Source: Orbicella franksi (lineage: Eukaryota). Taken from it: a stretch of 64,000 bases of DNA. Shown here piece after piece: positions 1 to 64,000 of this stretch; position 1 is the stretch's first letter; each line of letters begins with the position of its first letter. Under the pieces are notes generated by a model. It was not told where the DNA came from, searched no databases, and was given only the letters and a program-made list of their open reading frames with translations. Made by a program: the position numbers and the translations under genes. The stretch spans positions 5,332,001 through 5,396,000 of the forward strand of contig OZ116702.1 in the NCBI GenBank assembly GCA_964199315.1, read 5' to 3'.

Positions 1-2340
1 TGCGCACTGATCTTTTTGCCGTCATGTGCAGGACTCATTCGAGGGCGGCTCTTAATTAAGGCCAGTACTTTCTCATTCAAGTAAATTCACTAATCATTTG
101 ACAGAGGTGCCATTTTAGATAATATTTTATAGATTAAACGATTTGTAAATGCTTAAGGGTGTTAGTACCAACAGAAGAGTTTTCAATGCAAGGCTTATGA
201 AAGTTCGATGGGTGTTCTTAACAGTTGTTTTGAAGTTATTTCTTGTACATAAAGTAACAAAAAGATTTACAGAGTTTAGTGAGAAAGATCTCCCTTCACC
301 CCCACTCCACCCCACCACTTGCCAAAACAAACTGCCAAGCAGTTCCTTTCTGTGGATTTTGTTCTCAAGAAATACTGACTATTTAAGGAGAATTTGAAAA
401 CTGTGCTTAAAATTTTTGTCGCCCATTAGTCATTAAGCAGATCTAGGTTGTCAGTAATTTGAGAGGCGTGTTTTAAGTGTATCACTACATAAAATGTTGT
501 CACTTACAGAAATGATTGTCCGGTATATTTTTATTGAAAGAAGTTTGATCGTTTTTCACTGCCAAGAATGGTTCAAAGAAAGGGACTGGTTCAATCTCCT
601 AATTAAGTTAAAAGTTGAGGATTTAGTATAACATGTAATCACACCTCTAACTAGCCCAATATGGAAATAATTGGATGAAAAAACTCCAGGGACTAACAGA
701 ATAAGACAAGGCCACAGGCTGAGTCTATTTTAGCAGTCGGGAATTTTTTTGTAATTCTATTTTCCCAAATTGGACTAGAATTTAATTGTATTACCTAATA
801 ATAATTTATTGTTATTTTGGGCTGATGATATAAATACCTGTGTTATTGGCAATTGCTGGAATAACTTATTGAATTCAGGTTTGTTAATAATTTATTATTT
901 ATAATTGTACACTAACCAATAGTATTGTTTGAACCTTTTTCAGTTGGGCTTGAAATTTACCAGTGAAGATTGTTATTAGAAGTTTTATATCAATGGTAAT
1001 TTTCCATGTATGGAAAATTTGACACCAAGAGTAGAAGTGAACATTTAAAAGTTGCATTCAACAATTTTCCATGTTTTTTTTTTTTTGCGCTGTCATGTAA
1101 GCAAACATTGTTAAAGTTCATTCATGTAATTTTTGAAGACATTTCTTTTGACTTCCTTACTGTTAAATTCTTTGCCTCAGTTGAGTTTTAGTTCAATTTT
1201 TTTCATTCTAATTTATGGTTAAAATTAATAATCCTGAAAAATTAGCAGAAGTGCGTGCTTCATTAAGAGTGCTTATGAACATCTAGATCATGTTTTATTT
1301 ACTGTTCTTTTTTGAAGTTTTAATTCTTACAACATTGGAATCATGAGTCACAAGATAACTTTTATCTTTATAGGTGGAGAAGAACAATAAAGGTGTTAGA
1401 ATTGGTACTCTTCCCTTTGTCTTAATTCACAGTAAACGGTGTTAGAGAACAGGTACCTTACTGCTAGTTTGGTTTGCACTCATATTCTAATAAGTTGAAG
1501 ACCTTGTTTTGTAAAATTGGCACCTTCCAGTGTAAGTTTCATAGAAAACTAAAACAATGAAAATGACAGCAGAAAACAAATTTTTACTAAAGGTGCTCTG
1601 ATTCGTGTTCTTGGTAACAGACTGACACTACCTTAAACTGAGGCGATTGTGGGGAGTCTTTTTGCGTGCTAATGACAGCGGTCTCTTGTGAATGATATTC
1701 CCCCAGGCCGTGATATGATATTCCCTGATATTCCCTCCATTGCAAGCTAGTTCCAGCTCTATAAAACTGAGAATATGAGTATGGCCTAATAGGAACTGTC
1801 CAAATATATTCAGGGAGACAACTCTATTTTATTTTGACATAAGTTAAGCGTGCAGTGTGAGGCCAATGTACCAGTTTGACTAACGTTTTTACGTCCTTGT
1901 TGCTACCCAATTCGAAAAATGTGATGATTCATTTGGGATGTTACGGTGATTGTTCTTTATTTTTTATACGTGCTCCCATGTAATCAGTGCTTGTGGCAAA
2001 TTTAACCTTGCAAATGAATCATTGCATGGTCTGAATTGGGCTGCAACAAGGATGGTAGCTGAATCTGTCTACTTGGAATCACGAGTATGACTGCTCCTTG
2101 GATACTAAGACCATTTTACAGTTATCTGTTCAGTGACCTGGCCTTTGAATGGCAGCAAAGCTGGATGTGACCTTGTTTTGATACAGACCTCACTGCTTTT
2201 GTTGTGTAAATCAAGTTGTTCTAATGCTACCAAGGTGCATTTACATGACCATTCAAAGGCCAGGTCACCAAGCAGACAACTGTAAAATGGTCTACTGTAT
2301 GACTCAAGCTCCTTTAACTCCAATCTATGATATTAATCAT

Positions 2341-2611
2341 CCGGGATAGGGGTGCTTTTACTTTTTAGGGATTAAAAACACAGTTTTGGTACCTGTTAGG
2401 GTGGTCAGCCTCAAATGGTCCACAGCAGGAACTTTTGTGGTACCGTTTAGGGTGTTGAGGTGAAAAAATTTGACAGAAGACAATGTGTTGTTTTAGAATT
2501 GGTACCTCAGTAGTGGTGAAAAACATTTCAAGCCACAGCTACAAAACAGGATCTTGGTACCTCAGGGATTTTTTTTCAAAATTTCCTTTTTATATGGGAG
2601 TTCCCCTGGGT
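2341..2611 (+). mobile_element. MITE-like interspersed repeat (same family as 41584-41895)
   Basis: Aligns by eye with 41584-41895 (cagcctcaaa.ggt.cacag, ttttagaatt..tacctc, gaaaaacatttcaagcca, ggatcttggtacctc, atggga). Confidence 0.65.
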
Positions 2612-3667
2612 CATAAACATCCATTAAGAATGAATAATAGACATTTGTATGAACCATTTCTGACCACTGAGCCACTAAGAACTCTTAACAAGCTTGGTCG
2701 TTACACTTGGCTCAATTCCCAGAGACCCAGGTGCTGTTGTTATTTTCTGATGACCGTGCTCTCTTGAGTGTAGCTGATTGTCATTTTGTTAATATTTCAA
2801 TGCACTGCTTACTTCACATATTGCTGTCAATACTAATTGTGAGAGAGCCTTTATAATTCCATCAGTTTTGCAGAAGACTTTCCTAGAAATTGAGCTGTGA
2901 ACCGACTCCAAAGGGTGAGGGACTACCTTCAATAACAAATATCCACTGACAAAACAAACCAGAAAATGACAATCAAAGTAAGTAAATGTTATTTTCTTGA
3001 AATGGAGCCATCGTGGAAATTTTTCGAAGCTCCTTGGTGGATGCAAATATTTGAAAAAAAAAACAAAATGGAAAAATAGAACTTCGCTCACCAAACCCTC
3101 TGCAAAAGATCTGGTCAACTAAAGGCACTTCATAATTTAAGCCTATAATGGGAAAGTTCGAGTTCCAATGATTCAAGTGATGCATTAGGTGGTTTTACAT
3201 CTTCAATGGAGGGAATATTTTGTTGACCCATGAAAATCACAGACAAATTTATTCTCTGTATACCACAAGCATACCAGGCAATTTTGGACAATATCTCCTG
3301 TGAATAAATAAACAATACCTTCCAATTTGGCACTAAAATATGCTTGGATATTTGCCTGTGGACATTACCTGTTTTGCAAAGCAGTTTTCTGAGAGCATGG
3401 CTCAAGGAAAACTGTGAGGACAAGGACACAAATCTGAGCATATTTTTGCATCAAAATTATGGAAACATTGTGTTGATATCTACCCTTCAAATTTTTTTGT
3501 GTTGTAGACAGAAATTTACCCATATAATGTGGCCCGAGTCACAGACAATCTACACTGCTGGTATATGTGAGTGTCCAGCTGCACCGCAGGTTAATGTAAT
3601 GAAGTAATTGTTGGTTACAATGAAGGTTACAGCTTGCACACTTAGCAACTTTCAGAAATTGCAGACA

Positions 3668-3932
3668 GGAGTGTGGTAAATGCGCTCCAGATCGTGTAAC
3701 CTGGGTTTCAACCTTGGCTGAGGACATTGCGTTATGCTCTTAGGCAAGACACTTAACTCTCACAGTGTCTCTCTCCACCCAGGTGTAGAAATGGGTAACT
3801 TTAATGCTGGGGGCAACCCTGTGAAGGACTAGTATCCCATCCAGGGGGGAGTAGAAATACTTCTAGTCCTTTCATGCTACAGAAACCGGGATAAGCTCCA
3901 GCCTGGTGAGCCTCTTGGCTTGTATGCAGACT
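3668..3932 (+). mobile_element. tRNA-derived CORE-like SINE
   Basis: Degenerate A/B-box head, CORE-like ggcaagacacttaactctcacagtg.ctctctccacccaggtgta, and tail ending gcagact. Further copies at 13045-13243, 9110-9292 and 52648-52742. Confidence 0.7.
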
Positions 3933-4638
3933 GTGTCAGGGGCCTAAGGTTAGGTATTTTATAACGGAATGAGTGTAAAACAGTATGGCTCTAACATCTT
4001 CATAATTTGTTTTATCATGGGAGACAAAAACAGGATACTAAAAAATAAGAAGCTTGAGTGAAACGCATGTTTATTTCAGCCCAAAGCTGCATTCATGCAT
4101 TAAATAACAACATGTACTTAATATATGCAAATATACATCTGACACAAGCCATGGGTTAATCATTTTTAACTGCACAACTTCCATACTGGTACATTCCTGA
4201 TCAATTTCATTTTTTCATTCTCAGTTAGTTTCATTTCAACTACTAACTACTAATCATTGACCCCCTTCTCCCTTGATTTTTTTCCCTAATTCTCGCCTTG
4301 ACTAGAAGGTTATGACGGTAGTTCACTCGTACGGGAATGCTTGCTGCTCAGGCTAAGCAGCATTAATCAACAGGTTATATTGATTAATAAAGAAAGAAAG
4401 CACAACTTTTGCAAAATAAGCAATCATAGAAAACGTAATTGGCACAGTATCTTTTTTCCTGTTTTTTTTTTTTCCATTTAAATTTAAAAAAATGCATTTG
4501 TTAAGGTATGTATAAATAAACATTTCTGAAATTCATTTTAGCTACTGCTATAAGTGCATCGCCAAAGAAAATATTTCCACAAAATGTGCATGCTGATAAA
4601 GTGACAAGCTATAAAGGTTAAAATGTTCCAGTGTGCTG

Positions 4639-6215
<1,577 letters not shown>

Positions 6216-6782
6216 TTTTGTAAATGAAATTGAAAAGCTCTCTCGTAGTCCGAATACGCTAGTTTATGGGTCTTCCTTCTTGACTGAAGCTTGATCGTCA
6301 TAACATCGGGTCCAGTCTTCTAGCCGTGATGACATCATATTCTAAACGCGGAATGCACGACGTAAAAGTCCCGGGTTATATCATATTCCGCAAACAGAGT
6401 ATAAATTTCAACTCTGAAAAGATCTTAATGGATCAGTTTTATATTTCTTACGGTGATAAATGTCATGTTATCAATTTTCTATAAGGCCCGCTACCTTTAC
6501 CACTCCCCCGCCCCAACCCCTCAGCACAAGCACACGCACACTACCCTAAGACTGAAAAATAAAATATAAAACTTGAATGAAATCAATTCGTTTTATCATT
6601 TCACTGAATGTAAAATAAATAATAAAAATATCTTTATTTGTAGAAAATGCCATTCATTCGTGTTGGTCAATTATTGGCTTTCTTGACAATTGACAGCGAG
6701 CCTTGTTTTGCTGACCAATCAGATTTGAGAGTTGTTATATAATACTTCCAGCCAATACTATTTTTCCCGCGATAATACCAAC
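6216..6782. promoter_or_regulatory. Putative bidirectional promoter/5'UTRs between LITAF and POFUT2
   Basis: The divergent ATGs at 6215 (-) and 6783 (+) are 567 bp apart. CCAAT boxes lie near 6715 and 6752, and the start context is ACATGGCGG. TSSs cannot be seen from sequence. Confidence 0.55.
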
Positions 6783-9700
6783 ATGGCGGTTGAATGGAAG
6801 TTGTTCCCTGTTTTCTTTTTAGTATTAAGTCACCGTTCAGCCGTTTTCAGCGAAGATTTGGATGACGATTATATTGCATTTGAACCTTCAAGTCAGCATG
6901 GTCTAAATGTCGATTCATTGCAAGCAAATAATGGAACACAATCACACAGTAAGAGGTACCTACTCTACGATGTGAATCCTGGAGAGGGGTTCAACCTCAG
7001 GCGTGATGTGTACATGAGAGTGGCAAATATGATGAAACTCCTTCGAGAGAAGCAGAACTGGGTCCTTGTCGTTCCACCGTGGAGAAAATTGTACCACTGG
7101 CGATCCCCGATCGAACAAAACGCGCTCCCTTGGCGAACATTTTTCGACCTGGAAAGCTTGAATCGATACGTTCCTGTCATAGAATTCGAAGACTTTGTTA
7201 AAGAAACCGGCGAGCCGGCTTTAGACGAAATCCTTTATTTACAGGGCTACGCCGAGGGCTGGAAAGACGGACATTGGGAAGAAAAAATAGATGATAGAGA
7301 TTGCATTGACAGACCTGTTTACCACAAGGATGAGGACGGCCTTTATCGCGGGTACTTTTGGGGGATGGACGATGTCTTCGCGCGTAAATTTAAATGCCTA
7401 TCTGTCCAGGGTACCGCAGCCATATTGGTTCCTACACTCGAAAAGACCAAATCAAGGTTGGATTATTTTTAATTTGAATTTTTTACTGACACCTTTTTTG
7501 GAGTACATTACATGTTGGATTTTGCGTCGCATTGAAGTTAAGTTATTTATATTGATAGCTCAAAGATCAAAGGGACTTGAAATGAATTCAATTCCACGTG
7601 TCAACCTCTTTGTTTTTCACTGGTATGTTATGGCTAGTCTTAGGAAATTCCCACAAGGGGTGGAAGATAACCTTAAAATAGGTTTCAAAGTTAATCGTTC
7701 TCATTTAATTCGTGTACATTTTGTGGCATTACTGAAGTTATTTTAGTCAGTGAATCGACAGACTGCTTTTAATTGAAAAATGATTGTTATAATGACTTGA
7801 CACAAAAATAACAAAGAAGATTCCATTTGATTTTTTTCATTTCTATGGAATAAAAATTTTATTATCAGTGTTGAAAATTATAATTTTTTAAAAGAAAAAT
7901 TTATCAAATAGCTTAAGAGAAATTATTTACTTGGTCTACATTTAAGACAATATATGGGTACTTTTTAAACAGCGAATTGAAGATACACATGACCTGTGCA
8001 TTGTTTTCTTTTTATACAATTACACAAAGGTATCATACGTAGCATTTCTTTGAAACTTCATGTAACCTGAAAAGATTTAAATTAGCTACTTTACAGTTCA
8101 TAGGATAGCCATGAAGGGTTCTGCTCCACCAATTTCCATTGCAGCTCTTTGCTATCTACTATTGTTATCAACTGGAGAATGTTATCTTTCATTTGACAAC
8201 ATGAGAGCCTGACAGAAGAGATTTTAAGAGACTCTTATATTTGTATGACAATGACGCAGTGATTTTTGAATGACCTTTAAAAGGAAAACCAAACATTTTA
8301 CATTTCACCTTCATGTTGCACCATTCTTACGTGCACTAATAACAGCTTCTGATGGCTGTAATGTACACAGCACACGCTGGTTGAGAAAAACCATGGAGGG
8401 GTGTTGCTGCAATATTGCCTTTTCGGCAAAGGAAAGTGAGGTTGGAGCTACTGAAATATTTTGATACATGGACTTTTCATTTCTGGACTCCCATGTAGTC
8501 TGGATTCAAGCCTGCAGCTTAGCAATCAGTCTCCAATTAACACTTGTACACTCCACAGGCTCTCTAAAGTATTTTATTATTTTTCACTGTATTCCAGATC
8601 GGTGTTTGTAGACAGATTTGAGGAAGTGTTGCACATCATTTATGGAGAGAAGGATTACTGGGAGGTAGTGTAACTTGTGTTTTTTCGATGTTTTGTTTTT
8701 ATTGTTTCAGGTCTGTGTTTGTTGACAGATTTGAAAAGGTTATGCACATCCATTATGGTCAGGTGGAGTTTTATAAGGTAACCCCTAATTTTTCAATAAG
8801 TCTTACCTGAGAATTTTAACTTTATTACTGCAAAAGATTGACTTAACTCCTCTTTATTAGAATCTTAAAATAAACCCCTGCTACCTCTTTAAAATAAATT
8901 TGAACCTTTTTGCAAAATAAGCCATTCTTTGTTGGTTTTTTAGGACACCATCCCTCAGTAGGTCAAGTCTCCCTTTGGCCTAAGTGGCCAATACTGTTAG
9001 GTGTTTGTATTGTGTAGGAGCAATCTGCTACCCCTCCCCCCTGTGTTGCATTTAAGGCTATTGCAGGTACCTCTCCCTGACAGTTTGCTTAGAAGGGTCA
9101 TGATGGTGCTGTGTCCTTAGATGGGACACGTGTAGGCGTATAAATGCAAACTGATGAATTCAATGGTGGGTAGAAACTAAGCGATGGACTTGCATCCCAC
9201 CCAGGAGAGTAGAGATATTCCTGATCACCTCATGCTGCTGAACCAGATATAAGTGAAGGCCTGATGAGCCACAAGCGGGTGAAGATCCTTACCAGTTCCC
9301 ACCATTTTATGGAAATCAGTCAGCTTTTTCAGAATGACTCAGAAACCCAGGAAAGGGGACTTAAGGGAGTTTAGATCTTTGGCATTTTGGCACTTGTTGC
9401 TTCTGAAGTTGGTCATCATTTATCCTATATCTGCCCCTGACTATGCTTATATGCATATTTTATACCTTTGATATACTTTGTCCCAGTATTATAAGAACAA
9501 ACAAGATGTTGATCAATCTGGGTTAATATTTGTCACAGGCGAGAAGAAGCCTTGTGTTTGCCAAGGACTTAAGAGAAGAAGGAGACAAATTTCGCAGAGA
9601 AGTGTTAAAATCAGATGATGAGAGAGATGCAACTGTCATGGATGCTGACTGGACAAAGAACCAGAAAAAGGAAGGAACTGCCAAGGGAGGTCCGTACCTA

Positions 9701-11714
9701 GCTGTTCACATGAGGAGAGCTGATTTCCTATATGCTCACCCTGATGGTGTCCCGTCACTGGACAATGCTGTGAAACAGATTAAGGAGATTCTCAAGAAAG
9801 AAAAGCTGAAGATGGTTTTCCTTGCAACTGATGCAGATAAAGAAGGTGATTCTTTAACACTTCTGGCAGCTAACTACAGTTTAATTTCCAGGAGTGTTCA
9901 AAATTCATTTTCTCATGGGAACACCAACATGTTATCAAGCAAATAAAAGAGATAAGAATAAAGGGATAAGTGAACAAAGTGATATTGTCTCAATGCACCA
10001 CCAACTTCTCGGAATTGACGCTAAAAGAACTATATGGCTGTCTGGTCTTGAACTTGGGACTGAAACGGTTGAAACCCTTTCATTCTCAATAGTGCTGAAG
10101 TAAGGAAATCGTGAATGAAAGAATTTACATTCAGTTTACAGAAATTATACACAAAACATACAGCTGAGTAGTCTGCTGGCAGCCGGTTTTTCTCTAAGGG
10201 TCACTAGGATGAGTGTTTAGTCATCGTGAACACAAAAGAGCAGTATGGTGGTGGCCGAGCAGGGAAGAAGGCTGGACAAGGGCAGTATGCCGCGCCCATG
10301 TCTCGTCCCATTCCCCTTTAGCCAAAACGTCTCGCCAAATAACCCGTACTGAATTTCGAGAGAAAAACAGACTGCCAGGAGTGTAACAGCTGACCTGCAA
10401 CAAATCTTTGCCCAATCAGCTTTCATTTGAATGGTTACTAACATTGGGGCTTATTATAAATTACTTAAATCTCCCAGTACGGCACAATAAATAGTATGTA
10501 CCGCATGAAACTGCTGCTCAATAGCTTTCATTTTATGGTCACTCACTAAGGGTTTATTGACAAACCAAAAAGTTAGTACCACATGAAAGTACTGCTCCTG
10601 AGTAGCCTTTATTAGGGGTGGTGAATGGTAAATGCTAGACACTCAGCTAGAAGTTGTGACCAGCATTTTTCTTTGCATACCCTGAGACATTTTGACTTCT
10701 TCAAATGCAAGACTGAGACTTCAAAGTGTTTTAAATGTAAGCTTGAGAAGTTCAGGTTCTAAGATGTTCAGACATCATTTATATATAATAAAAAACAATT
10801 GGTACTTGAAGACTTTCTTGGTCTAACTTGCAAAAAAATCAAGACTGTGAGGTGAACATGACCGCTAAAAAATGAGACTGCAAGACCTGGGAAATTCGAC
10901 AAAAATTTGGCCAGACACGTGGTTTTTGAAGGACCATTTGCTGCCCCTTTTATTAAATGGTCCCACACTAGGGTTTATCCACAGACTGAAAGGTGTTTTA
11001 ACTGTACTATTAAGTTCAGTCTTCGGGAGGTAAGGGCTTAAAAGAGCACTTGCTGGAAATTTAACTATCATTAACCAATACTCATTGGAAGAATTTGGTT
11101 TTTTCCCTGATGATCAGAATTTCCTTTTAACTCCACACAAGCAATATTCTCTCTCTGTTGATTGAAAATATTGAACTGACAATTGAATTGAAGATATTGG
11201 TCTATCATGTAGGAAGCCCATGTTCTCCTAGTACAAAAGTTTTTCAAAGCACTTTTGCAACCAACTCTTCTCAGTCCTACACAAAATGTTTATGCCAATC
11301 AATTTGGAACACATTTTGTCAATCTGCTCTCAAGCTTTTAATATATCAAGTTCTTCAGGAATAGAGCGCACTCCAATTAGCTCCAAGCAACACTAAGAAT
11401 AATAGACAACACTAACAATAATTCCTTGTCTTTCAGATGTAAATTATTTGAAGAGCAAGCTGCCCCTTGTGAAGTATGACCCTCCAAAAGAAATTTTGAA
11501 AAATTACCGTGATGGAGGAGTAGCCATCATTGATCAGTGGATTTGTGCCCATGCACAATACTTTGTTGGAACATGTGAATCTACTTTTTCATTCCGTATT
11601 CATGAAGAGAGAGACATATTAGGTTTCCATGGTGACAAGACTTTTAATTGTCTCTGTGGCGATAACAAAATTGGAAAATGTGAACAACCATCAAGGTGGA
11701 GAGTAGTATATTAA
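6783..11714 (+). CDS. POFUT2: GDP-fucose protein O-fucosyltransferase 2 (about 441 aa); exons 6783-7456, [8598-8664 or 8711-8777], 9539-9845, 11437-11714
   Basis: Signal peptide; YDVNPGEGFNLRRDVYMR; GGPYLAVHMRRADF; IIDQWICAHAQYFVGTCESTFSFRIHEER; WRVVY C-terminus. All junctions are GT-AG with consistent phases (2,0,1); the CDS is 1326 nt when one version of exon 2 is used. Confidence 0.95.
8598..8664 (+). CDS. POFUT2: POFUT2 alternative exon 2a (SVFVDRFEEVLHIIYGEKDYWE)
   Basis: Acceptor ttttcactgtattccag, donor GAG|gtagtg, 67 nt, in frame with exons 1 and 3. Homologous to human [22 protein letters not shown] (recalled). Confidence 0.75.
8711..8777 (+). CDS. POFUT2: POFUT2 alternative exon 2b (SVFVDRFEKVMHIHYGQVEFYK)
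   Basis: Acceptor ttttattgtttcag, donor AAG|gtaacc, 67 nt, same phases as 2a, 13/22 aa identical to 2a. Confidence 0.75.
9110..9292 (+). mobile_element. Degenerate SINE copy in POFUT2 intron
   Basis: gatggact.gcatcccacccagg.gagtaga...catgct...gcctgatgagcc matches the 3' half of the SINE. Confidence 0.55.
10168..10385. mobile_element. Short MITE-like repeat (agtctgctggcag ... cagactgccaggag)
   Basis: Degenerate inverted termini in a POFUT2 intron. Confidence 0.4.
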
Positions 11715-12018
11715 ACTAACAAAACTACTGCCTAGATTTCAAATTGCATATTTTCAAGTGGGTGGGTAGCCAGTGGATTTTATTGATGACAGGAGTAAGA
11801 TATTTTGTGCAAATTTATTGAGGTTATTAAATATTTTCTGGGAGATGGTTTCAACTGATTGTGGATAATTAATTATTTTGCAAAAATGAGTAAAGGAAAA
11901 CAATACTTTTTTTAAAAAATTATAATACCAATGTGAATTGAAGAGATCAGATCCTTGCAGTTGTGCTTGCTATTCTTACTTACAAAATATCCGCCAAACT
12001 AGCCCATCTAGGATTTGC

Positions 12019-12385
12019 GGATCATGTGTACTAAAGGCATCCGCAGTCGAGTGTTGATCGATACCCGTTATTGATCCTTGATCAACACTCAATTGACATC
12101 TAGATCAACACTTGATCAACCTCCTGACTGATACTTGGCTGACATTCGGTTGACACTCGATAAACATCTAAATCGACGCTCGAACGACAGTCGGTCAATA
12201 ATTGGCTGAATGTCAACTGACCCATATAAATTGATCGATACCAAATGGTATGTCTGCAAAAATTAGTGGACACTCCACCGACTGTCAACCAATATGTCAA
12301 TCATGTGTCGATCAAGTGTCAATTGAGGATCGATAGAGGGCATCGATCGACACTTGACGGTGTATGCCTTTAGTATACATGATCC
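12019..12385. mobile_element. MITE with about 48-bp TIRs (ggatcatgtgtactaaaggcat... / ...atgcctttagtatacatgatcc)
   Basis: Clear inverted termini; interior rich in tcga/tcaa subrepeats. Confidence 0.7.
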
Positions 12386-12439
12386 GAATTTTCTTCCTCT
12401 CCTAACACCCTACTTGATTAGGGAATTTTACTTTATGAC

Positions 12440-12850
12440 CCTCCTGGGAACTTGATAACCTGTTTTGAAAGTACTTTAAAATTTAAATCAAACCCCCAAA
12501 GGAGACTAATCTGGGTGTTGCTTGGGCTTTATTTGACCCTTAAAAGACCCTAAAAGATACCACTTAAAACTTAATAGGTTCTTTTACCGGCTGCTGTTCT
12601 GGAAAGGAGCCCGCACTAGTAGACTGCACTTGAGAGACCGTTAGAAATCGAGTGTAAAAACAGAAATAAGAGCATTTTTCATTATCAGCTCATCGAGTGC
12701 AGCCTAAAAGATACTTTGACAGTTAAAAATGGCGGCATTTTGTCATGAATACCCTGAGACCAGAATAAAATTTCCTCTTGATCTATACCCCTAAGTGAGA
12801 CAATGAGCATCCCCAACCCTTTACTGTGGGAGTCCCCCCCCCCCCCTCCA
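12440..12850. mobile_element. MITE-like repeat sharing the right end (gagcatcccc...tgggagtcccccc) with 41584-41895
   Basis: Terminal similarity; non-coding interior. Confidence 0.45.
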
Positions 12851-13044
12851 GGTGCATTCTTTTTGAGATTGATTTACTATTTTAAGCACTTGCAAAGACA
12901 TCTGTTGAGGGCTGCAGTAGTGCTCAAGCCCTAATGGCTGAGAGCCAACCATGTTGTTACAATATGCCTGTGAGGTTATAATGGCTGAGAGCCCACCATG
13001 TGACCTGCAAATAACTGCCTACAAATAATGGTCTGGTAATGCAT

Positions 13045-13243
13045 GTTCTTGGGCAAGACACTTCACCCTCACAGTGCCTCTCTCCTCCCAGGTGTATAAT
13101 TAAGCATCGGCAAACTTAATGCCGAGGGTAACCCTGTGATGGACTAGCATCCCATTCAGGGGTGAGTTAAGTCACTTCATTCTACAGAAACCGGGATAAA
13201 CTTTGGCCCAGTGGACCACTTGGCTCATAAGCAGACTCTACCC
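13045..13243 (+). mobile_element. SINE copy (5'-truncated)
   Basis: Matches the 3668-3932 body and tail. Confidence 0.7.
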
Positions 13244-13716
13244 TCATGCGTAGTACAGTCTAAACATGTTTTGCTACAAATAATATTCTGTGCATGCATA
13301 ATTTTAACCACACTCTAATGTGAAAAATGGCAGATATCTTCCCAGAGCTGTGGGAGAGTGAGTTAAATATGAAAACAAACTTGATAATCAAATGATAAAA
13401 CAAAATTATTATTGAACTCAGTTATTGCAAAATATTGTGAATTGATCAAATAATTGATCTGCTCCCCACTGACAAATCAAGATATTTTGCTCCCCTGATA
13501 GGAACAGTTTTTACTTGTTGTTTCTATTAATAATAAAATTATGGGTGGCAGGATGCCTGTATGCAAATATCAGTGTTTGTAAGGAAGTTTGCTAAATAAA
13601 GGAGTAATCATCCAAATATATAAAGTCGTTCAAGAGTGTTTTCCACTTTCTTAGCTGTCCCAGTAGAGGACACTCGCGTAGTCAATCTAAATGTTCACAG
13701 GAAGAATCATAGCCAT

Positions 13717-13909
13717 TGTCACTAGGAAGATGAATATGGTTCCAGGAAAGCTGGGTTATTGGAAATTTCAAGGGGGAGGGGGGTCCCAGAAGCCAAAATT
13801 TTTAACAGAATGTATGAACCAAACCTGGACTTTCTAGGAGGGATTGTCGGTGGGGGGACCAAATGTCTGTCCACTGGAAGGGTATGGATATTTTCTGGAA
13901 CACAATGCA
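13717..13909 (-). mobile_element. MITE fragment (ttccagaaaatatccatacc family), reverse copy
   Basis: Reverse complement aligns with 13998-14160. Confidence 0.55.
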
Positions 13910-13997
13910 CAATAAAAATTGGCTTATGTTAACTTGCTGTGATTTATAAACATTCCAGATTGACTTGGCTTCTTTCTGCTGACACTTTTCCTTAACA

Positions 13998-14160
13998 CTG
14001 TGGTGTTACAGAAACTATCCATACCCTCCCACAGAAGGTTTTTTTGTTTTGAACCCTCCCATTCCTCTGGGAATTCCTATTTAGCTTCATATTTTCCTTT
14101 CAAAATTTTGGCTTTTGAAATCCCCCTCCCTCTCAGAATTTTCAATAACCTTCCTGGAAC
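13998..14160 (+). mobile_element. MITE fragment (same family), forward copy
   Basis: gttacagaaactatccataccctccc...tttggcttttgaaatccccctccc...aattt.caataacc. Confidence 0.55.
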
Positions 14161-15899
14161 TAAACATTTTGTGTCACTCTAAGGGGTAATTAAAGACAAC
14201 TTACTACGACCAGTCCGCAGCCAAGCAAGGCAAGGTGCCCTCCTCAAGATTTCCAAAATAACTTGATTCAATCGTCAGAAACATTTAAAAGAGCTGTTTT
14301 GATTTGGATTAAGCAGAAATTTCCAAAAAGAAAGTTAGTTACTGGAACCATACTCACCGACCCGTCCCTTGAGAAGAAATTCCATATATGGATTTGTATA
14401 GAGAGGCCAGGCTACTGAGCTTTTTGGACAAAAAGTACGTGACTGTGGCATAATCTTTGATTGCTGGAAAGGAAATATTTAGCACTGTGCTCGCACATAT
14501 CTATTTCGCGTAATTTTTGACGAAACGGAAGAGATGACCGAGTTTGAAAAATTTAGATGTTGGGATCTGAAGAATATGAAAGAATTTCGTGTTGTTATTC
14601 CCAGGGCAGCAAGCGATTGGACTGGGTACAAGACAATGCGCCTTTGGCGAAACTCGGATCTCCCCTTCTCGCAGGTAATGAATTTGTTCGATGAAACTTA
14701 TTTGTCATTTTTTTTAGCAAGACTTAAGGCTAGTTTTAAGTTTTTTTTTATTATTTTTAAGAAAGGCTACTAGGGCAATAACCCGACAAGAGACCTTCAA
14801 TAAGAGAAGTCACGGCATCCTGCATGCTGATAAGACATAAAATTTCTTCAGAACTTTCTTTCGCTGCTTTTTTTTCATATTTCAACAGTTTTCGCATGGT
14901 CCGGATTTGTATCCTGGGTGATTCAATTATCCAAGATGGTTTTAATTTTAGGGGAACGCATATGCTTGGTGAGGAAAAGACATTCATCGTAAGCGGGCAT
15001 GTGTAAAAAATTTTCGCGATCGCGTCGATCGATGGACAAGTCTTGGTACGTGTCTGTAGTGCGTGACTACAACATCTTACGGGGGTAGGGGTGGGAAGTG
15101 TTTTGTACACAGTAAAAGCCATAGTAGGTCGTAATTTTGCTTGATGTTTGACTGTGCATGACTTACCATGCAGATATCTGTTAGCTGGCTGTTAAGAAAA
15201 GTGTGTTACATGATCTTTCAAGACATAGTAGCTTACTTGGGGAATTTTGGCCAAATTCCAAGAGTCTGGCTGTGTCAAATTTGTTTCATGCCCTTTCAGG
15301 GTAGACTTAGACTCGCGGAAAAGTTATTAGTCTCACTGACTTACAAAGTCTCAAAATTACTATTTGATACCACTCCAAATTATAGATTTTGTAAATACAA
15401 AAAAGTATATAATTTTCATAGGACTCCAGGAAATCTGTCCAACCTGTTTTATCAAGATGAGTCTGTAAGCAGTTTCTCAAACTAAACACACATGCTTGGA
15501 TAAAAGTAATTCACACCTTTGAAATTATATCAATAATAACCTCAATATTTGTGAAAAATATGCTGGTTTAAAATTATGTTGCTTTGAATTTAATTGAATA
15601 TAAACACCGAAACATACCAAGACAAAAAGTGGAGTTGTTGAGTACAAAATTAAAATGAGGGTCAATGCAAAGTTGTGCCCCAGCGCTTAGTTCTTGACAC
15701 TGTACTCACATGTATGCATAGACCTTGCCACAATGCGAGCTTTGTTTCTGATCATTCCCAGACTTCCTCATACCCGGCATGATTAAGTGAATATTTTTGA
15801 CATACCATAGGTATTAATTTCACCAATTCACTGATCAGGGATGTGTTAACAGATTACAGTCTTTCCTTCATAATACATGTACCTATTTTCAAGTTCCAA

Positions 15900-16850
15900 T
15901 TAAATGCAATTTGTGCCAAGGATTTGCCTGCAGTTTGTGTAAATTATAAAGTGGCAGGCAAGATGCAGCCCTATCCAGTCAGTCTTTAAAAATGAATTCA
16001 ACTTCTCGTTCTGGTGAAGTTTTTGAAGAAAGTTTTCGCTTTGTTTGATGTGAGTAACTCTCGGTTTAAAGTAGCAACCTTGAGCTTGCCATATAAGTGT
16101 TAATTAAATAGTTCCTCTTTTGATCGAGGTATGTCATTAATTTCTACTGAAGGGCAGTAGATTTTCATTTTATCTAGGAAGTATTCAGACATGTATATAT
16201 ATTTTTAAGATTTATATATAAGTATCTTCTCCCACGAAAACAGAGAGAATGTTTGGTTAGGAATTGAGACACGTTACAGCATAGCATACTCCTTGCTGAG
16301 CTACTTCCGGTTTGTAGGTCAACTATGCAAACCATGAAAAACAAGAACTGTACTTTGGTGCCAAAATAAAACCACTTGCTGATGAGCGTTTGACACCGAG
16401 TGACAATTAATATCATAATCACCCTGGTTCTTTAATATCGCTTTTGAAAAAGACAATATCAGCTTAGCACTGAATTACGCAAGCTTTGTACCAGGAAAAT
16501 TCATCGAACGAACTCAATATCCGTTATTTTATCGTTCGATGCTCGATTCTCGACTTGTGGAAGGTGTGATACTAAGTATAAACAGCGCTTTAAATGTAAA
16601 TTCTTAATAAAATAGTTGTTTTCTTCGATCTCTCTTTTCTGAGGTTGTGAATTCACTGATCGAAGTCCGTTCCAGCTTCGTTTATCGTTGCGAGAGCACA
16701 ATTCTCCTAATTTTCCCATGAATCGTTTTCATATCAGCTACTACGTAATCCTTAATTTCTTCGAATTTACGCTTTCTCCTTTTCTTTTTCTTCCAGATTT
16801 CATGACGATGAAGAATTTCGCGCCGTGCGCGATATCGCTCGCGAAGGAGG
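15900..16850 (-). pseudogene. Possible decayed protein-coding relic upstream of, and divergent from, KANSL1 (identity unknown)
   Basis: Chained protein-like segments interrupted by stops and frameshifts (MKSGRKRKGESVNSKKLRIT; HQQVVLFWHQSTVLVFHGLHS; SEYFLDKMKIYCPSVEINDIPRSKEELFN*HLYGKLKV; LHQNEKLNSFLKTDWIGLHLACHF). No family recognised. Confidence 0.25.
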
Positions 16851-17509
16851 TGTGTTCGAAACACGCACAGGAAATCCTATTCTTCACTTTTCTCTGATGA
16901 GACAATCAATTCTCCTTGGTTGGCTTTGTCTGATGATGGCGCTCATTGTTTTATCGACCAATCACACAATTCATCGTATAGGGTGGTCTTAGCATTGATG
17001 CAATCGCCTAGAGCATGTGATATTTGCACGAGGGTTTTGCTGATACAAGAAGCTCGGAGTGGATTCTTACGCCGCCATTTTGATTAGCGGGAAAGGAATT
17101 TCAACTCGCTTCTAGGGTGGTCTGTTTGGAGGTGAAACGGACTGCAATATCATCCTGAAGGTTTCAAATACTCCCATCCTGACTCTTTGGTGTTCTGGTG
17201 TGGTTTCGACGAGAGTCAGCGCGGAAAATAGAAGACGAAAATTTGGTGTTTTTTGCATATATCAAGTTTGGTGTGTTCTTTTGCGAGATTAGAACACGCA
17301 CCACCAAGACGTGGCGGTCACGTGCTCGTCGCGCTAAAAAAACGTTTTCTCTACTCCCCTTGAATGGACTTTAGAAACTTTAAATTTTGAGGTGAACTTA
17401 GTCTTGTGCTTAATATTTTGGCCATAATTCCCTGTTGTAAGCAGCCGCGAAAATGCTTTCAACGGGGCCTCGTTGCCATCGGCAGTCATTGTGAAGTGAA
17501 GTATGGTAG

Positions 17510-20500
17510 ATGGCTCAAATGGCTCCCGCACTGACCGAGGCGACCGCGTCTCCAGAGTCCTCGAGGAAGAATTCTGTGGATCGTCACTATTCATCAACGG
17601 TACAAGGGGAACTTAAGCAAGAGAATACTGGTCGAGCACTGGACTTAAAGCTGGTTTCTCCGAACGGACTTGTACGATTGATAAGTGACAATAACATTGC
17701 AGACATTACAAATACTATCAAGCCTTCGGAGCAGAACACACCCATAGTTTCAAGACTCACCGGAGATTTGAGAGGGAAAAGTGAGATGCCAAACGGACAT
17801 TGTGATGAAAAACTGCAAGAGAGTGCCGCAGATATGTCAAGTAATTCCGCTGCTACAGAGGAAAAGCGAAATTCGTGCCTTGATCTTCCGCGAAAGACAT
17901 GTGCTTCAACGGCGAAGACTTCGGCTGGTACATGCAATACTGTTTGTGAAAATGAAGAGAAGAGTCGAGTTTCGGAGCATCCGGTAGCTAACTTAGAATT
18001 TGGGAAGGCCTTAATTCCTCAAAGGACTACACAGGCTTTTCGACGGCAAGGAAAACTGGATGGCCGAGCGAGACGAATCGAAACGCGCCTTCGCAAACTT
18101 CAAGCGCGGCAACTGAGTGACCATGTGCTTCAACAATTGGAAAATTTGGCGGAAAAGCGTGGTGAATCTCGCGATTCCTCCTCCGCTAATTTCGAACCAG
18201 TTGGAAATTCAGGGGTCGGGATTATTCCCGAAACTAAAAGCGCGTCGAATATTTCAACGGGAATAAAAGCAGATCGAGTTGACATCAAAGCTGTGCCTGG
18301 AAATCTTGCAAGCCGGGCGAAAAACAACAACGCAACGAGTGTCGACAGCGTATTGAAAGAACTGGAGCGTATTTCAGCTGAATCTTACAACTCCGAAGGG
18401 AGCATCTTGACTGATTTAAAACAAAATTTCGATGCTGTAAATTCAGTGGAAAGCTGGAGTTCGCAAGTTGAATTTCTGGAGAGCATTGATGATTCAGATG
18501 CCACCGAAGCGAGTTCCGGAGAAGAAAGCGACGAAGAAGGTGAATCGAAAAAAACGAAACTACGGAGCAAACGGTGAGTACAATTTTATTATCTTGTCGA
18601 AAGTATGTATGATCGCCTTTGGAAGCGAAAAAGAAATATCTTTTCGCATCTTGCTTATTATCAAGAAAAAGCGTGGGAGCGGAACTGTGCCGCGAAATTT
18701 ATCCGCAGCGAGACTTTTCCAAATTCATTTAATGGAGGATTATGGATTTCTGCCTGTTTTTGAACTTTTCTCAGGTTATATTCAACTTCTAAGGTTAACG
18801 GGAGACTTTTTTCAGGTAAAAGTCGAGTTCTGTTCGAAATCTGTAAGCAATGTGGATGACATTTTAAATTTCCCTCGCACGAAATTTACAACAACGAAAT
18901 AACGCGATCTGAAGCGGGAAATAGCTACCATTTTCATCTTCATTCCCCTTTTCAATGAAAACACTCAAATTATTACCGCAAACTGAGCGATCACAAGCTT
19001 TTGAAGCAATGTTTCGCTGTTTTTCTATGTTGGGAATTTTAATGCTCTTGGGCGATTCGTTTGCCTATCGTATTTTCCTGACATTGCATTCCAATTTCTC
19101 TGTTTTGGTCTGACATCAAGGCCTTCGCAAAACTTCATATTGACCAGTGACTTAGGCTAATTCGCGATAAATGTTGAGGAGTGCACGTTTAAATGTGCCT
19201 TTAGATGTTGTTTCTCGGTTGTATTTTGTTTATTTTCCATCTTCTGTCCTGTTTTAAGAAAATTTGCATATTATGTCGTCGATGCTATATAAGGAAATTT
19301 TTAATTTTTCAGAATGGCTTTTTCCCAATCCTAATTTTATTTGAGATGTATTCCAAATTTACAGTTCTATGTTTACAACTGATTTTGTGAATTTTCAGGA
19401 AGCTGTAGTATCACGCTATCTTTTTTGTTTTCTACTACAGAAGATAAATTTTTTGTTTTCTAGTTTGTACTTGTTTTGAATGAATTATTCTCATCAGGGC
19501 TTTTCTTTGTACCTGGTAAATATTTGAAATCTTGGTGTATACGACAGAAAAATAAATTATTTATATATTTACATTTTTGATGACCAGCAAGTATAACCTT
19601 ATAAAATTGTCAATGCAAATATTTCTCAGTAGGTTTGTGTAAATCATTCACTTGTCTGGATTCAAATCAGCACCTTTGCATGCCTTTTGTTTGTAAACAT
19701 GTTATAGGATTTTTCACTTAAATCTCAAGATCGTATGCAAGGGTACATGTACACTATATAAACCCTGCCAGTTGATTGTAAGAATGGTGTTCTTCTCAAG
19801 CATCATTCACACACTAAAATTGTTTTTAAAATGTACTTGTTATTGCACCTATAGTAGATGTTGTTCTAGCAAGTTCTTATCATATAACAGTATTTGCGTA
19901 TGTGAATGTTGCATTATTTTTAAGTTAACATCGCTATGGTGTGTGTTAGTGTAAAGTCAGATAATTTGCTTCGTTTCATTATTGTTTCATATTGAGTCAC
20001 TTAAACTATTAATTGACATGCTAAGTTAAGTGAATAGTGAAAGATGTTCTGAGATCTTGGAATTATCACATTTTATTTTCAGTTGTATCCTGTGCCATAA
20101 TAGTTAAATTAAATCATGAGTGAGGCCTGCAAGAGAGATTTCTTGTTGAGAAACTTTGACATTCCTGTTTACTTTGTAAAATTATATGGTATTGCTATAT
20201 CGATTCAACAATGTTGTTATGCAATCATGCAGATTTGAAATTTGAGTACCTACTTTTCACTGTTGTATCTTAAGACAATGGCATAGTAGCTATTCTCTTT
20301 ATGTGTAACTTACAAAGGAGGTTAATGAAGATGGGCTTTAAATTAAGAATGGCTTAAATGCATTTGTATTTGAGAACATTCTCAGTATTAGCCTCCACTT
20401 CAAACTATTGTTGTTCAACTTGAACAACGACGATATTTTGTGGTAAACCATTGATATTTAGTTAATTGTATTGTTGCAAACAGGGCGAAGATTTTCAGGA

Positions 20501-23500
20501 GGCAGTATCGCCTGGAAGAAGGCATAATAGCTTCCCATTGGTCGTGGCTCCAGTCTCAGATCATAAACGTTGAAAGACAGATCAGGCGATATGATGATCT
20601 TTACAAAGGAGGAAGGTTGAGGAAAGGAACAGTAAAACTTCAAGCTTGTTCCTCAAATGCTAACTTAGCACGAGGCAGCAACGACATTGATGGTAATGGA
20701 ATTATAAAGGGCATTAAGAACAATGCTGTGTCAGTGTCTGCTTTAGACATTGCCAAGTCTAAACACTATGTTGATCACAGTAAGAAGGATTCATCAAAGG
20801 AGTCTGATAACCATGTACCAAATGGAGTCAAGCGTAACCTCCTTGATAGTTCCTTGTTGAATGATGAGGATGTTCCACTCAAGCGGTATCGAACAGTCCT
20901 TCCAAATGATTCTACAGACAGCAAGCTCTGTGGCTCTTTGCCATCCACTTCAAACGATGTGTTTCCTCAATGTGCAAGAACTAGAGGAGTTTATACAGTC
21001 AGGAAGCGGCGTTTAGTACACTTATCGCACATTCGACATAAGCCCAAACCTCATTCATTGTACTGTGGCTGTGTAACTCCTTCCACACCTTGTTTGATTT
21101 GTTCTAATTCGTCAAGGACATTACCGGTGGTTAGTTCCAGTCAGACGACAGCAGAGAAGGTGGCGTCCCTGGATGGTTCATTCCATCCTGTGCTTTCTTT
21201 TTGTACAGGTAAAGGCAGAAACATTTAGCCAGAATAGAACCGTTTATTCTGAGGGAAAGGTTAGAACTTTCATATGATCTGCTGCAAAACGTTTTATTAA
21301 CTGGGAGTAGCATGTTGGTGTTATTTTGGAGACTTTCATTCCCAAACTACAACACAGCTGGTGTCATTCTTTCAAAGTGTGAAAACATTCTGTGTCATAC
21401 TTGAGACCAAAGTGTCAATTCTTATGAGATGTCATGGACAATTTGTCTTAAGCAATTGAAATGCGCTGGTGTGTGACACAATCTTGTTGAATTTCTCAAT
21501 ATAGTTTTAGTTTTCCAATTTTTTTTTTATTGTTGTTATTATTCAAAACATGAGCAGAACATGTCTCTCTGACTTAACTCCAAATTGCCCTGTTCTTAAC
21601 TTTTGTATTTCTATGCCCCTTTAAATGTGAGTACTGCTAAGGATGGGGAAGTTCAGTTGTACAAATGCAAATGGGAGCCACAACTGAGATTTCCACCATA
21701 GGTGACAATATAAGACCAAGGCTTTGGTGCATCTGCATTCTAAAGGCAGCTTTGGCCTATACTGCCTTGTATGAGTTATTTTGGCCAAAGCCATTGTCCC
21801 AAAAATTTGATTGAAAATCTAAATTATGTAGTAGACATAACATTGCAACACACCCAATGAAAATTGAAATGTGAAGCAATTACATTTTTTAAGCTCACTA
21901 CAATTGATTGACAATTTTATCACCAATGGGCCTGTTGAAGATTTTCCTGTGTAGACATGTTATACACATGAAACAATAAGGTCGCCATTTTGATGGTCAA
22001 CTGATGACTAGAATTTGATAGTGCTTTTTGGTTATCAAATTATGTTCGTCTCAATTTTGTTCCAAGCATGACACAGGCCTTAGGAGATTCATGATACCAA
22101 CACCAAACCTTCATCAAAACAGGAGCAAGTCTATTATAGCAAACTAACATCAAAGAGCAAGCCTTAGATATAGCTGATAATTTGATTCATTTGTAGCGAG
22201 ACAGACCGGGGCTGCGTTCAGGCTTGTAACCATAAATGCCATTATCAAAATCAGATGACTGCAAACCTTAGTGCTCTATTTCCTCAAGGGAATAAAAAAG
22301 CTGAATAATCAGTGAACTGAATTGTGACTGATGTGTCCTCTGGTGTGCTTTTAGACATTCCTCTCCAGTTGCATTTTGGTGCATTGTTGAAAAGGGGTGG
22401 CTTTGAGAAGAGGACCAAACCACAAGCATTGAGAACTACATCACAGATAGTAGAGAAGAAGTAAGTCAATTATCCTTGGTGACCGTCATTTTTGTTTTTT
22501 CTCATTATTCAACAGACAGTCTATTCTTAAGCAATTGTGGAAACCACGGTCAGTTTTGTTGGGTATGGAAAAATTGTTGCAGGTATCAGACTGCGAAAAT
22601 GCAGTTATAAGTATACTGAGCAGTGACTTGACTATGAGTGAACTACAAAAAATTGCAATTTTATGACTCATGGCCAGTTAAAACAATTTTAAAGCCCTCT
22701 TTTCTGCTGCAGACTATGTAAGACCTGTAGTGATAAATATGAGTCGGTAGCAAATGCTAATTGTTACCAGCATAATTAATGTAAACCTGGGGTTTTTGTC
22801 ACAAAATGAAACACTGTAATGCTTGTTTTTCCTTTCTTTAATTGATATCTGTAACTGCTCCCAGTTTGCTTTAAAGTCTTGAAAGCAAAGTTGTGCTAGC
22901 TATATCATGGACAGATGGGTCAGTGTGGAGGTTGCTAATTAATTCTTCTACCCTTGAATAGCATGGAAACCGGCCATTTAAGTTTAGCATAAAAGGTGGC
23001 CATGTCATCGCTAAGAATAGCAAATGAAATAAGACAGTGTTATTGAAATGTAGATTTGTTCAATCAGCTGTCACAGCTGAAGTTGAGACTGGAGGTAGTT
23101 TGGGGCACTGCTTAGTTTAATACCTGTCACTTTTTAACCAGTAGTCATTATAAGTATTAAAATGTGTGTATCACATCAAAGACAGACAGGTTGAACTATT
23201 AATTTAGTGTTTTTATTGACTTCTTGATGCTGTAAATTTGTTATGCTAATTTTGAACTTCATAATGTAAATTAGTTTTCCTGAATGGAACGTCTGCATGG
23301 TGTTGTTTTGCGAAAGATTTATTTCTACTAGTCAAAACTCTGAAAGGATTGCTGTCAAAATGAGAGAAAAACCTTAGTTTGCTTGTATTTTTTTTGTTAG
23401 GCTAACTATGTACAGATTTAGTTTAATGTTCGTATTTTGTAATTTATAAGGAAACCGCCTGTGGTGACCAAGACAGGAAAAAAACGTGGACAGCTGGCCA

Positions 23501-26500
23501 AGGGTGCTGCAGCTTCTCTTTTGTCCTCTGCTAGTAAGTAATTTAAGGCCAATTAATTATGTTATCGGTGTTTCCTGAGATGTCTCATATTGAAAAAGAT
23601 TTTAATTTCCATGTTGATAACCTGATCAACTGTCTTGAACAGTTTTCTGATTTCCTCGAGTGTTTTGAGTGTCAAAAGCTACATGTTATGATAGTGTCAA
23701 GTTTTTACAGCAAGGTATTTGAGGTCTAGGGTTTACAAAGCCATAAAAGAGAGGCATTGAAGCTCACATCACTTTCATCTTGTGGTGTTTTTATTACAGT
23801 CAAAACAGCTGAGAGCATTCTGGCCAAATAGTGGCTGCTGCTTAATCCAGTATTGCTTAGATTTTTAAATCAAAGATTCTTAACTGAAACTGCATAAGGC
23901 AATCATTGAACATAGAGAGGCTTCTGCAAATCCAATAAAATTGCATTTTTTTTTTGTTTCTGTGATTTTCTCACCTTTTCATTTCAAGGTAGATTAGTGG
24001 GAAACCTGGGGGGAGGAAATTTGCATGTGTGACAAGTATATCAAACTGCGGGAATGGTGTTTGTTTGCTTGGGGGGAAAATGTATGACACAATTTTTTTT
24101 AACTTTCCAGAGTATGAATTTTAGTCAAATTTCCTATAAGGAAACAAACTCCTATGAAGAAGTGTTCCATGTACTCAGCTGCTCAGTTTCCAGGTTCGGT
24201 AAATGGTAATTGCCAAGTCTTCTGATTTTTTTTTTTAAATTTTATTTTAGAACTCCACAATCAGAAGTATGAGAGAAAGCGAGGTTATTCTGTCTCTACT
24301 CCAAAAAATGCATCTAGAGGAACAGAAAACAAGATAAGTCAATCAGATGGGCCAAGGAAGAAGCGAGCGGCAGCAATAAGTGCTGGTAAGAAAGTAAACT
24401 CATCCATGTTGTTGTGGTTGTTGTTTTTACATTAAAGGGAATCTTGACTGAAAAGCGTTTAAGCTTCCAAAGTGCACCTAATGGTTCTCTTTAACTCATC
24501 CCATCCAGGGCTTTAAGTTAATTTCTCCGTAATTGTTTTGAATCCAAAATGTTTAGTGTTCAGTTAAATCACCTGAGGGTTGCCATGTTTACTTTGTGGT
24601 AAATTATGACGTCATTGCACTGTGAAAGTTCTCAATGTGGAGTCCACAGAAGAAGATAATTTCTCATTAGGAGGACTTCTGTATATCTAGATTCCTGCAA
24701 TGCTGTATTTTAAGAATGTCAATCCATGCAATAGTTTACAGTAACTGCAGAATTTCTCGTGCACTCATTGGCTAATTTTCATTGTCAATAGGCGGACAGA
24801 CACATGAATTTATAATTTATGCAAGTGTCAACAAGCGAGAGCAGGCAATTTAACAATTTGTGATCGTAAAAAAGAATTCACGTCAGTTTTTTATGCGTCT
24901 GTCCTGTTATTGACAATGAATTTCGTCATAACTTTGTCAAAGTAGTCTGCGGATCCATCCAGCTATCACCCTGTGGATCCACAGCCACTTTGACAATGTT
25001 ATGACAAAATTCATGATCAACAACAGGACAGATGAATGAAAAACTGGTGTCAATTTGTTCAATGTCATAATTTCCCATCAGGCTAAGCAAAGATAAACAT
25101 GGCAATGCCTGGGAGATTTGAAACTCTAAAATACCAGAAGCAAAACAACCGGCATTCCAAACAGGCAAAGATTTATCAACTACAAATTGAGGAAATAAAT
25201 TAACATGAACACCAACTTTTGATTTGAAACAAAACTGTTTTTAAGCCAAAATTTCCTTTAATGTGATTGTGTATAACAGCAGGCTGTGTTATATTTGGCG
25301 TATTTTTATCATTTGATAAATGGCATGTTGCTTGTTCCATAGACCCTGAATTTTTTTTTCTCTGGGTGCTCTATAAACTAAGTTGCTCTTAGTTTTCTGA
25401 AAACCACTGGTAGGCACGTAGAAGCAAAGGATTCTGTTGATGGTTTGCTGTGTACCAAAACTGCTTCATGGTATCATAATCCTAATGTTTGTCTAAAATA
25501 TATTTTTTGATGCTTTACCAGCTGCCCAGCTTCAGAAGCGTGCACGCAGTTTGTCGCTTCCAACTGTGGTGTCATCACCTTCCACTCCAACATCTGCTCC
25601 CAGTCCTACCCCAGGTTTTACGCAGTCTATGCCACCATCCACCCTTAATTCCTTGTTGAAGAAGAAGAAAGGGAACAATGCATTTGACATCAACAACATT
25701 GTGATTCCATACTCAATGGCCTCTGCCACAAGAGTTGAAAAACTGCAGTACAAGGAGATCCCAACTCCAAGCTGGCGAGTGAATGATGTAGCTGATGATG
25801 ATGAAACTAAGATGGAGGTATGCTTGACTTGCTTTGATAACAAGGGTCCAACACACCAAGGAAATGTCTCATAGTTAATGTTGGCTTCCTTGTGCTCTTC
25901 TCTCTGCTACTAACAAGATTATGATCAGGCAATACCCAGTGTGTAAAGACAATCATGTCAGATAGCTGGTGGGACTAGTTGATTTGGTCCTTCCCTTCTT
26001 GCCTGATGCACAAGTGAAGCTTTTTGAGGCAGAAATTACGCAAAATTAAAGGATCTCAGTCACAGTAGTTTGAGTTATTTTATTATAGTTATTTTTTATT
26101 TTATTTTGGCCATGTACAAAATGATCGTTAATTGAAGGAAACCTGAAAATAGCAGTTAAGTAAGAAAGAAAAACACTAAAGTGATAATAAAAAACCATAA
26201 GGAAACAAGGATAGTCAAGGATGGTCAAGGATGGAGAAGGTTAACATGCATTGCAAATGACAAACTTGCAAATGCTAAACTATTCAAGACATGTAAACCG
26301 TGATGTAGTAGAGGAAGAAGAAGGGCTAAGCCCGATTACCAGCGAATATTTGACACTTTTAAGAGCAGTTTGAGCCTTATATCTAATTTAAACCGTGATG
26401 TAGCTTGTTTAAAAACACACTAGTATTGTGAGAGGTCAATTTTTTTTTTTTAATGTAATTTTTTTTCTCGGGTTAGTGAAAATGACCGTCAGGCTAGCAA

Positions 26501-27742
26501 ATCCTGGTTAAAACTTCCTCTTTGGCAAGCTCAAAAACTGATTTTGTGTGCACCCTGATATCCCTAATTTCCGTGATCATTGCTCGCCATTGATTGACCT
26601 TACACTGATCTTTACAAGTTGTATGAAATACAAAACAGAAAAATATCTTCAAGCTTCACTTATTCATGCAAGCACCCCCTGAGTTATAGTTAAGGAATTT
26701 TCCAATGTGCCACAAGGTATTGATGTACATGTAAAAAGATGTAAACAGAAACGGGAAGATGGGAAAACACCCAGAGAGTATTTCCGGTTGAAACAAAAAA
26801 GTGTGTGGTCTTTGAAATACCGGATTCTTTCTATAAACGCAGCCTGAAATACTTAGCTCTTGTCAATGGTAGCCCACCTGTCACTTTGGTGATTTCAAAT
26901 TTTCTAAAAATTTTACTCCAAAACACGTGAGTGTTTTGTTTAATGCGTTGTAAAGCACATGTTTAAACAGTCTTTGTCTTGTTGGACAGGAGGACCAGAC
27001 TGAAAAGGACAGTGAGGAGGACACGTCAGACGAGGTGTACATCTCAAGACACGGATTCTGTGAGGAGCATGAACGCAAGCGATTCCTGGGACTGGTAAAA
27101 AAGAAGAGAAAGCGAACCTCGCGACAAAGCAGTGAAATGAGCCTTCCAGATCCACCATCTCCACTGGGTTATACGGACAGTCAAGGAGGCACCCCGCCTG
27201 GGACTCCTACGTGTAATACACCTTTGCCGACACCAACTGGGAACTCGGTACCAGCTACAATCTCTGTTCCTTCTGCTTTTCCTCCCCCTCCTTCAGCTTC
27301 TTTGTCCCCGTCTGGGACTCTCACACCCACCTCAGCAATGCCACCATCCATGGAGAGATTTCATCGCTCATTTTCAGACTCTAAACTTTTGCATCGAAGG
27401 TCGTCTTCAACTGACAGGTCAGAAAAATCAGTGAATGATGAGGAACTCTGGCCACCGGTACCTCCATGGCCAGAGAGGACATTTCCATTATCAGAATCGG
27501 ATGTCTCTTCACTCAAACTTCCTACTCCTCTGCCCACACCAGCTTCTTCTGTACCCGCTTCCCCTTCAGCGTCGTCACCTGGTAGCCCTATGTGTTCACC
27601 TTTAGCAAGTCCGGCCTCTGATGCAAGCAGCGAAAAGAATGAATGGACAGTCAAACTTGTTACGGACCAGGGACCAGGCTCAGGTGGCGACTCAGGAGGA
27701 GCGCCAAGAAAAGGAATTGTGTTAAAACTAGCAAAAAGATAA
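17510..27742 (+). CDS. KANSL1: KAT8 regulatory NSL complex subunit 1-like (about 1053 aa); exons 17510-18573, 20484-21208, 22355-22460, 23451-23533, 24251-24385, 25522-25817, 26990-27742
   Basis: N-terminus [10 protein letters not shown] (human MAAMAPALTD); [11 protein letters not shown] coiled-coil segment; WDR5-binding WIN-like CARTR...KRRLV; [14 protein letters not shown]; PEHE domain [12 protein letters not shown]...[12 protein letters not shown]...[22 protein letters not shown]. Exon phases sum to 3162 nt in frame. Confidence 0.92.
24727..25075 (+). repeat. Interspersed non-autonomous repeat (copies at about 34475-34712 and 36200-36515)
   Basis: Shared blocks ctcattggctaatt, ggacagacacatgaattt, gtggatccacagc.actttg, ggacagatg.atgaa..actg.tgtcaatttg. 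Confidence 0.65.
26048..26212 (-). repeat. Interspersed repeat, inverse copy of 36783-36918
   Basis: Reverse complement shares tttcaggtttccttcaatt, tggccaaaataa and tactgtgactgag with 36783-36918. Confidence 0.55.
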
Positions 27743-28679
27743 TAGGGAAAAATATGTAAAAGGTATTAACACATCGGTTGTCCAGGCAAACAGCTGCCTT
27801 CATATATCAAGAAAGGGCTTTGATAACACTTGTATATGATATATCTGGGTTAGTTATGGCGTTTTTACATGTGAGAAAAAAGTAGAAGCGTGCTTTTCGT
27901 TGTAGTGTTATTAGTAGGGTCATTTTGTGTTGCCCTTTCTTGATTGAGGACTAGTTTGTTGTCTGTGACTCCTGTTAGGAGTATGTTAGAAGTTCATGGC
28001 TTGATTTGAGATACCACCCAAAGTATTAATGATTGAAACAACCGAAAAAAAAAAGAACGAAATTTGTCCGAGTATAATGCATGTACTTTATACGTAAGCA
28101 TTCTTTCGTTGAGAGAGAATTTTTCTCACTAGTCATGTTTGTATATAGCCCGCATATTTCCGCTCGAGTAACACTTGTATTTTATGAGTTTTAAACATCG
28201 TGTACATTGACATAAACATAGATTTGTAGAGGTTTGGTTACGACAAAAATGGCAACTTTGTGAATAAACTGATTTATATTATACGCTGTTGTTGTGTTTC
28301 CTCATTTTGGCATTGGTGGAACACTTGGTGCTAATGAGTAGTTTCCTAACTTAGTTATGGGAGTTTACATTGCTCGGCCAGTAAAAGAATAATAAAGCAA
28401 AACATTGCTGAAACGATTCTAAACGGGATAGAAAGACCAGGAAACAAAAACCTACACAATATTATGGAAGATTGACTACAATCTTGTTCACCCGAGTATC
28501 CACTTTCTAAGCGGTGTCTCAAATTATTTCAATACTCTCAAGTTTTCACCTTGGCAGCTTTATCATTAATTATCATATCTTGGTCAATTTATTTATTTTA
28601 TATTTGAGTGATAAATGTCGCAGGAGGTGGAGAGCCTCAATAGACAAAGCATAACCTGTTTAGCAGGGTGAAGTCTCGT

Positions 28680-29203
28680 TTGTTTTATGGTCTTGGGTAC
28701 CCGAGACAACCCTCCCCCTGAAGCAACTTTGTCGAGCGTCTATATATGAAACGTCGTCTCTGTAACTGAGGAAGAGCTGACCCCGCATGATCATTCATAA
28801 CCCTTTATTGAATAATCAAATGTGCAAATATCCCTCTTTCTTTGTGGTTTCCTCGGTCATTAGATCAAAGTAAGTGGGTTTTGCGGAGTTAATTTTCACT
28901 TCTTTGACACGAATTTCTGCTTTAAATCCTAAATCTATCATTTGGTGACACTCGCCAAGCCAAGAATTGTCTCGGTTTGGTGAGCCAAATTGTTTATATG
29001 AAGAAACATCGTCTCGCCTGCCAGGGTTACCCCACCTGCCGAGGCAATACAACTCGCCCACCCGAGTTGTCTCGCCCCCGAGACGGATTCGCGATCCTCT
29101 TGTAAACGGTCGGTTGAAGTCTTCGAAGAAATAAGAAAAAAGTTACCTCGGTTAGGGTAACTTGGAGGGAGATTTCTCGGATAACCGAGACCATATAATT
29201 GGG
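28680..29203. mobile_element. MITE with long TIRs (atggtct.gggtacccgagacaaccctccc / ggagggaga.ttctcggataaccgagaccatat)
   Basis: Inverted termini; non-coding interior. Confidence 0.6.
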
Positions 29204-30663
29204 GCGTCAGACAGATCGCGACAGGAAATGAGTGGTGCAGGAATTATCTGATAATTATAAATGAACGGGGTAACGGGCCAACTCCTACCGCCTGGGGGTG
29301 GGTGGACAACATAACACCGGTCCAGTCGGTGATGACGACGGAAAGGCTTATGTGGAGGAAAATAAACCAGGAAATATCAACTTTTGGCCTGTTGATGAGC
29401 TGAGTTGACTACAAATGTGCCCTTGATTTTTTCTGATTGCCAGCAATCAAACTTTACCTGATATGGCAGGTTGAAAAACAAGCAAGGTCGATCTTTTCCG
29501 GGTAGTCTGAGAATTTTCGATCAAGTGAATCGGCGAGAGCATTAAAAAAAATTGAAAAAAGAATAATAGGAAGCCCGGGGAATTCTAAAACAAAACCGAG
29601 GGGTTGTTTTCCATAAAGCTCAATTTTTTTTTTCTAATAACCTCACTGAAGATGTTGAGAGCGAAACACGCTTAGGGCGAGTAAAAAAAGCGTGATTCAA
29701 AACCGTTCCAAGATTGCAGTCTAAATTCTCATCGCTGTTTTTCATGGCTACAATTTTAACTTGGAGAATTTGGCTTCTGAATCTGACTTTTTCACAGTTA
29801 ATGATTAAAGGCTTAAAATTCTTAACTTGAGTTGATTATAAAGGTAATTAGGGGAGCTAATCACTATTCCAACCGCTGGAGATTAAATGGCTTTGTAACA
29901 ATGCAGTTTAATGGCTTTTAATGCACTCCAACGGTTTTTTCAGACTATAAGAGGGTTTTTCTTGAAGTTCGTAACATGCTTGGAAGTACATGTAGATTTA
30001 CAAGACGGTTTTGAAACGACCAAATGAGAGTTAAACAGAGTCAATACTGTTTACCCTTTACATGACATGATTTTCTTTCTTTCACTGAAATTATAATTGC
30101 CTGATTCTGAAATTTCTTGATATGTTGTGTTAGAGAATCCAGCTGTTTAATTCTACATGCGCGCTTGTCACATTGTGTTTCTTCAGTATATAATTTTAAT
30201 CCCATTTATCAAAAGAATGATTAGCCGTGCCTGTAATCTTCCTTTTTGTAGTTCAGTATTCCTTTATTCCTCGCGCAACGTAGAATATTTCGTTTTGCGC
30301 GAAAATGACCGGTTAAAACAGTTATGACTGGGGCGATTAAAACCTTCCTTCCACTTGAATCCGCACTGCAATACAGAACAGCTGTCGCGTCCAGGCAGCG
30401 ACTACTGAAAAAAAATTTGTTCAAGCTGAATTATTAAAAAATCGACACGTAAACCTCATTCTGAAAGTATCACTCCTTTAAATCGCGCCTCTGAACAACG
30501 TAGGGTAACTTTATTCACCTACAGAAGGCAAATAACGTGCGTTCTTTTTACTGGTTGAATCGCGGTTATTTTTCTTACAAAACAAACACACCTGTGATTT
30601 GTGCTTTTTCCGTTACTAAAAGACTTCAACAACAATATAGCGCTATTCACAAGAAATCCATTA

Positions 30664-32124
30664 ATGTCGGAGAGAATGGAGGTTAACATGCTCAGAGAGA
30701 TATTAGTGGTTTTAGCTTATTTTCTGTGCTATATTCAATTTGCGGTCAGCGCCCGAAACAGCGAAGGGGAACCGGATGAAGATGGCGCAAAATCGAGTGG
30801 TCGAAAAATTCTGGTCTTCGGTGGGAACGGTTTTATTGGAAGCGAAACCGTACGAAGACTCCTGGATAAAGGAGACGAGATTACCATCGTGAACCGAGGG
30901 AATTGGTACTTCGATTCAAGCGAGCGCATCAAACCGTTTGTAAAAGCGCATTTTCTATGCGATAGAGACAAACTGCTCAAAGTTGATTGCGAGGAGCTTT
31001 TAACATCCGGGTACTACGACGCTGTGATCGATTTCAGCTCGTACAATGCGAGGCAGATAAAACAGGTGGTCGACATATTACATGGTCGAGTTGGTGTTTA
31101 TATCTACATCAGCACCGATTCAATTTACGAGGTCTGCGAGAAAAAGCATTCTGGACTTAGCACTGAAGAAGACGCAGTCCGACCAAAGAGCCCGAAGAAG
31201 CGCCTGGAACTTAAGAGAGAGGAAAAATACGCGCATGATAAACTTGCTTGTGAAGAGGTACTCGAACAGGAGAGGAAATCTGGTGGATTCCCGTACGTAG
31301 CTTTAAGACTCCCGGATGTAATCGGACCACGTGACAGTTCCTTCCGCTTTTGGACCTATCATCTGTGGATACGCATCCACAAGGCCATTCAACATCCGGT
31401 ACATATGCCCAGCGGTGTATCAGATGTGAAGTTTAGTCTTATACACGTAGAGGACGCGGCAAAAGCCATCGAGAAGGTCTTGGATGTTGGTCCCGCGGCT
31501 CACAACCAAGCTATCAACCTGGCGTTCAGCGAACAATTCACTCTAAAAAAGCTCCTCCGAGATATCGCCGATAAACTGAACGTGGACGAGCTCGAGTTTA
31601 TTTCGGATGACGATTCCACGTGGTATTCCTATCCCACGGTTACAAAAGGTCCTCTTGATATCAACAAGGCCAAAATTCTTCTTGGCTGGGAGCCCATGAC
31701 CTGGGAGAGCGCACTCGATTCACTTTCCTCTTTTTTGGAGGGTGCCATGACTGAAGAAAAATTTGTCAGAGAGAGAGAAATGCTATTGGCTGACTTCTTT
31801 GAGAGCATTGTTCCTGAAGAACATTACCCAACCGCGCTAAAGAAGCTGATTGAAATGTACGGAAATGACGTAATGGAAGGAATAGCGTTGGACATAGGCT
31901 TCGATACAGCCCCTGAAATCGAGGGCCCGAGTGATGTTCAAAATTCCAGCGCTGCGCATGAACAAAAGTCAGCGGAGACGCGATCGGAGGCTAAGGCAGC
32001 AGAGAAGAGCGATAGAGAAAGTGTCGAGGAATTGGTGACGGAAGTTGATTCTGAAAACGAAGCTAGTGAATCAATTCCAAATTTAGAAGGAAAGAAGAAA
32101 GACAAGCACTTGGATGAACTGTGA
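30664..32124 (+). CDS. Intronless extended/atypical SDR (NAD(P)-dependent epimerase/dehydratase-like) with signal peptide and C-terminal DEL
   Basis: Long uninterrupted ORF with GGNGFIG Rossmann motif, YIYISTDSIY, YAHDK (YxxxK) and LRLPDVIGP. Hydrophobic N-terminus MLREILVVLAYFLCYIQFAVSA (ATG at 30664, 30676 or 30688), acidic tail, ends HLDEL*. Confidence 0.88.
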   Translation: MSERMEVNMLREILVVLAYFLCYIQFAVSARNSEGEPDEDGAKSSGRKILVFGGNGFIGSETVRRLLDKGDEITIVNRGNWYFDSSERIKPFVKAHFLCDRDKLLKVDCEELLTSGYYDAVIDFSSYNARQIKQVVDILHGRVGVYIYISTDSIYEVCEKKHSGLSTEEDAVRPKSPKKRLELKREEKYAHDKLACEEVLEQERKSGGFPYVALRLPDVIGPRDSSFRFWTYHLWIRIHKAIQHPVHMPSGVSDVKFSLIHVEDAAKAIEKVLDVGPAAHNQAINLAFSEQFTLKKLLRDIADKLNVDELEFISDDDSTWYSYPTVTKGPLDINKAKILLGWEPMTWESALDSLSSFLEGAMTEEKFVREREMLLADFFESIVPEEHYPTALKKLIEMYGNDVMEGIALDIGFDTAPEIEGPSDVQNSSAAHEQKSAETRSEAKAAEKSDRESVEELVTEVDSENEASESIPNLEGKKKDKHLDEL

Positions 32125-32175
32125 ATTATTTTAGATAAGACACTTGCAAACACTCTTTTTCCTTGGCCATCGTAG

Positions 32176-32374
32176 CTTTAGAAGAAACAAAACACAAACC
32201 GCGGTGATAAACATGGAACCAAAACGCATGTTAAACAAAGTTAATTTAATCTAGTTAACGGTCACTTCTGAAGATGTATGTTGTACATACGAAACGTCAA
32301 GGAAATTAACTTTGTTTAACATGCGTTTTGGTTCCATGTTTATCACCGCGGTTTGTGTTTTGTTTCTTCTAAAG
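32176..32374. repeat. Perfect 72-bp inverted repeat with 55-bp spacer
   Basis: 32176-32247 is the exact reverse complement of 32303-32374. Confidence 0.92.
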
Positions 32375-32679
32375 ACACTTGCACTTTGAGAATTTTAGTC
32401 CACTTCAGCAGTGAAATATTAAGCAAAAAATTTTGTTTTATTGTCTTAGTTTTCTTGAAAGCGAAAATTAATTGTAAAATAAAAAATTGCAATCTGACCA
32501 ATCAGATAATTAGTAGTATGTTTGATAATTTTCATTCGTTAACTTGGGATCACAAAGCAGCCAGTCGGATAGAACTGGTCAAAAACATATTTTACGAGAG
32601 CTACATACATATCCTCCGGAGAACACTTCGTAGAAAATCAATTCATGGGTAGAAGAGTAATTATATTACTAACTACATG

Positions 32680-32821
32680 TACTTATTAACCGGGAGTGAG
32701 GTCTTAACGGGAAAATCTCAAACCAAGACCTTGCCGTATTGACCGAGCGATAGCGAGGTTAATACGGGAAAGTCGAGAAATGAGATTTAGCCGTAAAAAC
32801 CTCACTCTCGGTTGATAAGTA
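32680..32821. mobile_element. Small palindromic MITE (related copy at about 47912-48020)
   Basis: tacttattaaccgggagtgagg...cctcactctcggttgataagta inverted termini. Confidence 0.65.
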
Positions 32822-33239
32822 GGTATTACATACTTTATAACCCGCTTCGCAGGAGTAAACGGGGAAGGGACAGTAGGACAGGCAAAAATACGCGGGGAAG
32901 AAGGGGAAGTTCCTCCCCTCTCTCACTCTCCCCCTATCCCCTCCTCCCTACCCCGCTATCCCTTCGTGTCTCTCCCGTTTTACGCCTGCTATAGAGGCTA
33001 GGTATTTATCGGTACCATGTTTTTCAAGATTTAAAGTTAACGTCGTTCTCAAGTCTGTGAGGGCTTTTCCAAACTTTCACGGCTATACCCCAGAATAGCC
33101 TGCGTCCCAGACAGTCTAAACCGCCGGTATACCGGCGGACTATACCGGGGATTTTGTGACACTTCCGGCTCCAACGCAAGCTAACCCCAGAACGATCTAG
33201 CGACAGTCAAGATGATAGGCAGGATATTTTTCTATCGAG

Positions 33240-33511
33240 TTTTAGTATAAATCTATATCACGAATGCCGTTCTCTGATTGGCTACGCTACTCACTATCTA
33301 TTCTGTGATAGATGGTGAGTAGCGTAGCAGTGTACCCTTGTTAACAAAACTACGGCCGCTTCTTGGCGTTTTCGAATCGAAGTGTCTGTGAAGGGGATTA
33401 AGATAAAGTTTTGAACGACTAAATTAATTAGATTATTCGCTCTCGCCGAGAGTGAATAATCTAATTAATTTAGTATAAATCTACTAGTCGTTCAAAACTT
33501 TATCTTAATCC
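33240..33511. repeat. Interspersed repeat (family also at about 51805-51990) ending in a fold-back duplication
   Basis: Shared tagcagtgt...ttgttaac...cggccgct...tcgaagtgtctg...tagattattcgc; internal hairpin ctacgctactcac...gtgagtagcgtag. Confidence 0.6.
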
Positions 33512-34474
33512 TCTCCTAAGGAACACACAGGCTAAAACAGATCGACAGATTTAAGTAGAACTTTTCAAAGCACAAAAAAGATCAAACCGAAGGAAAATTA
33601 TAAAAACACGTAAAACTATTTAGCCTGCAAGCAAACAACACTGTGAAGCAATGGAAATTTTATCTGCGCTCGGGCTTAAAGTTGTTCCCTACTGAATTTT
33701 GGAATTGCCTTTTACTTGCCGTCAGGTTTGATAATCGAATTAGTGTTGCATTCAGCAAAGCGCTACAAAATTAAGGCTGTTGAAAAATATGTGCTCCGAC
33801 TTAAGGCGAATTTTATGCATTTCTCTTAGTCTCGCAGCGCTAATTGTTCAGGATAATTAATGTTTTAAGGTGTTGTTTCTTTCTAATGAACCGCGGAATT
33901 TATTCGGATGCAGGGTCCATGACGAACTCTGTAGTCGGGAAATTGCTTAAAATTTTGTTGTACACTCAGGCTTTCGTATCCCCTGATGTGCTTGTAGCTG
34001 CAGAAGCGTGCTTTTTGAGATTACCATCGAATAGAATCTGAGATTTTTGATTGATGTGAAAATCGAAAAATCTTTTTCACTCTATGGTATGAAAAGAATT
34101 ACGCCTCCTGCATGATCAGATCGCTCCAAGTCACCTCAGTCACTTCGCTCCAATCGAAAGTTAGATCGCTCCATACAAAAGTGACCTCACACCGTGTAAG
34201 AAGTTAGTGAAATATTGGCGGGAACCTTTTTGTTCTATGATATGAGGTCACTAAACAAATAGTTAACATTGCAGACATAGAGATGTGTTGCTTTAATTAT
34301 TAAAAGGTCGAATTATATAGATGCTGAGGTTTAAATTTGTTTTGATGACAAAATGCCGCTAAACCGTTAAAGCGGTTAAAGAAGGTACTGAAGCGTGGTA
34401 AGACTTGTAAACCTTGGGTGCCCTAAAACGTTAAGGAACTTTAAGATAGAATCGAAAGGAACTTTTACAATAAT

Positions 34475-34712
34475 TGCCTAATTTCTCGCGCTGATTGGCT
34501 CATTTTAATCATCAATAAGAGTACAGACGGAATGAAATCATAATTTATGCAAGCTTTCAAGTTCAACTTTCAGCCCGTCAAACTGTCAACTTTTTAACCA
34601 ATGAGATTTTGTGGCGGCGAGTGGTTCCGCAGTAAACTTTGACAAGGTTATAACGAAATTTATCATTAATAAGAGGACAGACGCACAAAAAACTGACGTC
34701 AATTTGTTAAAT
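34475..34712 (+). repeat. Same repeat family as 24727-25075
   Basis: aatttctcgcgctgattggctc...actttgacaa.gttat.acgaaattt...ggacagacgca.aaaaactgacgtcaatttg. Confidence 0.6.
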
Positions 34713-35039
34713 ATAAGTATTATCCGAAGTGCTCTTGTTATTTGTAGGGTGAGTGCTGATTCTTACTGGGGGTGATTCATCGCTGTCTCCATCTTTTCCC
34801 TGTTAACTACAAAACGAAGAAAATATGGTAATCTCAATTCGTTGTCTTTATCTTTTCTGATTGAAGACGAAAATCTCACTAAGACGCAAAATACTTTCGC
34901 ATCTTCCAAGTGCAGCACCCAAGCGAGGCTTGCCCCAGAACTCCAAGCGATCGCTATGAGTATCCCAGATTGCACTGCAGTGTCCCTCCTCGCCGTCCAT
35001 CTTGGAAAGTAGAACGGAGCGTGGCGTTATATCATCAGA

Positions 35040-35100
35040 GAAGTTATCATAAAAGATGTTTTCTTGCAGTAAATTTACCTCCCCAGTCGCTAGGAGTATT
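35040..35100 (+). other. Candidate non-coding first exon of the ATP synthase c gene (5' boundary unknown)
   Basis: Strong donor GTAAGT at 35101. Both downstream ATG exons start with acceptors, so an upstream exon must exist. Confidence 0.35.
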
Positions 35101-35890
35101 GTAAGTGTAAGTTGTTTAAAGTTTCGTTAGAGCTCTAGCCTACGTTAATCGAATTGCTTTGATATTTGTAGGTTGGCAATGGTCGCGCACTATCTCGGCC
35201 GCTTTCTACCGCCATTCGTCCCCAGTCACAAACTTTGGCAATGGTATGTACTCCGAAGGGTGGAGGAAGTGAGACCAAATACCTATAAAATACGAAAGAG
35301 ATATTTATTTTTGTCTGGGATTGTAATTTAGGCGTACTTTGAGCGGGTTTGTCACAAAACTTTTGGACCGGCGTCGGCTTGTGCAACTTGAGATAGGGTT
35401 GCACGTGTCATTAGAGATTTCTTCGTAGTAAAATTTAGAGACGGTAAATGTTAAACTAGGCATGAGGCACAGTTTAGAAAGTGGGCTTTGCGAAAGGTTA
35501 TTAAACTGCTCGATCGCTTCGTTTTTGAATGGATCCACGATTGGAATTAGCAGTTTGAAGTATTGGGGGGTGGGTTCATAGAGATTTCAATATACATTTG
35601 TACTAAACTATACATCCAATATACGATGCTGATTATTGATGTAGAATTCTTAAATTCCCGTTGAGCGAAGTCAAAACTGCATATCAGTTGAATGAACGAA
35701 AGACCCTATCTTAGGGGAAATCTTGATTCAGTTGAAATTCCTCCAGTGGAAATGTTGGAAATTTGGATAAATCATCGATGAGAATTTCTTTTTTGACATT
35801 GAGACAAAGTAGTAGTAACTTGGGTTTAATTTTTAGTTGTTCTGTATTTAATACATGTGATTAACCTTTTTTTTTCATTGTTACTTCAGA

Positions 35891-38697
<2,807 letters not shown>

Positions 38698-39647
38698 ACT
38701 GTATTCCTGATCAACATGCGATCAATTCATGCCATTAATTTTAGTAGATGGCTTTGTGGAAGGGCTGTTGTGTGCTTGTGCTAATTTTATTTTGTGAACA
38801 AATAACTGTGATGGTCTCAAATAAAGTACCTTGTGTAACATTTTGTACACACTTTATTTTGTTGTTTCCAGATGTTAAATCAAGCAGGGCCAATGATACA
38901 AAATCACTAATTTGTGTCTTTTTCAAATGTTAGATAATGCTGTCCACTGGATAGATCAACTTCTACTTGATAGTGATCATTTGGTGGTTAGCATTTCCTT
39001 CCTTGAACAACTGCAGATTAAATTTGCTCTTATGTAATATTTGTTGTTAGTTTCTTGTAAAGTACTGCCTTTCATCTCCTTTTTCCCCTGCTTCGGCAAG
39101 GGCTCCTTTTAAGCGGCCCCTCAAGTATAAGAATAATTATTATTATGAACAAGCCACCTCGTCCTCCCTCTATCAACCCAGTCCTGAAGCCAGTTTGATT
39201 GTGAATTGGGAGTTATGAACCATGTGCTGTCTGTAAGGATGACCATAGTTATTATTTTACAATGCTAACTTTTTGGCTCCCTACTTTGTTTAGAGGAATT
39301 ATGCCAACCTTGAGCAGGCGCTGATACTTCTCTGAGCTTGGCTAGGCAAGATGCTTCACACATATCTTTTTAGGGGGAGGGAGGTAGGGGAGTCCTAATT
39401 ATACAAGTGCTCTTGCAAAAACAGCAACAGGATAAATTTACCTTGGCTCATGATCCTAGTCCGCACATGCGAACATGGACTTTTTTTTCATTCTCTACTG
39501 AAGAGGAATTTGGTTCATGTCAAATTATCTGGTGTCTGATCAGTTGTACACCGGATAGTGTCAGTAAAACCATCTCATCTCAGTCTGTTGTTCAACTTCC
39601 ACCACAGCTATAATCAGAGTCTTAATGGGATTAAGAACACCTCTGCC

Positions 39648-39683
39648 CACCCCCCCCCCCCCCCACACACACACACACACCCC
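39648..39683 (+). repeat. Poly-C plus (CA)n microsatellite
   Basis: Direct reading. Confidence 0.8.
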
Positions 39684-40252
39684 AAGTTCCATTAGCTGCA
39701 GATCTTTGTATTCTCCCGGAGAGTGACCAGTGTGTTCCATCTCAGCAACTTGGCAGTTTTCTCAAAGGTCGTCTTGGATCAAAACCCACCTGTCTAGGCC
39801 AAGACGATACTAGGGGGTGGACCATTTGACATTTGAGGAAGGGTGGGTAGGATATTTTGAAAACATACATGTATCCTGCAGGCAAACTTGTACCAAAAAA
39901 ACCAGTCATGTACACACTGCCGAACACAAAAATTCACTCTCGTTTAGTGAGCCCAAAAAAACCATGTTACACAGAGATCAAAAAAACACCATGCGTACAC
40001 ACGTCCCGAGAAAAAAAATCCCCATCTCATGATTGCCAGTGAAAGGAATACATGCCTGTTCCAGATACCCCACCCCGGCTGAAATGATCCCCTCGGGGTC
40101 TAATCCTAACGGCAAAAAGAACTAATCAGCAATCGTTTTCATAGCGCGCTTTTTATGCACTAACCAATCATTGCTAAGTTTCTATGTTTGTGACTACCGG
40201 AGGCTGACTTTCAGTCCGTAAGCAAGTTTTTGGCGGCCGGGAAGCGAGCAGG

Positions 40253-43200
40253 ATGGCTGAAACTCAGTACAAACCTCCTGGGTTGGAACCTTGGGATATT
40301 GTCATAGTGGTGCTCTATTTCTTTATTATTCTTGGAGTGGGACTTTACGTAAGTATATCACTATACGTGTAGCAGTTTCAAACAATCGATTTGTTAGCGT
40401 GATCGATATCACACCCAGGTCATTAGAATACCATCGTTCGCGCTGTTTGTCGAGATTGTTTTATTTCGTCTCAAAGCTTGGATTTTAATGGCACGCACCT
40501 GTTGAACGAAAGAAATTCCGCGTTTTATTTAAGTTGTGTGTTGAAAGATGTCTTTGGCATAGTTCCTTGCGAACGTGGTGTAGTTTTAATAACCTCGGAC
40601 GCGCAAATAGCATGCAAATGTGGACATGCATGAGTTAGGTAGTTTTGCTTCATTCTGCAGAGGAGGTCGACCTGCAGTGATCCTGACTTAAGACCTTTCA
40701 GTCTTGCAGAACTTGAGTGGTCATTGATTGTTGAAAAAATTCGCAACATAAGCCGGCGGTTGTTTACGCTTTTCAAGACTCTTTCAAGATGGCCTCCTCG
40801 GTTGTTGACCTTCGAGTTTAACCGGCTATTGACTGCTTGTGGCAGCCCTGTACAATTAAACCTTTGTTACTATACGGAAAGCTTCCCCTTTGAGAACGCC
40901 CGAAAAAATCCTGTTAACGATCTAAGGAACAACTTCCACCTTCATCGTGATCAACTGCGTCGGCCACACGAGACCATGCAGACGTCTTCTGTGCATTGGT
41001 CTTTGCAATGCAAATACTGTTCGTGTGTTTATTCCCTCGCACAAGAGTCTAACAAACGCTCCAAACAATAGGATGCTAGCAAACAATAATCAACAACAAT
41101 TTAAACGCTCCTGTGTGACAAAGTGGACAAAATTTGTTTAGTATGCTCGTGTAGGAACAGTGTCTAGGTTTGTTTCATAAAACAACGTTTTGTATTTCAA
41201 AAGATCAAAGAACACCCCTGTGAGCGATTTTAGCTTTTCTCAGCTTAGTCAATTGAATGTTCAGAAATCAAAGTTGCTCGACCTCAATCTGTGGATTAAA
41301 GAGGCTGGCAACAGTTTCCAGCACTCTTCTAATAGCTATACTTTGAAGGATGAATACTACTATTGTTTATCAAGTGATGCTGCAGTATTGGTATCGTACA
41401 AATACCCAAACATTGGTTAACAATGACGGTCATTCTTTATTTATAACAAGTTACCATAGCAACAATATGACCTGCTAAAAACACCCATAATTGTAGCTTT
41501 AAGCACTTGTAACTCAGAAGCAAGCTCAGTGACCCCCATTTTTTATTATGGAAGTATGATTAGATATGATAAGATCTTGGGCAGGGACCGGAACTCCTAT
41601 ATAAAAAGGACGGGGGTGTTTGTTGTACCTTTTAGGGGTTAAAAAAGTGGTTTTAGTACCTCTCAGGGTGTTCAGCCTCAAAAGGTTCACAGTGGGAGCT
41701 TTTGCAGTACCTTTTAGGGTATTGAGCTGCAAAAATATAACAAGACATTATATGTTGTTTTAGAATTAATACCTCTTAGGGGTGAAAAACATTTCAAGCC
41801 ATGCCAACAAAAGAGGATCTTGGTACCTCTTAGGGGTTCTTTTCAAAAATTCCAACAAGCACCCCCATCCTTTTTAAATGGGAGACCCCCTCCCAGGAAT
41901 AAGATCCAACTTTTTGCAAAGTTTAAAAAAATTCTGTAGTGTGGGTTCAGCGCCACCTTAAATTTCGAAAAATTAAGGTGGTTCTGAACCCACAATACAG
42001 AATTTTTTAAAAAACCCTGCAATGTGGAATGTAGAGAGTATCAATTAAGTACTAAATAGGTTTGCTTTGATTGAGTCAGGTTGACTGTTCAGTCTAAATA
42101 GGTTTCTTTTCTTGGATAAAGAGCATTTTGTAAATTAAGCATTCAAATTTTTCAGTTTTACCAATTTGAAAATGATGAACAAGTCATTGCAATGTCATTC
42201 GAAATTATTATCGCTAGTTTTTATTCTTAAATTAATATCTGAAACCTAAATTAACAGACTCCAAAATTATTCAATGGGTTTGAAACAACAGCCAAACCAA
42301 AATAACTGTTTAGTTTTACAGGGGACAGAAGGCCACTTATGCACATTCTATATTTTGAAAACCCTAGATATACATGATTCAAATATTTTGGCTTTGATTT
42401 CTTGCAGGCCATGTTCAAGTCTAATCGGGGTACTGTCAGTGGATATTTCTTGGCTGGGAGATTTATGACATGGCTTCCAGTAAGTCAAGTTGGATCAGAC
42501 ATAAGTTTGTTTTTAAAAACAGGATGATGCAAAATAAATATTACGTGGCCGCGCGAACAAGAGAAATTTTGTATTTTCAAGTGGCCATGTAATTTTCTCT
42601 TTACTATATAAACACCAATGGAATAACAAACCATTTGACTTTTGTTGCAAAAGGCACAATTTATTATGTTACCATAGCAACGTGATCTTTTCACATGTGA
42701 AAATAACATGTTTTATTCACGTGTGAAGATGTCATGTTTTCGCACAAAAGCTCACCTGGTATTTCATCGGTGTTTATATAATAAATACTAAAATTACCCC
42801 TTAACATCTAATATACAACTAAAATTGAATATTTTGTTACAGTAACTGTTATAAAGTTAAAAATAAACCATTTTTTGGCGCAGGTTGGTGCATCACTGTT
42901 TGCAAGTAATATCGGCAGTGAACACTTCATTGGCTTGGCAGGATCAGGAGCTGCTGGTGGAATAGGAGTTGGAGCATTTGAATTTAATGTAAATATTACA
43001 TCCTGCTCAAACTTCAGTGAAATTGATTTCATTTTAACTTTTTCTTTAAGTCTTGTAATTTAATTGTCAAACAAATATGATGCATAGATGTATCATTTAA
43101 TGTTTCTGGTTTTGTGCTTGTTTTGTGTACTTGTGTTCACTGATTAGTCCTTCTGCTTTCAAGGCTATAATGCTGCTTCAGTTGCTTGGTTGGGTGTTTT

Positions 43201-46200
43201 TACCTGTCTATATTGCTGGTGGGGTGAGTAGAAGGAGCATTTCTCCAACTTTTCATTTATTAATTCTGTTTATTTTGCCTTTTTACTTAATGTACAGTAT
43301 TTATAAATATTTTAATGTGAGGCGAGGTGACCTCTAGAAACCATCAGGCTTTTAGTGGAGGCCACCTTGTACATAACAATACGGTTACATAAATAGTGCA
43401 ACAGTGTGTGGCTTTGCCAGTTCAGTAATTGTATTTTACTAAAAACTCTAGCAGTTTTTTCTTAAAATTGGGAAAACTTGACAATGAAGTGATTGTAACA
43501 GGAAGGGAATTCCAGATCTTATTATGGCTTAGAGCCGGTCCTAGGTACCAGTCACTTACGCTGTGAATGACTAATAACAAGGGCAAGATTTTCCTGTAAA
43601 GCCCACATAGGTATTTATGAGTGTTATTAAACAGTCGAATGTCCAGTTGCGACCACATCTGGTAAGAAAGTCAAATCACCATATTTGGAACCTCTTTTAA
43701 GTGACCACCTCTCATAAGCAACTGCGACCACTTTAAGGACTAAAAGTTTGAAATTTCATTTTGTTTTTAACTCTTGTAGGTGACCACTGGACAGACAATA
43801 AAGCAGAAATAGTTGTATAGTAAAGGTTTTTTTAATATTATCGCATTCCTAGATAGTACAAGAGACATAAATTTCTCAATGGGAAGTATCACATTTTTCT
43901 CAAAATTGACTTTTCGTTTAAAATGTTAAAAACGTGGAGTAAATCTCGGCATGTAGCATATGCTTATTAGGCAAAAATTTTGTCTCAATGTGGTCTAAGC
44001 TCTCGTAATCATAAGTAACCATATAGGCTTGACATTTTGGGTGGTCGCTTATGGGAGGTTTGACTGTCAGTAATAGTATTTAGGAATTTTGTTTAATGTA
44101 ATTAAAATGAAGAATTTATTAAAAAGTTAATTGACACAAAACTAACCTGAAATGTCCTGTGCATTCTGTCCTGTAAGGTAGAGAATAACGTAATTAGTAA
44201 GTAACAGTAACATCTCCCTTTGTGTGTTCAATTCTTCTCTCACAGATTTAATCCAAAAATTTGATACTCACCCTCAGCTGATAATATACCCATGTGCCTC
44301 AGAGACTGGCTGTCCCTTCTAAGTAAATTTCAAATCCACACAACAACCACAATGGGGACACACTATGGATCTCCTTAGAGCAGTGTGATCAATATGGAAA
44401 TTTTTGGTCGAATCTGTTGAGCTGTATTTTGAGTGGGGAAAGAATCTGGCCTATAAAGAGAGATTTGTTTATAGGATAGCCTATTGAAAACATTGTAAAA
44501 CAACATGAAGCTCAACTTACATAAATTACATCTTGTAACTTGCCTCCTGGAAAACACTTTGTTTGTGTTTAAAACTTTTTTTGTTTTCAATAGATTTGCA
44601 CCTTACCAGAATATATTTGCCGTCGCTTTGGTGGCAAAAGGCTGAGAATGTGGCTTTCGGTCGTCTCTCTTCTATTGTACATCTTCACCAAAATATCTGT
44701 AAGTTTATGTTCTCTAGCAATTGTGTACACGTATGTGCATACCTCGGTGCACTTAATGACTGACTGAGAGGGCTAGATGGAAATATTTCACTTATGTTGT
44801 GCATACTGCGAATGAGAGCTGGAAAAATTTTCTTCTCTAGGCCACTGGTAGTGGAATATTACATGGCTCATACTGATTTTGTTCTATTGTCAATTATTTA
44901 TTCCAGGTCAATTTATTTTCTGGAGCTTTGTTTATTCGCCTAGCTCTTGGATGGAACCTTTATTTGGCAATTCTGTTGATGCTTGGAATGACATGTCTCT
45001 GCACAATTACTGGTCAGTTAATGTTTTAATCTTTATTTGGCTTCTTGACATGTAACGGGTGGGTAGGGAGGGTAAGGATATCTTGCCATACAACTTTAAG
45101 ACCCCATCCCTGACTGACAACACTGTTTTGTATCTGCTTTCTGTTTTTGGTTGGTGCAAAATTATGTTGATTTTTTTTGTCTTGCATGTAATCATGGTCA
45201 GGAACATCCCTATCTAAAGTCAAGTGGAGTGCCAACCCCTACCTTATGTTGACAAATTGCTTCCCTTATCTATGAACATTCTGTTTTGTTGTCAATCTTA
45301 TCAGGTGGACTTACAGCAGTGATCTACACAGATACACTCTGCACCTTTCTAATGGTTACAGGATCGTTAACAGTCATGGGACTTGGTAATTTTGTTTGTC
45401 ATGCTACAAAATAAAAGTATTCTTTTTGTGATGGTGTTATCATCAGATACTTAATCTAAACCACTCTCGGAGATCAAGGGTCCCTGCGTTTGGTTTTCAA
45501 GCAACTGTAGCTGAAGAATGACTGAGGCTGAAAATGCCTAAAGTTTTTCTTTTGGGTGTATGGGAAGCACAGCTCCTTAACTGTCAGATGGAGTCTTCTC
45601 TTATTAGGTTGCTTTTCCTTAACCAGCTATCACAAATAAAATTATTGGTGAGCACTGTTATTCACCAGCAATCCCTCCATGGTTGTTACGATATCCATTT
45701 TGACAGTGTTTGACCATTCATTTTGCTGCAGGGTTTTCTGAAATTGGTGGTTATGAGGGACTGAAAGAGAAGTACATGATGGCAGTGTCAAATGACACTC
45801 TGTACTTGAATAGCAGCTGTGGTCGGCCCAGAGATGACTCATTTGTCATGCTGCGAGATCCTCTCAATTCTGACATGCCTTGGGCAGGGTTCATTTTTGG
45901 ACAAACAATTGCATCCATCTGGTATTGGTGTGCTGACCAGGTTTGTACCGTGCTCTTAGTTTGTGAAATTTAAACCCTAGTTCAGCTGTTCACTGTAAAT
46001 GCTGGTTTAGATGGCAAACTTTGTCACGTGCAACAAGCTTATGACAAGTCTGTGACAAAAATTGTAGTGTGTAAATCAACCTACAGCTTGATTTCAAGAC
46101 TGTCTTTACAACAGGAAAAATGCTGTGGAAGTTTGAAACATGTTTTAAAATCCTTTATGACATGGCTGCCAAGCAGGGCTATCAAACTCAGCATATGAAA

Positions 46201-49200
46201 GCATGCTTCATAATCCAGTGATGCCCGCTCATTGTGTAAGCAAAGTTAGCTTTGCAAGAGAAGTTTTTCCCCATTATATTGGCATTGTCATGCTTTTAGA
46301 AGTGCATTATCAAGTTATTATACACTTGGGAAGTTAACAGAGCTCTCAAGCTACAGTTGCTGTTGACTATTAAAGCATTGAGCAGGTCTTATGCTTGTGT
46401 TGTGCTCTGCAAGCTCCCTGTACATGCATCCTAACTCAGTCATGTATGCAAGAGCATGAATTAAGTAGGGCATGCTACAAAAGTCACACAGGTCTAAGTT
46501 TTACCAGGGTATTCATTCGTTTTGTTTTGTGTTTTTTTTGTTTTTTGTTTTGTTTTGTCGTGCAAGGTTATTGTTCAAAGAGCTCTTGCTGCCAAGAGTT
46601 TGTCTCATGCTCAGGGAGGCTGCCTGTTGGCTGGTTACATTAAGGTCTTGCCTCTCTTTACCCTGGTCATGCCGGGAATGATCAGCAGGGTGCTGTCACC
46701 AGGTAAGGGAGGGGAGGTAACGGTAGCTTTGTCACCTGGGAAGGAAGTCGAGGGAAGGGAAAGAAGTAGATTGAAAATACTTCAACAGCTCCTTTTCAAG
46801 GTCAAACAAAAGCTTTGCATAAAGGGACAACAAGATAATTATTTATTATTATTATCTAAACTAGAGCGGTTTTCAAATGAGTGTTGAAAGTAATCAGGCA
46901 ATTACTTTGGTTTTGGATTGGTTTTGCTACGGTTTGAGACTGGCAGAGTATTCTTATTGGTAAGTTATTGGTTTTACAACACTCAATAATTGGTTTGTTG
47001 TGTTTACTCTCGCCACAAATTGTGTTTCTTTGAAGATAGTTAAGTAGACGATATGACTGTACATTTTCAATGTGTTAACTGGCTCAATTTGAGATTTTTC
47101 CATTGGTTTATTTTCCCTGTGTATTTTTCAGACCGAGTTGCTTGTAGTGTTCCAGAGAAGTGCATGGAAATTTGTGGCAGTGAGGTTGCTTGCACCAATA
47201 TTGCATACCCAGAGCTTGTTCTCAAACTGATGCCTACAGGTAAGCTATGACCTTGTTTACATGATCTATAAATTATGCATCTTGTTATGTGACTGAGAAA
47301 ATAACATCATTGTGATTGGCTGACAGCAGGCCAATGTATCATTAATTTTTAATTTGCAATGCAGTACAAATTAACGTGGTTGCACTGGTAACTGTTAAAG
47401 TCAGATGATAAAATCATGAATAATTAGGTGCCTAAGGATTTACACTGCTCGTGATAATTAACAGGGGTGTGCAAGTTTGAGAGACTTTCGTAGGAGTAAG
47501 ATTTTGTTTTGCAGTCGCAATTTACTGAGAATAATGACTTTCATAATTCCCATTAGTTGTGTGTTTGACAACATGTTAATATTGTCTTGTGAAGTTAACT
47601 GTTGATCGCACTGTTCAGGTCTCAAGGGATTGATGATGGCTGTGATGATGGCAGCACTGATGAGTGACTTGACATCGATCTTTAACAGCGCCAGTACTCT
47701 GTTCACTATCGATGTCTATGGCAGATTCAGAACAAAGGCTTCAGTGAGGGAACTCATGATTGTGGGAAGGTAATTTTGTTCTTCGTTGTTGTGGTTTGAA
47801 GGGAGTATGCTACATGCATTTGTATTTGTATTTTTTATTTCTCTACTTCAAGATTGGAATACAGCAGTGTTGAAATAAAAAGTAGTGATAGCAAAGTGGA
47901 AAGGGCAAGATATTAACCACTGAGTGACGTTGTTACAGGAAAATCTCAGTACGGCAAGGCCGAGGTTGGAGATTTTTCCATTAAGACGGAACATTCAAGG
48001 TTAATAAGTAGTTTATTATAAACTGTTTGGCTGTTCCATTCGTCTTGTCTGGCATCAACTCGTTCATAAATTAGAACTGTGAATTCACTGGTCTCCTGAA
48101 ATTGTAGCTCATTGGGGTATTAGAATTCATTCTCAGAATGCTCTTTCTCACTCATCATTACCAACCACTACAATTTTTAGAAAAAAATCAAATGGTGTTA
48201 TAATTACCTTTTGCTTTGTTTTTGCAGGCCTGTAATTGATCTGTGGGTATTAAGGGAGAATAATCCCCTAGAATTAGCCAATCAGAGCACGCGTTATATC
48301 AGCTAAAACACATTATTATAATTACGCATACACAAAATGGCTTCAAGTTATCTAATGGGCTCCATTCCCTTTGTTTTTGTATCTTCATTGGCTTCTTTGC
48401 TGCATGATGGCTAATGTTTATAGCTAATGGTTTTTTTTGTCGTCTTTGATGTGTTGTGTAGGATCATGGTTGCCATAATGACCGGGATAGGTATCCTGTG
48501 GATTCCAGTTGTGCAGAATGTACAGGGAGGGCAGCTTTTCCTCTACATACAAGCTGTTAGTGCATATTTCTCTCCTCCAATCGCAGCCCTTTATCTGATT
48601 GCCATTCTTTGGACCAAGGCGACAGAAAAGGTTTGTTGTAATGCATTTTTATCTACCTTGCAAAGGGTTAGCACCCACACGGCAAATAACCAGTGTTTAG
48701 AAAATAACCCAAATAAAATATGCGCGCTTATTGTTTAAAAATCTTGTTTATAGCTCGAGAGAAACACTGAAAAAGTTAACGAAACCCCTACACTCCTACA
48801 GGAAACTTGTGCCGGAAACCGTGCAATATAACTTGATTCAAATATGACAATTTCCTGCACATGCCCATAACAATATAGGATTATTTTAACACTCTTTTTT
48901 TTCCGAGAAGCTTGTGTCGCTAATTAATTGACGTCTTGCATTTCTTTCCAAGCATTTCTCTAATTAAATCCAGGTGTTTTGCTTTTGATCTCAGGGTGCC
49001 TTCTGGGGTATGATTGTGGGGTTCATTGTGGGTGCCATTCGTATGATCCTGGACTTCACGCACCTGGAGCCTCGATGTGGTGAGGAGGACACTCGCCCGT
49101 CAATCATAGCCAAGGTCCATTACATGTACTTTGCTCTGATTCTCTTCTGGATCACGGTCATCACCATTGTAGTTATCAGCTTGTTTACAAAACCAATGAA

Positions 49201-50716
49201 GGACGGAAATGTAAGTAAAACAAACACATGTATGCTTAGTTTGTGCGTCTTTTTTTTTTTTCTTGTAGTGAACTAAAGTAGCTTTTCTCGCCTTTGCCGC
49301 CAGTTACAGGTTTTCCCGCGCTTGCCACAGGTCGCTCATTGTGCTGCGTTTGTTACTGGTTAGGCGTTTTCCCGCGCTTGCTGCTAGCCGCGTATTTTCC
49401 CGCGCTTGCCACTCGTTACTCATTTTCCCGCGCTTGTTACTAATCACAAGTTGTTTCCATGAGTTCTGATTGGCTCATTATACCTTTGCTGGAGTGATTG
49501 GATCCGTGTTTGCTTTTCAAAGCTTTAACTCAATAACTTTCTAGCAGTCATCGTAAAGTCCTTTCTATGGGAGGTGTAGGGCAGCAAATGCCGTGCGTTC
49601 TAGCGTTGTTTTTGGCTGGTTCTTTAGGTTTGACGCACGTTTGAGTTCGAGTTTAGTTATTTACTAATACTTTGGTTATTACTTTGACCCTCTTGACTTA
49701 TCGTGTGCATGTTTTCACCGACAGGTAGCTCGGTTGACCTGGTGGACTCTGCACGAGAAACCATCCGAGACGGACGTCATGGAAGAGGCCAGAGACGAAG
49801 AGATCGAGATGCAAGATCTGTCGGCTGAGGAAGGAGAAGGAGCTGAAGAAGGAAAGAAAACAGGAGGACAAGAAGAAGAAGAAGAGGAAGCGGGCGCTGA
49901 GAATGAGCAAGATGTGACTGAGAAGACTCCAGCAGTAGCTACAAGACCTAAAAGTCATTCATTCAGTGAGTGAAACCTGGTGATTTTGAATTGAAGTTCA
50001 CGCTCTGTTCGGCTCACCAAAACAAACGCTCTCGCACATTGCAGTAAAATTTACTTTCAGGTTTAGTTTTCCGTTCTGGCTAGCGCTTGAGGGACCGTTA
50101 GTTGGGAAGAGTAGTCAACTGTGATGCGAAAAAATATGTATTACAAATGAGCAAATGTAGCAATACAGGGAGAGATATTCCTTGTTGTTTCAGCTTTGCC
50201 CCCTAAAGCCTAATTCACTCTCGCAACAAAACGACGTAAACATAACGACATAGAAAGGACGTAATGTTGTTATGTTTGCAGTGTGAACATTCACACATAA
50301 TACACTTCAGCAACATAACAGCATGAACTTAACAACATAGGGGGAAAAAAATGATCATTTCTTTATGTAAAAACTGATCTTTTTCTTGTCTTTATGTCGA
50401 TGGTCACATTACCAACATATGCGATTATGTATTAATGTCATTATGTCGCTATATCACTAGTGTGAATCAGACCTTACATGCATCTCTTTATCTTTCAGGG
50501 CGTAAACCGGAGTCCAAACTAAAGCGATTCTACTCGTGGTTCTGTGGCTATAACGCAGAAACTGAAGAAGCCAAACGAGCTGCTCATGAACAGCATGAAC
50601 GACTCGCCATGATTACATCACTGGAACGGAATCCTTACGCCGAAACCTTCCTCAACATTAATGTCATTATTATCCTCGCTGTTGGACTCTACCTCTACAT
50701 TTTCTTTTCCATTTAA
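40253..50716 (+). CDS. SLC5A3: Sodium/myo-inositol-like cotransporter (SLC5/SSS family, about 690 aa); exons 40253-40348, 42408-42479, 42884-42988, 43164-43223, 44594-44698, 44907-45012, 45305-45385, 45732-45940, 46567-46702, 47132-47239, 47619-47769, 48462-48630, 48995-49210, 49725-49965, 50499-50716
   Basis: [110 protein letters not shown]. Fifteen GT-AG exons total 2073 nt in frame. The LLQLLGW and GQT.AS.WYWCADQ motifs most resemble SMIT1; orthology needs a tree. Confidence 0.9.
41584..41895 (+). mobile_element. MITE with terminal inverted repeats (actcc.atat aaaaaggacgggg / cccc.tccttttt..atggga)
   Basis: TIRs are visible; a second copy lies at 2341-2611 and a sibling with the same right end at about 12440-12850. 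Confidence 0.65.
42530..42790. repeat. Interspersed repeat in SLC5A intron 2
   Basis: Characteristic ttcacgtgtgaagat, gttaccatagcaac and ggtgtttatataataa blocks; a related fragment lies at about 5345-5470. Confidence 0.4.
43305..43630 (-). mobile_element. 3' fragment of a CR1/L2-type LINE
   Basis: Minus-strand [27 protein letters not shown] resembles the typical CR1/L2 ORF2 C-terminus, followed by a short 3'UTR-like tail. Confidence 0.55.
43632..44067. mobile_element. MITE (cagtcgaa...gcgaccac / gtggtcgcttatgggaggtttgactg)
   Basis: Degenerate TIRs; abuts the LINE fragment. Confidence 0.55.
49283..49445 (+). repeat. Degenerate tandem repeat (ttttcccgcgcttg core, about 30-bp period)
   Basis: The core occurs four times in about 130 bp. 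Confidence 0.7.
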
Positions 50717-50956
50717 AGGTTTTGTCGTAACCGGTTTTATTGATTTCTAATCCAGTTTAACTGGTTTTCAATCCTCACAATTGGGCCTTCCTCAACTAGT
50801 AGTGCCATATCATATGACTATTACCTTTTTTTCACAATACAAATATGTTTGCAACCAGTTTAACCAGCCTTGGGGTGACTGGTCTAATCCCTACCTCAGC
50901 CTTCCTCTTCGACATTCTTTGTCTTGCTTTTTTTCGTTTTTCTTTTCTTTATTCAG

Positions 50957-51110
50957 TTACAATACTAACTTTACTTACAACAGCAACATTGCTTACAATA
51001 CTAACACTACTTACGCAACTAAGATTACAACGCAGTTGACAATGCTACGAATTACGTTCAAAACAGTAACATTACTTATAATACTAACTCTACTTACAAT
51101 TCTACTTTCT
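50957..51110 (+). repeat. About 18-bp minisatellite (acttacaatactaac.ct)
   Basis: Repeated ttacaatactaac / ttataatactaac units downstream of the SLC5A stop. Confidence 0.65.
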
Positions 51111-52647
51111 TTCATAACAAGAATTGATTCTGCTTAACAGTAATACTACTTATAATGACAGAACTAACAATATCACCACTAACAGAGATAATCCTATTTG
51201 TCAACAAAACACTTCTAAATAATACTAGTTCTTGCAACAAAAAGGCGTCGTGTTTTCCCATATCGATTTGTTTTGTTATTAACGCTTTGTAGGTGCGTTC
51301 TATTTTAAACAGGAATATCATAGACACTAATGTTAAAAGTTCTCATTACAGGTAGTCATTTAGTAATGTAGATAGCACATTTTTATAGCTAGTCATTTAG
51401 CAATGCAGATAGCACATTTTTATTTAATTTGTCGGAAGTTTCCCAGTTTACTAACATTTTCTCCCGAATACCCAAAATTAAGAAAAAAAAATAGCATATA
51501 TTTATACCATAAATTAGAATACAAGCAGACCAAAATACCCCGGTATATTTTCATATTTGAAGGGTAAAAATACCGTATTCCCAATTTACTGCCCCCACCC
51601 CCTCCTCCTTGTGGTGTATCCCAAATCCCTCCTGGAGATCTTGAAATTGAGGGTAGTCGTGGAATCTATTTGTTAATTAGATTTTTGTCTGACGAAAGTA
51701 TAACTTGGTGGCCAATTCATCTTTTTCACTGCAAACCGTCAGAATTTCGGCGCATTTCGAATCTCAAGTTTGTAGTTGTTTTTTCTATGTTGATAATTAA
51801 GAAATAGATAGCCTAGCAGTGTGCGTTTGTTAACGAACTGGCGGCCGCTCCTTTGAATTTTCGAAGTGTCTGAAAATTTTGAACCACTAGTGGATTTATA
51901 CTGAAACAAGTAGATTATTCGCTCAGGATTTTTTATGCGTGAAAACAAGATTTTAAACCAATCAGCGCGCGTATTTACATAGGCCCATTTCCTTAACAGT
52001 TATCGGATGCACAACATTTGTGTCGGTCAAGAAAAACAGCCATTTTGGCCACGCCTCGTAAGCATTGTGTAATATGATTGTCAAATATAGTAACCATGCT
52101 GGCTAATCAATGCCCGCTTAGTTTCTTTGTTTATCTTATTGTTTTATGCTATTGCAGAACTGTGCTGTTAGTCTAGTTTTCATAGATAGGGGGTTAGTAA
52201 ATTATTAGGCCGGCTATAAAATTTTAAATATGAATGTGGTCGATATGGATTAATTGATAGATTGATGAAGTCCTGAAGCTAGTATGTATTGATTCAGGCT
52301 ACAAGATTTGTGCTACCGGCAATGATTTATGGACTTATGAACTTCATGTGTAATATCGAGAAAATGTATTCTCACAATCAGTGTAACCTGCACCCAATCC
52401 TCTTCTCACAGCTTCGCCTCTCACTTTTTTTCATCGTGCCACCCATATAACGCGCAGGCTAAATTAATGTGGTGTCGCGTTTTAACCTTCAGCACAAGAT
52501 GTATGCGTAGTTTGTAACTCAATCTTTAGAAATCAAGAAGTAACCATTAAATAGACATGGCGATAAATAGCAACGTTTTGTGTGTAGTGACCGTTTCTCT
52601 TCTGAAATCCGAACTTAATTGACCACACATATATTAACAGGAAAGAC

Positions 52648-52742
52648 GCGGAGGCCAGGACTCGGGGTTTGAGCCCAGGTCGAGGTCATTGCGTTTTGTT
52701 CTTGGGCGAGGCACTTCGCTTTCACCCTGCCTCTCCAGGGAC
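52648..52742 (+). mobile_element. SINE 5' fragment
   Basis: B-box-like gggtttgagccc followed by cattgcgtt.tgttcttgggc.aggcact. Confidence 0.45.
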
Positions 52743-52981
52743 TGTGAAGGCGTGGGGCTAGTAGGGCTACAGCCCTACAGAGACCCCCAATGCTTGTTTG
52801 TCTAGCCCTACCACTTTAAAAGGGTCTCCGTAGTCCCTGCTGTCTCCACCCACGAATAAAATGTTGGGGCATCGAGTTACTCTTTTATGGGAGCTCCGCT
52901 TTTAGGCTTGGTTATTTCTATATATTAATTGAGATTCCAGCACTCCCAACTAGACCTTCCATTTGGTATCTACTTGACTTC

Positions 52982-55462
52982 TCATTTTAATTCCATTTCT
53001 CCACCTTCCTTCGTTTCATCTGTAACTTCTACGCTTCCTCTTCTCCCACAACGTGCGGTCAATTTCCTGAACAATTTCCCCGCCTCAGAACAGTTCATAA
53101 GCCCGTTAATCACATTCGACATGGCCGCCAAGCCGAGGACGATGAACGTGACTTGAATCACTGTATTCACTCCCTCCATCTTTCCGTCCACGGTTCCCGG
53201 AATTAAGTCACCAAATCCAACAGTTGTAAATGTGATGAAGAACGCATAAAAGCCCTCAAAAAATGTCCAGCCGTCAGTCGCTGTGTGGATTCCAGCACAC
53301 GCAAACAACAGTACCACCAGCAACAGAACACCGAGGAAAGAATACTTCTCATTTAAATATTGTGGCACGCCTTCCCTCTTCAGACACTTTGTTTCGAATT
53401 TCGTCACGAGATATTTTTCGCCGCGTAACATTCTTTCTCCAATTAACTGCAGGAACAAAATGTTGATGGGTATGCCAAACAAAGCGAAGAATATGCAAAG
53501 CACTCTACCGCCTGTCGTCACTGGCGTAATATTACCATATCCTAAAAAACAAATCAATAAACATAGAAGCAGATAACCAACTAGGAAATAAGTCCACCTT
53601 TTCACAATTTCGGGATACCGTCGACGGAGTTCGTACAGGTCATGGAAAACCTCGAAAGTCATGGAATTTAAGTGAAGGCCATGAAAAGTCATGGAAAAGC
53701 AATATGCTTTCGGAAAATAAAAAGGGAAAATGAAAAAAAAAAATTAAAAAGTTACAGACGAGTAAGAAACAGGCTTTAATTTCAGTAGAAATAGACACAT
53801 TTTATGCATTATAATGCTGGAAAATACGTGCAATGAATGATTGTTTTGATACTGCTGTGAGAGTAGCTGCTTACCTTTGGTCATGGAAAACTCGGAAAGG
53901 GCAAGGAAAAGGTTATGGAAAGTCATGGAATTTTAAAAGCTTCAAAGAGTACGAACCCTGGTCAAGCTTGAAAATCGTCGCTTATTTTGTCAAGAAAATT
54001 GCGCGACGCATTTTTAAAAGCTCAAATTTTGGATTGAACTGGGCTACAATACAATGAGTGGATTGGGTGGCTAGACACCCCCCTTTTGGAGAAGCAAAAC
54101 AAAAAAAATTTGAAAATGGTTATGATTATTATGGTAGAAATTAAGGCAAACTCTCTGGACGGATACCTCATTATAATTTCTACTTTGTGGCATTGCTAGT
54201 GTTTCTGGTGAAACGGTTTTCAATTAGGTTCCATTTCTCAAATTGCAACATTTTGGGAGCATGCTCCATTGATTCTGCAGCCCCAAGATACCATCCAGCC
54301 ACCCCTTCCCCCTTCAAAAATCGTGGATCCACCCCTGCAATGTCCAACGATGACGACAACGTTAAACGCGAGCGTTTAATTTCATCGCAGGCTTTTTTGA
54401 AACGCGACCTAATAAGCATTTTGGACTAAGGCTCCGTCAATCCTACACCGAAGAAAATTTGAAAACGGCATTTTCACTCTGAAAACGAATCAAATGTTTT
54501 CCGTCCACACTACGCCGGAGAAATTTGAAAACGCAACAATAACCGGCCATTTTGGATTTGTGGTTGAGGAAGACTCGGGCAGAGTAATCACATTATTATC
54601 GTGATGTCATCGTGCTCGAAAAGCTCCGTTTTCAAAATGTTTTCCGCCGTCCACGCAAAAACGCGTAAAGCAGGCGCGTTCAAATTTCACCGGTATGAAG
54701 AGTGTTTTCCAAAAGCTCCGTTTTCGTGACGGATTGGTGTGGACGGTAGGCCAAACCGTAGAAATAAAGCTGCGTTTTCAAATTTCTTCGGCGTAGCAGC
54801 AGGTTAAGAAAATGTTTTTAATGATGAGTAGATGCAGAATGTAAATAAGCAAGTAGGATTACTAAAAACAATAGGCTTTGCAAAACATTTGAGAATGAAA
54901 TCATCAGCGATAGTTCAACTGAACGACGTTGAACGACGACTCCAAGTCAATGTTATCAAGTTCAAAGAAAAATAAAACATGGAAAAATACGGAAAAATAA
55001 AATATAGAAATATGGGGGAAAAAACAGGCAAATCAGATTTGGAGATGTTAAATTAAAGTATGCAATTGTTATTCCCAAACTCAGGATTATAGTCAGTGGT
55101 TAATTAGAGTTAGAGAGAAGCATGATTACCACGGTTTAAGAATTTACTAGCTTACCAATCGTTGTTACAAGTTGAATGACAAAAGATAGTGACTGGATGT
55201 AACTCCATTCAGGCCCTGCATTTGACGACGAAGACGAAGCTTCCTCGACTTTCTGGACAAGACTGTCAAACTCGGTTTGACTCATGTTGTACTTCGTCGT
55301 TACATTGAGCTTGACTTTCTCCAGGAGCTCTTCTTTGGTGTTCTCTTGTTCTTTATCGCCATTATGCTCAACAGCTTTGAATATGAACACGCCGATGGTG
55401 AGATAAATTAGCCAGAGAAGAAACAAATACAAAAGTGCGTATGCCTTCCCGCTCGAAGCCAT
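52982..55462 (-). CDS. Two-pore-domain K+ channel (K2P/KCNK, TASK-like cap), copy A, 288 aa; exons 55156-55462 and 52982-53541
   Basis: M1, a Cys-less cap with YNMS, P1 TTIG|YGNITP split by a phase-1 intron, P2 TTVGFGDLIP, M4 LGLAAMS. Confidence 0.92.
53625..53960. mobile_element. hAT-like MITE in K2P copy A intron
   Basis: Termini cggagttcgtac / gtacgaaccctg with subterminal gtcatggaa repeats. Confidence 0.6.
54427..54796. mobile_element. PIF/Harbinger-like MITE in K2P copy A intron
   Basis: Starts TAAGGC; internal ctacgccggagaaatttgaaaacg and terminal cgttttcaaatttcttcggcgtag inverted motifs. Confidence 0.55.
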
Positions 55463-55825
55463 CTGCCTTTGCTGAGTGCTCTGCTTACGCGATTTGCATG
55501 CAAACACAGATTAACGGGCTGGAAGCTTTTCTACTCTCAGTTATTTTGTTATCATGACAATACGACAACTGCTAATAGGTAATATTCTTTTGTTTTTCAT
55601 GTTGGCGCACCTGCTGTCCCCGCGCAAATGTGAAACATTCAAAGTATCTGTTTCAATAAAGTCAATCGTCTCCTTTGGCACTCTATTTTCGCCTGATGTC
55701 TTGCTGGTTTTTACGGAAAAACAGCCTCTAACTGGGCAGATTCTTCATTCACAACGCAATGAATGTATAACATGATTTGTTATTCGTCCATTGTTTTGGC
55801 TGCTTCACAGTACAAGGTGTTATAC

Positions 55826-55974
55826 TGTTGGGAACTAGTCCCGAGACCCCTCTCGGTCCCGGAATCCGGGACATAGATTGTGTATGTGAGGAGATCGCAC
55901 ATGGCAGAAATACAGTTTCTCTTGCTGTTAATACCTCGTCTGTTCCTTGCTTCTCGGGGCACGCAGCGCTAGAC
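55826..55974 (+). repeat. 5' LTR (149 bp)
   Basis: Begins TGTTGG; direct repeat of 60642-60790; followed by the PBS. Confidence 0.95.
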
Positions 55975-55975
55975 T

Positions 55976-55993
55976 TGGTGTCAGAAGTGGGAT
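55976..55993 (+). other. Primer binding site complementary to the tRNA-Leu 3' end
   Basis: TGGTGTCAGAAGTGGGAT matches the reverse complement of the eukaryotic tRNA-Leu(CAA) 3' end plus CCA (recalled consensus). Confidence 0.85.
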
Positions 55994-56075
55994 CAACCTT
56001 TTTTTTAGAACCGCCCCAGCGAAAACTTCGATCACGAAACCTCTTCTCGCAACGTTACGTTGGATACACAAACTC

Positions 56076-59000
56076 ATGGCGTCGAACCTCAAGCGCCCAG
56101 AACTCAACCTAACCGGAAACATTTCCGAAAATTTTAAAAACTTCGAAGTCAGGTTCAATGATTATTGCCTTCAAGCAGACTACCGTAACCTGGACAAAGA
56201 CCCAGAGACGGAGCCAGCCGAGTATTACAAGAAACCACAGCTCGAAATCGCCGCACTTCGATCGGCCATGCCAGACGAAGCACTTCAGGTAATACGATAC
56301 ACGATAGAACCTCAGATCGCGACTGTTGACAGAGCCAAACCTTGGATATGGATGGCGAAACTTCGCATCCACTACACGGGATCGACCGGCAGTTCAATTC
56401 TGGCCGACAGATTTAAGTTTTGGGGCCATAACCAAACCCTGACCGAATCGGTACAAGCATGGGAAGTGAGAATTAGGCAAGCCGGAAGCCTGTGCTCTTA
56501 CGGAACACTCAGTGACGAAATGTACCGCGACAAATTTATATTTGGACTCAACAACGACGCCATGCGAGCCGAGTTGCTAAAAACACATCTCAAGCCTGAC
56601 AACACACCTAAGAGCATGGCAGATGTGGTGACCGAAGCCAAGGCCCTAGAGTCTGCCTACACCGCAAACAAGCTGATAACCGACTCCTCAAAATCAACCA
56701 CCGAGGAACGAGTCCACTGGGTGAAACATAAAGAAATGAAACTACGAAGAGAGCCTGGAACATGCCACTGGTGTGGAGACAAACGGGGACCTGACCCATG
56801 GAAACAATGCCCAGCACGGGGCAAAACATGCTCGAAATGCGGTCTCAATGACCACTTCGCCAATGTCTGCCTGGCAAACGGCCAACCACCACAACGACGG
56901 GGAGGCCCATTGCCTCCTTCCACTCGCAACAACCGGAACCCCAGCCAAACACCCAGTAACAGGGGCAGCAGTCGACGTCGGGAAGATGTGCATCACTTGC
57001 AATTTAGTGGAGACGAACCAACCGACCACATGGTATATGCGGATTATTATCACGAGCAATGTTACTCTCTAGGAACTCCACAGAAGAAGAGGAAATACTT
57101 TGTAAAACTGCCCCTGTCAGCTACCGGCTCACACTTCCAGCCAATTACATTCCAAATTGACACAGCAGCCTCGTGCAACACCCTATCTCATAGTACCCTC
57201 ACCACTCTAGGCCAAGACATCCACATGTCAAAATCACCTTTTCTCTTACAACCATATGGGAACACTCGCCCACTGAGACCTTTGGGCCAAGTCGAGCTGC
57301 TATGCCAAAGGAAAAATCAGTATGTCACCCTAACCTTCCAAATCCTACCAGATGACATCATGGCCAACAAGCCCGCCCTCTTATCAGGGGGCGACAGTGA
57401 AAGATTGGGACTTATCAGAATTGAATCAGACACTATCTTCTCTCTATCTCCGTCAGTAACGATCGCCCACTACAACGAAGCACAGGACACCCCGCCCACT
57501 GCACAGGAAATGCAAGCACAAGAGCAAGTGGAATGCAACCACATCGAACAACTCCAGAACAACAGACCAAGCACCTGCAACCCACTCCCTTCTCCGTCTC
57601 AACCGATCAACATCCCTGCTAAACGGCGACTACCCCCCGCAGGTGCGCTTCAAAAAGAACACATTCTAATGGAATATGCTGAGAACTTTGAAGGTCTCGG
57701 CTGCCTTGGGCCCCCTGTGCATTTTGAAATCAAACACGATGTAACACCAGTTCAAATGCCTATCCACCGCATCCCAGTGGCAAAACGGGCGGCAGAAAAG
57801 AGTGCCCTAGACAAATACGAGAACGCCGGCATCATAACTAAGGTTGATGAACCAACTCCATGGTGCTCAAATGAAGTCATCAGAGAAACTCCCAGAAAAG
57901 TCCGAATATGCATCGACCCCAGCCAGACGGTAAATAAAGCCATCCTTCGTCCCATTTACCAAATGCCAACCCTCAACGAGCAGCTTCGTAAACTAGCCCA
58001 TGCAAAATGGTTCTCTCTTGTTGATGTACGCGATGGATTCCTCCACATACCTCTTGACGAAGAGTCCTCGCGCATGACCACAATGCACACCTCTTATGGC
58101 CGCTACCGCTGGCAACGCCTTCCCTTCGGGATCTCAAGTGCTCCAGAAGAATTTCAGATGCGACTTATTTCTGCTCTGGAGGGTCTAGAGGGCATAATCT
58201 GTATAGCTGACGACATTTTGGTCTTTGGAGAGGGAACAGATTTCACTGAAGCTGAGCGAGATCATGATCGTCGCTTTGTAGCCCTAATGGAACGTTGCCT
58301 CCAAAAGAACATTAAACTAAACCCCACAAAACTGCAGTTCAAGTTACCAGAGGTGAAGTTTATGGGCAACATCATCACAGCAAATGGGATGAAAGCTGAC
58401 CCTGACAAAGTCACTGCGATAACTACTATGCCCAAACCGAGAAACAAGGCAGCCCTCTTACGCTTTCTGGGAATGGCCAACTACCTATCGCCATACTGCT
58501 CAAATCTGAGTACCGTCATTAGACCCCTCACTGCCCTAACACAGAAAGATCTCCCATTCTCCTGGACAGAGGTTCAAGAAAGAGCATTCAATGATGCAAA
58601 GCAATTGATCGCCACTGCACCAATCCTCCAATACTATGATCTAGCGAAACCTGTGGTACTCCAAGTAGACGCCAGCGAAGAAGGCCTGGGGGGAGCGCTC
58701 CTCCAACCAAATGCTGACGGTAAACTCCAACCAGTCGCCTTTACCTCAAACAGCCTGAGCAGCACAGAACAGCGCTACTCTCAACTCGAAAAGGAATGTC
58801 TTGCCATCTGCAACACGTTTGGGAAATTTGATCATTGGCTATTTGGCAAGTCAGACATCACAGTGCACACCGACCACCAACCCCTAGAAACCATCTACAA
58901 GAAACCACTTCATAAGTCACCCGCACGTCTTCAGCGAATGCTAATGCGACTTCAGAGATATCAGTTTAGCCTACATTACAAGAAAGGTACAAGCCTTCAT

Positions 59001-60539
59001 ATAGCAGACACACTATCCCGCGCTGCTTTACCCACCCCAGTGCATGCAAATGTAACAGGGTTTGAAGTGTTCCGCCTTGAACTTGAACACTCCGAGAATG
59101 ACCACAACCCCCGTCTCACAGATGTCACAGAAGAACTCCTCAAATCAGAAACCAAAAGGGATCAAACCCTGACTGATCTACAACAAACTATCATCTCTGG
59201 CTGGCCCGACGACAAACAACACCTGGCCACCAACCTCCGCCCTTTCTGGACCTTCAGAGAGGAACTAAGCATACACAATGGAATCATTTACAAAGGTCAG
59301 CAAGTCCTAGTTCCACAGTCCATGTACTCAACAATGCTTGGGAAAATACATGCGAACCACTTTGGAGCAGAGTCAAACATTCGCATGGCCCGCGAAGTCC
59401 TATTCTGGCCAGGCATGAGGAAAGCCATTTCAGACATGTGCGACACCTGCAGTGTCTGTGCCCAGTACAGTAAAACTCTTACAAAAGAACCTATGAAGTC
59501 GTTACCAATCCCAACGCAGCCGTGGCAAATTGTGAGCCAAGATATCTTTAGCCATGAGCAGAAGGACTACCTGGTTACTGTCTGCCATTTCTCGGACTGG
59601 ATAGAAGTCGACGAACTCCAGGACACCCTCTCCGCCACAGTAATAAACAAGACCAAGGCCCACTTTGCGCGGTTTGGCATACCACAGATGTGCCATACTG
59701 ACAATGGCTCACAATTCGCAAGCAAGGAATATGAGGACTTTGCCACACAATATGGATTCAAACACACTACCTCCTCACCATATCACCCTAGAGGCAATGG
59801 GAGAGCCGAAGCTGCCGTCAAAGTGGCCAAAACAGCACTGAAGAAATCCACTGACGTCCAGTCCGCACTGCTAAATTACAGGAACACGCCGCCCCAGGGA
59901 CTCACATATTCGCCTGCACAGCGTATGCTCTGTCGACGTACAAGGACAACACTGCCAACACCAAACCACCTCATCAAGCCTTCACCCGTGAACCTAGCTG
60001 TCGTCACTCAAGAGCTCACCTTGAAGCGAGCTGCGAGCAAACGCTACTACGACAGCTCACCAACCAAAGTACATCCCGAGCTTGCTGTTGGCTCAAGCGT
60101 TTATGCGAAACCTCCACCTACACAGAGGGGTCATCCATGGATACAGGGAACTATCCTCTCCCAGGACAGACCCAGATCCTACACCATTCAGACACCGAAC
60201 AGCAACATCCGTAGAAACCGGGTTCATATCACGCCAACAGTTGAACAGTCTCCTCCACCAACACAGACCACCCCTCCGCCACTGATCCAGGAACCACCAC
60301 CGGACAACGGCAACGTCACCATAACACCACAAGCAGAAGAAACTGTAGTTACATGTAACAATCATCCCCCAGCGCAGACACAACACGCAGAAACAGAGAG
60401 ACTCTCAAAAAATGGGTCCACGAATCTTGCAACTCTAGCCAGCCAAGACAAACCTACAGAACCCATTCTAGGGAACACAAGAACAAGAACGAGGATCATC
60501 AAACCTCCTTCGAGGTTTGAAGACTATGAACTGACCTAG
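56076..60539 (+). CDS. gag-pol: Gag-Pol polyprotein (1487 aa from ATG 56076)
   Basis: CCHC knuckle CSKCGLNDHFANVC; protease IDTAASC; RT LPFGISSAPEEFQ...IADDILVFG; RNase H VDAS...YSQLEKECLA; integrase HANH..CDTC, QDIF, TDNGSQF, RAEAAV. Confidence 0.95.
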   Translation: MASNLKRPELNLTGNISENFKNFEVRFNDYCLQADYRNLDKDPETEPAEYYKKPQLEIAALRSAMPDEALQVIRYTIEPQIATVDRAKPWIWMAKLRIHYTGSTGSSILADRFKFWGHNQTLTESVQAWEVRIRQAGSLCSYGTLSDEMYRDKFIFGLNNDAMRAELLKTHLKPDNTPKSMADVVTEAKALESAYTANKLITDSSKSTTEERVHWVKHKEMKLRREPGTCHWCGDKRGPDPWKQCPARGKTCSKCGLNDHFANVCLANGQPPQRRGGPLPPSTRNNRNPSQTPSNRGSSRRREDVHHLQFSGDEPTDHMVYADYYHEQCYSLGTPQKKRKYFVKLPLSATGSHFQPITFQIDTAASCNTLSHSTLTTLGQDIHMSKSPFLLQPYGNTRPLRPLGQVELLCQRKNQYVTLTFQILPDDIMANKPALLSGGDSERLGLIRIESDTIFSLSPSVTIAHYNEAQDTPPTAQEMQAQEQVECNHIEQLQNNRPSTCNPLPSPSQPINIPAKRRLPPAGALQKEHILMEYAENFEGLGCLGPPVHFEIKHDVTPVQMPIHRIPVAKRAAEKSALDKYENAGIITKVDEPTPWCSNEVIRETPRKVRICIDPSQTVNKAILRPIYQMPTLNEQLRKLAHAKWFSLVDVRDGFLHIPLDEESSRMTTMHTSYGRYRWQRLPFGISSAPEEFQMRLISALEGLEGIICIADDILVFGEGTDFTEAERDHDRRFVALMERCLQKNIKLNPTKLQFKLPEVKFMGNIITANGMKADPDKVTAITTMPKPRNKAALLRFLGMANYLSPYCSNLSTVIRPLTALTQKDLPFSWTEVQERAFNDAKQLIATAPILQYYDLAKPVVLQVDASEEGLGGALLQPNADGKLQPVAFTSNSLSSTEQRYSQLEKECLAICNTFGKFDHWLFGKSDITVHTDHQPLETIYKKPLHKSPARLQRMLMRLQRYQFSLHYKKGTSLHIADTLSRAALPTPVHANVTGFEVFRLELEHSENDHNPRLTDVTEELLKSETKRDQTLTDLQQTIISGWPDDKQHLATNLRPFWTFREELSIHNGIIYKGQQVLVPQSMYSTMLGKIHANHFGAESNIRMAREVLFWPGMRKAISDMCDTCSVCAQYSKTLTKEPMKSLPIPTQPWQIVSQDIFSHEQKDYLVTVCHFSDWIEVDELQDTLSATVINKTKAHFARFGIPQMCHTDNGSQFASKEYEDFATQYGFKHTTSSPYHPRGNGRAEAAVKVAKTALKKSTDVQSALLNYRNTPPQGLTYSPAQRMLCRRTRTTLPTPNHLIKPSPVNLAVVTQELTLKRAASKRYYDSSPTKVHPELAVGSSVYAKPPPTQRGHPWIQGTILSQDRPRSYTIQTPNSNIRRNRVHITPTVEQSPPPTQTTPPPLIQEPPPDNGNVTITPQAEETVVTCNNHPPAQTQHAETERLSKNGSTNLATLASQDKPTEPILGNTRTRTRIIKPPSRFEDYELT

Positions 60540-60641
60540 AGGTCTACATTGACTTACAGCTGCTTATTCTCTTAGGCCATTTATAGGGCCCATTGTTGTA
60601 TTTTGTAAGAGACATTTCCTTTTTTTATATAAGGGGGGAGA

Positions 60642-60790
60642 TGTTGGGAACTAGTCCCGAGACCCCTCTCGGTCCCGGAATCCGGGACATAGATTGTGTA
60701 TGTGAGGAGATCGCACATGGCAGAAATACAGTTTCTCTTGCTGTTAATACCTCGTCTGTTCCTTGCTTCTCGGGGCACGCAGCGCTAGAC
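60642..60790 (+). repeat. 3' LTR (149 bp)
   Basis: Identical by eye to the 5' LTR; preceded by the PPT. Confidence 0.95.
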
Positions 60791-61917
60791 TATACCATAC
60801 AATGAAGGTGATGCATTGTTTATCTTCATTGTTGATATATTGATTCAGAAAGAGCTGAAGCAAAAGTTTACAAAGACCACGATTAAAAAAGTACTACAAG
60901 AACTGAACAAGAACCTCTTATTTTATATCTCTGTTTGCTCTTGTAATCCTGGTTTACCATAATCTACTTCCATTTTCTTTCTCTTCGATAAATCCGTTGA
61001 TTGTTTTTATGTAATGCTAAATAGAAAACCAGCTGCTCTTGACATAGTTAAAAAGCCGTCGTTCTCTTTATTTTGGTGTTCAGTTTATCATTTATTGGTC
61101 TAAAGTTGAAAACAATGATTATTCCTTACATATCACGTTCATGTCATACACATACATAATTCTCTTCGTGCCTAATTGGCACATAAAGCCGTAAAAATGT
61201 GTATAAATAGGCCCTAATTTCTTCTGTTAGGCTTATATGTCCTTGGTTTATGATACTGTCTTGCTGCTGAGTGCAAGTCGTTTAGCCCCCAAGTCGATTA
61301 ACCCGCAGCCGATTAGCCCACAACCAGAAGTCGATTAAGTCCCAATCCGGACAGAAATAGACAGTGTTTTCGACTTCTGGTCTGGGGCTAAACAGTTGTA
61401 TACATATTGCCGAAATTATTCAAGTTTTAATCTCATGTAAATTAGCGATTGAAAGTTACATTGTTATTTTTTTTCCTGCACCTGACGAACATTTATTATT
61501 AGTAGTAAATTCGTGTTTTTGAAAGGTAGAGTTTAAAATGTCTCTAATGAACTGAGATGAGAGTTACGGATTTACCACATTTCCTTGCGCCATGTTCTTG
61601 TTCCATTGGCAGCCACCATCGGTTTTAATACAGATACTGATCAAAACTGATCGACTTATGTTAACAGCTTGCTTAACAGCATCGAAAGGTGAAACATTTA
61701 TTCTTTCTTTCACAACTGTATTTTGTTTAAGACATTTGTTTTACATATCATGGCAACTTTCTCACTTTTGTCGACTACCTATCAAGTCTCTCTTATTACA
61801 ACTCTTTGCACTCGCTTTCGTACCGCTTACTCAACTACAATACCCCCTGACAAGAGCATTTTGCCGGCAAATCTGGCAAAATTTTATATGCATCCAAAAA
61901 TCTACACTGGTCAGATC

Positions 61918-64000
61918 TCACTTGATTTGTTCGTTTAACTCCAATTCACCACCTCCCTCCGTTTCAACGGGTCTGTCGACCCTTTTATTTCTTCCACACC
62001 GTGCTGTCAATTTCGTGAACCAACGTAGGCACTCGGTACATTTCACCAGGGCATTGATGACGTTTGACATGGCTGCCAAACCAAGGATGATGAATATGAC
62101 TCGAACAGCTGTATGCCCTGCAGATCTTGGTTTCTCCCCTGGGATCAGATCCCCAAAGCCGACAGTTGTGTATGTGATGAAGTAAGCGTAAAATCCTTCA
62201 AAGAAAGTCCAGTCATCAATGGCCTTTTGAGTTCGAGCGCTTATAACTAACAATATCACTAGCAACACGAAGCCCAAGAAAGAACACTTCTCATTTAAAT
62301 ATTTTGGCACGCCTTCCCTCTTTAGACAACTTGTTTCGAATCTCGTCACAAGATGTTGTTCACCTCGCAACATTCTTTCTCCAACTAACTGCAGGAACAA
62401 AATGTTGATGGGGATACCAAAGAAGGCGTAGAATATACAAAGCACTCTGCCGCCTGTTGTCACTGGAGTGATATTACCATATCCTGGAAAAAAGAAAATA
62501 ACATGGTTGTTACATGAAAAATAACAAAACAACTGAGATGTAAGGAAGAGTCTTCCAACTGGGAAGACTCCCTGGGATTTTTTCCGTCATCCGGCCGTTT
62601 ACGATTTCGTAGTCCAGTCTCTAAACTCTCCCTTCCTTGCCCCATATAAGGCCTGGACTGGCGCGCGAGTGGCTTGCGTCCGGGACGCGAGCGGGGATCG
62701 GAGAAACCGTAATAAAAGAACTGACGACTCCAACTCCACAAGGCTTCGCCGCTCTCACTGGGGACTCCGCCGCCAAAGCAAAGCTCTCCTGCCAGCTATA
62801 GAGACTAATGATTAAGTTGCCAATTTTCTTGGTTAGTCTCTTCTCTTTGAAATACTCCTTCAAATATTAGCTGATTCTGAATGGCTGGCAGGACTGTGCC
62901 CATTTTCTATTTTTGAGGGCTCCCTAGGGATTTCCCGCGAAAATTGTTTTATTTTCCTCCTTTGGACAGGCTCAATCAACTAAGTTTTCAAAACCACGCC
63001 TGTTTTAAGTAAAGGGGATGGGAACTGCTTTCAAAAAGAATACTAGGGGGTTGGACCCCGGGACGGAGCCTCCCCTTATAAATCTTTGTACAGTACCCCC
63101 TCCCCCCCTCCGCGGCATTGAATGTTACAGGACAGATTGCCTTGGGCGCGTTGCGTGACGAAGACGAACATAGCGTGCATGATACTTTCGAAGGTTGTTT
63201 TGACGTCACGCCAACCGGAGCAAAACAAAGTAAGATAAAATTTGCATCCCCGCAACGTTTAGACCTAACAGATAATCAATACTCCCCATTTGTCTCGTCA
63301 TGCAATCTTTACGCTCAAAAATCGCGTTGATGGGAAAATTGCGTGCTAGCGGCGAGCAGGCTCCTTGCGGGGAGCCCTGCCAGCAGGCTAGAAAATTTCG
63401 TGACGTTGTAGGATCAAATAAAACTCGAGGTTAGATCGTCCCAAATAAACAAAATGTGTAAAAGAAATGTAAAAGAGGATGAGAGTCCGCTGAAACGTTG
63501 CGGTGGTACAATTATTTTTTTCCAGTGAATTTGGACTGCACGTTTCATTCCTGAAAATAGTGAGAAATAACGTCATTCTAAATGAACGCCCTACAGACTC
63601 GCCTGGGTCTTAAATGAAGTCCATGGTGTTTAAACGTTTTCGTATTTGGGAATAATTAGTGACGATTTCCTGCTTGAAGCACGTCAGAGGTTAGGATTAC
63701 TAGTCTGTGTTTAATTAAGCTTATTTAGGGTGAGGAAGAAGTATATTAAAAGTACTAGCTTACCAATGGTTGTTACTAACTGAATCACGAAAGACACTGC
63801 TTCGTGGTAGTTCCATACTGGTCCTGCATTTGACGAAGAAGCTGTCTCGATTTGCTGTACAATGTTGTTGAAATCCGATTCAGTCATGTTGTACTTCGCC
63901 ATAGTATTGAGCTTGATCGTCTCCAGTTTCGCTTCTTCGGTTTTATCTGGCTTTTTATCGCCATCGTGTTCGACAGCTCTGAATATGAAAACGCCAACAA
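61918..64000 (-). CDS. Two-pore-domain K+ channel, copy B (5' end outside window); exons 63764->64000 and 61918-62483
   Basis: Exon 1 VGVFIFRAVEH...YNMTESDF...VIQLVTTIG|gtaag; exon 2 ttttccag|GYGNITPVTTGGR...TTVGFGDLIPG. Same intron position as copy A. Confidence 0.9.
62616..62806. mobile_element. GC-rich short insertion with AGTCTCTA/TAGAGACT termini in K2P copy B intron
   Basis: 8-bp inverted ends; sharp GC contrast with the flanks. Confidence 0.35.

Follow-up and report, generated by a model that had tools for sequence, protein, structure and literature searches.

In the POFUT2 gene of the coral Orbicella franksi, exons 2a and 2b very probably form a genuine mutually exclusive pair, old and maintained by selection, which arose by tandem duplication of a single 67-nt exon and of which one enters each mRNA. 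The gene occupies positions 6783–11714 on the + strand of the window (the whole 64,000-nt stretch of DNA that was analyzed) and is compact, with five exons (1, 2a, 2b, 3, and 4; Table 1). It is identified from its sequence as POFUT2 (GDP-fucose protein O-fucosyltransferase 2, GT68). In fact, the PF10250 (O-FucT) domain is matched on exons 1, 3, and 4, and the best solved relative of exon 1 is human POFUT2 (4AP5; E 4e-66), as against only 3e-4 for POFUT1. The catalytic glutamate (human Glu54) and the donor-site arginine (human Arg294), whose roles in POFUT2 have been described (PMC6096484; PMC9828666), are both present and align with the human and C. elegans motifs; the catalytic glutamate lies in the GEG motif of exon 1 (NPGEGFN) and the donor-site arginine in the HMRR motif of exon 3. 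Exon 1, from whose last base (7456) junction reads depart, ends in AG, two bases of an arginine codon that is completed by the first base of either 2a (A) or 2b (G). Conceptual translation with either exon gives a product of 441 aa, and the two products are predicted ER O-fucosyltransferases that differ at 9 of the 22 residues of the segment. The window locus is 99.8% identical over 579 nt to the O. faveolata assembly GCA_002042975.1.

Two further observations concern the gene and its surroundings. An extra CTC follows position 7436 in most RNA reads (25 of 31 in run X23, 9 of 11 in X24, and 4 of 9 in X22); it adds one leucine (TLEK to TLLEK), which matches the RefSeq protein of O. faveolata, the window carrying the shorter allele. 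In both O. faveolata (L004) and the coral locus L022, POFUT2 has a zf-LITAF-like gene head-to-head on its upstream side, and the neighborhood is therefore conserved.

Table 1. Exons and spacer of the POFUT2 gene (positions in the window)
Feature	Position	Strand	Description
Exon 1	6783..7456	+	ATG and signal peptide to donor; ORF, donor GT 7457-58; Pfam O-FucT 1.3e-20
Exon 2a	8598..8664	+	67 nt; tail HIIYGEKDYWE, vertebrate-like; net charge without His -4
Spacer 2a/2b	8665..8710	+	46 nt; donor of 2a, TAAC motif, polypyrimidine tract and acceptor of 2b
Exon 2b	8711..8777	+	67 nt; alternative version, tail HIHYGQVEFYK; net charge without His 0
Exon 3	9539..9845	+	phase 0 start (ARRSLVFAK…); Pfam O-FucT; junction reads into 9539
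Exon 4 (last coding)	11437..11714	+	stop codon 11712-11714; Pfam O-FucT; junction 9845>11437

The duplicated exon

Each exon of the pair is preceded by a pyrimidine tract and AG (8596–97 for 2a, 8709–10 for 2b) and followed by GT (8665–66 and 8778–79, respectively), and the two are identical at 47 of 67 nucleotides and at 13 of 22 amino acids. A preliminary description of this DNA had already given the layout (length, common phase, own AG/GT sites, distance, and amino acid identity), and it proved correct to the base; the net charges that it reported were obtained again on recomputation. Exon 2a is translated as SVFVDRFEEVLHIIYGEKDYWE and exon 2b as SVFVDRFEKVMHIHYGQVEFYK. The first eight residues are equal and the remainder has diverged; the strand, an Asp-Arg-x-Glu motif, His12, Tyr15, and Gly16 are common to both versions, and systematic differences between a and b are found at positions 9 (E/K), 14 (I or V/H), 18 (K/V or L), 19 (D/E), and 22 (E/K). 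The frame shift expected from double inclusion was also right, as 2a and 2b read together lead to a stop at codon 251; with neither exon, the stop comes at codon 235. The pair was found once in the whole 497-Mb assembly, and its origin by chance is excluded because the same pair is present in five other coral loci. Within exon 2b, 7 of 14 reads of X23 carry a G>A change at 8728, which turns Arg into Lys (AGA to AAA) at segment position 6. The arginine at this position is highly conserved and the lysine variant occurs in 2b only, probably as a heterozygous allele.

Splicing of the two exons

Splicing was followed over the region 6700–11800 in the raw reads of four polyA RNA-seq runs (X21, X22, X23, and X24), which come from three bulk samples and two studies. 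Exon 1 is joined to 2a (7456>8598) by 15 reads (1/1/9/4 in the four runs, in that order) and to 2b (7456>8711) by 16 reads (0/3/10/3), and exon 3 is joined to 2a (8664>9539) by 20 reads (1/1/14/4) and to 2b (8777>9539) by 15 reads (2/0/12/1). The junction between exons 3 and 4 (9845>11437) has 59 reads over the four runs. Usage of 2a and 2b is about 1:1 (about 53:47) in all three samples, and no regulated switch was seen between them, the ratio staying close to parity throughout these bulk samples. The reads entering and leaving each exon are balanced, which fits the use of one or the other per mRNA. Neither a junction from 2a to 2b (8664>8711) nor one from exon 1 to exon 3 that skips both (7456>9539) is found among the junctions listed for the four runs. 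Regarding the junctions that the preliminary description had proposed to count, the four expected ones were recovered at 15–20 reads each, and 8664>8711 was absent among the junctions listed. Its claim of two usable exons has been confirmed, and the case that it had considered damaging, in which only one exon is ever spliced, does not apply, since both are joined to the flanking exons.

A less strict choice can also be considered, in which double inclusion or skipping is a regulated unproductive outcome and POFUT2 dosage is set through nonsense-mediated decay. Both aberrant combinations carry early stops, and decay would hide such mRNAs, the absence of rare junctions holding among the junctions listed; however, junctions of 8 reads were listed and neither aberrant one was with them. 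This, together with the balance of counts in and out of each exon and the conserved, very short spacer of 37–46 nt, makes such a dosage control unlikely.

Heavy RNA coverage on both strands was also observed at 10120–10980 (intron 3) and at 9265–9435 (between 2b and exon 3), where many reads match only in part, have loose ends, or show joints that go back. These intron stretches are probably a dispersed repeat that is transcribed elsewhere and lies outside the POFUT2 mRNA.

Probable mechanism of exclusivity

The exclusive choice of strict one-exon use would be enforced in two layers. In the first, the spacer would put the branch point of 2b too near the donor of 2a for joint splicing, and U1 on the 2a donor would compete with U2 on the 2b branch point. 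A branch-point-like TAAC motif, the putative branch point, is separated by 8 nt from the 2a donor and by 37 nt from the 2b acceptor. With a spacer of 37–46 nt, any 2b branch point inside it lies less than 46 nt from the 2a donor, and splicing from 2a to 2b should therefore be sterically blocked. This shortness is conserved in all the corals seen, whereas the other introns of the gene measure 761–1591 nt. The preliminary description had considered the distance probably too short for efficient splicing; the short distance stands, both at 46 nt here and at 37–46 nt across corals, and the block that would follow from it is what we infer from this geometry. In the second layer, since 67 is not a multiple of three, mRNAs with both exons or with neither would meet an early stop and be removed by nonsense-mediated decay.

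Exons 2 and 3 of alpha-tropomyosin, reportedly described by Smith and Nadal-Ginard in 1989, are said to be the textbook pair of this kind, in which the branch point lies too near the donor upstream of it. As in that gene, the coral pair consists of adjacent alternative exons with an intervening intron that would be too short or too badly arranged to be spliced. On the other hand, the whole coral spacer measures 37–46 nt, its branch point is putative, and the choice comes without a known tissue-specific regulator. Tandem duplicated exon substitutions have been also reported in human and other vertebrates, in which homologous exons swap and thereby tune one region of a protein; according to those studies, such substitutions are mostly ancient and well expressed (PMC9741552; PMC8373072; PMC5740500). 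The vertebrate POFUT2 sequences examined, however, have one version only, and the POFUT2 event is one of marine invertebrates, corals among them.

Another way to force the choice of one among several exons is given by the docking-site/selector RNA structures of Dscam and ATE1 (PMC6071210; PMC7797038). In the coral pair, no conserved competing pairings of this type were found across the loci compared, where only weak pairings occur, and this kind of control is not supported. For example, the 2a donor (8656–8672) can pair with 9472–9488, located 67 nt before exon 3, at -19.8 kcal/mol, a value equaled by 5% of shuffles. This duplex was not seen in Porites, Acropora, or Montipora and recurs only in L022, where each of the two donors pairs some 75 nt before exon 3.

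Conservation and selection in corals

The a-then-b arrangement, with spacers of similar length, extends across the corals compared: 46 nt in Orbicella (window), 42 nt in Porites lutea (L002), 39 nt in three Acropora contigs (L008–L010) and also in Montipora (L011), and 37 nt in the coral locus L022. The version-specific residues (positions 9, 14, 18, 19, and 22) are fixed across the coral genera examined. Pairwise dN/dS is 0.03–0.13 for 2a and 0.05–0.7 for 2b, and these values, below 1 in both cases, indicate that both copies are under purifying selection. Within a species, the synonymous difference between a and b is 0.60–0.69, with about 30% nucleotide divergence; the synonymous sites are near saturation, and therefore the duplication is old. 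These same synonymous differences give no sign of recent gene conversion between a and b. In Nematostella there is a single a-like exon, orthologous to 2a, and no second copy was found within the 580-nt downstream intron; the isoforms of Hydra show no difference within this segment. Both the search of other anthozoans and the estimation of dN/dS for each exon had been suggested in the preliminary description; the former gave the pair in Porites, Acropora, Montipora, and L022 and a single exon in Nematostella, and the latter gave constraint on both exons across Scleractinia.

It could still be argued that the pair stems from a recent and neutral duplication, involves a pseudo-exon without use, or was produced by misassembly. 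The sole hint in that direction is that the older O. faveolata assembly (GCA_002042975.1) has the whole locus twice, whereas the pair is present once in the assembly of the window. Both exons are spliced, the copies differ at 30% of their nucleotides with near-saturated synonymous sites, and both copies are present and intact in five other coral loci. This explanation is thus extremely improbable, and we consider it refuted by the splicing of both exons, their conservation in corals, and their synonymous divergence. As for the older O. faveolata record itself (L004), the pair lies there at 3319–3498 and at 9946–10125, 6.6 kb apart, and the RefSeq models at this locus are cut to 383 aa; the assembly of the window has one copy, and the doubled pair is likely an assembly duplication.

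Position of the segment in the enzyme and contact with TSRs

The segment aligns without gaps to residues 214–235 of human POFUT2, with the offset checked on the catalytic Glu54, in accordance with the mapping first proposed. A single-sequence fold of the O. faveolata protein P0319 was uninformative (pLDDT 32), and the Porites 2a isoform, which is 81% identical to the window protein and stands in for it, was instead modeled from an alignment. The model (pLDDT 87.7) has a GT-B fold superposable on solved POFUT2 (TM 0.96 and rmsd 1.5 Å to 4AP5), with a strand at 226–230, a loop at 231–242, and a helix from 243. In terms of segment positions, residues 1–5 form a beta-strand, 6–17 a loop, and 18–22 the beginning of a helix that extends into exon 3. 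According to this model, the segment runs from the final beta-strand of the N-terminal domain through the following loop and one turn into the helix after it.

Data on the contacts come from a nematode enzyme with mammalian TSRs. In the solved complex CePoFUT2–RnTSR4, Tyr225 contacts Asp13 of the TSR, and Leu221, together with Tyr145 and Trp141, contacts Met22; the two contacted TSR residues are non-conserved (PMC9828666). By alignment, with the numbering checked on Glu52, Leu56, and Arg63, Leu221 and Tyr225 correspond to segment positions 11 and 15. The segment had been placed near the TSR-binding cleft, and it is indeed found on the TSR-binding side, with the equivalents of both residues within it. 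The tyrosine at position 15 is unchanged between a and b, and position 11 varies only between Leu and Met, in Orbicella only. The a/b-specific positions 9, 14, 18, 19, and 22 flank these two contacts, and the net charge shifts by about +4, which makes an altered handling of TSRs plausible. The two loops may quite possibly shift which TSR domains are fucosylated well, a reading to which we give slightly less than even weight.

Alternatively, both isoforms might be real and maintained while the choice of TSR is unchanged. In such a case, the difference could adjust the stability of the enzyme, how active it is as ER conditions vary, its handling of the donor, or its contact with another ER partner, or the exons would merely divide expression between cell types. 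This is conceivable but somewhat doubtful. It agrees with the near equality of the direct contact residues in both versions and with the nature of the changes, most of which exchange charges in the loop or at the helix cap, as well as with the recognition of TSRs by POFUT2 mostly via water-mediated contacts, with few direct ones (PMC6096484; PMC9828666). However, the altered residues flank contact residues on the acceptor side, and the doubling in several phyla concerns this segment and no other, as if its surface lent itself to functional tuning. A complex prediction for P0319, the POFUT2 of O. faveolata, and a TSR exon from the same genome (L012:1498-1668:-) scored 0.00 and is evidence neither way.

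With respect to the possible clients, the genome contains at least 1088 first-look candidate TSR domains; 150 were scored, and 150/150 lay above the cut-off. Dense arrays of single-exon TSRs are located at 18.17–18.52 Mb of C15 and 3.457–3.494 Mb of C5 (both in G000), and the potential clients of POFUT2 are accordingly very numerous. In cnidarians, TSR proteins have been shown to promote symbiont colonization (PMC5446238).

Distribution in other phyla and origin

Both versions are present in databases. Among the RefSeq POFUT2-like isoforms of O. faveolata, X1 and X2 have a segment identical to 2a and X3 a segment identical to 2b. X1/X2 isoform pairs are recorded in Acropora digitifera, A. muricata, A. 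palmata, two Montipora species, and Porites lutea, and in O. faveolata, Acropora, Montipora, and Porites the sole differences between isoforms fall in this segment. These isoforms represent the same event as the pair of the window, but they are automatic models without comment, and those of O. faveolata are truncated (383 aa). Literature text searches found no paper describing this POFUT2 exon pair, and the papers that mention POFUT2 together with "mutually exclusive" do so in unrelated contexts. The preliminary description knew of no mutually exclusive pair in POFUT2, which holds for papers and fails for databases, as RefSeq has both isoforms in O. faveolata and in many invertebrates.

RefSeq pairs that differ only in the same 22-aa segment have been found in Ptychodera, Patiria, Acanthaster, two Asterias species, and Amphiura, and also in two crinoids, three sea urchins, a chiton, and Crassostrea gigas, with three versions in Mytilus. 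Overall, segment variants are recorded for hemichordates, for each of the five echinoderm classes, and, among molluscs, for a chiton, mussels, and an oyster; one version only is present in the vertebrate, amphioxus, priapulid, and horseshoe-crab sequences examined. In the DNA of Ptychodera (L006) and Patiria (L007), the exons are again tandem and 67 nt long. Unlike in corals, the vertebrate-like copy is the second and not the first, and the spacers measure 97 nt (Ptychodera) and 500 nt (Patiria), so that the short-spacer block is not applicable there. Mollusc pairs differ from the coral one in that some variants are 2 aa longer. In Mytilus (P0200, P0301, and P0223 of Mytilus trossulus; P0312 of M. 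coruscus), two of the three versions are 2 aa longer, and one M. coruscus gene model joins two versions in series, which looks like an annotation error.

The origin of the coral pair can be approached from shared residues. Coral a and b have in common Phe7 and Ile13, which are cnidarian-specific and recur in Nematostella and medusozoans, where the exon is single; this agrees with a duplication inside the coral lineage. On the other hand, a tree of the 22-aa segment, whose 22 columns are too few to separate one origin from several, places coral b beside the single exons of medusozoans, and coral a beside Nematostella and the bilaterians. Such a grouping, together with a 2b-like medusozoan tail, would agree with an earlier duplication followed by differential loss. 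The medusozoan single exon (P0020, P0151–P0154, and P0161) ends like coral 2b ([VL]E[FY]xK), and not like 2a or Nematostella. To judge from these few residues, this likeness could be convergence or the trace of an older duplication. More broadly, we tentatively suggest, at less than even confidence, that the acceptor-side loop of POFUT2 might be a preferred site of exon doubling across animals, dividing a large and diverse TSR clientele between isoenzymes, either once before the cnidarian–bilaterian split with many losses or by several independent origins.

Biological significance

In kind, the coral pair is an ordinary case of mutually exclusive exons produced by tandem duplication, which automatic annotation had already captured. 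What makes it interesting is its place, the substrate-binding loop of an enzyme that has been regarded as single, along with its recurrence across phyla. For the evolution of splicing, it offers an example of the same exon turned alternative in distant phyla, each with a different spacer geometry. POFUT2 is usually treated as one enzyme for all TSR domains, acting via a tolerant, water-mediated interface. A conserved second version of the loop, expressed at parity and with two of the few direct contacts, suggests instead that TSR-rich animals divide the handling of substrates among isoenzymes. If the wider doubling of this loop is true, the coral clients of the divided isoenzymes would include TSR proteins implicated in symbiont uptake (PMC5446238). 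Finally, since coral TSR proteins act in symbiont recognition, the POFUT2 isoforms could bear on the biology of the symbiosis.
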